Origin: Chrysomallon squamiferum
Lineage: Eukaryota > Animalia > Mollusca
NCBI GenBank assembly: GCA_012295275.1
Contig: CM022679.1
Location: 30,380,001 to 30,444,000 of the forward strand
Length of the DNA stretch: 64,000 bases
Reading direction: 5' to 3'
Numbering within the stretch: the first letter of the stretch is position 1; each line of letters opens with the position of its first letter. This document shows, in pieces, positions 1 through 64,000 of this stretch. The notes beneath the pieces were generated by a model that saw only the letters and a program-made list of their open reading frames with translations, had not been told where the DNA came from and searched no databases. A program made the translations under genes and the position numbers.

Positions 1-3000
1 AGTTTGAATGGTTGTGGTGTTTTTTTGTTAATTTTTATATTTTATTTTCTCTTTATTTTATATACATTATGAGTATTTTTTTAAATATATTTATTTAAGT
101 TTTGTTTTTTTATTTTGTTTGAATTTGGTGAATGCAGTTTCGAATACAACCATGAACTGTATTGAAAATTAAAAACACATTATCATTGTTGGCAAAAACA
201 AAGCCAAAAAATAAATGGAAACAAAAAACCTTTTATTTTAAAAACAGAGATTTAAAAAAAATAAAAATAAAAAAAAAAAAAATAATTAATTTAATTTTGC
301 AAAAGAATAATTGAACTATGGTAAATATTTTTTTAATATAAGATTGTAAGCAGAATAAACTGAAATAATCAGTAAAAATCAAATCCCAATAAAGCAAAGT
401 TGATTCTTAAAACTGGTAATTTTGACTAGTAAAAGCATTGCGTAATATGTGGGAAACTAAGATGAAAATATGACAGGAAGACGTCTTTTACAGTTTGGAA
501 TAACTTGTCAAGCCACCTCATTCTTGAATTCACAGAAAATTAATAGCTAGGTTTTTCTAAAGAAGTTGGACAAGAAAAAATATGCAAACCAGTAACTTAT
601 TTTAATTTTGTTTATTTATTTATTTATAATTATTTTTGAATGTTTTTTCAGCTTAATTTTATGTTTATCATTATTATTGCTATTTATATTTTATTTATTT
701 ATTTATTTATTTGTTTATTTATTTTCAATCATTGGAGTATTCATCTTATAAACATTTTTCCAATCAGTATTTTTTTTTAGCATGATAAACATGAGAAACC
801 ATTATTATTAAAACTTGGTTGGTAATCGAAACTGATGGACATTTTTATAAAGACGTTGAGCAAGCTTGGGACATTGGTTCCTTATACCATACCAACCTAT
901 TTTTATGATGGAGATGGAAACTAATTTCATACCTAATTAACAAGGTATTTGAACAAAATTTTCTAAGTAGCTTCCTTTTTACCTGTGCCTTGAGTCCTTT
1001 TTTCTCTACAGCATTAAAATTAAGTAGTTTGAATGCTTGATTAATCTTCTTCATCTTTGGTTTCTATATGAAGGATCTGTCATATTTTGATCAGAAAATA
1101 AAAGGCATTATTGAATGATTATCAGTTTGGCCTCAGGTTTTTTAGTTTTGGGTTAAAGCAAAATTTTAAATGGTTTATATTAGTTTTAATATGCCAATCT
1201 GAGGAATAATTTGTGAGACAAATCTCTTTGATTATATTGAACAAGACTGAAGGTTGGGTTGTCTTTGGAAAAGTTACTTTCTTAACTGTAAATGTGTGAT
1301 TTCGGTAGACTTAAATTTAGTTTTAAATGATTTAATTCTAAAGTTATGAAGGACTAAATACGGTTTGAAAATGGGTAAAAATCAGAAAATAACTTTTCAC
1401 GATTTAACATCAAAATACTGGTAGTTTTTTTCTGTTTGGTATTAGATAAATAGTAGAGAATTGGCACAAATTTGTATTGCCTGTTTGTAATCTGAAGAAA
1501 CAGAACTGTTCTTGTTTTTGGAAAACAACTGAACAAAGAAAGGTGAAGTCAATTTTTTAAAGGTCTTAGTGATTTCATCTGTTAGTGATTTTTATTGAAA
1601 TGACTGTTAAGAAAGCAAGTTTGATGATATGAGATCATTATCATCATCTTCTTCATCATCATCATCATCATCATCAACGTCATCATCATCTGATCCACTT
1701 TCTTGGCCAGCAGCCTCTACTTTCTCTTGTTCACATTTCTTTGTCTTGTACTAATATAACTATCATGCATGTTGCATCAGTTGTAATGTATACATTCACT
1801 ACTTTATTATTACTAAATACAACTGTTTAATCTAATATTTTTTATTAACAGCAAATATTATTACCAACATAATTTTATTTTTAATCTATTTTTATAAAAC
1901 TATTTTTATAAAATTATTATTTTAACTTCACCGTTTTTGCTTATTCAGTGTTCCACCTTTAAAAAAAATATTAAGCTGTGTTAAAATAGGGTGAATTGAT
2001 ATATCTATATAGCATTTATGATACCTATTACCTGTTGAATGGTTTTAATTTTTTTACTTTGTATTCCTCTGTCCTTTTGGAAAGATATTTATTAAGTAAG
2101 AACTAGTTCAGAATAAGCAATATTTAACAAAACTAAACAGATAATATATAGTCAATGTAGTAAATATCTTCAGTAAATATTGTCAGTAAATTCCCTCAGT
2201 GAGTGGATGAAATTTGCCACGATTAAATTAAATCATATTTGGCATATCATTTTATACTCATAAAAATATAACCAGACATCTGCATCCGATTGTATAGAAA
2301 GAAATGAATGTTCAACATTTCTTTGGGTAGCTGGAATGGCAAATTATCATTAGTCAGTACTGTTTATTTTCACATACCAGTAAAAATATCTTAAATACCA
2401 GTTTTCATTTTATATTAATGTTACACAAAGTTGATATTAAATTTGATAATAAAAATCCGATATTGTTATCTGAATTCTTGTAAAACAAATCTGTGTCCAC
2501 ATTTTTCTAAAACAGAATTAAATGTAAATAATGATCTTTTAGTATGCTTAAAGTCATTGGATTTAATCATTTTTATCATGGGGGGGGGTACAGCATCATT
2601 CATCAACATTTTGATAAAAATGTTTTTCTAACAAAAGATTAAAGGATATTTTTTTTTTTAATACTCATTTTTAATGCACATTTGTATTCTTGTAAGTTCA
2701 TTGACAAGGGTGAGGGGAGGTAGGGTTTCCTCATTTGTTTGAAGATTTAAATTTTGATTTTGTTAATTTTTTAGTAATGTTTATACAGATTTTTGATATT
2801 GAAAATACATTTAAACAGAGATAAAATATATTAATGTAAAAGTTTTCTCCTTTTGTAGAATTGTAGAATCCATGCAGATTATAACTCTTTTCCCCAAAAA
2901 TATTTTTATTGTTAAATAATTTTCTGTTAGTTAATAGCAACCTTTTGTTTCTCACTTTTTTATTTGTTTTATTACTGATTTTTAAATAACAGAAATGACA

Positions 3001-3530
3001 CATAAATGTTTTTTTTTTTTTTTTTTTTTTACTTTTTAAAAAAAAGAGACTTATTCCTAGTTCTTTATTTAGTGTTAGAGCCTAATGTGTGTAAAATAAT
3101 TAACATGAAATCTTTGAAAATTCTGAAAAATGTGGACAAATGAGGATGTTGGAAGATACTTTAGTTCTTTGGTGGACCACCGAATATTATTTTAATTTAA
3201 GCATAGGACAGCATCACCAGATTCCTTGCTATAAACTTTTATTTATATATTATTTTGAATTCAATAGTTTTATGCATGGCTCTTGATTTATGTCATTATT
3301 TCTGCTTATTAAGAGCTTGATTAATTTTGATTCTAGCTTAGACAATTCCAGTGTTTCCTAAGTTTCACAGACATCGTCTTTGTGATTTTTATTATTATTG
3401 AATTTGCCTGCCTGCCTGCCCACCTGCTTGTATGCCGCATGATCTAATAACATCTAATACAAAAACTAAAAAACTGTGGATTTAGAAACTGACCAGTTGT
3501 TTAGTATAAAATAACATGCTAAACTTTCAG

Positions 3531-6500
3531 ACCATGTTGAGGAAAGGACTTCTCCACAACGAGAAGCTGTCCATCTGGAAACAGTTGAGTTTGAACAGCG
3601 AGAGAGAGTCACTCAAGTCCCTGTAACTGCAGGTCTTGCATCTCCTGGATCTGCTGATCAGATTGTCAGTCCCAGCTCAGATGGTTCTTACCATGATGGA
3701 CCTTCCTCTGTCCCAGAACCTGTCATGCCAGATGGTTTTGTTCCAGTCAGACATTCAGATGATGAAGCAGAAACAGTTCCCAAACACCCTGAGAGACATG
3801 TTTCGTTTGAAGATGAAAGTGATTTAGTTGCTGAAGAGCAACCAGTCAGAACTATGATGGTCAAAGAGGAACCAATTCGAGAGGAGCTAGAACCAGATTT
3901 ACTCAAAGAACATCCAACTTATGTTGGAATTGAAAGTAGTGTTGATTTACCTGCTGACACTCTTCTCAGAGAGGAACAATACAAGGAGCCCAGTCCAGAA
4001 TTAATTGAGGAAAGAAAGGAACCAAGCCCAGAACTAATTGAGGAAAGAAAGGAACCTAGTCCAGAACTAGTAGAAAGAAAGGAACCAAGCCCAGAACATA
4101 TTGAAGAAAGAAAGGAACCTAGTCCAGAACTAGTTGAGGAAAGAAAGGAACCTAGTCCAGAACTAATTGAGGAAAGAAAGGAACCAAGCCCAGAACTAGT
4201 TGAAAGAAAGGAACCAAGTCCAGAACTAGCTGAGGAAAGAAAGGAACCAAGCCCAGAATTAATTGAAAGAAAGGAACCAAGTCCAGAACTAGCTGAGGAA
4301 AGAAAGGAACCAAGCCCAGAGCTAGTTGAAAGAAAGGAACCAAGCCCAGAGCTAGTTGAAAGAAAGGAACCAAGCCCAGAACTAGATGAGGAAACAAAGG
4401 AACCAAGCCCAGAACTAATTGAAAGAAAGGTACAAAGTCCAGAACTAGTTGAGGAAAGAAAGGAACCAAGCCCAGAGCTAGTTGAAAGAAAGGAACCAAG
4501 CCCAGAGCTAGTTGAAAGAAAGGAACCAAGCCCAGAACTAGATGAGGAAACAAAGGAACCAAGCCCAGAACTAATTGAAAGAAAGGTACAAAGTCCAGAA
4601 CTAGTTGAGGAAAGAAAGGAACCAAGCCCAGAACTAATTGAAAGAAAGGAACCAAGTCCAGAACTAACTGAGGAAAGAAAGGAACCAAGCCCAGAACTAA
4701 TTGAGGAAAGAAAGGAACCAAGCCCAAAACTAGTTGAGGAAAGAAAGGAACCAAGCCCAGAACTAGTTGAAAGAAAGGAACCAAGTCCAGAACTAGTTGA
4801 GGAAAGAAAGGAACCAAGCCCGGAACCATGTGCGGAACTAGTTGAGGAAAGAAAGGAACCAAGCCCAGAACTAGTTGAAGAAAGAACTTATGTTGGAATT
4901 GAAAGTAGTGTTGATTTTCCTGCTGACACTCTTTACAGAGAGGAACAATACAAGGAGCCCATCCCAGAATTAATTGAAAGAAAGGAACCTAGTCCAGAAC
5001 TAGTTGAGGAAAGAAAGGAACCAAGCCCAGAACTAGTTGAGAAAACAAAGGAACCAAGTGCGGAACTAGTTGAGGAAAGAAAGGAACCAAGCCCAGAACT
5101 AGTTGTAGAAAGAACTTATGTTGGAATTGAAAGTAGTGTTGATTTTCCAGCTGAGACTCTTTACAGAGAGGAACAACACAAGGAACCCAGCCCAGAATTA
5201 ATTGAAAGAAAGGAACCAATTCCAGAACTAGTAGAAAGAAAGGAACCAAGCCCAGAACTAGTTGAAAGAAAGGAACCTAGTCCAGAACTAGTTGAGGAAA
5301 GAAAGGAACCAAGTCCAGAACTAGTTGAGGAAAGAAAGGAACCAAGCCCAGAATTAATTGAGGAAAGAAAGGAACCTAGTCCAGAACTAGTTGAGGAAAG
5401 AAAGGAACCAAGTCCAGAACTAGTTGAGGAAAGAAAGGAACCTAGTCCAGAACTAGTAGAAAGAAAGGAACCTAGTCCAGAACTAGTTGAGGAAAGAAAG
5501 GAACCAAGTCCAGAAATAGTTGAAAGAAAGGAACCAAGTCCAGAACTAGTCGAGGAAAGAAAGGAACCAAGTCCAGAACTAGTTGAAAGAAAGGAACCTA
5601 GTCCAGAAATAGTTGAAAGAAAGGAACCAAGTCCAGAGCTAGTTGAGGAAAGAAAGGAACCAAGTCCAGAATTAGTTGAAAGAAAGGAACCAAGCCCAGA
5701 GCTAGTTGAGGAAAGAAAGGAACCAAGCCCAGAACTAGTTGAAGAAAGAACTTATGTTGGAATTGAAAGTAGTGTTGATTTTCCTGCTGACACTCTACAC
5801 AGAGAGGAACAATACAAGGAGCCCAGCCCAGAATTAATTGAGGAAAGAAAGGAACCAAGTCCAGAACTAATTGAGGAAAGAAAGGAACCAAGCCCAGAAC
5901 TAGTTGAGGAAAGAAAGGAACCAAGCCCAGAACTAGTTGAAGAAAGAACTTATGTTGGAATTGAAAGTAGTGTTGATTTTCCTGCTGACACTCTTTACAG
6001 AGAGGAACAATACAAGGAGCCCAGCCCAGAATTAATTGAGGAAAGAAAGCAACCAAGTCCAGAACTAGTTGAGGAAAGAAAGGAACCTAGTCCAGAACTA
6101 ATTGAGGAAAGAAAGGAACCAAGTCCAGAACTAATTGAGGAAAGAAAGGAACCAAGTCCAGAACTAGTTCAGGAAAGAAAGGAACCAAGCCCAGAACTAG
6201 TTGAAAGAAAGGAACCAAGCCCAGAACTAGTTGAGGAAAGAAAGGAACCAAGTCCAGAACTAATTGAAAGAAAGGAACCAAGTCCAGAACTAGTTGAAAG
6301 AAAGGAACCAAGCCCAGAACTAGTTGAAAGAAAGGAACCAAGCCCAGAACTAGTTGAAAGAAGGGAACCAAGCCCAGAACTAGTTGAGGAAAGAAAGGAA
6401 CCAAGCCCAGAACTAATTGAGGAAAGAAAGGAACCAAGCCCAGAACTAGCTGAGGAAACAAAGGAACCAAGTCCAGAATTAATTGAGGAAAGAAAGGAAC

Positions 6501-8222
6501 CAAGTCCAGAACTAGTTGAGGAAAGAAAGGAACCCAGTCCAGAACTAATTGAAAGAAAGGAACAAAGTCCAGAACTAATTGAGGAAAGAAAGGAACCAAG
6601 TCCAGAACTAGTTGAGGAAAGAAAGGAACCTAGTCCAGAACTAATTGAAAGAAAGGAACCAAGTCCAGAACTAGTTGAAAGAAAGGAACCAAGCCCAGAA
6701 CTAGTTGAGGAAAGAAAGGAACCAAGTCCAGAACTAATTGAAAGAAAGGAACCAAGTCCAGAACTAGTTGAAAGAAAGGAACCAAGCCCAGAACTAGTTG
6801 AGGAAAGAAAGGAACCAAGTCCAGAACTAATTGAGGAAAGAAAGGAACCAAGTCCAGAACTAGTTGAAAGAAAGGAACCAAGCCCAGAACTAGTTGAAAG
6901 AAAGGAACAAAGCCCAGAACTAGTTGAAAGAAGGGAACCAAGCCCAGAACTAGTTGAGGAAAGAAAGGAACTAAGTCCAGAACTAGTTGAGGAAAGAAAG
7001 GAACCAAGCCCAGAACTAGCTGAGGAAACAAAGGAACCAAGTCCAGAATTAATTGAGGAAAGAAAGGAACCAAGTCCAGAACTAGTTGAGGAAAGAAAGG
7101 AACCAAGTCCAGAACTAGTTGAAAGAAAGGAACCAAGTCCAGAACTAGTTGAAAGAAAGGAACCAAGTCCAGAACTAGTTGAAAGAAAGGAACCAAGTCC
7201 AGAACTAGTTGAGGAAAGAAAGGAACCAAGTCCAGAACTAGTTGAAAGAAAGGAACCAAGCCCAGAACTAGTTGAAAGAAAGGAACCAAGCCCAGATCTT
7301 TTTGAGGAAAGAAAGGAACCAAGTCCAGAACTAGTTGAGGAAAGAAAGGAACCAAGTCCAGAACTAGTTGAGGAAAGAAAGGAACCAAGCCCAGAACTAG
7401 TTGAGGAAACAAAGGAACGAAGCCCAGAACTAGTTGAGGAAACAAAGGAACCAAGCCCAGAACTAGAAGAAAGAAAGGAACCAAGCCCAGAACTAGTTGA
7501 AAGAAAGGAACCAAGCCCAGAACTAGTTGAAAGAAAGGAACCAAGCCCAGAACTAATTGAGGAAAGAAAGGAGCAAAGTCCAGAACTAGTTGAGGAAAGA
7601 AAGGAACCTAGTCCAGAGCTAGTTGAGGAAACAAAAGAACGAAGTCCTGAACTAGTTATGGAAAGTAGTGTTGATGGACCTGTTGATGTGTTTTACAGGG
7701 CTGAGGAGGAGCCTAGTTTAGAACATGTTCAACCAGTCAAGGAGAGTTCTGTTGACGAACCAACTGATTCATATAAAGAATATCATGAGCCAGAACCAAG
7801 TGATGACAAAACAGATTTCAAGGAAGAAATGCCAGTCAGTACACCTTATGAAGAAAAAGAACCTAGCCCAACTCCTGAAGACAGACCAGACAAAGAAATA
7901 ACTGAAGAAGAAAAAGCCAAAGAACAGTTACCCACTGCTGAGGAAAGTTTTGTTGACAGAAAAGAAGGTAGTTTAGAACAGATGGTAGAAACTACCACTA
8001 AATCTCCAGACACTCTGGAAGCTTACACACCTGTAGAAGCAGAAGCAGGCACAACAGAAAAGGCTCCTGATTTTGGGGAGGTGGGCATGGGTGATTTTGT
8101 TGATAGGCACGAGGAGAGGATCGAGGTATCAACCGATGTCATCAAAGCTAGAGAAAAAAGTCCTCCATTATCAACAGGCATCCCTATTTCAGCTGGAGAC
8201 GAGAAAGAAGTTGCAGAAGAAG
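3531..8222 (+). CDS. Giant exon 1 (4692 nt, phase 1-1), KEPSPEL repeat exon
   Basis: Acceptor ctttcag|AC at 3530/3531; frame open from 3533 (HVEERTSPQ...) into the 1506-aa ORF; donor GAAG|gtagtg at 8222/8223 (alternative same-phase A|gtaaat at 8234/8235); length divisible by 3. Confidence 0.85.
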
Positions 8223-8486
8223 GTAGTGGTCTCAGTAAATCATAAATTAAAATCACTCATTTATTCTTTTCTGGAGAAGGATCCTCATTGGTTGGGTTGG
8301 TTTGGGTCTGGTGGGGTGTTTAGACAATGGAAGGTTATTACTAACAGATTTCATTTTTATTTTTATATCCTAATTTTAGTTTATGATAATTTTTGTTTCA
8401 GAACTAATGTTTTGGGCATGATGAAAATAATAATTTTATAATTACTTATTTTTTTTTGTTTTTTTTATATGTTAATTAATTAATTG

Positions 8487-8526
<40 letters not shown>

Positions 8527-8764
8527 TAAACTTTAACTAAGAAGAAGAAAAAAAAACCCCAAAATCCCCCAAAATCAAATGGAATTTTAAAATTCTCTTT
8601 TAGTTTTCAAAATATATATCTCAGTTCCTTTTACTTTTAATTTCATAATTTGTTTTTAGATTGATTTTACTTAATACCATCTTTACTTACACTCCTACCC
8701 CATCACATACCAAAAAATACAAAAAAAAAAAAAAAAAATAATAAAAAGAAAAAAAAAAAAAAAA

Positions 8765-8802
<38 letters not shown>

Positions 8803-9661
8803 TTAAATTATTATTAATAAAGATACATAAATAAAAAATAGAAATTGAAGAAGAAGGAAAAAAAATAAAAACCTCAGTGATAAAGTTAAATATATGATTA
8901 TTTTTTTTCATTAATTTGAAGCATGTGCACAAATTTTCTGCATGTTGAACTTATTTTTTGTTGTGTTTTGTGTTTGTGACAAACCATACAACATGGGGAA
9001 AAAATTCTTGTAAAATTTACTCCCCTTAGAAAGAGTAAAACCAGATTTTGCTCTAAATGTTGCAAAGGTATATTCATATTTCTATTTCAGTTTTATACAG
9101 TTTAAATATCAAAAATCTTCAAGTGTATAGGAAATAGTAAATATGTAGTTTATGTTTGTATGAGCATAGTTGATGCAATAAGTAACTTTGTTTAGTTCAG
9201 TGTATATATATATATATATATTTATAAACTAAAATATTCAACTGTGTTTACACATATTTATATATTATTTATTTATGTATTATTTATTTTTTTTATTTAT
9301 TTATTTATTTATTAACATTAACCTAGAAATAAGACAAAACATTTTGAAAAAAAAAAAAAAAAAAAAAAAGAAGATAAAACTATGTAATTCAGTACAAAAA
9401 GATTATAAATTTACTTAAAACAGTTAACTGGTAGGTGAGCATGTGTGTTTGTTAAGTAAATAAACATTAAAAAAAAAAAAATGTATGTAATAAGTGCAGT
9501 CTGGTAACAAAAGAAAAACCTTTTACGTTTAAGATAACTAAAATAACAACTTTCTCATCTTATCGATGGAAAAAAAAAAAAAAAATTATATATATATATA
9601 TATATAATAAAATATATACTGTGGCACAGAACTTTTAATATTTTAAAGAAAAACTGAACTT

Positions 9662-9701
<40 letters not shown>

Positions 9702-12655
9702 ATGAATGAATGTTTATTACAATTTAAAATTTTAAAGTGTGTTTAAGTGTTCATGTTTATTGAAATACAAGATGAGCTGACAACTGGCCAAGGTCAAATT
9801 CTTACAGTGTTACCAATACATACAAAAAGATTTAAATGATTTAAAAAACCTTTCTTCTTGGAATAGCACTTTCAGTAATTAGTAATCCATATATCATTTT
9901 TTATTTATTTACTTTTTAAAATTGTTTTAAATATTCTCACTAGGAACAGTAGATAAATCTTGTATGACATAGTAAAAAATGTTCTGTGACTAACAATTCA
10001 GTTTTGAAGTATTAATAATACTGTTGGATCATATATCATTACTTCTTTCTTCAGAATACTTCTCTACTTCCAAATTTTCTTTTTTTCTGTTCTTTACTTT
10101 TTCACACCATTTCAAAATGGGTTGGTTTTATGGGTTTGATGTCCTATTTTAAAAAAAATACATATATATGAGTGCATGCATACAAAATATTCCACTGAGA
10201 AAGAATAGGGAAATCACATATAGTTTTCTGAACTCAAACAATTTTAGATTCAAATTTCTGAAATAATCGTTTTTGGTGATTTAATTCAGTGGACTGTGGC
10301 TCTTGCCAATCAGATATATATAGTTAATAAAGTTTAATGTATTTTTAGCCATTTATGGGAAGACACACAAAACAGTTTCATGTACCACAATGAGTAATGG
10401 GTACATTTTATTCTTGCATATTTTATCATTACACACATTATGTTGGTATCTACTAATTAAATTAAAAAATATATATAGGTGTTATATTTATTAGACAAGA
10501 AAATGGGGATGGGTTATGGGAATTAATCTAATGATTATACCACCAATAACATTTTTGGATAATTGCATAAATCAGGAAAGAAATAAAATAATTTTCAGGT
10601 ATGTGTAACTAATAAATGTAATTACATTAAAAAAAAAAATTAAAAAGCATTTGTAGATATACTTTTAATAAGTACAACAAATGAAATATTTCAGAAAAAT
10701 ATAATAATTAAAAAACCCACCAAAACAACAACATTGGTTGTAATTTTTCTATTTTTTGAAGAAGTTAAACCAGGTAAGGAAAAACTTATTAATTTAAATT
10801 TATATACTAATTGTTTGTACAATTCTCTTTAGGTAAGTGTTTAAATTTTTTTATTCTTATTAATGATTATGCTTAATTGCTTTTTGCTTTTTTTTAAAGT
10901 ATGGAGTCATAAAGTGTTTTTTTTAATAAATTAGCTTTAAAAAGAAAAGAGAGACAAATAACCTATAATAATAATAATAATTATCATATCAGTCTTAAAA
11001 AATAAAACAAAAATAATGATAAGAATAATAAATAAAATAAATAAATACATAAATTAAAGTTTCCATGCTGCTGAGCTATGAATTTTAGGCTTACTGCAAA
11101 AGAAGTTTATATGATTTGAAATCTACTTTTATATTTTGGCTTTGCTTTTATTTTCTTCGTAACAAAAATAATTTTTTTTGCTTCCAATCGATCATGATGT
11201 AACAGTGAAAAAAATATTTGTTTTAAAATTTAGCAATAAACATTTTCATTTCTTTTGTAGGCAACTAAAAATAACACAAAACAATTGAAAATAACAAATA
11301 GCGCATTATCTAACAAATAACCCTGTTTTATTTGAATTATTTTATTATTATTTTCAGTGTTCATTCTAATTAGTTTTGTAAATAAATAATATATATTGCA
11401 TCCCGTATTTATTATAAAAAAAATAAAATAAATAATGAAAAAAAATAATAAAAGCAAACAAAAATTAGACTCGGTCACCATGATTATCAAAGAACTTAAA
11501 TACAGGCATTTCTTAATGAAAAATCTTACTGATAAAGTTTGTTATATATGGGGGTCATTGCAGAGGTTTAACATTTCTAAAAATTTTGTAAATGTTCTAA
11601 GAAGAATTAGAGGTATACACTGCATTTCAAAAATTTTGTTCATATCTCGTAGCATGTAATAACATGCATGACTATTTTAATAAATAAACATCAAGTTTAC
11701 TATTTCTTCTAAGAATGGTTGATTGTAATTATGTCTGCATGTTGTAAATATTTTACAGTTCTGAGCATTTGACATTGGTCTTGTACTTTATATGAATATT
11801 CATTAGAAGGAGAAAAGTTAGCTTCATTGTATTTATTTTTGTTTTTGTTTTCTTAAGGGAGGCTGAATAGGTTTCTGTTCAAGTATTTTCCAAAGTATTT
11901 GCTGGTGCTGTGCTGTTTTTATATTTATATTAACATATGGTACTTTTCTTTTATGTGTGGCTTTGCAGGATCAAATGTTTCTGGATCATTTCCTATTTGT
12001 AAAAAGGTGCATTAAAAGATTTCTTTTTGCTGATCAAAATGAATTGCTTTTGGTTTATCAAAATGAATTGCTTTTGGTTTGATGACGTCAGATTTCTCCT
12101 TTGAAGAGAAGTTTTGCAAAAAAAAAAAAAAAAAAAAAATGCTTATAACTGACACTGATGAACCATTATATGCTGAGGTTTTGTTAAAAGAATATTTTTG
12201 CTTCATAATTGAAATAAAGCAACCTTGATAATGAATTAATTGAATACGTGCAAAATTATACATTTAAAGATTCTTGCACATTTTTTGGCTTCTTTTTTGG
12301 TTGGGTAGTGGGCACACAAAGGTCTTAAATTTTTTTTTTTTTTTTTTTTATTTTTTTATATGATCTTTGAATAAAAGTGTTTGTTTTAATTAGTATTTAA
12401 GAACAATAGAACTTACTGTTTATTCTGCACTTTTTAGATTTGTCCAATAAATTAAATTTCAGCAGTTCTTGCAGTATTGAAAATGTATTCACCAAATTAT
12501 TATTATTATTAATATTATTATTATTATTTTAATTTTTTATTTATTTATTTTTGTTGAGGATGTTTTTTAATTTATTTAATTGTTCTTTGCTTGTTTTCTT
12601 TCTTTTGGTTTTGGTTTTTACTTTTCTGTGTTATTATTATTTATTATTATTATTA

Positions 12656-12693
<38 letters not shown>

Positions 12694-15600
12694 CTAACAT
12701 AGTTTTGGGAATGTAACAAGTTCAGAAAATGTTTTCTAACTCATAACATTTAATTAAGAATTAATGTTCTGGTTCTTTTCTTTGTTTAGTTTTTATTAAC
12801 ATTACATTTGAGGGTATTTTGCATGTAGAGGTGTTTCTTGAGTTATTCTTGGTCTGTTTTAATGGTTGCATTGTTTTCTTACTGATAGAAACAGTAACTG
12901 TATGAATGTTAGATGGAACTGGTTGTTAGAATTAGCTGTAGTTATCTGACAAAGTATGGGCAATTTAAATAGAATTTAGAATTATTCTAATATTAATACA
13001 TTTTTTTTTTAAAGTTGTTTATATTCCATATAACAATATAAATACAGCTGTTAAAAAATTGAAAGTTTCAAAAGGCTCATATATATTTACATACATGTCC
13101 ATATCCAGAAACATACATAGATAGAGCTATACATTTATTTTGACAAAATAAAAAATGTAGTATGCTTCTAATATTACTTAATACCATCTTTTATTTTTTA
13201 TAAAAGAAGCCAAATTTATTGAATTGTCCATATTTGATTTTATGTTACAGGAAAGGCACATATTTTTATTTATTTAGTTCTTTTTCTTTTAATATGCCAA
13301 AAATATTGGATCTGTGCATTGAAACTTAACTTTGAATTATATAACCAGCAACAATCCTAACATCAAGTACTAATACTGAGTGATGTAAGTTAGCATGTTG
13401 AAGCGATGGATAATCTCTGATGGTTTGAAATCAAACCAGGCTTGTTTTTGCTTTTTTAGTTTACTAAACAAGAGCTGGCTTGCTAGAATCTGATTTGGCA
13501 GTGCTGTTTATAACATAGTTTGCAAGTAAACATAGGTCTCATGTATCAAATGCCTGAATGCTAATTTGGTCTGTTCCAGTCTTTGATTCTAGTCTACAAC
13601 CTGACGACTCTTACTATGAAGAAACCCTGCCTGATGGTACAGTAGTTCGACACAAAAAAGTACGTATCTCTAGTGACAGCGAAAACGTCATGGAACTCGT
13701 GGAATCTGAAGGACCCCCTCAGCTTGAAACAAAGGAGGAAACCCATCAGGAGGTTCTGCCAGATGGTACAGTACATTTGACTCACATTGTCCGGCGTCAT
13801 TCTATCAAACACACACATTAAAAGCCTCAGGTCTGAATCGGGTGAAGAGGAACAGATTCAGGAAGAGGATTCAGTAGTTCCAGGAACCGTTACTGAGGAT
13901 ATTATTGAAACATTTGAAGAACCACCGAGGTGTGTCCAGGGAGAACAGGATGTCATACAGGTAATGGAAGATGGCCGAGTGGTTAAGAAGCATGTGATTG
14001 TCAACAGAATGGTGCATCACATCAAAACTAAACACCAGTCATTTGATGAAGGCAGTGGTCTGAGTGAGGAGGAATTTGAGATTGAAGAAGCCATCCCGGG
14101 AACAGAGTCTGCCTTCGTAGCAGGCATGGATACTCCATCTGATGTTTCTGATGATGAAGATGATGTGGAGAGCCATATACAGGCTGACATAGGAGAAGTA
14201 GAAGAGGTGTTGGAGGATGGAACTATTGTCAGGAGGAGACTGATCACCAGTGAGCAGAAAAGAAAAGTTCGAGCCAGATCTGGGTCCATTGATGAATCTG
14301 TTGAGCAGAGATTTGTCACTGAAGATGAAGTGGTGCCAAGTCCTCGAAGCAAATCTCCTCTTACCATTGACTCTAACGATCCCGTTGGTTCACTCCAAGC
14401 AAGCCAAGAAACTATCCAGAGCAAAGTAACAACTTCCCGTGTGCAGCAGAAGAGAAACAAAGACACCATTGAAAGAAGTATTGAGTGTGTTGAAGATCTG
14501 CTGAGGAAAGGAACTCTGCAGCAAGCTGGTGCTCTTGAAAGCTCTGTTGACCGAGAAGAAGAGTTTATGACAGTGCCTAAACCACTCGAAAGTTCTGTCG
14601 ATGCCTTTAAAGAGAGTTCAGTGGATCCAGTGAAAGGTAAATAATCATTAGAGATTAGATTCAGATTATTTTGCAGATTTAGTTTTTTTTTCTGCTGTGG
14701 TTGTAGTTTTCACAGTTGTTAATGTAAGCAGAAGAACATGGGACGTTATAGATTTGCTGTGAGTGCTTCTCCTTAAGTTACAAAGAAGGTTAGTTACCTG
14801 ATTTTATATTCATTGGAGTTGTTTTTGTATGAAATAATTTGATAACAGAACTGGTGATAAATAGTAAAAACATTCTCACTGTAGTTCTGATGTGGACATA
14901 TTTGCAGTGAGAGGGGTATATGTTTGGAATGAAAATGACTTCATTCTGGCTTTTGAATGCAGTATAAATTAATGTGTGTCATGGAGTCTGTTTTGTCTTT
15001 GTATCGCAGTGTGTGACCAATGTTTTTTGACCAGTAGATCAGTTTGTGCAAGGGGATGGTGTACTTTATGTTCAAAGTATATGCATGATTTAATGACAAC
15101 AGTAAATAATTTCCAGAAAGTTATGTATGAATTTGAGTAAATGAAGAGAGTAATATCTTTTACAGATAAAAATCTTGTTTTGATAGCATAGTAATGTATA
15201 AGACTAAAAGTATATCAAACAATTAGTTATTAAATAATCATTCTTTTGACTGGCTATAAAATGATTATTGGTAACAGATATTTATTTTTGATAGACTATA
15301 AAAAGTTTCTTGGTTGAATAAATATTTATTATCAGTACAATCCATTCGATTCTAGGGCCGGAAGGATTTCGTTATTATACAAATATTTATTCGTTGATAC
15401 AACCACTATTTCAATTGGCTGTAAAATGTGTTTGTTACTAAACATGCATTGTTAAAAGAACTGTTTTGATTGGCTCTAGAATGTCGTGAACTGCCTGAGT
15501 CAGGTTTTGCTAAGCGACAAGTAAAGAAAGTCACATGGATGCCAGGTCATGTCGAGATGACAGCAGGTGAACTATAGACCTGCCTGCTTTGGTTGCCTCC

Positions 15601-17231
15601 ATTTAACTGTTTTATCTTTTGTTTTGTTTCCATTATAATTTCTAACTTGAGTACATTTTTGTTTAGTTACCTCCCCTGTCTAGTTACCATGACAACAGAA
15701 GCATAAACAGCTGTCTGCTTCTGGGTGTGGTTCTCAGATATAATGGACTAATCTGATTGGTTGTAATAATAATAATACTCATTATAGGTTTTATTAGAAC
15801 TATTTATTTTTGTTTTCCTAATTTGTTTATTTAGATCCAGAATGATTTTTTTTTTTTTTTTTTTTTGGTTGAAGAATGTTATTAATGTCCAAGTGTAGGA
15901 CTGTATGATCTGTGTTGTTAATTAACAAAATAATTCAGTAGAAAGTTATTTAAGTATGTCTACCATAACTATACAGAGACAAATATTCTACATATCCCTA
16001 ACAACTGACACCACATGAATATGCATGACACTGCATAATCTCTGTACTTTATGAGTAATGGACAAAGATGCTTTATTATTTTTTAATTGGTACGTTATTA
16101 CTGCTGGTTGGAATGGGCTAATGGGTTAAAAGAATTGGTGTTACATCACTTTTATTATAATGTGCAGCTTATGATTATTAATACAGAAATGTTTTATGAC
16201 ATTTTCAGTGTTTTAGATGATATAATAATATGTGAACAATAGTATTTTAACAAATTTATTTTATTATTATCATTATTGGGGTTTTCTAATTTATTTTTTT
16301 GTGTTTTTTTTTAAATCAGTATCACATAACTTTATTGTTATTTTTGTTACTGTTATTTATTTATTTATTTTTATTATTATATTTCATAATTGCCCATAAA
16401 ACCACTTTTTTAAAGTATAAGTTACTTTCATGGTGGGCCTCTTTGATATTTTATTGTTGGGTGTGAGATTTTTGGGTTTTTTTTGACTGGTTGATGATGA
16501 TGATTAGATGAAATATTTAAAAAAAATAAAAAATAAAAAAATAAAAAAATTCATTAAAAAAAAATATATTGTTTGCTTTTGTATTATAATGATATAAATT
16601 TATTGCAGCTGGCTTGATGTTTGGATATAAAAATGCAGGAATTTATTTAAAACTTTGTTTTATAAATATATTGTTCATTTTTTTTTTTTTTCTTGAGCAG
16701 TATTTATCTTTCAGTAGATTGAAATGATGGATGTAGAAGAACTGCAAATAATTATATTACATAAACATTCATACTTTTCAATCGGGGAACTGCATGAAAC
16801 CTTTTTATATTTAAATGTTTTCCTAACATTAATTTGCAGCATGCAAATACCAGTGAGCTTTATTTTTATTTTAAACATAAGATATCAAAAAAAAATTAAG
16901 TGTCACATGTGACAATTTGCTTTGGTTTAAATATGAAAAAAAAGAAGTTTTATATGACATTTGCTTTTATTGCTTTTAAACTATTATATTAAAATAATTT
17001 CTTCTTGGCCTTTTTTATTATTATTGTATTTTTTAATTGTTGTTGTTCATTTATTTTGTTTAAGATTTATTTAATGTTAATTGCTTCATGTTTTAAAAAA
17101 TTTGTTTTATAATTATTTTGATAATTTTGAATCACAAATATATGAACATATCTGCTAATCATGTTTTCATTATTGCATTGTGAAGGCCTAATTATGCTAG
17201 AGAGTATTGACAGAAAACAACCAATAATATT

Positions 17232-17272
<41 letters not shown>

Positions 17273-20200
17273 TTCACCTGTTTGAAACAAGCCATTATAT
17301 CCTGTTATAATCACCAACAATTGATAATGCTTAAAATATTTTATTGATATTCTCTTTGTTATTTATTTATTTTTTAAAATTGTTAAAACTTTGGATTTTT
17401 ATCATTGTACTGGCTAGTACTAATACTTATATCTTAACCATAAAGAATTAAAAAAATAAAAAATAAAAAAATAAAAAAATAAAACTAAGATATTTATCTC
17501 TAACCATTTGCTACAGTTACTCCTGGAATGTTTGGAGAAAAAATATAAATAACTAATAAAGAACCACATTATCTTCTTTCCTGTCTATGATTATAAAAAA
17601 CCTTCCAAATTTTTCCATTCGGTTATCTGTCTGTTATAAACTCTCCTGTTTAATTTGGCCTTTAATATTATCTTAATGTTATTATTTTTGCTTGCGCAGC
17701 ACCATTTTTGTTGACTGATGTTTGAATGCAAATGCTAACACTGTTTGTTGTTTCAGTTGATAGATTCACTGATTATACTGACACACCAGTCATTACTGTC
17801 ACTGAGGACAACAGCATTCCTCCAGACGAGGATGACTATGTAGCATATTTTGGAATAAAAGTTGACAGAAAAGGTTAGAGTTAAAATGAGCTAAATAACG
17901 GCAAGGAGAATTTCAAATAACAGTGCTTAGTTTCTTACTCTAGTCTTCTAACCTTTAGGCACTTCATTAAAAAAAATAAAGTAGTAAAAAAAATAAAAAA
18001 AAAATAAGGAAAATGTTGGAAATTACAATTAAAATTTTATTGTTAAAGTAAATTTAAAAAGACTGTTTTGTATTTTCATAAGCAGTCGATTTTAATAATA
18101 ATAATAATAATAAATAAAATAAAAAATAATTACAAATACATTTTTAATAATAATAATTGTCAATAAATTAAATTGTCTTATATTATTTAAACTTAAACAT
18201 AAAACAAATAAAGACAGTATTTTATGTTTCACTTAAACTAACATTGAATTCTGTGTATATATGTATGTATATATAAATGAAAAAATATGTGGTATTGACA
18301 AAATTAATAATATCCAGATTAACTTTACCCAGTAACATATTAACTTAACTTTTAAAGAATGATTATTTAAAAGTTATCTGTATTAATACCTTACAATAGA
18401 AATTATAACATATTTATCAGTATAAAACATTAAAAAGAAATTTTATAGATAGAAAGTTATTTCATCTTGCAAAATACATTTTGAAAGTCACTTCATAAAC
18501 AGTATGACCAAAGCTTTTTTCTTATATTTTATTTTATTTTATTTTTCTAACAAAAACCTTGAATAATCTGGGGTTTTTTTTTTTTTCTGCTTTCATTTTA
18601 ACCTTCAGCTTTTAGCCAATTTTTTTAATCTTTTTTTCTTTCCTCAGTTTTATTTTGCTAAAAGAAGCAGCTTATTTTAAATGGTTTGTGCTAAATGCAT
18701 GTTAATTTTGATTTACTGAAATTTATAAATTTATTAACTTTATCACTGAGAGAAAACAACAACAGCAATCCCATACTAAACTTTCTATAACAGTGACATA
18801 GCTTATATAATAATAACTGTAGGTATTCTTATTTAATTATCTCTCATGGTATTTAATATGTCATTTTATCCACTACAGATGATTTGATCATGGAAAAAAA
18901 TTAACAGTGTTTATAAATACATATCTGGCAACATTTTGTATTTTTATAAAATTAGATTCTGAAACAAAACAAATTTTTTTGTATCTGGGGCTATACAATT
19001 ATTTTCTTATCTTTTGTTGTTTTTACCTTTTAGGTGTTTTAGTAAATATATACAGATATATTTATAATAATAATAATATTATTATTATTTTGTTTCTTAA
19101 TTTATAACTGGACTTCTGTTCTTAATTCTTTATTATTAAATTTAGGGGAATTTAGTTTAAACTAATATGCAATAGGTATATTAGTTTTAAAACAATAAGT
19201 TTTTCCTTGTAGTACTAGCATTTACTAACATATTCAATAGAAAACCAACATTACAGGTTCCTTCTATTGACTTCATTTATGTGATAATCAAGTAAAAGTT
19301 GACATTAATATATTTTACACTCATCAAGGGATATTATATATTTTATTCACAATGGAAAAATGATAATGCAAAAGGCTACATTATTACACTTATTAAAATC
19401 AACAACAGTTACTGTATATTTTATATATCATCGAGATATGATTATACAGTGTCATCACATTTATTATGGAATTTTTTATGGTTGTTCCTTTTGTGTCCAT
19501 AATGATAAAATGGAAACTACATTCTTTATAGTTCACCTATCGTGTACTAACATGATAATATTTTTATCATACACATAATATTTTTATTACATATCATGAA
19601 TTTGAGACTGCAGTATGAGTTGTTATTTTACTACTGTTTTCAGAATGATACTAAAATTCCGTTTTACTGATGCACACTATGATTTTTTTTTGTATCTGAG
19701 GTTTGTCATATGAAGAACTGTTTCTAAGTAATTAAATGATTTTTTTCTTCTCACAAGCAGCTTCTTTGGAACAGGACAAAGATATTTATCCTGATGCAGC
19801 AGGTACAGCTTGATATTGTCCAGCATGTCTTTCCTTCCCCAGACCCACATTTTTTTATTTTATTTTATTTGTTTATTAAAATCATTTATACTTCTATTGT
19901 ACTTTAAAACGTGCAAAATTTACATCTATCTTTCAGAAATTTAAACCATATCTTAAAAATAAATATACAGCCATAAGAAAGTGACTACATATTAAAATGA
20001 ATAATATGTAAATTCTGATTTATTATGTTCTGTATGAAAATTACATTAAAAATATGAGAAATATGCAAATAATGAATATAGAAACAATTATGTATATATG
20101 GAAATTATGGTTGAAAAATGGTTGGGAGTTATTTTGTAAATTTTGCAGGTTTATAATACTTTTATTGTATAAAATTCTATGCTATGTTTTCATTGTGGTG

Positions 20201-23200
20201 TCAAGATTTCATCTAGATTTAAGAAATCTTTTCAAAGACATACGTTGCTTTTACAAAATTTTAAACCTACATTATTACATAATTTACTACAAATTCTTAA
20301 TTATCTCTTATTCTTATTTTTTTTTTTAAATCAAATTTAATAATTAGATGACCTTTGAAAAGATACATATCCTGAAATAAGGTTGAAAACAGACATCACA
20401 GTGAAATAATTTCATTCACTGTTGTCATTATGTAATTTCTTTTTTCTTTTTAATTTTCAGAAATGTTTATTATATTATAAAATCTAAACCACACACTGTG
20501 TGTTTTGCACCAAATTTATATTGGTGTAGGTTCATTATCAATAGATAAATGTTAGACTAATTACTGTGGTTTTTATTTTTTTATTTTAAGTAAGAACTTC
20601 ATAATTAGCATGCGCATGTGATGCCAAAGTGTATTTGGTTTGATAAATATCTTCAAAAATCAGAATTCATGAAGGAAGAACAGTGGTTTCATTTTATTAA
20701 GTGAAAACAATAACAATAAAGTAATTTGAATTATGAACTAAAATGCTGAGTATGTTTGAATATACCAGGGTTTTGTAAAAGTTAAATAAAATGATAGAAA
20801 TCTAAAAGATACATTTTTGAAATTATTATTTTTTATTTCATTCCAAATACAGTTCATGGCATCAGTGTGTTTTGTATAAGTTAAAAGTTAACAGAAAAGT
20901 AAACTGAAAACAAACCAAATATTGATAATATAATTTTTATTTTATTTTATTTTTTTGATGTTTATATATGTATTTATGACAGTGTTTGTTGTTTTTCATT
21001 CAAAGTAGATCTATTTCATGTGACTGTATTGTGGTAGACCTGTGTCCTGCAAATTAATACAATCTCTTCTCTTTTTTCACTTTGTTTTTTTCATCATCCA
21101 TGTTTACAATTTTTCTCATTCATTCATTATGAAAATATTATAATAACCTGCACTCTTGTGGGTTCACTAACAATCCCTCCCCTCTGTTTTTTAATGCTTT
21201 CTTCCCTGGATTGGCTCTGGGCTAGTAGCAGGTAAAGGGGTTTCTCAAAGTTATGTTGAGGATGAATTTATCAGTGAACAAAAAATTGAAGAAAGGGAAC
21301 AAATATGTGAGAAAGAGCAGGTAGATGAGATTGTAGAGAAAGAGGTTACTCAAATTGAAAAAGAAATAAGTAAAACTGAAGTAGTAGAGGTTAGTAGAGA
21401 AAAAGTTGAAGAGCTTTCTGAGTTTGTGGAGGAAATCAAAGCAGCAGAAGTTCATGAAGAGGAAGTTGTATTCATGGAGGAGCAGATTGTTGAGACTGTT
21501 GCTCCCATTCAAGTTGAAACCATTCCAGGAAAGGCAGAAGGAGTTTTTGAGGAAGTAGAGCAGATTGAGGAATGTATTGAAGAAAAGGCAGTAGTCAAGG
21601 AATCAGAAGAGAAAAAATATCAGGTGACCCTCCCTGAAAAACCATTAGATGAGTCTGTCTGTAGTGATGTTATTCTTGATGAAAAGGACCAAGCTGATGT
21701 CTGTGATGATGAATTTAAGGTTGTGAGTGAATCAAAACATATGGTTGAAACTGAAACTGTGATCAAATCTGAAGTTCGAGAAACTGAAGAGTATATTGAA
21801 TCTGTCCAAAAAGACATTGTTGAATCAAAAAAGCATATCATTGAAGAGAAAGAGATGTATGAACTTTCAAAAGATGAGTACGTTTCTGAAGAAAACAAAC
21901 TGATAGCAGAGAAAGAGTCTCAGATGCTGTCAGAGACATCCACTGAGGAAACACATATTATCACACACACCGAACATGACTTGTTAGAATCAAAACATGA
22001 GTATAAGTGGGTAGGAGAGGATGAGAAATATGTTGCTGATGAATCTGAACATGAGAAAGCTGCAGCATCACCGGAAAGTCCTGAACCAGAGGAACAGAAA
22101 GATGAGGACTGGGAACTCCTGGACAAAGATGAACTAACTGATGAAGAACTGAAAGCAGCACATGATTCATTGCTGATGCAAACATCATTTAAATCTGATG
22201 AAAGTGCTCCTCTTGAATTTGATGTTAAAACTTCAACATCCAGTGAAACATTTGAGTCTCAAGAATACATGCAAAAAGAAATGATTTCCAGTACTGATGA
22301 ATTGGAGATGGTTACTGAAACTGTTATTGAAAAAACTGAGGAAGAAATTCTCACCACAAAAACTGAACAAGAACCAGAACTTTTTATTCAGGAGGAACAT
22401 TTTGCTGCAGTAACAAAAATAGAAACCAGTGTTGAAGAAGTTGAAAAACTGATTGAAAGAGAAATACATGAATCAAAAGTGGAACAGGAGGTACTGATTC
22501 CTAAAGTTCAAGAATTTCAAAAGAAGGAAGAAGCAGAGGAATTGAAACTGGAAGCAGAAGAAACTGTGGACACTGTTGAAGAAAAACAGATAAAAGAGGA
22601 AGAATTAGTTATGAAAGAAATGAAAGAAGAGAAGGAATCAGTTCTGGAAGAACAAGTGATAGAACAGGTGAAAGAACAAGTGATAGAAGAGGTGAAAGAA
22701 CAAGTGGAATATGAAATTAAAGAACAGAAAGAGGAGACAATAGTTGAAACAAAAGTAGAGACTGTTGTAGTGGAACAAGTTGAAAAGGAAGAAATTGTTC
22801 CTGAAGAAAGGTTTGCATCAGAAATGATAGACATATTGGATCAAGAAGTGAAAGAGGAAGAGGAAGAACATGTGTCTGAAGCACAACAAATAGAAGCAGA
22901 AGAATACATTTCTGAACTAAAACAAATTGAACAGGAAGAAATGATTCATGAAGAGAGACCTGAACTTGAAACAGTAGAACAGAAGGATGAGTATGTGACA
23001 GAAGAAACTGTTGAAATAAAGCAAACAGAGCAGGAAGAAATAGTTAAACCAACAGAACAGGAGGAAATAATGCATGAAGAAAAATTGGAAAAAGAATCAG
23101 AACAACTTGAAAAAGAAATTCAAATGAAAGAAGAATCACAGCTTCTGCCAGAAGATCAAATTACTCAAAAGGAGGAAGTAATACCTGAAGAAAAAGTGGA

Positions 23201-26200
23201 ACAGGAAATAGAACCACAGGAACAAAAGGAGGAAGAACATATTCCTGAAACAGAAAAACTAGAGTCAGAAAAACAAACTGAACAAGAACTAATTCTAAAG
23301 GAAAAACCAATAGATTTCAAAGTTGAGGAAGAACAATTCGATCAGGAAATAAAGGAAGAAGAAGAAATTGAGAAAGAAGTGGAAAGAATGGAATATGAAA
23401 CCATCAAAGCAGAACCAGATGAACAGGTTTCTTTTGAAAAAGAAATTGACCATGAACACTGGCTTCAGAAGGATGAAATGGAACAAAAAATTGAAAAACA
23501 CGAAGAACAAACAATAAAAGAAACACGTGAGGAATTTGTTTCTGAAATGATGAAAATTGAACATGAAAAGATTGAAATAAAAGAGGAAATTTTAGTGCAT
23601 GAACTAAAACAAGAAAGTATTTCTGAAAAGTTGGAGGAAAAGGTTTCTGAAATGGAACAAGAAGAAATAGTATGTGAAGAAAGAGAAGTGAAAGAACATA
23701 TTACAGAAGTGACAAAAATAAAAGAGACAATGGAAAAGAAACCAGAAGAACTAAAAGAGGAACAAATTCCTGAAGTACCAGTTACTGAGAAAGAACAGGT
23801 AGAACAACAATTCAAAGAACCAATGGAAACTGCAGAAGTTGAAGAGGAAATAAAATATGAACAAGAAAAAGTGCCAGTAGAACATGAAATTCAGGAGGTA
23901 AAGATGGACCAGGTGTTTGAGCAAGTAGAAAAAGCTGAAGGGAAAACGGAGGAAACAGCAGAGGAACTTACTACAGACACATTTGATGTGGAACAACAAA
24001 TTATTGAACCAAAAGAAGCTACACAGGAGGAAATTATTCCAGAAGAAGAAAGAGAGGAGAAAGACCTCTTTGTAGAACTGCCAAAACAGGAACCAGCTGA
24101 ACAGGAACCAACTGAACAGGAACCAGCTGAACAGGAACCAGCTGAACAGGAAATTATGAAACTGAAAGAAGAATTTGTCTCAGAAACTGTAGAAATAGAA
24201 CAAGAATACAAAATGCATGAAGTGATGAAAGTTGAAAAAGAGGAATTGGGTGATGAAGAAAAATCAGAATATAAAGTAGAAACAATAGAACAAAAACTGG
24301 AAGATCAAAAAGTAGATTATGTTCCTGAAACACATGAAGTTGAAACAGAAGAACAAACAACTGAAGTAAAAAAGTTGGAAGAGGAGGAAGAGAAAATAGA
24401 AAGAGACAAACACATTGAAGAAATGGAGGATCAAAAAGAATTTGTAGAAGTAGAACAAAAAGAGCAGGTTCTTGAAGAAGAGGAATTGGTTCTTGAAGAA
24501 GAAAAAGCTGCTGAGTTAGACCAGGAATTGGAAAAACCTGGAGGTGAAGAATACAAATTGGAACACAAAGAAGAAGAAATCTTAAAAATAGCAGTAGAAG
24601 AAACTGAAAGGGAAGAACATCCTCCAGTTCTACCAGCAGTGAAAACATATATTTCAGATGAAGAGCTTGTTGAGGAAGAACAGTTTTCACCAGCTCATAT
24701 TAGTGTTTCATGGGAGTCTGCTGAACAAGAGATAGACAGAGAACAAGAACATGCTGAGAAATATGACGCTGAAGAAAAAGATCATGAATCGGAAAGTGAG
24801 GAATTTGAATCTGAGGAAGAAGTCATGGAAAGTCAAATTGCTAGAAATCTAGAGGAGCAGGAATATTATGAAGAAAGTCAAGAAAGAGAAGAATCAGAAG
24901 TGATTGCCAAAGAGCAAGAATTAACTGATGTCCAGCAGGAAGAAATTGTCAGCGTTGAAGCAGCAGAAACTTTCAAAGAAACTGTTGGGAAAGGGATTTT
25001 TGATGTAGCCTTGCAAGAAATGGAAGGAACAGCAATTGAAGTGGATTTCAAAAGTGATAAAGAAATAGAGCCTGAAAAAAGAATAGAAGAGGAAGTTCAA
25101 AACATAGGTACAATTTCAGAACAAAGACAAGCTGAAATTGATCAACAAACAGTAGAAGTGGAAAAACCCACAGAAGTTGAGCTGACTGTTGAACAGCCTG
25201 AAGAAGAGGTTACATCTGAGGATTCGGATTTCTCAGAGACTGAAGAACCAGAACTGACTTGTCTTCAGGAAACAGAGGATGGTGATATTGAGGCCACAAC
25301 TTATGTATCTGATGAGCAGGAGCAGGTAGAGGCTGAAGAAGGACTTGAAGAACATCCTCGGACAGAATTTGCTGATGGCATAGAATATCTCAGAACTCAA
25401 AGACCAGAACCTCCATCAAGCACAGAGATCAGAGAAAGTGAAAAGATAGAATTTGGAATCTCGCCACTAGAAAAGGTGGAAACACCAGTTTCACAACAGA
25501 AACCAGAAACAGGTGTGCCGGAACCTGAAGCTGAGGAAAAAACAGAGTTTGAAAAAGAGAAATCTCCTGAAGTACAAATAAAGGAGCCCCTCTCATTTGA
25601 AGAATACAAAGAAGAAGGTGAACTAGTGAAGCCTCTGTCACCAAAACCTTTTGAAGCAGTGCAGATTGAAATAGCTGAAGAAACAGAAACAAAAACATTG
25701 GATGAAGAGATAATCTTAGAAACAAAACTGGATGAAATTGGTCAGTACATTGCAGCAGAAACAACAGAAACATCTCTGGACTATGTTTTGGAAGTCCACA
25801 AAGAGACTACACCAGAAGCTGCAGAAATAGAAGAGGGAAAACCCAGAGATGAAACTTTAGCAGAAGTTACAGTACAACAAGGAGCTGAAACTATACCAGA
25901 GGGTGTTGAGGATTTGTCACCACTACATGAACAAGTTGCTGCAGAAACTGAAGTGAAGCCACTGTTGGACACAGTTGTAAAAGAAAAGGAGAAAGACGAA
26001 GAGATTGTCATAGAATCAGAACTCAGACTAGAACATGACGAAGAACAGATATTTGGAATAGATTATGCACAAGAACTGGAACCTTCTGCACCACCTGTTG
26101 AGGAAGAAACAAAAACAACTGCTTATTATGAAGAACCAAGCAAGGAAGACCAAATAGATTTACTTACAGCAGAACCAGTCAGTGACGAAATCAATGTTAT

Positions 26201-29200
26201 GGATTTAATAGGGAAGCAAGAAGGAATTTCATTCACCCAGAAAACAATGGTGATTGAGCATGCTGTCTCTTATGAGAGTGTCGAATCACCTAGTGAGGAA
26301 AGATCTTTTGCAAGTGACCAGGGAGTTCCTTATGAAACTCTAGAAAGAGAACAGGAACAGGAAGAACAGGAAATACCTTTAACACTTGAAGACAAGCCTA
26401 AAGAAATGGTTGAAACTGAAGAGCGTGCAGAACAAGCAGAAGGTCTGGAGAGTGCTTTTGATGAAACAAATTTGTATGAAGAAGAAATTGTTAAAGACAG
26501 AGAAATTTTCTTAATGCAGGAACTGCAAGAAGAAAGAGAAATAATTGAAGCCCAACACTATACTCAGGAATCTTTCCTGGACACTGAGATATTACTGACC
26601 CAGCAAGTTCAGGAATCTTTCCTGGACACTGAGATATTACTGACCCAGCAAGTTCAGGAAGAAGAAGAAATTTATGAAAAGAAAGAATATGAACAACAAA
26701 TAATAAAAGAAAAAGAAATGACTGTGACAGAAGAAATAAAAAAAGAAACAAAAATTGATACATACCAATATAAAGAAGAAATACATGAAACAATTACAAC
26801 TCATGAAGAAAGAGAAATTGTTGAATCAAAACTAGAGGAACGAAAAACTGAGGAGAAAGTTGTTTCAGAGGTTAAAGGTGTTGAGGAGTTAAGGTCAGAA
26901 GAGGAAACTATTGAAACAGAACAGTATAAATTGGATCAAGAAGAATATAAGAAATCAGTTGAAACATACTTTGATGAAGATGAATACAAAGAACCTGTTG
27001 AAACAGAACAGTATGAACAAGAACCAGAAGAATACAAAGAAACTGTTGAAACAGAACAGTATAAACAAGCACAAGAATACAAAGAACCTGTTGAAACAGA
27101 ACAGTATAAACAAGAACCAGAAGAATACAAAGAACCTGTTGAAACAGAACAGTATAAACAAGAACCTGAGGAATACAAAGAACCCATTGAAAAAGAACAA
27201 TATAAACAAGAAGGATTCAAAGAACCTGTTGAAACAGAACACTATGAACAAGAACCAGAAGAATACAAAGAAACTGTTGAAACAGAACAGTATGAACAAG
27301 AACCAGAATACAAAGAACCTGTTGAAACAGAACACTATGAACAAGAACCTGAAGAATACAAAGAACCTGTTGAAACGGAACACTATGAACAAGAACCAGA
27401 AGAATACAAAGAAACTGTTGAAACAGAACAGTATGAACAAGAACCAGAATACAAAGAACCTGTTGAAACAGAACACTATGAACAAGAACCTGAAGAATAC
27501 AAAGAACCTGAAGAATACAAAGAACCTGTTGAAACGGAACACTATGAACAAGAACCTGAAGAATACAAAGAAACTGTTGAAACAGAACAGTATAAACAAG
27601 AACCAGAAGGATACAAAGAACCTGTCGAAACAGAAGAGTATAAAGAAGAACCAGAAGAACACAAAGAACCTGTTGAAACAGAACAGTATAAACAAGAACC
27701 TGAGGAATACAAAGAACCTGTTGAAACAGAACAGTATAAACAAGAACCTGAGGAATACAAAGAACCTGTTGAAACAGAAGAGTATGAACAAGAACAAGAA
27801 TACGAAGAACCAGTTGAAACAGAACAGTATGAACAAGAACCTGAAGGATACAAAGAACCTGTCGAAACAGAAGAGTATAAAGAAGAACCAGAAGAACACA
27901 AAGAATCTGTTGAAACAGAAGAGTATGAACAAGAACAAGAACACGAAGAACAGTATAAAAAAGAACCAGAAGAATACAAAGAACCTATTGAAACAGAGCA
28001 GTATGAACAAAAACCAGAAGAATACAAAGAACCTGTTGAAACAGAACAGTATAAACAAGAACCAGAAGAATACAAAGAACCTGTTGAAACAGAACAGTAT
28101 AAACAAGAACCAGAAGAATACAAAGAACCTGTTGAAACAGAAGGATACAAAGAACCTGTTGAAACAGAACAGTATGAAAAAGAATACGAAGAACCAGTTG
28201 AAACAGAACAGTATAAGCAAGAACCAGAAGAATACAAAGGAACTGTTGAAACAGAAGGATACAAAGAACCTGTTGAAACAGAACAGTATGAACAAGAACC
28301 TGAAGAGTACAAAGAACCTGCTGAAACAGAACAGTATGAACAAGAACACGAAGAATACAAAGAAGCTGTTGAAACAGAACAGTACAAACAAGAACCAGAA
28401 GAATACAAAGAATCTGTTGAAACAGAACAGTATGAACAAGAACCAGAAGAATACAAAGAACCAGTTGAAACAGAACAGTATGAACAAGAACCAGAAGAAC
28501 ACAAAGAACCTGTTGAAACAGAACACTATGAACAAGAACCAGAAGAATATAAAGAACCTGTTGAAACAGAACAGTATAAACAAGAAGAAGAAGATGAAGA
28601 ATCTGTTGAAATAGAACAGTATAGGGAAAAACCAGAAGAATACAAGGAACCTGTTGAAACAGAACAGTATAAGCAAGAACCTGAAGAACTCAAAGAACAT
28701 ATTGAAGCAGAACAGTATGAACAAGAACCAGAATACAAAGAACCTGTTGAAATAGAACAGTATGAACAAGAACCAGAAGAATACAAACCTGTTGAAGCAG
28801 AACAGTATGAACAAGCACCAGAAGAATACAAAGAACCTGTTGAAACAGAGCAGTATGAACAAGAACCAGAAGAATACAAAGAACCTGTTGAAGCAGAACT
28901 GTATGAACAAGCACCAGAAGAATACAAAGAACCTGTTGAAACAGAGCAGTATGAAGAACAAGAAGAATATAAAGAACCTGTTGAAACAGAACAGTATAAA
29001 CAAGAACTAGAAGAATACAAAGAAACTGTTGAAACAGAGCAATATGAACAAGCACCAGAAGAATACAAAGAACCTGTTGAAACAAAACAGTATGAACAAG
29101 AACCAGAAGAATACAAAGAACCTGTTGAAGCAGAACAGTATGAAGAACCAGAAGAATACAAAGAACCTATTGAAACAGAACAGTATAAACAAGAACAAGA

Positions 29201-32200
29201 ATATGAAGAACCTGTTGAAATAGACCAGTATAGACAAGAACAAGAAGAATACAAAGAACCTGTTGAAACAGAGCTGTATGAAGAAGAACAAGAAGAATAT
29301 AAAGAACCTGTTGAAACAGAACAGTATAAACAAGAACCAGAAGAATACAAAGAAACTGTTGAAACAGAGCAATATGAACAAGCACCAGAAGAATACAAAG
29401 AATCTGTTGAAACAGAGCAGTATGAACAAGAACCAGAAGAATATAAAGAACCTGTTGAAACAGAACAGTATGAACAAGAACCAGAAGAATATAAAGAACC
29501 TGTTGAAACAGAACAGTATGAACAAGAACCAGAAGAATATAAAGAACCTGTTGAAACAGAACAGTTTGAACAAGAACCAGAAGAATATAAAGAACCTGTT
29601 GAAACAGAACAGTATGAACAAGAACCAGAAGAATATAAAGAACCTGTTTTGAAGTATGAACAAGAACCAGAAGAATATAAAGAACCTGTTGAAACAGAAC
29701 AGTTTGAACAAGAACCAGAAGAATATAAAGAACCTGTTGAAACAGAACAGTATGAACAAGAACCAGAAGAATATAAAGAACCTGTTGAAACAGAACAGTA
29801 TGAACAAGAACCAGAAGAATATAAAGAACCTGTTGAAACAGAACAGTATGAACAAGAACCAGAATACAAAGAACCAGTTGAAACAGAACAGTATGAACAA
29901 GAACCAGAAGAATACAAAGAACCTGTTGAAACAGAGCAGTATGAACAAGAACCAGAAGAATACAAAGAACCTGTTGAAACAGAGCAGTATGAACATGCAC
30001 CAGAAGAATATAAAGAACCTGTTGAAATAGAACAGTATAAACAAGAGGAATATAAAGAAATATTTGAAACAGAATACTATGAACAGGAACAATATAAAGA
30101 AACTGTTGAAACAAAAGATTATGAAGAGGAACATTACCAAGAAACTGTTGAAACAAAACTGTTTAAAGAACATGAAGAACACAAAGAATCTGTGGAAAGA
30201 AAACATTATGAAGAAGAAGCTAAAGAAGTTGTTGAAACAGACCTGTATGAAGAAAAGCTAGAAATAGCAAAAGAACATCTTGAGACAGAACACTATGAAA
30301 CAGAAGAATATGAAGAATCTACTGAAACACAACAGTATGAACAGGAACAATATGAAAAATATGTTGAAAGAGAACATTATGAACAAGAATACAAACAGTC
30401 AGTTGAAACAGAACAAGAACATTATAAAGAACTTCTAGAAACAGAGCAGTATGAACAAGAGGAAGCTGTAGAAACTGTTGCAACAGAACAAGAACAATAT
30501 AAAGAACCTGTAGAAATAGAACAGTATGAAAAAGAAGGTGAAAAAACTGTTGAAACAGAACAAGAAATCATTGAAGAAGAAAGTGCAAAAGACACAACAT
30601 TTGAGCAATATCTTGTTCCAGATACAGAAATCTTTATGATGCAAGAACTTCAGGAAGAAAGAGAAATTGTTGAAAAAGAAGGAATTGTTGTGACCACTGA
30701 AGAGAAAGAAATTGTGGAAGAATACAAACATGAAATTTCTACAACAGTTCATGCAGAAGAAAAAGAAACTGCTGAAGAACACAAAGAGGAAATTATACAA
30801 GACAAAGAAATAGTGTTTACTGAAGGAGTTAAAGAAGAAAGATTTGATGAAACTCCAGCTTGGGATTTTGAAGAGAAAACTGAAGAGTTTAAACACAAAA
30901 CAACTGAAATGAAAGAAACATTCAGGTTGGAAGAACAAATTGAAACAAAGGAATTTACTGAAAGAGAAACATTTGAACAGGTTGAAACACTTCATGAAAT
31001 AGAAAGAGTGGAAGAAGAATACAGAAAAGATTCTATTCATGATACAGAAATACATTTTAGACACGACATCACAACACAAGAACGATACATCCTCACTACA
31101 GAGGATCAAGCAGAAGAAACAGAAACTGCCCAGGATGAAGACAAAATGTTAACAAAAGAAGCCAGTGAAGAAAGAGATGCAGAAAAATATGGGGAAGAAC
31201 TGATTGAGGAATCAGCCACTTATGAAGAATACAAGGAAAGCATGGAGGCAGAACAATACAGAAAGGAGACAGAAATTGACAGAATTAATCTAGAAGAAGA
31301 AAAGGAAATAGATGAAAAAGAAACAGAAATAAGACAAGAAGAAGAGTTGTTACCTGAAGAAGAGACAGATGCCTTTGTGAAGGAGTCTGTTGAAGCTGAA
31401 GAGTTTAGAGAGGAATATGAGTACAAAACAGAGTCTCCAAAACCTGAACAAGACGTTCCCAAAGATGTTACAGCAGTTGCTGTACCAATAGTTCCTCCTG
31501 ACACAGAAATATTCCTCATACAGGAACTGCAAGAAGAGCGAGAAATTTTAGAAATATCAGAGACAATTACTAAAGAAAAAGAAATTGTTGAAACTGAACA
31601 GTATAAAGAAGAAACCACACAAGATAAAGAAATATTTGTGACCCAAGAACATGAAGAACATGAACACGAAACAGTTGAGGACACAGAAACATCTTTTACA
31701 CAGGTCTGTGAAGAAATAGAAAGAGTTGAAACCAAAATCACTCAAGATTCAGACATGACAATAACTAAAGAATTTCAGAAAGAAAGTGAAGAATCTGGTG
31801 AGGAATCTGACAAAGACAGGCACGAGGAAGAGCCTGTTTTAGTTACTGACAGGTTTATTGATAGAAAGGAAACATTTACATCAGAGGAACGTGAAGTAGA
31901 AATACCATCACCAGAAAGTGAAACTGAGGAAGGAGGATTCCCAGATAGATTCATAGACAGAAAGGAGTACTTCATTGAAGAAATTCTGGATGTTTTAGAT
32001 CATGAAACTTCTGCCAAAGATGGTTCACTGGATTTAAAAGCAACTTTCAGTGGATTACCAGACATTGCTGCTTCAGAAGGTTCAGCAGGACGAGAACCAA
32101 AATCTGAAGAAGGTGAATCTGCTGGATTTTCAGGAGGTAAACAAGCAGAGGATATGCACATGACAACTGAACAAGAGATTACTGATTCCAAGAGTTCTCA

Positions 32201-35200
32201 TCTCAAAGCTGACAGACAGCCCTCTCCTACCCATTATACTGATGACTCGCACCTACTCACATTAGAAACAGATACCCACTCAGCTATGGAAGAGTCTGAT
32301 ATCCAGGTTTCTCAGACAACCATGGAAGAATCAGATGCTCCAGCTGATGATGAAATGGAACCTGAAGGCAGAATTACTGCTGACACATCACAGCAGATAT
32401 TCATAGAACAAAGTATTCAGTCACACAAATTACACAAACATGAACATTATCCATCGGATGATGAAGAAGAAGACTATGACAGACCACCATCACCCTCAGA
32501 ATTTACTCTTGTTGAATCCCATGACAATGAACAATTAGCCCGAGCTCTAGGAATAAACCAAGAGGATGAAGAGCCAGTGGCTGTGTCTGAAGAACCAGCC
32601 TCTAGTGATGGGCTAGAATCTGATGTTGAGGATGAAACTGATTTACGACCCCCTTCTCCAACTGAATATACTCTTGTAGCTTCACAGGACCAAGATGCTC
32701 TTGCCAAAGCGCTGGAACCATCACCAGCACCAGCTGATGGTTATATGGACCCCTTGATGATGCAGTCTCTTGATCAAGATGCATTAAGTGAAGCTTTAGG
32801 TCTGAAAGATAGCTCTGTTGAACATCAAGATCTAACATCGGCTTCTGATGACACTCAAGGTATCAGTATCATAATGATGGAGTCCATGGACTCAGATGCC
32901 ATGAGCAAAGCTTTGGGATTAGACCAAGATGAAACCAGTGGAAAGTTTGTATCTGACAGACAAGAAATGGGTGATCTGATGATGGCGTCACATGACTCTG
33001 AAGCAATGAGCAGAGCTTTAATGTTAGAACATGATTCACTCACACCTTATAAAGCAGACGAAGAAAAAATGTCACCTGATTCTCTGCTTGATGAAACACC
33101 AGCAATCAGTGCTTCAATGATGGAATCCTATGATTCTGAAGCTTTAACAAAAGCTTTAGGCTTAGAGGATGAACAGAAAACTGCAGAGAAGTCTTATGAC
33201 AGTGTATTATCCTCTGATCATGACACATCTACTAGGAAACCAGATTCTGAGGAAGTTTCACCTAGTGAAGAATTCCCTTCAGAACATAAGGAAGGTGTTA
33301 TGCCAGAGTTTGAGGTTCATGATGCAGTGTTGAGTAGACCAACTGAACAGGAGCAAGCATTGGACAGGGATGAATGTGATGAAGGCTTTGGAGCAGAAAC
33401 AGACATACAAGGTAGAAACTGTTACTGAAATATTTCCCATTAGAATTTTATGCACACAGTATAACTTTTTATTGGAAAATTGACACAACATATTTCAATT
33501 TTTGTCCACAATTTATCTTTATATTAAAGTATTTGCACCAAACATTTCTAATCCTTGCATGTATACAAATTAAGTTTGTACAATAATGCTGGCCATATCT
33601 CATAATGTAGGTCTCAAATCTGTTACAGCAAATTTCTTTCTGGTAAATTTTATATTTATACTAAGATACAGAAAAAAAAACCAAAAACCAAATACAAAAT
33701 GCCAAATACATTTTGTTTAATATTGTTAAAATTAATAGCTTCTTGAACATGGTTCAACCAATTTTACTGTTAAATATTTTGTAATAAATGTGGCTTAATG
33801 CTTTGCAAATTCATTTCCTCTAGTAACTTTGATAGTCCGTTTGTGGCTTTTGTGAAAATGCTAATCTTGGTGGATTATCCTTCTACATCAGTTTGCTCAT
33901 GATAACACAATTTGAATTTTTTTGGCCTACTACCTTTTAATTTTTATTACTTTAAAAATAAATAAGTAATGATATATATATTTTTTTATCTTAGTTATTG
34001 ATTATTTTACAAAATCTCCACATAGTTTAGCTTTTCTTACTTCACAGAAATTATTTTTTTTTTGTTGCTTCATATTTGAAATTATGTTGCTAAAAACTGG
34101 TTGGGGGAATTCATCCCTTTTATTCTTTTAAAAATACGTTTTTCATCTCCATTCACAAAAAAAAAGAAAAATAATAATAAACATTAGAGACATATAAGTA
34201 AATTTGATACAGTTAGATAAAGAAGTCTAATCATTCTCAAATACTCTTTGTTTAACCAGATGACGAAAAAGTAGCAACAGTCCCAACAACTGGGCAGGAT
34301 TTATTAATTCAGCCATCAGATGACTTGTTAGAACCTACTGCCGAAACTCAGTCCTCACACTCAAGTGAAATTGCAATAATGCAAAGTCTTGACCAGTCAT
34401 CAAACAACAACACAATGTCAACATCAGGGTCAGAACTGGGAGAACAACAACAGATCACTGAGCCTACTGCTCAGAATGAAGAGGATATTTTAAAACCCTC
34501 AGTGACTGAAGATTATGCCATGGTGTCAAGCTATGAACAGATCTATCAAGGAATAACTCTGGAGTCCGATTTGGCTCCCGATCCTAATCTAGTTGTTGAA
34601 GTAGGGGATCATTTTGATACTAAACATACAGATCTCCATTTACAATCTCTTGGACGAGCCTCTAGTTTTGAGGAATTGTACACACAAGCAGGAATCACTG
34701 AAGTTGGCCATGTTGGAAAAGGTGAAGGTGAGTCTATCGCCATCCAGTTTGTGCTTCCGTATATTGGCATGTATGCTTCACGTTTGTGAACTGCATGCCA
34801 TTTGTGCATTTTTACTTCCTCACATCTCGTAGAAATTTTGGATCTGGGAGCACATGATGAATTTTCTGTTAACATTTTGTTTTATCCCAAAAAAGAGAGA
34901 GAAAAAGAAAAAAAAAAAAAAAGAACAGAAAAAAAGAAGTTTGTAATGAATGAGCTGCTGGAAATAAGAATAGTGAGAAAGAGAAAAGAGAGAAAAAAGT
35001 GACAAAATGCTGGAGATGATATACTATTTATTTTTTATTTTTTTTTGAAATCCCTCCAGTAGCTTGATGGTGCATGCTGAAAAATAAGCCAAGCTTTGTA
35101 GTCCAAGCCATTCCACTTGTTATGCTTTTTTTTCCTTTCTTTTTATTGTTATTTCTTTTTTCTATTATTGAATTGAATTTTGGAAAAACCCCATAAATTT

Positions 35201-38200
35201 GTTTAATTTTGTCTTCTATTTCAACTATTTGTCTTTTGTTGATTTACTATTTTGTTTCTTTCAGCACTGTTAATTGTCCCTCTTTTTGCAGGACATGCAT
35301 GAAGGCGTAGTTGAATTTATTGTAAAATTGCACTTACATTTGTCTTGATGTTGTATGAGTATCTTTAAAACAGGGCTTGAAAAACTTGTTGTATATTTTG
35401 TCAAATGTCTGTGATATTTTGTGCTTGTTTGTATTGTTTTGTATTAATTGCGGCTTGATGCTGTTTCAAGTCTTGCCTTTAGACTGATTTAATGTTTCAG
35501 ACGTGCAACTAAGAACACTTAATGTTAATCAGTGATAGATACTAACATTAATAAATTATAAAATTATTTTGAAGATTACTTAAGCTTTAAAAGATTAAGT
35601 TGTGTAATATGATTTTTAATCTGTATTAGTAATTATATTGTTATAATATTAGAAACATGTATTTTTAGAATCTTAATACAGTGATATGACCTTTTAATAA
35701 TATTAATATCTTCTCCTTTTTTCTTTCTTTTTTTTGTCCATTTTCATCTGTTCATAATTTGAAAATGTTAAGATATTTAGATAACTAAATACGAAAATTG
35801 AATTAACCCTTTACACTTACCCAGTTTTTGTTTTCAAAGCAGAGTTAATTAAAAGGAAGAGTTTAACTTATTTAACTGATACACTGTGAAATTCCAGCTG
35901 TTTTAAATTTGGTATATACATGGATTCTTCTGATACAATCATTAATGTTCTTTCATTCAGATTAATGATTCATAATTAATAATTTCATGAATATATGCCA
36001 TGTTCATCTCATTTCTAAGCATAATGTAATAACTCTAAAATAGTATAATATTAATAACCAAAACAATTTAACAGTGTTCATTTTTAATATTACAAAAAAG
36101 TTCTAAAAAAATAAAATAAAAAATATATATATATTAACCTTTTTACTTACATTTGCACATAAACTAATTTTAATTTTTTTAAAATAAATTTTATCATCAC
36201 AATGCATTTAACTAAGCTGTACCAAAATAACAGTTTCATATTTAATCATATTTGTTTCACATTGACAATTTATAATTTTTCAAGCCCTGAGTTACATGCT
36301 TTCTTACGTGTTTTTTTTTTGTCACCCATTTTCAACATGACAATAATTTATTTTTTTGCTGCCAGACTTTGAGTCAGGGAAAGATGCTATGGATAAGCTT
36401 AGCACCTCCAGCTCTGAGGTGGCTCAGCTTGAAGATGTTATTGATGACAAAGGTACACCTTGACCTCATAGTTTTTAGTTTTTCCCTCATACATTTTTCT
36501 CTTTTAGTTGTTCACCTCTTAACACTCAGATTCTCTCAGTATCTCGTTATTTTGACACAAATGGAAACATTTGACCTTTGCAGGTTTTATTTATTTGCAT
36601 GTAGTCATTTTATTTATTTTTCTTTTTGCCTCAGAAAATTTTCAGTTGCAGTATATATATCAAAAATTGTATATAATTTTTTTAAATTTTTTATTATTAT
36701 TTCTTAAAATATTTTGGCCCTTTTAACTATAATATTTTTTGTTGAAAACTTTTCTATCTTTATGTTTACAAATGAAATAATGCTTTATTTTAATATCTTT
36801 TATCTGATATATAATATTGATAAGCAGACTGTTATGTTTCATGCATTCTATATGGTCTTGATTCTGTTAAAATATTTAATACCAAAATAAGCATGATAAA
36901 CTAACCCAAAAGAAAAGAAAAAAAAAAAAAATTAACAAAAAAAAAAAAGTTCTAAAGATTTCGGAGTGAAATACATCAAAATGAAATTAATTTGAAGCAA
37001 AGTTGTTCTATCTTTGCTTTGCCACTTCTATTTTCATAGATGCTGAAATGCGTGAAACCAGCGAGGAAAAAACTGAGGAAACAGATGTGGAAGAACAGTT
37101 CTCGCCCCTTACTAAAAGCTCCCCTGCAAAACAAGCCCTAGATCTTGAACTTACCCCTGAAAAATCTTTCTTTCCTGAAACCTCACCAGACTTATTAACA
37201 TCCTCTGATCATCAACTTGTTGGTGATTCTAGTGTACTAACTGTTACTAACACTTTACTAGTAGGTCCCTCCCCCACTGACCAACTGTGCACTATTGGGG
37301 AAGATGATGATGGAAGTGGGCAGGTTATGAAAGAGTCAGTTGAATTAGATGAAACAGAAATGGAACAAAGACTAGCTGTCTTCAGTGAGGACAATACAGT
37401 GGACAGTTTGAATGAGTCTGATCACGAGAGACAAAAAGTACTGATCACTCAAGAACGTCCAACTGTAGACAGTCCAACTTCTGAACTATATCATGGCACT
37501 GAACTCATTAGCCATGATGATAAATCTGAAATGAAACATGAAGTTCAAGCAGAATGTGTCATTTCAACTGAATTTGAAAGTGATCAGAAAACAACAGATC
37601 TGATCGACTTTAAGACAGAGCCTAACATTGGAAGAGAAGAATCAGTTGAATCTTATGGAGAAGCAGACACAGATGCTGAATCACATTTGACATACATGGC
37701 TTTTGATAATATGGCTTTCTCTGCAGATGATTCAGAACAAGGAGCTATAGGTATGAGTGCCCAAGCTTCTGTCCCAAAACAGTTACTTCAGAAACAGGAC
37801 ACAAAGGAAATATCACCAGAGGATTTGGAAGAAAAACCTTTTACCTTTGATTTTCAAGACGATTATGTGAAACACAGTGATGAACATCACGAAGTTGTAT
37901 CTGAAATTGACAGGGTTGAGAGAACAGTAGAAAAACGGAGATACACTGAAGAGAGGGAGGACTATTCCAGAGAGATCTCACACATTAGTGAAACTCATGA
38001 GTCATTAATAACAGAAACGAAAGAAACTTCAGAAATATTTCACACCCATGTAAAATCTGAAACAGAGCAAACTTTTGAAACTGCAGAGCAAATAACATCT
38101 AGAACTGAGAGCACAGAAACTAGAGAAGAAATAAAATCTGAAACACAGCAAACTTTTGAAACTGCAGAGCAAATAACATCTAGAACTGAGAGCACAGAAA

Positions 38201-41200
38201 CTAGAGAAGAAATAAAATCTGAAACACAGCAAACTTTTGAAACTGCAGAGCAAATAACATCTAGAACTGAGAGCACAGAAACTAGAGAAGAAATAAAATC
38301 TGATTTACTAAAAGATGAGGAATCTAGACTTGACTCAAAGGAAGAAAAACACGAGATAGATGAAGCTGTTTCATTAGCTACTCCAGACCTTATACAGGAT
38401 CTCCAGGCATCAGCTTCTGGTCAAGAAACTGAACAAATGGATGAAAGTTCATCTGACAGTAGTACTGATAAAGACTTGGAAGTCTTTGATGAAGCTGCTG
38501 GAACATTCTTTACTATACCATGGGAAGTGGCCCATCAGTTTAAAAGACAGTTCTCAGAATCACTGATAGAACAGGAAAAGAAAACATCTTTCAAAACATG
38601 TCAGACTATTGATCTGGGAACATTTTACAGAAGGACTGACAAAGATGCTAATGATTACCCTGAAGTTAGTTTTACTGAAGTTAATGTTGACTTATCATCT
38701 CTCACAGAAACAGAAACTTCAAAATCAACCTTTTCAAGATCAAAACAGGTAACTTTCCGTTTGTCAGATAGTGAATACTTGGAGGAAGAAGAAACAAGGA
38801 CAGGCTTTGACATTCCTACTGAACCTTCTCATGTATTTGAACCTCATGATTTAATAGAAAAAACTCATGAAGCAGAAGTTATGTTCACAATCATAGAAAA
38901 TCGACGAAATGTAAAGGAAGAAATAGCCAAAAAGGAGACTTCAGAATACTTTTCTCCATTTAAAGAGTTTGACAAATTTATAGCTCAGACTTTTTCTGAA
39001 GTGCAAGATGAAGGCCACAAAGAAGACACAATGGATTCCTACATGTCTGCACAATCTGCTCTTGTTACATCAACAGAGACACACTATCACTCAGAAATGT
39101 CTTCTTCTTCTAAATTAGTTCGAGAAGACAGCACAGATAGCAAACCAGATGATCAGTTATTTCCAGTTCAGCCAACATCTGTAAGTATAGTCAGCAAGGA
39201 ATCTAGACTGGCACAGCAGGAACTGTTGCAAGAGATGGGTGATGAAAAGGACAGATCAGTGTCACCATCTGTTGACAGTGAGGAGCTGTCCACTACATAT
39301 GAAAGCCAGTCTGAGCTTCAGGAGGAGTTCGGCTGCCATCCACCTAGTAAGTTCCCCATGGCTGTGCATAACTTGGGAAAAGCTTTGGTGGACAATGAAA
39401 TCTATGAATCTTCAGAGACAGAAAAAGATTCCACAGAGGAGAAGCTTTCTCCTATAGAGGAAGCCCCATCAGGGGAAATGATGGATGAAATGTCTGGTGA
39501 CTCAAGTCTAAAACAGAGCCAAGCTGAGAGAAAGGTTACTTTTCAGACAGATACATTGGCAGCCAGAAGCAGTGAACTGCACAGTGAGGATATAAAAACA
39601 TCTACATCATCTTCAGATGTTTCTGTTGAACCCACTTTGTTAGCAGCATCATATGACCTCGACACAGGAAATGTTTCACGTGTTGTCACAGCATATGACA
39701 TTTCTCCTGATTCTGTAGACAAACAAACCATTCCTGAGATTCCAGCTAAATCGATTCTTTCAAGTCCAGAGGATGATGTTTTTGAAACTGATGCTTCTGC
39801 TGTCACTCCAACCATGGAGGAAGAAGACAGTGTAATCATGGTATCAAGTAAATTAAGTTCGGGCTCTGAACTGTTTCCATCTCCTCCAGCTCCCACACCA
39901 CAGGATCCAACATCCATGGAAACATGTGATCTATCTAGTGCCAGTTCAAAACTTGAACAGATAAAATCTGAACAGCCTGATGATGATACATCTAAATCCG
40001 AAACTCCTGTTACAGAAAATGCACCTGATGACAACTTGATAAAAGAAGATGATATCGGTTCACCTTTTGAAATTATGTCTCCAAGTGAACTGGCTGATAC
40101 AGGTTTCTCATCTGCTGTCACTGCTCAGATATCTCCAGAAATTGAATATGAAAGTGAACAGGAGGCAGTCATATTACCAAATGGTCCTACAGAGGTAGAA
40201 TACAATGCAAAATATGACAGTGACTTTGTAGATGTTGAGGAGCATCATACAGAACAATATTCAGAAGAAATAACAGAACATCAAACAGAGGAAGTAACAG
40301 AACCTTTAGAAAGCCAGATGCCTCAATATGACAGTTCCACCATGCACACAACATTGTCTTTTACAGATGAGCCAAAAGATGACAAAGAACACGCTCTAAC
40401 CAGTTCAGAACAAACTTTGTATGGTTTTGAAATGCCATCTGATGAAGTGGGAGCGACATTAACATCATATTCTTTCAAAGAGTGTAGTACAGCAGTTGAC
40501 TTTGATCAGTCATCTGACATGACACAACCACCAGCAGAAATAACATTTAAGACAGATGAGACTCTTACAGGAGATGGTTCTGGCACATACAAAGCAGAAG
40601 ATTATGTTTCACCCGAAGAGACATACCATGCTGATGATGAATCAGGAAAACATTCTATTGATAAAGAGTCAGTCTATCCTGGTAAGAGAGCACTGGAAAT
40701 AGATGAATCACTGGTAGCAACTTCTGAATATGCCACTGACTTACTTGGAGCAGAGGAACCAGAAAACTATTACTCAGCAAGTGATGATGAATTTGATGAA
40801 TATAAACCTGATGCTACTGATGCTATGGAAGAAGCAGCTGATTATGAAGAATATAAATCTCCCTCTGGCTTCATGGAAGAAGAAGTTTACCAAGAAACTG
40901 AAGAAAAGGAACCTGCACAAGCATCTGAAATTGTTATAAAAGAGGAAGAATTTGCTGAAACAACTGAGGAAGAATTGATTTGTTTAGATGATGGTAAGCA
41001 AGAATCAGAGGCAGACGAACATGAGTCACGGATGCACATTGATCTGCATACAACAACAGAGTTAATGGCTGGGTACACAGATTTGGAGAGGCCATTGTCT
41101 CCTACTCCAGATGCTTCACAACAGGAATATTTCTCTGAAAAACCTCAAAAGGAATCTCCTCGTCAACCTCTAACACCAGCAGAAGAGAAAATTATAGAGA

Positions 41201-44200
41201 AAGCTGCAACTCAATTTGTGGAATCTATCTTGGAGGATATAAAAATAAAAGTCACAACACCTGATGAAGCACCTATTGATGAATCCTCAGATGAAGAAGA
41301 ACCAGCTCTTGCTCAGGATTATGGTTCTGATAATGAAAGAACAGGCAGTGAATCGGAAGCAGAAGATGATGAACTTCAGCCTCTTCCTTCTGCATCAGAA
41401 CATTCTACACCTTCTTTAGTGAAACAGATATCAGAGGACATACCTGAGATAACAATAACACAGCACATGAATCCTGAGGAAGAGAGTGATGATGATGAAG
41501 AAGCTCCAGAGTACCATGCTCGAGAGCAGGGTGAAAAAACAGAAGAAGTAGTGACAGACATTATTGAAAGAGAGTTAACACAGCAAGCTGAGTGTGTTCC
41601 AGAGCAAGAGGAGGAGGAAGAAGAAATAGTAAAAGCAGAAACGACAGGTCAACAAACTGCAGCAGTTTCCTATGCTTCTGAAATAGGTGAGGATAGTGTT
41701 GAAGGTGTTGTTGAGGAAACTGTTGTAATGTCTCGTGAGTTTGCTGTTGAGTGTGTCCCTGAAGCAGAGGATGATGAAAAGGAAGTCAAAGAGGAAACTG
41801 TTGTTGCTACTAAAACAGAGAAAACTGAAATGGGTCTATGTCTGGGTACATTGGGTAGGAAAAAGTATGACAGCACTGATGGTGAATATGAGCATTATTC
41901 TATTGACAGTAGTGAAGCAGTAAGAGAATGTTTTGATGGAAGCTCAGGCACAATGCAAGAAACAGAGGATATTGCTGAAAGTTCTACATCTGTTCCTTTT
42001 TTAGTGAAGACTGACTCAGAATTAGTCCCTGCAGTTACAAAAAGTGAAGAAACAAGTGTTTCTCCTGAAACTGTAGAGAGTGATTCTGGGTCAGGAACAC
42101 CAGAAAATGAACAGATTCCTGAATGGACAAGCACAGAAGGAGAGGATACCAAAGAAAAAAGCAAAATAGAAAGTCTTAAGGAAAAAATGGATGAGAATTT
42201 CGCTCTCCTTGTTGAAAAACGTCAAGAAGGAAAACCACAGGAATACTTTGACATGACAAGTCCTGAAGACCCTGGAGATTCATCAAGTGTGGATAGTTTT
42301 GCTACTGTCATTGCTGCTGAAGTGGAGGAGTCAGAGGAAGAACCAGTTGATGAAGATCAGGAAGATCGTCTTGCTGATATTGCATCCATGACTTCCTCTA
42401 TTCATTCAGACATGCTGCCTGCTACTACAGGAGAAACTGCTGATGACACAGCAGAGGATGACAGTGATGAGGCAGAGGAGCCTAATGAAATTTTAGAATG
42501 GCCAAGACCACCATATGAAAGGGAATCAGGAGAAAATGGATCTTCACTAGATGGAGATAGATATGAGTTTATTGACAGATCAGCTCTGTCGATAATTACT
42601 GAGATATCAGATGAAGATAAGTTTGAAATGATTGAAAAAGAAGAAGTGTTATCAGAAAGCAGTTTCTCTGACCAAATGCAAAGCTCCCCAGGAATTCAAA
42701 CACAGTCACCAGATATGCAGTCTCCAGAAATAAACAATTTAAAACATTCCAAAGCTGCAGAGAGAGATGACATTTCTGTTTCATCATCACTTCTTGAATT
42801 TGAAAAGTTAGAGCGAGAAGTTGCATATTCAGGTTCTGTCAGTTCAGTTGATGTTGCAGAAAAAGATAGTTTGGCTGATTCTGGTTCACTTGAGGACAGG
42901 AAATCATCAATCAGAACTGAGGAAACGGGTTCAATAGCTTCAGTAACTTCATCTCTAGCTGAGTTTGAAAGACTTGAACGAGAAATAGAATTGAGAGGCT
43001 CTGTTGGATCTGATCTTAGGGGTTCTCTAGGGTCACTAGATTTAATTACTCCAGAAAGCAATGGAGCTGGATCTTTGTCCTCACTCACTGAGTTTGACAG
43101 AAATGAAAGAGCCTGTGCCACAGACACTGAAGACAGACGAAGCTCACTAGAAAGCATGAGTCACCAAAGTGATTCATCATCCCGTGCTTCGTTGGCAGAA
43201 TTTGAACAAATTGAAAGAGAAATTAAATCTTCAGAAGAACTTGAAGCTGAAGCTCAAAAAATAGTGACAATATTAGAATCTGGAACTTTCTTTGTTTCAC
43301 AAGGCTATTCATCTTCAACTAGTCAGTCTAGAGAAGCTGATCTGGACAGAGATTCACTTGGCCGGAGGGCAAGTCTGGAACCTGACTCTTTGAGTGAAGG
43401 AGATAAAGTTGGCCCTATCGATGCTGATTCTTTGGATGGTGATACCTCAGAGTTGACAGAAGATATGACATCTAGTGTAGTTTTTACTGGACCTGATTTG
43501 GCTTTGACACAGGTTTCAGGGGAATGTCCTCCTGTTTGTGAGGTTGATACTGACTCTTTGCAAGGGGAGTCTCCTTTACAAGGAGAGTCTCCTATGCTCC
43601 TGTCATCTGACTCTTTAGGTGAACACAGACTGGAAGTCCAAAAACATTCAGATAAATTTGATGATGACTCTTTGCACGAGCAGGATGATGCTTTGGATAG
43701 GTCTGCTGATTCTATTGAATTAGGATTACAGTTGGAAAAACCTGTAATGGAAGGATCTGCTGATTCCTTAGAACTGGAAACCCAGCTGAGAAGTGAACAT
43801 AGTCCACTTAGTGGATCTGAACAGCAGCTCATGGACAGATCAACAGACTCTTTAGAGTTTGAACAGCAACAGCAATTTGATGATGACTCATTACAAGAAA
43901 AAGATGTCATGCAGTCATCAGCTGATTCTCTTGAACTAGAACAGTGTGAACAAACCAGTGTGAACATTATGGACATGTCTGTAGAATCTGCTGCCTGGAG
44001 CAGTTCAGGTTTCTCTCACTCTTCAGAAGAGACTCTAAAGTCAGGAGGTTCTAGTCACTCCTATGACATGATGCAGGTCTCTTCAGAGTCAGCAGAGTTC
44101 AAAAAGTATGTTGAATCAAAACGAATCGAGGAATACTCCAGCAGCAGCACACTGTCTGGCTCAGACAGTCATGTCAGATACACAACGTCGAGCAAACAGA

Positions 44201-45756
44201 AAACATCAAAATCATTCTTCGACGACTACGATGACGGTTACACCGAAAAGAAAGAAGAACCCTTTCACTTTGACCTGGACAGGCACTCATTTTCTAAAAC
44301 CTCTTACCTCTCTCAGACAACCCCTTACCAAGAACCGAAAAAGGTCTACAATATGATTGAGTGGGAGGCAATGAAAGAAGCCAAACGAAAGGCAAAGCTT
44401 GCCGAACTAGAACAACAAGAACAAGAACAACAGCAATCACAACCCACTGATAACTTTCCTCAAGATGACAGGCCCACCCAGCCACCACGTGATGCATCTG
44501 ACCCAAAGTGTGACTTTAATCTGACCAGCCCTCTTCCCATGCCCTCTAGTGAGAAAGCATCTATAGGCCAGACACCTGGCAGCACTGAGTATAGTCAAGG
44601 TACTTCTAACTACTTCGTCACTCGGTTTCTGCTTCATCATGCAACTTTCATTCTCATCCTTCTCTGTATTTCATTTGACCGCATGTTTCATATTATATAT
44701 ATATTTATATTTTTTTTTTTTTAAATCCCTTGATTTTTTCAGTTTTTGTTTAATATTTGATGTATTTTGTTTCAGGTCTTTATTATTAGTATTTTTTTAA
44801 TTTTGTTTTTGTTTGATTTTGTTACCTATATTGTCATTATGTTTATATTTCACATCTTTTGCACTAATGTTGTAGTTCTTTTCTTTTTCTTTTGTTTCAG
44901 ATGTATATAGTATTTTAAATTCTGTATCTCATTATACTGTTTTTCAATGACTAATACAGGTTCTCAAATGAAGCAGCCAAGGATTGTAACTTGTTACAAT
45001 TTCCAGGAAAGTCAACCATATACACAATAAATACAGCTGACAAAATTAAAATATTTACATTTTTTTTTTGACCTTAGCCATAATCACCAAGCATGAAACA
45101 TAATGTTTTAGATGAAGAAATTTGGGTTGGTTTTGAATCATGGCTGCAAATCCAATTTTCTAAATCATTTCATCAAGACCAAGCAAGAAGTGTGTATCTT
45201 TATAGATGAAGAAAGTTGAAATCTGGCATGTTTTTCTGTCAAGACAGGTGTAATGTTTTAAATGAAGACATTTTGGTATGTTTTTAATTTGTTTCTAGAA
45301 GACAGAAGAGTGTGTTTTATTTTAAATGAAGAAATTTATATACTGATGTATTTTATAGCCTAAGAAGTAAAAGCAAACAAAAGGCATGTAATATTTTAGA
45401 ATAAGAAGTTTGGGTATCAGCTCATCTGTTGTGCTTTGTTTCTTAATGTTTTGTCGCAGATTTTAAAACTAAGCAAGAAAATGGCTTAACATGTTCATAG
45501 TCTTAGCTAAGTAATTAAGTTGGACAGGTAACATTACAGGCTAAATTTAGTTGTTTAATTATAAGCTGTACACATACTAACCACAGTCCAAACCAAAACA
45601 ACTGTTTCTGATTAGCATTATGAATGTAATTATTTCATAACCCATTTAAGAACTACATATATATGTTAGTATTACTTGGAAAAACAGTATTTTGAGCACT
45701 TGTATATTATCTTGTTTCTGTTTTTTCAGTTTTATTTATTAATTATTATTATTATA

Positions 45757-45794
<38 letters not shown>

Positions 45795-47690
45795 TTCTGT
45801 AGAAATTGCTAGTTAAAGTTCTTCAGCACATTATTTTCCCATCAAGCTTTCAACATCGTACCACTATTATTTTCCTGTTTATTCATTAGTTTTGTACAGT
45901 TTGGTTACATATTATTCTTAAGTTGGGGGAAAAACTACTTTTATTTTTTTTTTAAATACCCTTTTTTTCAGTGGTGTCATTTTATTTCATTCATTTGTAC
46001 CTGCACATTTTGGGCATGCCCATTCGTGTCAAAATAGTTGTTTAGATAAAAACTGCACAAGTAGTCAATGGTGCTTTTATATGTACACATACTCTTTGAC
46101 AATTTCTAGTCCGTTGGTATTAATTTTAAATTTAGCAGTTCTTTTGTTACTTCGATAATATAAATGATAGATTTGTCTTATAATTTAAAGTTAAGTTTAA
46201 TTTTAATTTTAGTAATTTTTTTCATGGTTTGAATCTTTAAGTTTTAGATTTATTTAATGGATACATTGTTAGAAAGTGTGAGTTGTTTACATTTTAGTAA
46301 AAGTGGTTAAAATAGGTTGAAAATAATTTAAATAGTAGGTAATGATTTGAAAAAACTATGTAATGTAACTTTAACTCTTAGAATTTATTATTATTATTTC
46401 TTTATTTATTTTTTATTTTTTTTTTTGTCAAAGTTTTATTATTTTATTTTGTTTATTTGTTCTGTAGTATTTTTTAAAGGAATTTGAGGAATATATTTTT
46501 CAAACAGGTTTTTATATATATATATAAAGTAATATTTTTGTAATCTTAAATCATTTTTTTTATTTTTTATTGTTTATATAATTTGTTTTTGTTTGATTCC
46601 ATTTCATGTTTGTTTTATTTTGTTTTTTATTTCATTTTTGTTTTGTTTTGTTTTCTTTATTACTTCAGTTCGTTTTGCTTTTGTTCATTTTCTTCTTTCA
46701 TTTTTATTTTATTTTTTATATTAAATATTTTTATAAAATACATAGAAATCTATGGTTAATAATTGAGTGACTTTAATACTGGTGTTTATTAATCTGTTCC
46801 ACTAAAAAAATTAAATAAAATCAGATTTGTAATTAGAAGCATCTTTGTTCATAATGTGGTTGCAAGCAAAACATTTTAATGTAACATTTAAACCAAAATT
46901 TGCATGCTGTTTTTCAAATTTCTGTTTGTCCAAATATAGGATTTGATATGTTAGAATGTGGCAATTATCAGTTTACATATTAATGAGAACAAAGCTACTA
47001 ATATAATAATGATAATAATAATAATATTTATAATAATAAAAGATTTTTGATTGTTTTTAAATGATATACCTGTGATTAATTTCAAATGAAATGTAAGATT
47101 TTAGAAATTGTACAGATCCTTACAAGAAAAAATCAGTTTTTTATTATTATTATTTTTTTCTTTTAAAGAAGATAAAGTCTGACATAGGTAAAATTAAATA
47201 TTTGTTGAGAAAACATTTATATGTATATATCAGATTTATATATATATATAGAGAGTAAACTAATTAGCTAGTTTGGGGAATTTGCAATTATATTTTTCAT
47301 AAGTCTGAATTATGCATATGATATCCCAGTGAGTTTTACCAAAATAATGCTACAATCTTGAATCAAAAAGATATTTCTTAACCTCTTTGTTCTGGTTTGT
47401 TTTTAAAAGCAGCGGAGGGAGAGGGTGATTTGTATGAAGATTCTGAAGATTCAGGTGCCAATCTTTTAATATATAAATGTTCATTTGTACAATATAAATA
47501 ATCATTTGCGTATTGTGAATATTTGTTTGCATATTGTAAATATTCATTAATATATTGTAAATAAGTAGAATCGATGTTGTAACATCTTATTCCATCTGCA
47601 CTTAACATTAGTTTTGTTTATATCTTGACTCAAATTTTATAATATTATTTTTTTCTCTTAGTTATTATTATTATTATTATTATTATTGTA

Positions 47691-47786
<96 letters not shown>

Positions 47787-50700
47787 TAATTTAGTTGAAA
47801 CAAAATGTTAAATACAGATTCTTTTACACTCAGTGTTGTAAAAAGATGTAGAATTAGAATATTGACAAAAGTTATCAAATTACTTTATATCTTTATATAC
47901 CGTCCATTTCCTGTCTATCCACAATTTTTATTTTATTTTTAAACCTTCTCCAGACAAACTGTAGCTTAGTGATTAAACCATTCTATTTAGGAATACACTC
48001 CATTCCCTAAAAGCTGCCAATTAATATTGGTGTAAATTGTTATTATTATAGTTTGGGTAGTTTGTTTTGAGGGGGAGTTTGTCTATTTTGTTTTTTTTTT
48101 TTTTTTTTTTTAAATGCAACCTCTTATATTTTCATATAAAATCAATCATAAACATTTTAGTGATTTTATTTGAAATCGCTGACTCATTAACAACACTGTA
48201 GTAAGAATGTGTTTATCAGAGATCAGCTAATGAAAGGGAAATTGTTTTAGTTTGGTGTAGGTCTAGGTTACTTTCAGCATGCTGTCATCAGAAGCACATG
48301 CATGCATGTTTGTCATGACACTTTCTGTTACATGTTGTACAAGATTGTTTTTGTCATGCTTCAGTTATTCCTCTTCTGATAATGACTGGTGGATTTTTTT
48401 GGAAAATTATTTCTGACCTCAACTGAACTGAACAGAAATATCAAGGTCATTCACAGAGCTTTATATGCTTGAAGATAACTTACAATCTTTAATAATAATT
48501 TTAAAAAACCCAGTTAATAATCATGATCAATAATTATCTTTGGTTCATCATTTTTTTTTTTTTTTTTTTTGTCCAAGCCATTTGCAGTTTACATAATAAA
48601 TTATCTTTGGAGAAATCATTATCATTATTATTAACATTATTATTAACTTTGAAAAGTTATGGGTTTGGGGGTGGCTTATAATTTTAGCAATAATTTTCAT
48701 GTACATATTCTTATTGGGTGGGGGTGGGTTTGTTATTTTGGATTTCTGCTTTAACAAGAAAAAAAAAAAAAATAATAAATAAAAACATGCTTGACTGTAT
48801 GCATACATATGTTTATGTGTGTGTGTCTGTATGACAGGTTTGTATAATCTGGGTTTTTGGGGTTCTAGAGGGTTGTGTTGTTTTTGAATTGTTCAGTACT
48901 GGGTTATTAAAGACTTGCTGTATAGTCTTGTTTCTGTTGTTAAGCTGATTTTGAACAGAATTCATACTAGTGATTGTTACATAATATTAGAAGTATTTTT
49001 TAGGTTTTGATTTTGCTGAATGTTGTGTTACACAACTGAATGCTGTTTTAGGTTTTCTAATGGTGCGTTTTAGAATTGTTGTGTGTCATGTTCACAGCTC
49101 CTGAATGCTGTTTTAGAATTAGTGGATGTTGTGTTTAGAATTGCTTTTTTTGTGTTGGATTGTTTTTTGTGGTGTGATATCAGAATTCAAGTGGCATGGT
49201 TAGTATTGGATGGATTGTGCTTGTTAGCTAATGTGAAAACTACAGAGTGTTTGCTATCAAAGGTACTGTACCAGTTATTTTCTTTTCAAAACCTCTCTGT
49301 TTATTTATTAATTTATCCTTTTTTGATCTCTTATCTTTTCTATTATTTTTTTCTCTTTTCTTTTTTTATAAATCTCTTCTTTTTCCATCTTATTTCTGAA
49401 CTATGAATTTTATTCATAAAAACTAAATTTTGATAGATTGGGGTTTATTAGGTTTTTTAAATCTAAAATTAAACAGTACTATAACACAAATATTTTTGAA
49501 ACAGAATAATATAAATATTATAAGATAGAATAATTACATGTTGCCAGATTTTATTTTAAATTTTTTTTTAAAAAGTTAATGTTTAAATATTATGTAGAAT
49601 TTTTCTTGTTTTCTCCATGTGTGGTCATGTGACTTGTTCTGTTGATAGGTTCCACTGATAGTCATGATGGAGCTCCGGCAGCTGGACGTAGCACTGACAC
49701 TGACACCACCAGGTAAATACATTCTTAATAAACAAAACAAAATTTTCTTTAGCATCATCACTAGAGCCCATCAGATCTTTTTATTTTGTATTTTGGATGT
49801 CGTATGTCAGTTTCTCTGAATTTTTGTTAAAAAACCTTTTCTTCAGCGACTTGTGCACTTTTATTGGCTGTGTCTTAGAACAGGATATACTGCTGTCCTT
49901 TTCATTCAGAAGAACAATTTTTATTAGCATCTAGTATTCTTTTTGTGCTATTACACACAGTGCACAGAGAAAACCTGCAACAAGAATTTTTTATAAGCTG
50001 TACCTTGGGACAGTATGTCCTTTACATCGGCAGCTAGGAATATTTTATCTACAGTTGCCCACTGACATAACAGTACATACCACTGGGTTTTTAAGAGATA
50101 ACCTACTTCATTAGCAGCTAGTATTCTTTTTCTGCTCTTATATAAATCTTTTCCAGATGAAAAACTATTTCATTAGTAGTAAGGATCCTTTCATTTAGCT
50201 CTTTTTTTCTGCCAGGATAGTATATGCATATCTTTTTCAGAGGAAATCTTCATCATTAACCACAGGGATTGTTTTTATGTGCTCTTTCACATATTTTATG
50301 AAATATCCCAAATAGCTATCTACAAGGGTTGTTCTTGTATCACAGCACATTACAAGTGTACTTTATTATCACTGGTTTATTCCACAAAAGTTACCCAAAT
50401 TGTGACTTCTCTTTATGTAGTGGTTCATTTCTTACAGTGTAAGTAGAAGTTAGGTGAAATAGTTTTGTAAATGTTGTAGTAAATAATTACCGGAGCTTTT
50501 TACTTCTTATCTTGGCCATTTTGTTTTCTCCATTATGCATCTCTCCACCTTTTGCTTTCTTTCACTGATGTATTTTTGCCATCTTTGTAAGTGTTACTTT
50601 TGAAGAAATGAATAAGTAATTCTTAGTTCCTAATGTCATGTTTGTTTACAGGGTATTTTAAACTATTATTTCCCTGTTATTTTATTTAGAGTGGTGATGA

Positions 50701-51631
50701 AGAAGGAGATCCACAAGAAAACTATAATTGGCGATGACGGACGAGAAGAAACGTACATCAAAGAGGAATCTCAGGTACAACAGGAGAATGACCCCCCAGA
50801 GGAGCTCAGAGGCACCATGCAGGTACATAGATGTGTGTGATTGTGTATGTGTGAGTGTGTGTGTGTGAAAAAGAGAGAGAGAGAGAAAGCATGTGAATGG
50901 ATACATTTACAGTAGTATACTGACTGGAAGTATACATATAATGCATCATATATCTGTGAGTGTGTACAAATGTGTGTGTAATTTTAACATAATATTATTA
51001 CAAAGAAGTGATAAATTAATTAATTATAAAAATGTTTAATGTTGGGATCAGTAAGAATACTGACAGACTTCAGAATATTAAACTTCCATTACAGAGAAAG
51101 ATGTATAAGTAAGATGAGGTGGACATGATATTTTGAGGCTGGTATACCAGTTTTATGAATTCATTTGTTTATTTATCAGCTTGTTTCTTTCAAGAATTTA
51201 CTTGTTTATTTACTAACACACTAGATATATATAGATATGTAAAGATTGTGTTTGTTTCTTTATGAAATTTCTTAAAAACCAGACCCTAACAAAGACAGAA
51301 TTCCCAAGAAACCAAATGATTTCTGTGCATCCGTAATTTATTAAGTAGAGGAATTTAAAACTTTGTTGATTTTTTTTCTTTGTTCTGACATTTTGGTTTT
51401 GAGAAGAATCACTGCTTGTTTGTTCATTTATTTGCTTACTTGTTATTGTTTATTTTAATTATTTTTGTTACAATCAGTTTAGAGTTTTATACAAGTGCAT
51501 ATATTTTGCTGCCTATTTGTTTGGATGCTTATTTATTTATTTTTTTATTTCAGGACATTATTGACCAGTTCATGGAGAGTGAACCAGTAATTCCACAGAT
51601 CAAGGATACCCACATGGATGATGATGTGTAA
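3531..51631 (+). CDS. 3' portion of a giant ankyrin-like gene (Ank2/UNC-44 type), 5'-truncated by the window; 13 predicted coding exons
   Basis: Phase-compatible GT-AG exon chain: 3531-8222, 13580-14636, 15480-15566, 17757-17873, 19761-19802, 21232-33411, 34260-34727, 36366-36452, 37040-44599, 47413-47454, 49649-49712, 50690-50822, 51554-51631(TAA). Giant acidic exons, SSLxEFExLERE and DSL repeats and the terminal PEELRGTMQDIIDQFM resemble what I recall of protostome giant-ankyrin tails. No ANK repeats are inside the window. Confidence 0.72.
3984..7650 (+). repeat. Coding tandem array, 30/33-nt units encoding KEPSPEL(V/I)E(E)R, roughly 100-110 copies
   Basis: Directly visible in DNA (aaggaaccaagyccagaactagttga) and protein; interrupted by TYVGIESSVDFPADTLxREEQY spacers. 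Copy number is estimated from length. Confidence 0.97.
13580..14636 (+). CDS. Coding exon with four ExLxDGxV-type motifs; contains a 1-nt frame break near 13819
   Basis: Acceptor gttccag|TC at 13579/13580 with gctaat branch-like site; donor AAAG|gtaaat at 14636/14637. Two overlapping ORFs (13558-13821, 13787-14644) have the same protein character; 1057 nt = 3n+1. Confidence 0.8.
15480..15566 (+). CDS. Candidate cassette micro-exon (87 nt) encoding ECRELPESGFAKRQVKKVTWMPGHVEMTA
   Basis: ctctag|AA acceptor, CAG|gtgaac donor, open phase 1-1 frame, higher GC than its flanks. The acceptor lies in a degenerate local repeat, which lowers confidence. Confidence 0.5.
17757..17873 (+). CDS. Cassette exon (117 nt) encoding VDRFTDYTDTPVITVTEDNSIPPDEDDYVAYFGIKVDRK
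   Basis: gctaac branch site, tttcag| acceptor, AAG|gttaga donor, open, phase 1-1, acidic composition and VDR motif as in neighbouring exons. Confidence 0.8.
19761..19802 (+). CDS. Micro-exon (42 nt) encoding ASLEQDKDIYPDAA
   Basis: Polypyrimidine tract plus aagcag| (NAGNAG) acceptor, CAG|gtacag donor, phase 1-1. Confidence 0.65.
21232..33411 (+). CDS. Giant exon 2 (~12,180 nt, ~4060 codons, phase 1-1), Glu-rich
   Basis: Uninterrupted ORF of more than 4000 aa, open upstream to a tagtagcag acceptor cluster (21223-21231); donor CAAG|gtagaa at 33411/33412. Confidence 0.9.
26980..30060 (+). repeat. Coding tandem array, ~48-nt unit encoding EEYKEPVETEQYEQEP, about 60-65 copies, degenerate extension to ~30560
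   Basis: Directly visible (gaagaatacaaagaacctgttgaaacagaacagtatgaacaagaacca). Copy number is estimated from length. Confidence 0.97.
34260..34727 (+). CDS. Coding exon (468 nt, phase 1-1)
   Basis: ttaaccag|AT acceptor, consensus GAAG|gtgagt donor, in frame with ORF 34325-34789. Confidence 0.85.
36366..36452 (+). CDS. Micro-exon (87 nt) encoding DFESGKDAMDKLSTSSSEVAQLEDVIDDK
   Basis: T-tract plus gccag| acceptor, AAG|gtacac donor, open, phase 1-1. Confidence 0.75.
37040..44599 (+). CDS. Giant exon 3 (7560 nt, phase 1-1), S/T/E/D-rich with SSLxEFExLERE and DSL repeats
   Basis: ttttcatag|AT acceptor, CAAG|gtactt donor, 2573-aa ORF, length divisible by 3. Confidence 0.9.
38052..38301 (+). repeat. 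Near-perfect 81-nt triplication encoding KSETQQTFETAEQITSRTESTETREEI
   Basis: Three consecutive, almost identical copies. Confidence 0.95.
47413..47454 (+). CDS. Micro-exon (42 nt) encoding AEGEGDLYEDSEDS
   Basis: aagcag| NAGNAG acceptor, CAG|gtgcca donor (weak), purine-rich island, phase 1-1. Confidence 0.65.
47662..47786. repeat. (ATT)n/(ATTT)n microsatellite; similar tracts near 8490, 12630, 45750, 59540 and 63696
   Basis: Directly visible. Confidence 0.9.
49649..49712 (+). CDS. Coding exon (64 nt, phase 1-2) encoding GSTDSHDGAPAAGRSTDTDTTR
   Basis: gatag| acceptor, CAG|gtaaat donor; supplies the phase change needed by the next exon. Confidence 0.8.
49890..50345. repeat. Cluster of degenerate repeat fragments, possibly relics of a SINE-like element
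   Basis: About five related copies of ..ttcattagcagctag(g)rwtcttttt..tgc.. near 49920, 50025, 50108, 50170 and 50252. The element identity is not verifiable here. Confidence 0.4.
50690..50822 (+). CDS. Penultimate exon (phase 2-0) encoding VVMKKEIHKKTIIGDDGREETYIKEESQVQQENDPPEELRGTMQ
   Basis: ttatttag|A acceptor, CAG|gtacat donor, open frame. Confidence 0.88.
51554..51631 (+). CDS. Terminal coding exon encoding DIIDQFMESEPVIPQIKDTHMDDDV*
   Basis: tttcag|GAC phase-0 acceptor and TAA at 51629-51631. Confidence 0.88.
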   Translation, partial: DIIDQFMESEPVIPQIKDTHMDDDV

Positions 51632-51930
51632 TCGCTATGACAACAGCCACACCATTTCACTAAATACATTTTTCTGGTGCTTTCTTCTGCAACATGGAAT
51701 GTCTACATTTTTCTTTTTTCCTTAAAAAGCTTGCCAGTGTTTTGTCTTGTTTGTGCATTTATTTTCGATGTAACTATCTATAAGGCATTCCTTTAAAAAG
51801 AAACAATAATAAATTTGTAATTTGTTCAGCACATAATGAATAAGAAAAGTAATTTTTAAAATTATTTGTTTGTTGAGTTTTTGTAAAGTTAAAACATTTC
51901 AATAAAAATTGTTCATAGTATGTAGAATAA
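51632..51930 (+). other. Proximal 3' UTR with candidate polyadenylation signals
   Basis: AATAAA near 51808 and 51901. The UTR may extend to ~53.3 kb; AATAAA is common in this AT-rich DNA. Confidence 0.4.
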
Positions 51931-53819
51931 TAATTTGTAAAATTATTATTTTATATTATTATTAAATCCATTCTGATCCTCTCCCACCAATATTTTTTGG
52001 GGAATGAAGTTGTTGTAACCAAGATATATAATAACTGAACAAAAAACTAAAAGAAAAAGCAAGAAGCTGAATTATATCAAAAACTTGCTTTTTGGTTCCT
52101 TTCATGATGCTTATAGTTATTAACCCTAGTTGCTGTTCATGACTATACATATTCCCATTTAACCCTTTCACTGTGTACGAAGACTATTACCATTAACCCA
52201 TTGACAGGAAATGATATTACAGTTGTGTAATAAATTAACTATGGAATGAGACTTTTGAAAATTCAAGAACTATAACCACGTTGGGAGACTTGACTATAAG
52301 ACTTTCATTATAGAGACATTTACGAAAATTAAATTTTACTGAGCTCCATGATTACTTTTATTTTGAAAGACTGAAAAAAAAAAAAAAAAGGTAATTTTTG
52401 ATTATCAAAGACTAAGACTGAGAAGAAACTTGAAAATATATGGATGTTTTTCAAAATGTTCAACTATGTGTTGTTAACATTTTTACCTACAAAAATGACG
52501 ACAAAAATATTGTCTGTATGTACTTTGAGAAGATGTTGACATATTTCTTTTTCTTCTGATAATCAATTAATTATTGATTTTATTAAAATTAATGTCATGT
52601 TCAATATTGTACAAATTATATACAACAGTTTAAGCTTGTTATTTAGTTTTACAATTTTACTCTTAAATCAAACTGTTAATTTTTTATTTATTTTTTTTAT
52701 GTCGTCTTCTTTTCCATGTTAAAATGATTATTTAATATATTAATAGTGAATATTTTTGGGAGGAATATGAAAATAAGAATAATTTTGTATTCTTGTTTCA
52801 AATTAAGAATTTAAAAAAAAAATCTACATCAAACATTGCGCATATTCTATCATTCTTTTGAGAACCACTTTAAAATGAAGATTTTTTTTTTTGTTGTACA
52901 TACTAAAGATGCTTTGTCTTCTTTTTAAATTTGAATCTTGTTTATTCCAAAAATAAATGTGATATGATACCATCCAAATATTTGATGAATCCGCTATTTT
53001 AAAAGATTAATCCACTAATCCGCATCTTCAGTCGATTAATCCTAAAATGCTTAGTACATTATTGCACTAAATTGAATGGATATCATTTATCTTCTTTTTT
53101 TTTTTTTATTAAACATTTATGTAAATGATTCTTGTACCATTGTATTTATAGTTACCTTTGTAATTAACATAATTTAAAATAGACCAAAGAAGACTTTTGT
53201 GGCCCCATTAGTCTGCTTTGGTCTATTTTCCTTTCAATGAATGAATAATAATATAAATTAAATTTGTTGTATTTGAAATGTGTCGATTTTCTTCAAATTT
53301 TTTCTTCACTTTTTTTTTTTTTTTTTTTTGATAAATCAAATATTGTATTTAAAAATATTGCTTCAGTGTTGCTACTTTTGAAATAAGAAATAATTTAAAA
53401 AATGTAATTGTTTTGAGAAGTTTGGACAACATGGGTTATGGGTATGACAATTAGTTTTTAATGTCTGAAGCGTATAGTTTATGTACACTTAGTAGACTAG
53501 TGGAGTTCTAGCCAGAACCACTGTTTACCCTCATATAACCTGTCTAGTGCCTGCTATTCAACTCTAGATGTAGAATATTCAGATATTATGATCTCGGAAA
53601 AGACGGAGCAATGTACTGTGTGTTGATTTGTTTTTTTTTTCATTTTGTATCGAGATCTAGGAGGCATTGTACCGATTCAGAAAAATAGATATTGTGGTTT
53701 TTGTGACCTGTGCACACATAATAAATGCTTTAGTATACAATTAACATGGCTGTCTTGTTGTTTGTTTAGTTGTCAGTTTTTTTCGTCGTGTGTGTGTGTG
53801 TGGAGTTATCATGAACACA

Positions 53820-54450
53820 GGAACAGTATTTAACTGAGGGAGAATTATTTTAGAGGATGGAAAACAAGAGGACAATATCCAGCTATTAGGGGACTACACT
53901 GAACTTCATTAAATTTACATTAGAGTAGCATGGATTTATTAGAGAACACAATTATTTATGAGGATGCTGAAAGGAGACATGGCAATGTCCAGCTATTGGG
54001 AGACTTCCATGATCTTCACTGAATGTATTTACATGGGATTAGCATTTAAATGAGATTTTGTTTAACAGGAAGGGTAAAACCAGGAGGGCATTATCCAGCT
54101 ACTGGGGCAGTACTTTGAACTTCATGCAATAGGATTAAAGTACTTGTGGAATAATATTTAATTAAGACATTAATTAGCTTTGAGAAGGATAAAAACAGAA
54201 AAAGCAGGGTCAGGCTAATAAGGGAAATTCATGGAACAGGATTAATTTACATTGGAACAGTATTTAATTAAGTCTTTAATGACTTATGGGGGTGCTGAAA
54301 ACAGGCAATCAAAGCTGCTGGAAGACTACTATGAGCATCACAGGAACTGGAATAGTATAAATTTTAAATGTAATTAGTTGAGTAAAGGGTGAAAAGAGAA
54401 ATTAAGTGATATGTCCAGCAATTGGGATACTAACTACATATTACTGCATG
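53820..54450. repeat. Degenerate non-coding tandem repeat, ~110-bp unit, about 6 copies
   Basis: Recurrent ggat/gggt-(g)aaaac(a)...atrtccagctaytggg...gaacttcat core near 53856, 53962, 54072, 54187, 54294 and 54387. Confidence 0.7.
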
Positions 54451-55454
54451 GATATACACAAGTAGTATGAATATAATTAAGACAGTTATAAGGTGATAAA
54501 GAACTATCATGGCTATCAGTAGACAAATTTCAGTAAATAGTAATTAATCACAAGAACAGGTCAAATTAATTTGTTTTTGAAAATCCCAAGATATTAAACT
54601 AAATTATTACAATCATTATATCAAATTGGTTTGACAATGTGTAATGACATGAAAGTGAAAAACTGCCATCAGTGGTATAACAAGAACTCATATTTAAATT
54701 CTAGACACTAAATAAAATAATAGGCCAGCAACAAGTGGTTTTCAGGAATAAGTATTTAAAAAGAATTATCTTCATTACTGTAACTACCTTCTTCCATGAC
54801 AATAATAAAGATGGAGTTTGATGCTGCTTCAAGTGTTAAATCTATAATATTTAACAAGTAATCAGATCTGTACTTTGTGAAACCATATAATACAAAATAG
54901 TAATTCAGATGACATGAAAATAATAAAAAAATTACATTTAAAAAAATAAATAAAATAATTAAAATAATAAATGGAATTCTGGGAAACCTGCCATAGAAAG
55001 AACAGATGCTATTTATGCAGTTGGATTCTAAATCATGTGTGAAGTTTAAACTATAAACAGTATTAAGTTCACAGAATGGCAATACTTAAGAATAATATCC
55101 ACAATTTTCAAAATCTAAAACACAGTTTCCATTTGTTGTTAGTTTTGTAACATGGCTTACACGTTAAAGTACTGTAAAAACAATATTCTACATTTTAAAT
55201 AAAAACAACAAAAATTGTTTTCCTACAAATTATAGCTTTCGAAATTTAATCATTTGAACTTACACGAACCTGAAAGAGAAAATTAATACAAAGAAAGGAT
55301 ATTGGTCCCAAAATAAATAAATAAATAAATAAAATCACATCCGAAAATATTTTTTTAAAAAATAAAAAAAAAAAAAAAAAAAGAAGAAGAAGAAAAAAAA
55401 GATTTTTCTAAAACAGTTTCCTAAACATTTCATAAATGTGTAAAAGACTTTGTA

Positions 55455-55560
55455 AAACGATCGAACGCATTCAAGCAAACCGGAAGTAAAAGTAAACATT
55501 TAGGGGTGGTAAACACCGGTTTAGTTAAAAGTTATGTTATGATTTGTTACTTAAAGGTAA
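55455..55560 (+). promoter_or_regulatory. Candidate promoter and non-coding first exon of MPG copy 1
   Basis: Local CpG enrichment, ETS motif CCGGAAGT at 55480-55487, donor AAAG|gtaatc at 55556/55557, matching acceptor tttctag| at 56211 just before the ATG. Confidence 0.5.
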
Positions 55561-55691
55561 TCGATCGGTGACTTTTGACATGCCACTGTGTTACTCTGCG
55601 AATCAATATTTCTTGATAAGTAAGGGCGGCACCTACTTGTGACAATAATGTTTTGATCTATGAAGGTAACATCTTTTTTCTTCTTTTTTTT

Positions 55692-55695
<4 letters not shown>

Positions 55696-55762
<67 letters not shown>
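55696..55762. repeat. (CT)n microsatellite
   Basis: Directly visible. Confidence 0.95.
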
Positions 55763-55767
<5 letters not shown>

Positions 55768-56232
55768 AATGTACATGAAATTATGTTTCTGTCATATTTT
55801 ACTACATGGATAACGACGAATAAATCATGTCAAATGATTTTATAATCAAAATAATTACATTTGTTCTTGCAAAAGCATAGACAGAACTGATAGATTAGCA
55901 CTTTGTCACAGGCTCAGATGATCTGATTAGAAAAAAAATACAGAATCATTAAGGAATTGATGGACTGGGGAAAAAATCTCAATTCTGGAAACAAATATAA
56001 TATAGATATATATTATAATATTTAGCGATGTCACTAGTTCTACCTCTACTATAACTACTACTACCACTACTACTGCTAGTACTATTAGTACTACTACTAT
56101 TAATAATAATAATAATAATAATAATGAAGGGACTTTGTCTACCCAGCTTTTTTCCTCAAATGTATTTTAAAATTTATTATTATTTTCTTAATGACATCTT
56201 TTAATTTCTAGTGATTTTAAATAACTGTTGAT

Positions 56233-56579
56233 ATGGATGGTGGACGTCTAGATAGAGAATTCTTTGACAGAAATGGTGAATGTCTAAGCAGAGCTCTGAT
56301 AGGTCAAATTTTGGTTCGTTTGTCTGAAGGGAAACGATTGGCTGGTCGTATTGTGGAGACTGAAGCATACTTAGGACATGTAGATAAAGCAGCCCATTCT
56401 TTCAAAGGACAGACAAATCGCAATGCTGCAATGTTTATGCAACCTGGCACTGTTTATGTTTACAATATATATGGAATGTACTGTTGCATGAACATATCCA
56501 GCCAAGGTATATTTTTAAAAAATATTTGAAACAACAGATTTAATTATTAGCTCTCTCTCTATATATATATATATATATG

Positions 56580-56675
<96 letters not shown>

Positions 56676-57428
56676 GGCTGATTAGGATATACAAAATCTC
56701 AAGAAGGCTTGCCTAGAATGCAAAAGCTTTATTCACTGCAATTACAAAGGAATCTAACAATAGGAATCTAATATATGCAGAATATGTTTAAAAAAGAAAG
56801 AAAAGTAAAACAGCAACAAAAACATATTGTGTAACATGCATCTTACAAATGAAAGTCAAATTAGAGTGAAAATTGTTTTAGTGAAACTGTGTGTGTGTGT
56901 GTTATTAGTATGTGATTATATGATATAGTTAAAATAACTGATAAACCATTATAACCATTGTTTGACCTCTAGTTATGAAATCAGTTACTTTATTTATTGA
57001 AATGTTTACAATACAAATAAATAAAAAATTCTGTATATTTATTTACTTGAGGTGAGGGTTGTGCTGTTCTCCTTCGAGCTTTGGAACCCGTTGAAGGGAT
57101 AAAAGAAATGTCAAATTTCCGCTGGTCGAATCCAAAACCCGATTTCAAGGTCAAGGACTTGTGCAATGGTCCAGCAAAACTGTGTCAGTCACTGTCCATT
57201 TCAAAGGTGACATTTGACCAAAGGGATTTGGTTACCGATGACAACTTATGGGTGGAAAAAGGAGATGATTTCCCAGATTCTATGATAGTGCAGACAAAGA
57301 GGGTGAATGTGAAATATGCTAAGGAATGGTCGACAGAACCTCTGAGGTTTTATATCCTAGGCAACAAATTTGTGAGTGTGAGAGACAAAGAAGCAGAGAG
57401 ACTGTGTGAAGAGAAATGTTCACTTTAA
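56233..57428 (+). CDS. MPG: DNA-3-methyladenine glycosylase (AAG/MPG family), single domain, ~216 aa; join(56233..56506,57052..57428)
   Basis: Family motifs GRIVETEAYLG, AAHS, MFMQPGTVYVYNIYGMYCCMNISS, AVLLRALEP, LCNGPAKLCQSL, PLRFY; phase-1 intron with a GAG acceptor. Confidence 0.93.
56584..56670. repeat. (AG)n microsatellite in the MPG copy 1 intron
   Basis: Directly visible. Confidence 0.95.
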
Positions 57429-59059
57429 AACATTCCTCTGTAATCTATGATGTTTTAAATTCTCCAAATTTATTTGTTTTTGATGAGAAGTACAAAATGA
57501 ACACTTTTAAAGGGTGCTATGATAAGTGAAGTATATTTTGTGTATATAGCATTTTAGGGGTGATGATTTGTTTTTTGTTGAAGTGTCACCTATAATCAGA
57601 ATAACTTGAAATCAGAAATCATCAAACATTGATTTTTATGACAAATTAATTAATTAATTACACAAGTGTAATAAAGTAAATACATTATATATATTTACAA
57701 GTGTTGTATTTTATTTTTTCTCTAATTTTATTTATTTATGTATTCTGATTTTTTTAGTTTATTTATACATTTGTTTATTTATTTACTTACTTACTAACTT
57801 ATTTACATATTTTATTTTATTATGTTAAAGAATCACCATAATATTTGATACATTTTTTAAAAAACAAGTCATTAAACATTGATTCCATGACTAATTCATT
57901 AATTAATGTGTACCTTGTGCTAGTAATACATAAGATAAATATGTTTTGTTTTCTGACAAGTGTTAATTTATTTCTAATTAAAGCATACCTGAAGTGACAA
58001 TGTTTAAAAATGCTTAAATACATTTTGCATACTTCCAAATAATTGTTTTATATTTTTGTTAAAGTGCTACTATTAAGTACAGATTATTTTATATATTTGT
58101 ATAATTGTTTTTTAACAGAAAATAATAAAAATAAATAAAAAGTTTTATAATTTATTAATCAAGTTATTATTTATTTATACTGCAGACTTGACTTTACTAA
58201 TAATGAACTATGATCATAATATAAGGAAATTTGTAAATACCAACATGTTTTGGTTTAAGAAGAAACATTAAATAAAGTATTCATATATCAGTTGTGTTGG
58301 TTTTCTCTGGGCTTTTTTTTTTTTTGGGGGTATTTATTTATTTATTTATTTATTGTTGTTATTATTATTATTATTATGAAAAAACATAACATCAATATTT
58401 TGAGAAGAAAGAAAACGTGTGTATCTCCTATCAATAACACATCTTTTATGAATTTTTTTTTTTTTTTTTTTTAATTTTAAAAAATAAATGAAAATAATAC
58501 CCCCCCCCACCTTTATACGTTAATGAACAACAGGTACGCGATCAAAGGGCGCGTGCAAACAATGCAAAATTTAATGAAACTCAACACGTACATACACAAA
58601 TGCTGTTAAAACGAACAATTATTTTATTTTATTTTAATTATTTTAATTCAAAGATTAAAAAATAAAATAAATTTATTCAAAATATGATTGTTTCATGGAA
58701 ATAATTATAGCCCCAAAATGGGTCGTCCAGGGATCTTAAGCACTCGGACGTCATTGATTTGTACGTCGACTGTATGATATGAATTCAAGCATGTACCAAG
58801 GTCTTTGTTGTTGTGTGGTTGCCGTAATAGTAGTAGTGGTGGTAATAATAGTAGAACAATATTAATACTAACAATTAGTTTTGTTGATATCTCGTGTTTT
58901 TAATTACCAGTAATTTCTTACATAAATACTTATGATCGAATATTATTAGAAAATACTAGTACTACTATTACTACCGCCAGCACTACTACTACTACTACTA
59001 ATGTAAGTGCGTCTATCAACTTTTTATTTTTGGAGCAAGTTGCACTAATTTGGAGAGAG

Positions 59060-59170
59060 TTGTCTCCTCTTCGATAAGCACGCTATCGTACAAATCGTTT
59101 CTTGCTGTTTTGTTTTCATTTCTTTCATTGTGTATTTTGCGGAATCGTACCCGGAATTGCCATAGGTAAT
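59060..59170 (+). promoter_or_regulatory. Candidate promoter and non-coding first exon of MPG copy 2
   Basis: CpG-enriched 58.5-59.3 kb, CCGGAA core at 59151, donor TAG|gtaatt at 59165/59166, acceptor ttgcag| at 60038 before ATG 60063; same layout as copy 1. Confidence 0.4.
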
Positions 59171-59537
59171 TTATAGTTCCTCTTTGGTGTATGCTGTGTT
59201 TCAAAGTAACGTTTTTTAATTTTCAATAACTGCGTCAAAGTGTTCCACACAGACTGGGGCAAAAAAAATGGATGGGCAAAAATGCACATCAGAGACAGGT
59301 GGCGGATTTGCGCACAATAATATCCTTTTGACAACTATTTATTCAAAATAATTTAGTTTATTTTTGTATGTTTTATTATCGTACTAATACAGTTATTTTT
59401 GTGCTTTAGAAAACATTGACGATAGGAATATTTTACAGCCTTTTTGTAGTTGCACTGCTACTTTACACTTATGAGCCAAAAATATTCGACCCAAAATTAA
59501 TGTTGGTAAAAATTATGAATTATTTTAATTATTTTAA

Positions 59538-59585
<48 letters not shown>

Positions 59586-60062
59586 TTTAAAATCAGCTCT
59601 GTTTCTTTTTCATTTGTATGGAATGGCTTAAAGGTGAAAGGTTAAAATGGGGGCGTTCAGATATTAATTTTTATTGTTCCATTCTTTTATTACTGTTGCT
59701 AATAGTTATGGTAAATCACCCAAGTCAAGACTGTGACAGTAAAATAATACATTAAAAGAGTCAAAACTATAACCACAAATACACTTAAAAATGTGCAGAA
59801 CAAAAATGTCAAATATTATTCACTTACAACAACAACAACAACAACAACAATAATAATCAATTAATTAATATGTATTTTGTTTCTAAAAACCCCAAACTAT
59901 GAAAGTACATTCTTTTAAGTACTGAGCTTCATATTTCTTGTTCATAAACAATTACAGCTTCAAATCATCCTAAAATATATTTTACAGTCATGCAAGCATT
60001 TTATTCCATTCAAATTATAATTATTTTTTATTTTGCAGTTGTTGAAATAAACTATTCAAAAA

Positions 60063-62991
60063 ATGGCTGAAGGCCCCATACGCCTTACAAAGGAATTCTT
60101 TCAGAAAAGTGGTGAAGATCTAAGCAGAGCACTGATTGGTCAGATTTTAGTTCGACTGATAGATGGAAAACGACTGGCTGGTAGAATTGTTGAAACAGAA
60201 GCCTATCTGGGACGGGAAGACAAAGCTGCTCACTCGTACAAAGGCCAGACGCAGAAAAATACAGCAATGTTTATGGAACCAGGAACTATATATGTTTACA
60301 ATATATACGGCACATACTGCTGTATGAACATATCTAGTGAAGGTGAGCTGGGAACTTGACAGTTGTACAGATTATATATATCTGTCACTCTGTCTATATC
60401 TTACTCTGTTTGTGTGTTTATGTGTGAGTGTGTGTTTTTAAATTAAACATTTTTGTGGAAGCAAGTTTGGTGACTTAACATATTGTCAAAATATATAATT
60501 AAAATACTAATTCTTTAAAGAAAGAAAAAAGGATTTCATAACCTATTTTTTTTACTTTTTTTTTTTAGAGATATATTACTAAAACTTACCTGTGTATGTG
60601 TGTGTACACACAAACACACCTGTAAACACACCTGTAAACTGATGTATGTTTTTGTAGGTGAGGGGTGTGCAGTGCTGCTTCGAGCTCTGGAACCACTGGA
60701 AGGTGTGAACGACATGGCAGCATTACGCTGGTCTAATCCGCGACCTTCGTTCAAGATGGTGGACTTGTGCAACGGACCGTCCAAACTGTGTCAGTCACTT
60801 TCCATCTCAAAGGCAAACTTTGACCGGCTTGATCTGGTAACCAATGACAACCTGTGGTTGGAGAGAGGCGGCGAAGTGCCGGAATCCATGATAGTTCAGA
60901 CAAAGCGGGTGAACATAGACTATGCAGAAGACTGGTCGGCTAAACCTTTGAGATTCTATCTGCTTGGAAACGACTTTGTTAGTGTCAAAGACAAACAGGC
61001 AGAGAAGAAAATGGCTGGTGATGATGATTTTTCGGCAGGAGATATAGATGACGTGCCTTTGTCTTTGCTAAGATACGGTTCTTCAAATGCGAAGAACAAC
61101 AAACAGAATGCAAGTGAAACACTGGAAGAAACGACAAGTGGCGACGAAGTGAAGAGTAGTCCAGAAAAAGAAAGTGAAACACAGAAATCCACAGTTATGC
61201 CATCGAGGTCTTCGGAGAGCAGCAGAAAGCGAAGACAGGCAAGTCCAGAAGAAGCAGCCAGTGGCCGAAAGGTCACCAGGAGCAACACCAAGTCTCAGAG
61301 TGCTTTGAAATCCACTGCTTCAGCATCCCCACAGAAAGACAGCAGCACGTTAGTGTCCAAAGACGAGAACTCTGGGGTCACTCCTGCAAAAAGAGGCAGG
61401 GGTAGACCGAGAAAAAACACTGCAGCTGTTGCCATGAAGGAAAACAAAGCTGTGGACAATTCTGAAAAAACTTTGCCTTCAGCAGTTTCAAGCAATGCTA
61501 ACGATGATGATGATGATGATGATGAAGACAATGATGATGTTCACGAGGATTTAGCTGAAGCAGATGAAGAGAAAGCTGAGGAGAACCTTGAAAAGCAAAA
61601 AGAAGATGAAGATAAGTCGTCCTCTTCGCAGCCTCTGCGTGCGAAGCGAGCTGTTCGAGTGATCAGTGTTCCAAAGGGATACCCTCTGCCTCAGGCTTTC
61701 TTCATGTGTTCCAGTGTGATGGTCGCCAAGGGTCTTCTAGGCCAGCGACTCGTCCGAATTCTCGACGGAAGGAGGATTTCAGGAAAAATTGTTGAAACTG
61801 AAGCCTATCTGGGGGTCAAGGATAAAGGGTCAATAGCATACAGAGGCAAAACAGCTGAAAATGCAGCCATGTTCAAACCTCCTGGAGCATTCTATATTTC
61901 ATCCGTGTATGGATATTATTTCTGTTTTAGTATATGCACAGAAGGTTAGTATTTAATCGTTAGCTGGAACTAGGTTGACCTGTGTTAGAATTTATTCATT
62001 TTCCTTTCTTAAGCTTTTTTTAACATTAAGTTAAATGCACAAGACCCTGACAGTTATCAGTGAAGATTTGATGTATATGTTACGATAATATGTATATGTT
62101 AAAATAATATTGTAACGAACTATGGTAATAAAATATTCTGACTATCTGAAATATGTTTGCTAGTAAAAAAAAAATTCCTGCTGTTCATTGTTACATGTAT
62201 TTAATAGTCAGTATTCTGTCATATTTTCTTGCAAAGTTAAAATATAGCTGTGATGTGAAAAGAAATAATTTTAATACATTTTTATGTTTCCATAGCTGTA
62301 TATTTTTCATGTGTGTGTATATATGTATCAGTTTTTTAATTTATTTTTTAAATAAATGTTTACATTACTTAAAGATACACTAAAAATAATTCAAAATGGT
62401 TGTTTAATAGCTTGGAATTGTTTCAGATTCATTTAAACAGAGTCATTGTGAACTTATTAAGAATCTTTTAAGATGCAGTTATTAAATTAGTTATCATTAA
62501 GACTTAAAATTTAAATATACATATATAATATATATATATATATATATATTTTTTTTAATTTGCTGAGTTGTTTATTCAGTTATTCATTCAGATTGTTTTT
62601 TTTCCTCACAGATGATGGAGGTGTTGTGTTACTTCGATCACTCGAAGCAGACGAAGGTCGCGACCTCATGATGAAAAATCGATTCCGAAAATCGATTCGC
62701 GACACGGAAATCTGCAATGGACCGTCGAAGCTCTGTCAGGCCTTGAAAATCGACAAAGCGACATTTGGAAACCAAAACATTGCCACATCGAACAAACTTT
62801 TTATTGAGCGGGAGGACACTGTGAGCCCAAACAACATTATCTCCACCAAGCGGATCATAACAGAACTGGACCCAGAGGAGTGGGCCAATCAGAAACTGAG
62901 GTTCTACGTGTTTGGCAGCGACTGTGTTAGTTTGAGGGACCCAGAAGCCGAAGCACCTCTGAAAAATTCACAGTATGACCTTGACCAGTGA
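60063..62991 (+). CDS. MPG: Tandem two-domain MPG-family glycosylase with AT-hook linker, ~648 aa; join(60063..60342,60658..61944,62612..62991)
   Basis: Two complete sets of MPG motifs (IVETEAYLG, LLR, CNGPSKLCQ, LRFY) in one reading frame; both introns are phase-1 GT-AG at the equivalent position in each domain; total 1947 nt = 649 codons. Confidence 0.9.
61389..61415 (+). other. AT-hook motif KRGRGRPRK in the inter-domain linker
   Basis: Canonical RGRP core flanked by basic residues. Confidence 0.85.
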
Positions 62992-63693
62992 TGACGAAAA
63001 AAGAAACAGTCATGGAAGATGAGTAAATGTGTGGTTTATTTAACAGACACGAGGAAAGGTTTGCAGGCACAGTGCTCATTCATACATCAGCACTGCCACT
63101 AATCAGGAATAGCATGGTACAGTAGGTTTCCTCTCTGACATTATAATTAAAAAAAATAAAAATAAAAAAAACTGTTTTAAAAAAGGTATATTAATAATAC
63201 CTGACGACCATTAATTATGAAAGTATTGCAATGTCGTTGATCAAAATAAATTCGTTAATCATGAGTGTCCTAAATTCTGTTCGGGAAATTTTGTTTCTTG
63301 CAGTTCTTTTGCATATGACATTTTCAAAAAATTGAAGATTAAGTCGTTGGACATAGCATATTGTTTTCAGTTCATGTTATAATAAGTACAGCATTACCTA
63401 TCACGTGATTTGATATTATGTTGTGACTTTTTATTTTAACAATGTTTTTTAATATCTGATTCTATATGATTGTGTGTATGTGTGTGTGTGTGTGTGTGTA
63501 AAAATTCCAAAGAAATATCCTATCATTTGTAAATGTTTCTCCTTTTTTTTTCTCTTTTTAAACATTTAAAATAAAATTTATCAAAATATTAAGAAAAATA
63601 ACTGAAATATCTGGTAGCTGAGTATTAACATCCTAGATGCCATTTTTCTGTTCATGCTTTTTCCATGCTTTTTCTTCTTCTTTAATATTATTT

Positions 63694-63751
<58 letters not shown>

Positions 63752-64000
63752 TACTACTACTAGTAGTATTGCAAATGAGATAATTTTAATAATCTTCAAG
63801 TTTTGACAATGTCAGATTGGGTAACGTGACAGTTCATAAAATATTTTACATCACAAACTCATATTAACTACATCAACTAGTATTTTGCATAGGGTTTTTT
63901 CTGGTTTACATTATTATCAGTGTCAGAAATCAACCACAGTGACTGTTAATACTAGTATTTCATTTTGTACCATTTAGTGATTTTATATATATATAATATA

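Follow-up and report, generated by a model that had tools for sequence, protein, structure and literature searches.

A tandem AAG-type DNA glycosylase with an AT-hook motif in its linker and a rebuilt second pocket in vent snails

Introduction

The locus considered here raises the question of whether two alkyladenine DNA glycosylase (AAG, also termed MPG) domains are carried on a single protein chain and, if so, what the second of them does. The window, meaning the whole 64-kb stretch of DNA that was analyzed, had been proposed to encode a chromatin-tethered, two-headed glycosylase that could target AT-rich DNA or handle two lesion classes or clustered lesions (hereafter, the original prediction). 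Gene structure, relatives, linker, and pockets are taken in turn below, and the roles that domain 2 may have are weighed where the evidence bears on them.

Gene Structure and Transcription

Three exons, separated by GT-AG introns, join into an open frame of 648 amino acids in which AAG/MPG domains 1 and 2 flank a 225-aa linker that carries an AT-hook motif (Table 1), in agreement with the original prediction of two MPG domains and a linker in one frame. The Pur_DNA_glyco profile (PF02245) matches every exon, and exon 2 twice, with an E-value of 9e-48; scores of the individual exon translations (63-162 bits) are above the curated threshold of 27. The further claim that the fusion lies inside one exon is borne out by a stop-free frame from 60519 to 61949 in which the linker sits between the last part of domain 1 and the first half of domain 2. 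The AAG family trait of a single catalytic domain per chain does not hold for this protein, which contains two full domains that are 44% identical to each other.

The best match in protein searches was LOC121378974 of the vent snail Gigantopelta aegis (XP_041363322.1, here P0001), a 654-aa RefSeq "uncharacterized protein" in which two stretches are matched by the Pfam AAG profile and by TIGR00567. This protein, an automatic model only, shares the architecture, the conserved block around the hook, and the pocket changes of the window protein, with domains that are about 80% identical to their counterparts and with no poly-Asp run. The next match, the ENA protein P0002, corresponds to exon 2 and has the same middle-exon layout. 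Given these matches, the window probably comes from a snail of peltospirid type that is related to G. aegis. The searches returned 603, 143, 1232, and 7398 matches, of which the best 120, 120, 120, and 150 were used; the 442 distinct proteins obtained from these best-ranked matches are biased toward animals, and more divergent tandem proteins could rank lower.

A single-domain AAG paralogue is encoded 3 kb 5' of the two-domain gene and is 75% identical to domain 1, 41% identical to domain 2, and 76.9% identical (166 of 216 residues) to the G. aegis protein P0237. G. aegis also has a single-domain paralogue (XP_041363451.1). Neither the upstream paralogue nor the pocket changes in domain 2 described below were part of the earlier, sequence-only account.

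Table 1. Features of the two-domain AAG gene and its upstream neighbor (window positions; aa, amino acid position in the protein).
Feature	Position	Strand	Basis or conservation
Upstream single-domain AAG paralogue, 216 aa, canonical pocket	56233..57428 (exons 56233-56506 and 57052-57428)	+	Profile and residues
Exon 1 (start codon, then the N-half of AAG domain 1)	60063..60342	+	Frame, profile match, splice to exon 2 seen in X1-X3 RNA
AAG domain 1, aa 5-210	60075..61007	+	Canonical pocket; 79.6% identical (164/206) to G. aegis domain 1
Intron 1, GT-AG	60343..60657	+	Absent from RNA contigs, retained in X5
Exon 2, domain 1 C-half, linker, and domain 2 N-half in one frame	60658..61944	+	Profile match, RNA; layout same in P0002
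Linker, aa 211-435, S/D/E/A/K-rich, predicted disordered	61008..61682	+	40.9% identical (92/225) to G. aegis
Short motif DVPLS.L after domain 1	61050..61070	+	Conserved, 3/3 orthologues
Basic patch SRKRRQ, aa 282	61221..61238	+	G. aegis has TKRKQQ at the aligned site
Conserved linker block, aa 322-362 (T-P-x-K site, AT-hook, KEN-box-like motif)	61341..61463	+	73% identical (30/41) to G. aegis
AT-hook motif KRGRGRPRK, aa 338	61389..61415	+	PF02178, below cut-off; conserved
KEN-x-x-x-D motif	61437..61457	+	3/3 orthologues
Poly-Asp run NDDDDDDDEDNDD, aa 375, from GAT microsatellite	61500..61538	+	Not conserved as a run
AAG domain 2, aa 436-636	61683..62952	+	Catalytic residues kept; 80.6% identical (162/201) to G. 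aegis domain 2
Domain 2 Ile replacing base-stacking His136	61833..61835	+	3/3 orthologues
Domain 2 Ser replacing Tyr159	61899..61901	+	3/3 orthologues
Domain 2 Ser replacing guanine gatekeeper Asn169	61929..61931	+	3/3 orthologues
Intron 2, GT-AG	61945..62611	+	RNA loose end at 61944 equals exon 3 start
Exon 3, domain 2 C-half and stop codon	62612..62991	+	Frame, profile match, RNA

Five sequencing runs from two studies contain 51-56% of the sampled words, and contigs of four of them (X1, X2, and X3, which are RNA, and X5) were compared over positions 60630-61990. X5 covers both intron flanks and looks genomic because both introns are retained and the spacing (464, versus 445 in the window) is near the unspliced value. 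The first splice was recovered in all three RNA runs as a spacing of 156 nt, exactly the spliced distance, and the second in two (X2 and X3), where the loose end at 61944 carries the first letters of exon 3; the X1 contig ends at 61910, short of this junction. No contig in the four runs extends across the whole of exon 2, all of them breaking at the poly-Asp-coding GAT repeat, such that the transcript proposed to span both domains is upheld for both splices but not by any single contig over the repeat. This break would be compatible with the two domains not being one protein, either through separate or alternative transcripts or through a misjoin at the repeat, and the two-domain protein of G. 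aegis is also just a gene model. Such an explanation is highly improbable in view of several observations. First, the genomic-looking X5 breaks at the identical repeat, which points to an assembly break and not to a transcript end. Second, the contigs that flank the repeat in X1 and X2 have enough unplaced letters for an overlap of ~29 bases, and depth is similar on either side of it (26.7 versus 22.3 in X2). Third, coding constraint is evident in the linker on both flanks of the repeat, and the same one-exon junction, without the poly-Asp run, is found in two other genomes. A total of 30 differences were listed among the run contigs, 26 synonymous and 4 non-synonymous, with all 4 of the latter in the linker. 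Within the linker, 20 of 24 variants are synonymous against an expectation of 22% (all changes; p = 2e-10) or 34% (transitions only; p = 1e-6), p-values that are too small because the variants share haplotypes and are linked rather than independent. A stop in the linker, which the original prediction had named as evidence against itself, did not appear: the run contigs contain neither a stop nor a listed indel. We infer a single transcript spanning both domains.

Origin and Distribution of Tandem AAG

Intron 1, intron 2, and the intron of the upstream paralogue occupy the same codon position within their AAG domains, and this common position suggests an origin of the three domains by local duplication. 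The three introns have no sequence similarity to one another (local scores of 28-38), so the duplication is not datable from them. In the tree, domain 2 did not place with domain 1, and its grouping with domain 1 and the paralogue was not rejected (AU p = 0.199); a clade of the six domains was neither recovered nor rejected. Domain 2 is 41-48% identical to its neighbors, compared with 75-89% between domain 1 and the paralogue. In G. aegis, identity between domain 1 and its paralogue is 86-89%, and the two cluster together, a hint of gene conversion. The stem of the domain 2 branch measures 1.25 substitutions per site versus 0.13 for the tips, and identity between the window and G. aegis is 80.6% for domain 2, 79.6% for domain 1, 76.9% for the paralogue, and 40.9% for the linker. 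On sequence grounds, domain 2 diverged fast early and is now constrained equally to domain 1. A local duplication may have fused two AAG copies, the second of which would then have changed fast and become fixed. No close stand-alone domain 2 was detected among proteins of 30-358 aa, the best 120 of 1232 matches all being ≤50% identical, and of 587 pattern matches for DNA of relatives in metagenome contigs none was confirmed.

Among the 442 proteins from the matches listed, two near-complete AAG domains were found in P0001, in Solemya velum KAL5018871.1 (P0003), and in P0314; P0002, P0036, and P0417 are junction pieces composed of a C-half, a linker, and an N-half, and in P0036 and P0417 this layout is as in snail exon 2. 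Like the snail protein, P0003, P0036, and P0314/P0417 have two AAG domains per chain and at least one rebuilt pocket; unlike it, the other tandem proteins have short linkers and no AT-hook. The substitutions themselves are not those of the snail: head 1 of Solemya has Y162M, N169K, and R182K, and both heads of P0314 have Y159H, Y162F, and N169F/Y. The Solemya pair groups with itself (98/93), as does the P0314 pair (99, quick tree), indicating that tandem AAG arose at least three times separately, and a single origin for all tandem AAGs, which was also considered, is unlikely given this self-grouping of each pair. Solemya has a chemosymbiotic lifestyle. A connection between tandem AAG and symbiosis, prompted by Gigantopelta and Solemya both being chemosymbiotic, was considered and is not supported; peltospirid genera are reported to have gained symbiosis separately, according to the available text of PMC7895826.

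The two sequenced peltospirid genera are reported to have diverged 66-116 million years ago (available text of PMC7736800 and PMC7895826), and if the window derives from the other sequenced peltospirid genus, the architecture dates back at least to that split. A description of a two-domain AAG with an AT-hook was not found in searches of the open-access literature. The word "glycosylase" is absent from the main text of the vent-snail genome papers that were examined, the supplements of which may list the gene, and a review of glycosylase accessory domains (PMC9266487) mentions neither AT-hooks nor tandem arrangements. The suggestion that the architecture is undescribed stands with respect to the open-access literature but is qualified by the tandem AAGs of S. 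velum and P0314 and by the existence of the G. aegis RefSeq model. The gene is a real, conserved, and apparently undescribed variant of a known enzyme family.

The Linker and Its Motifs

The basic patch SRKRRQ (aa 282), the motif KRGRGRPRK (aa 338), and the acidic run NDDDDDDDEDNDD (aa 375) are all present as had been claimed, and their conservation differs. SRKRRQ is a stretch that we take to be a candidate nuclear localization signal. The acidic run is a species-specific microsatellite that is absent in G. aegis, in which the acidic character of the stretch is kept. Compared with G. aegis, the block around the hook is 73% identical versus 41% for the whole linker. KRGRGRPRK has the (R/K)GRP core and basic flanks that serve as the core criterion for an AT-hook. 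It scored 14.3 bits (E = 0.038) and 13.8 bits against the AT-hook profile PF02178, below the Pfam gathering cut-off of 17.4, and no PF02178 match was listed for the orthologue P0001. The pattern RGRP[RK] arose in 0.026% of 100,000 shuffles of the linker and is kept in 3/3 orthologues, and among 444 proteins (matches listed) the AT-hook pattern was confined to three: the window protein, P0001, and P0002. Beside the hook, the KEN-x-x-x-D motif, which was present in 1 of 440 other proteins (matches listed) and in 2.1% of linker shuffles, presumably fits the KEN-box consensus. A S/T-P-x-K site, which we assume to be of the CDK type, directly precedes the hook in two of three orthologues and is missing in P0002.

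AT-hooks occur in insect thymine DNA glycosylase, a member of a different enzyme family, a point for which a literature check gave no confirmation. The hooks of HMGA proteins have the RGRP core, basic flanks, and preceding S/T-P-x-K that are seen in the snail (consensus TPKRPRGRPKK) and have been reported to have AP/dRP lyase activity (available text of PMC11354804); unlike HMGA, the snail protein has a single hook embedded in an enzyme. The basic patch and the AT-hook may hold the protein on nuclear DNA via the minor groove, without sharp site choice. GC content across the 64-kb window is 21-42% throughout, and one hook in such a setting would be expected to tether broadly rather than to target. 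Targeting of AT-rich DNA, as originally proposed, is thus not favored by one sub-threshold hook in a window of this composition, and the handling of clustered lesions is unsupported by this analysis.

In a full-length model of the G. aegis protein, domain 1 has a pLDDT mostly >90 and residues 225-435 are <50 (pTM 0.46), a prediction consistent with a disordered linker; the thin alignment and patchy confidence over domain 2 make this model uninformative on domain packing. Such a linker may let both heads work independently. Through the T-P-x-K and KEN-like motifs that lie next to the hook, activity of the riskier head may be restricted to certain phases of the cell cycle.

The Pocket of Domain 2

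Both snail domains are akin by sequence and fold to human AAG/MPG (PF02245, TIGR00567; PDB 1EWN, 1F4R, 3QI5, 7XFH). The human enzyme has one domain after an N-terminal tail in 298 aa, in contrast to the two domains, AT-hook linker, and H136I/Y159S/N169S pocket of the snail protein. The AlphaFold model of G. aegis domain 2, built with 122 relatives, has a pLDDT of 93.8 and matches human AAG in Foldseek with an E-value of 1.5e-26 and TM scores of 0.84/0.92, although its alignment consists of canonical relatives and the model leans toward their shape. According to this model, domain 2 of the orthologue folds as AAG.

Residue numbers are those of human AAG, taken from an alignment to PDB entries with the gibbon protein as proxy; identity to gibbon AAG is 54% for domain 1 and 41% for domain 2. 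In domain 1 and in the upstream paralogue, E125, Y127, H136, Y159, Y162, N169, and R182 are all present, i.e., the site is canonical. The catalytic residues E125 and R182 and the intercalating Y162 occur in both domains, and domain 2 retains E125 (61800-61802), Y127, D132, Y162, G163, Y165, C167, L180, R182 (62635-62637), GPSK, and R261; the P0002 sequence stops before L180. Of the canonical pocket Y127/H136/Y159/N169, which is complete in domain 1, domain 2 keeps Y127 alone (Table 1), and it has the further nearby changes A134G, A135S, and G174D. Domain 2 is an AAG family member by descent and fold and not a canonical-specificity member.

Residue frequencies elsewhere were taken over the other AAG domains and fragments of proteins from the matches listed, without the rows for the window, P0001, and P0002. 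Among these, H136 occurs in 427/442, Y159 in 432/443, and N169 in 429/445. Ile136 (1/442), Ser159 (1/443), and Ser169 (1/445) each occur in a different protein of the matches listed, and each of these is a single-domain protein (P0367, P0337, and P0419, with N169S in P0419 accompanied by Y159T); Gly169 was found in nine other domains of the same matches. These single occurrences show that some single-domain enzymes in nature tolerate one such change, which, with the nine Gly169 cases, counts against a shift in specificity. The single occurrences suit an explanation in which the two domains share one ordinary function, the pocket changes offset one another, and the fusion serves only to increase dosage or avidity in a habitat where DNA is readily damaged. 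The three AAG domains at the locus, suggestive of selection for dosage, would fit this explanation too. It is nevertheless unlikely, since no other domain among the ~443 in the matches listed has more than one of H136I, Y159S, and N169S, and since domain 2 has departed so much further from its neighbors than domain 1 and the paralogue have from each other (41-48% versus 75-89% identity).

In human AAG, the lesion base sits between Y127 and H136/Y159, and N169, termed "strictly conserved," helps to keep guanine out (available text of PMC3075667). According to the parts of PMC5363859 available, N169S raises the excision of undamaged A 3-fold and of G 30-fold with damaged-base activity equal to wild type; it is a G:C mutator in yeast and is selected against, 2 of 8 lines having inactivated it. 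N169S and N169G have also been used in engineered guanine base editors (gGBE), in which the dead control combined H136A with E125A and Y127A (available text of PMC10317176). Snail domain 2 has in common with the engineered variants of these two studies the Ser169 that opens the human pocket to guanine, and differs from them in that H136 and Y159, which the engineered N169 variants keep, are both lost in a change that is naturally fixed in three genomes, and in that their G163R is not present (G163 is kept). In a computational study, the pocket rings aided catalysis on neutral lesions and hindered it on cationic ones (cited in the available text of PMC4041443). No study of the triple change H136I/Y159S/N169S was found in the literature searched.

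Possible Roles of Domain 2

The reading favored here, to which we assign a probability of about one half, is of a chromatin-tethered, two-headed AAG in which the second head is predicted to be active with its specificity shifted toward alkylated or bulky guanine lesions. Domain 1 would flip and remove the usual substrates (3-methyladenine, 7-methylguanine, hypoxanthine, and ethenoadenine). In domain 2, Y162 would flip the base, Y127 would stack on it, and E125 and R182 would carry out cleavage; without N169 the pocket would admit the 2-amino group of guanine, and without the H136 and Y159 rings it would be larger and would act more weakly on neutral adenine lesions. Together, the three losses suggest that domain 2 would favor alkylated or bulky guanine adducts. 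A point against this reading is that cutting of normal G is mutagenic and counter-selected in yeast, such that domain 2 must restrain itself somehow. The originally proposed idea of two lesion classes gains support, at the level of sequence, from the rebuilt pocket and from purifying selection on domain 2. Also against the favored reading, loss of two of the three stacking rings could equally cripple catalysis.

That possibility leads to an alternative in which domain 2 serves to bind and cuts little or not at all, flipping out and holding a lesion, an abasic site, or a modified base so as to shield the product, pass it along, or provide a second grip that aids the processivity of domain 1. 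Two of the three stacking aromatics and N169 are gone, with A134G/A135S and G174D nearby, and human AAG itself is reported to bind ethenocytosine tightly without cleaving it (available text of PMC3075667). The divergent Solemya head lacks Y162 and R182 and one head of P0417 lacks E125, indicating that such heads can decay catalytically. We regard a binding role as doubtful, however, because E125, D132, R182, Y127, and Y162 are all retained in domain 2 of both the window and G. aegis despite the stem of 1.25 substitutions per site, and because E125 is required for chemistry and not for binding (available text of PMC5363859).

A more radical alternative is a programmed role, in which domain 2 would purposely excise normal guanine or a naturally modified base, whether for epigenetic turnover, for local mutagenesis, or to attack repeats or foreign DNA; the hook and cell-cycle motifs would confine this activity, with domain 1 as the partner for repair. 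The natural N169S is the known guanine-excising change, the hook block is conserved together with its phosphorylation-like and degron-like motifs, and routine repair is already covered by the separate canonical paralogue. The toxicity of N169S activity in yeast (available text of PMC5363859) and the prospect that the loss of H136 and Y159 cancels the gain from N169S make such programmed removal improbable.

Implications

Returning to the shifted-specificity reading, its boldest form, which we offer only tentatively, is that evolution has made of domain 2 a glycosylase directed at guanine, a natural counterpart of the N169-opened enzyme engineered for guanine base editing, held on a tether with an AT-hook and cell-cycle motifs. 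Its target, a guanine adduct or even normal or modified G, would lie outside the range of every AAG described so far. On this view, repeated duplication and pocket rebuilding in vent snails, in Solemya, and in a third eukaryote may be a general route to new glycosylase specificities. AAG has been regarded as a one-domain enzyme, and here a natural, selected copy lacks N169 and two stacking rings while its catalytic residues are kept. That tandem AAG arose separately at least three times, on each occasion with a rebuilt head, suggests a pattern that has been overlooked. The most testable feature of the gene is its second active site, rebuilt in nature: domain 2 offers a ready test of how the AAG pocket sets specificity, it may serve as a scaffold for deaminase-free base editors, and it may point to a lesion or modified base in the DNA of vent animals that has so far gone unrecognized.

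The 5' end of the two-domain gene and its neighborhood

RNA contigs of the two-domain gene carry approximately 128 bases 5' of the start codon, whereas only 23 bases (60040-60062) lie between that codon and an acceptor-like site at 60039. The gene may have a further exon upstream that is non-coding and terminates at a donor-like site near 59165. Within the coding sequence, position 61198 is T in the window but C in all four sequencing runs compared over this interval (three RNA runs and one that appears genomic), a difference that replaces Met with Thr at residue 274 and leaves the reading frame unaffected. Either the window carries a rare allele here or its assembly is in error at this base.

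Features of the window outside the coding exons of the two-domain gene
Feature	Position	Strand	Remarks
Giant exons, rich in Glu	3515-44724	+	open frames of 1576, 4077, and 2577 aa
Small exons following the giant exons	near 50634-51631		
Single-domain AAG paralogue	56233-57428	+	2.6 kb upstream of the two-domain gene
Possible non-coding exon	about 59060-59165		

The single-domain paralogue, in which the N-terminal tail is nearly absent, has as its counterpart in Gigantopelta aegis a protein of 217 aa (P0237). Repeats within the giant Glu-rich exons include ERKEPSPELV and EQEPEEYKEPVETEQY, and three tested pieces returned no Pfam match. These exons are reminiscent of the giant exons found in a giant ankyrin.

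Other composite AAG proteins

Sequence searches also recovered further AAG proteins of composite architecture (residues in human AAG numbering). In Solemya velum, a tandem AAG of separate derivation (P0003) has a short linker, and its first head carries Y127F, Y162M, Y165K, N169K, L180M, and R182K; P0036 has its C-half changes in common with this protein, and likewise its junction layout. P0314 and P0417 constitute a third tandem family with Y159H, Y162F, and N169F/Y in both heads, and Ser stands in for the catalytic E125 in one head of P0417. Gene models from bees, ants, and a wasp (P0131, P0133, P0134, P0138, P0141-P0144, and P0176), and likewise a beetle model (P0123), combine one AAG domain with an additional C-half. 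In several of these insect models the first copy shows R182K or an altered H136, and the extra C-halves are possibly duplicated alternative last exons merged by annotation.

Lastly, AAG is fused to an adenosine-deaminase-family domain (PF00962) in P0190, P0195, P0201, P0204, P0209, and P0211-P0213, some of them metagenomic, and all eight carry N169G. This change is employed in guanine base editors (PMC10317176). These proteins are naturally occurring deaminase-glycosylase fusions that merit separate study.
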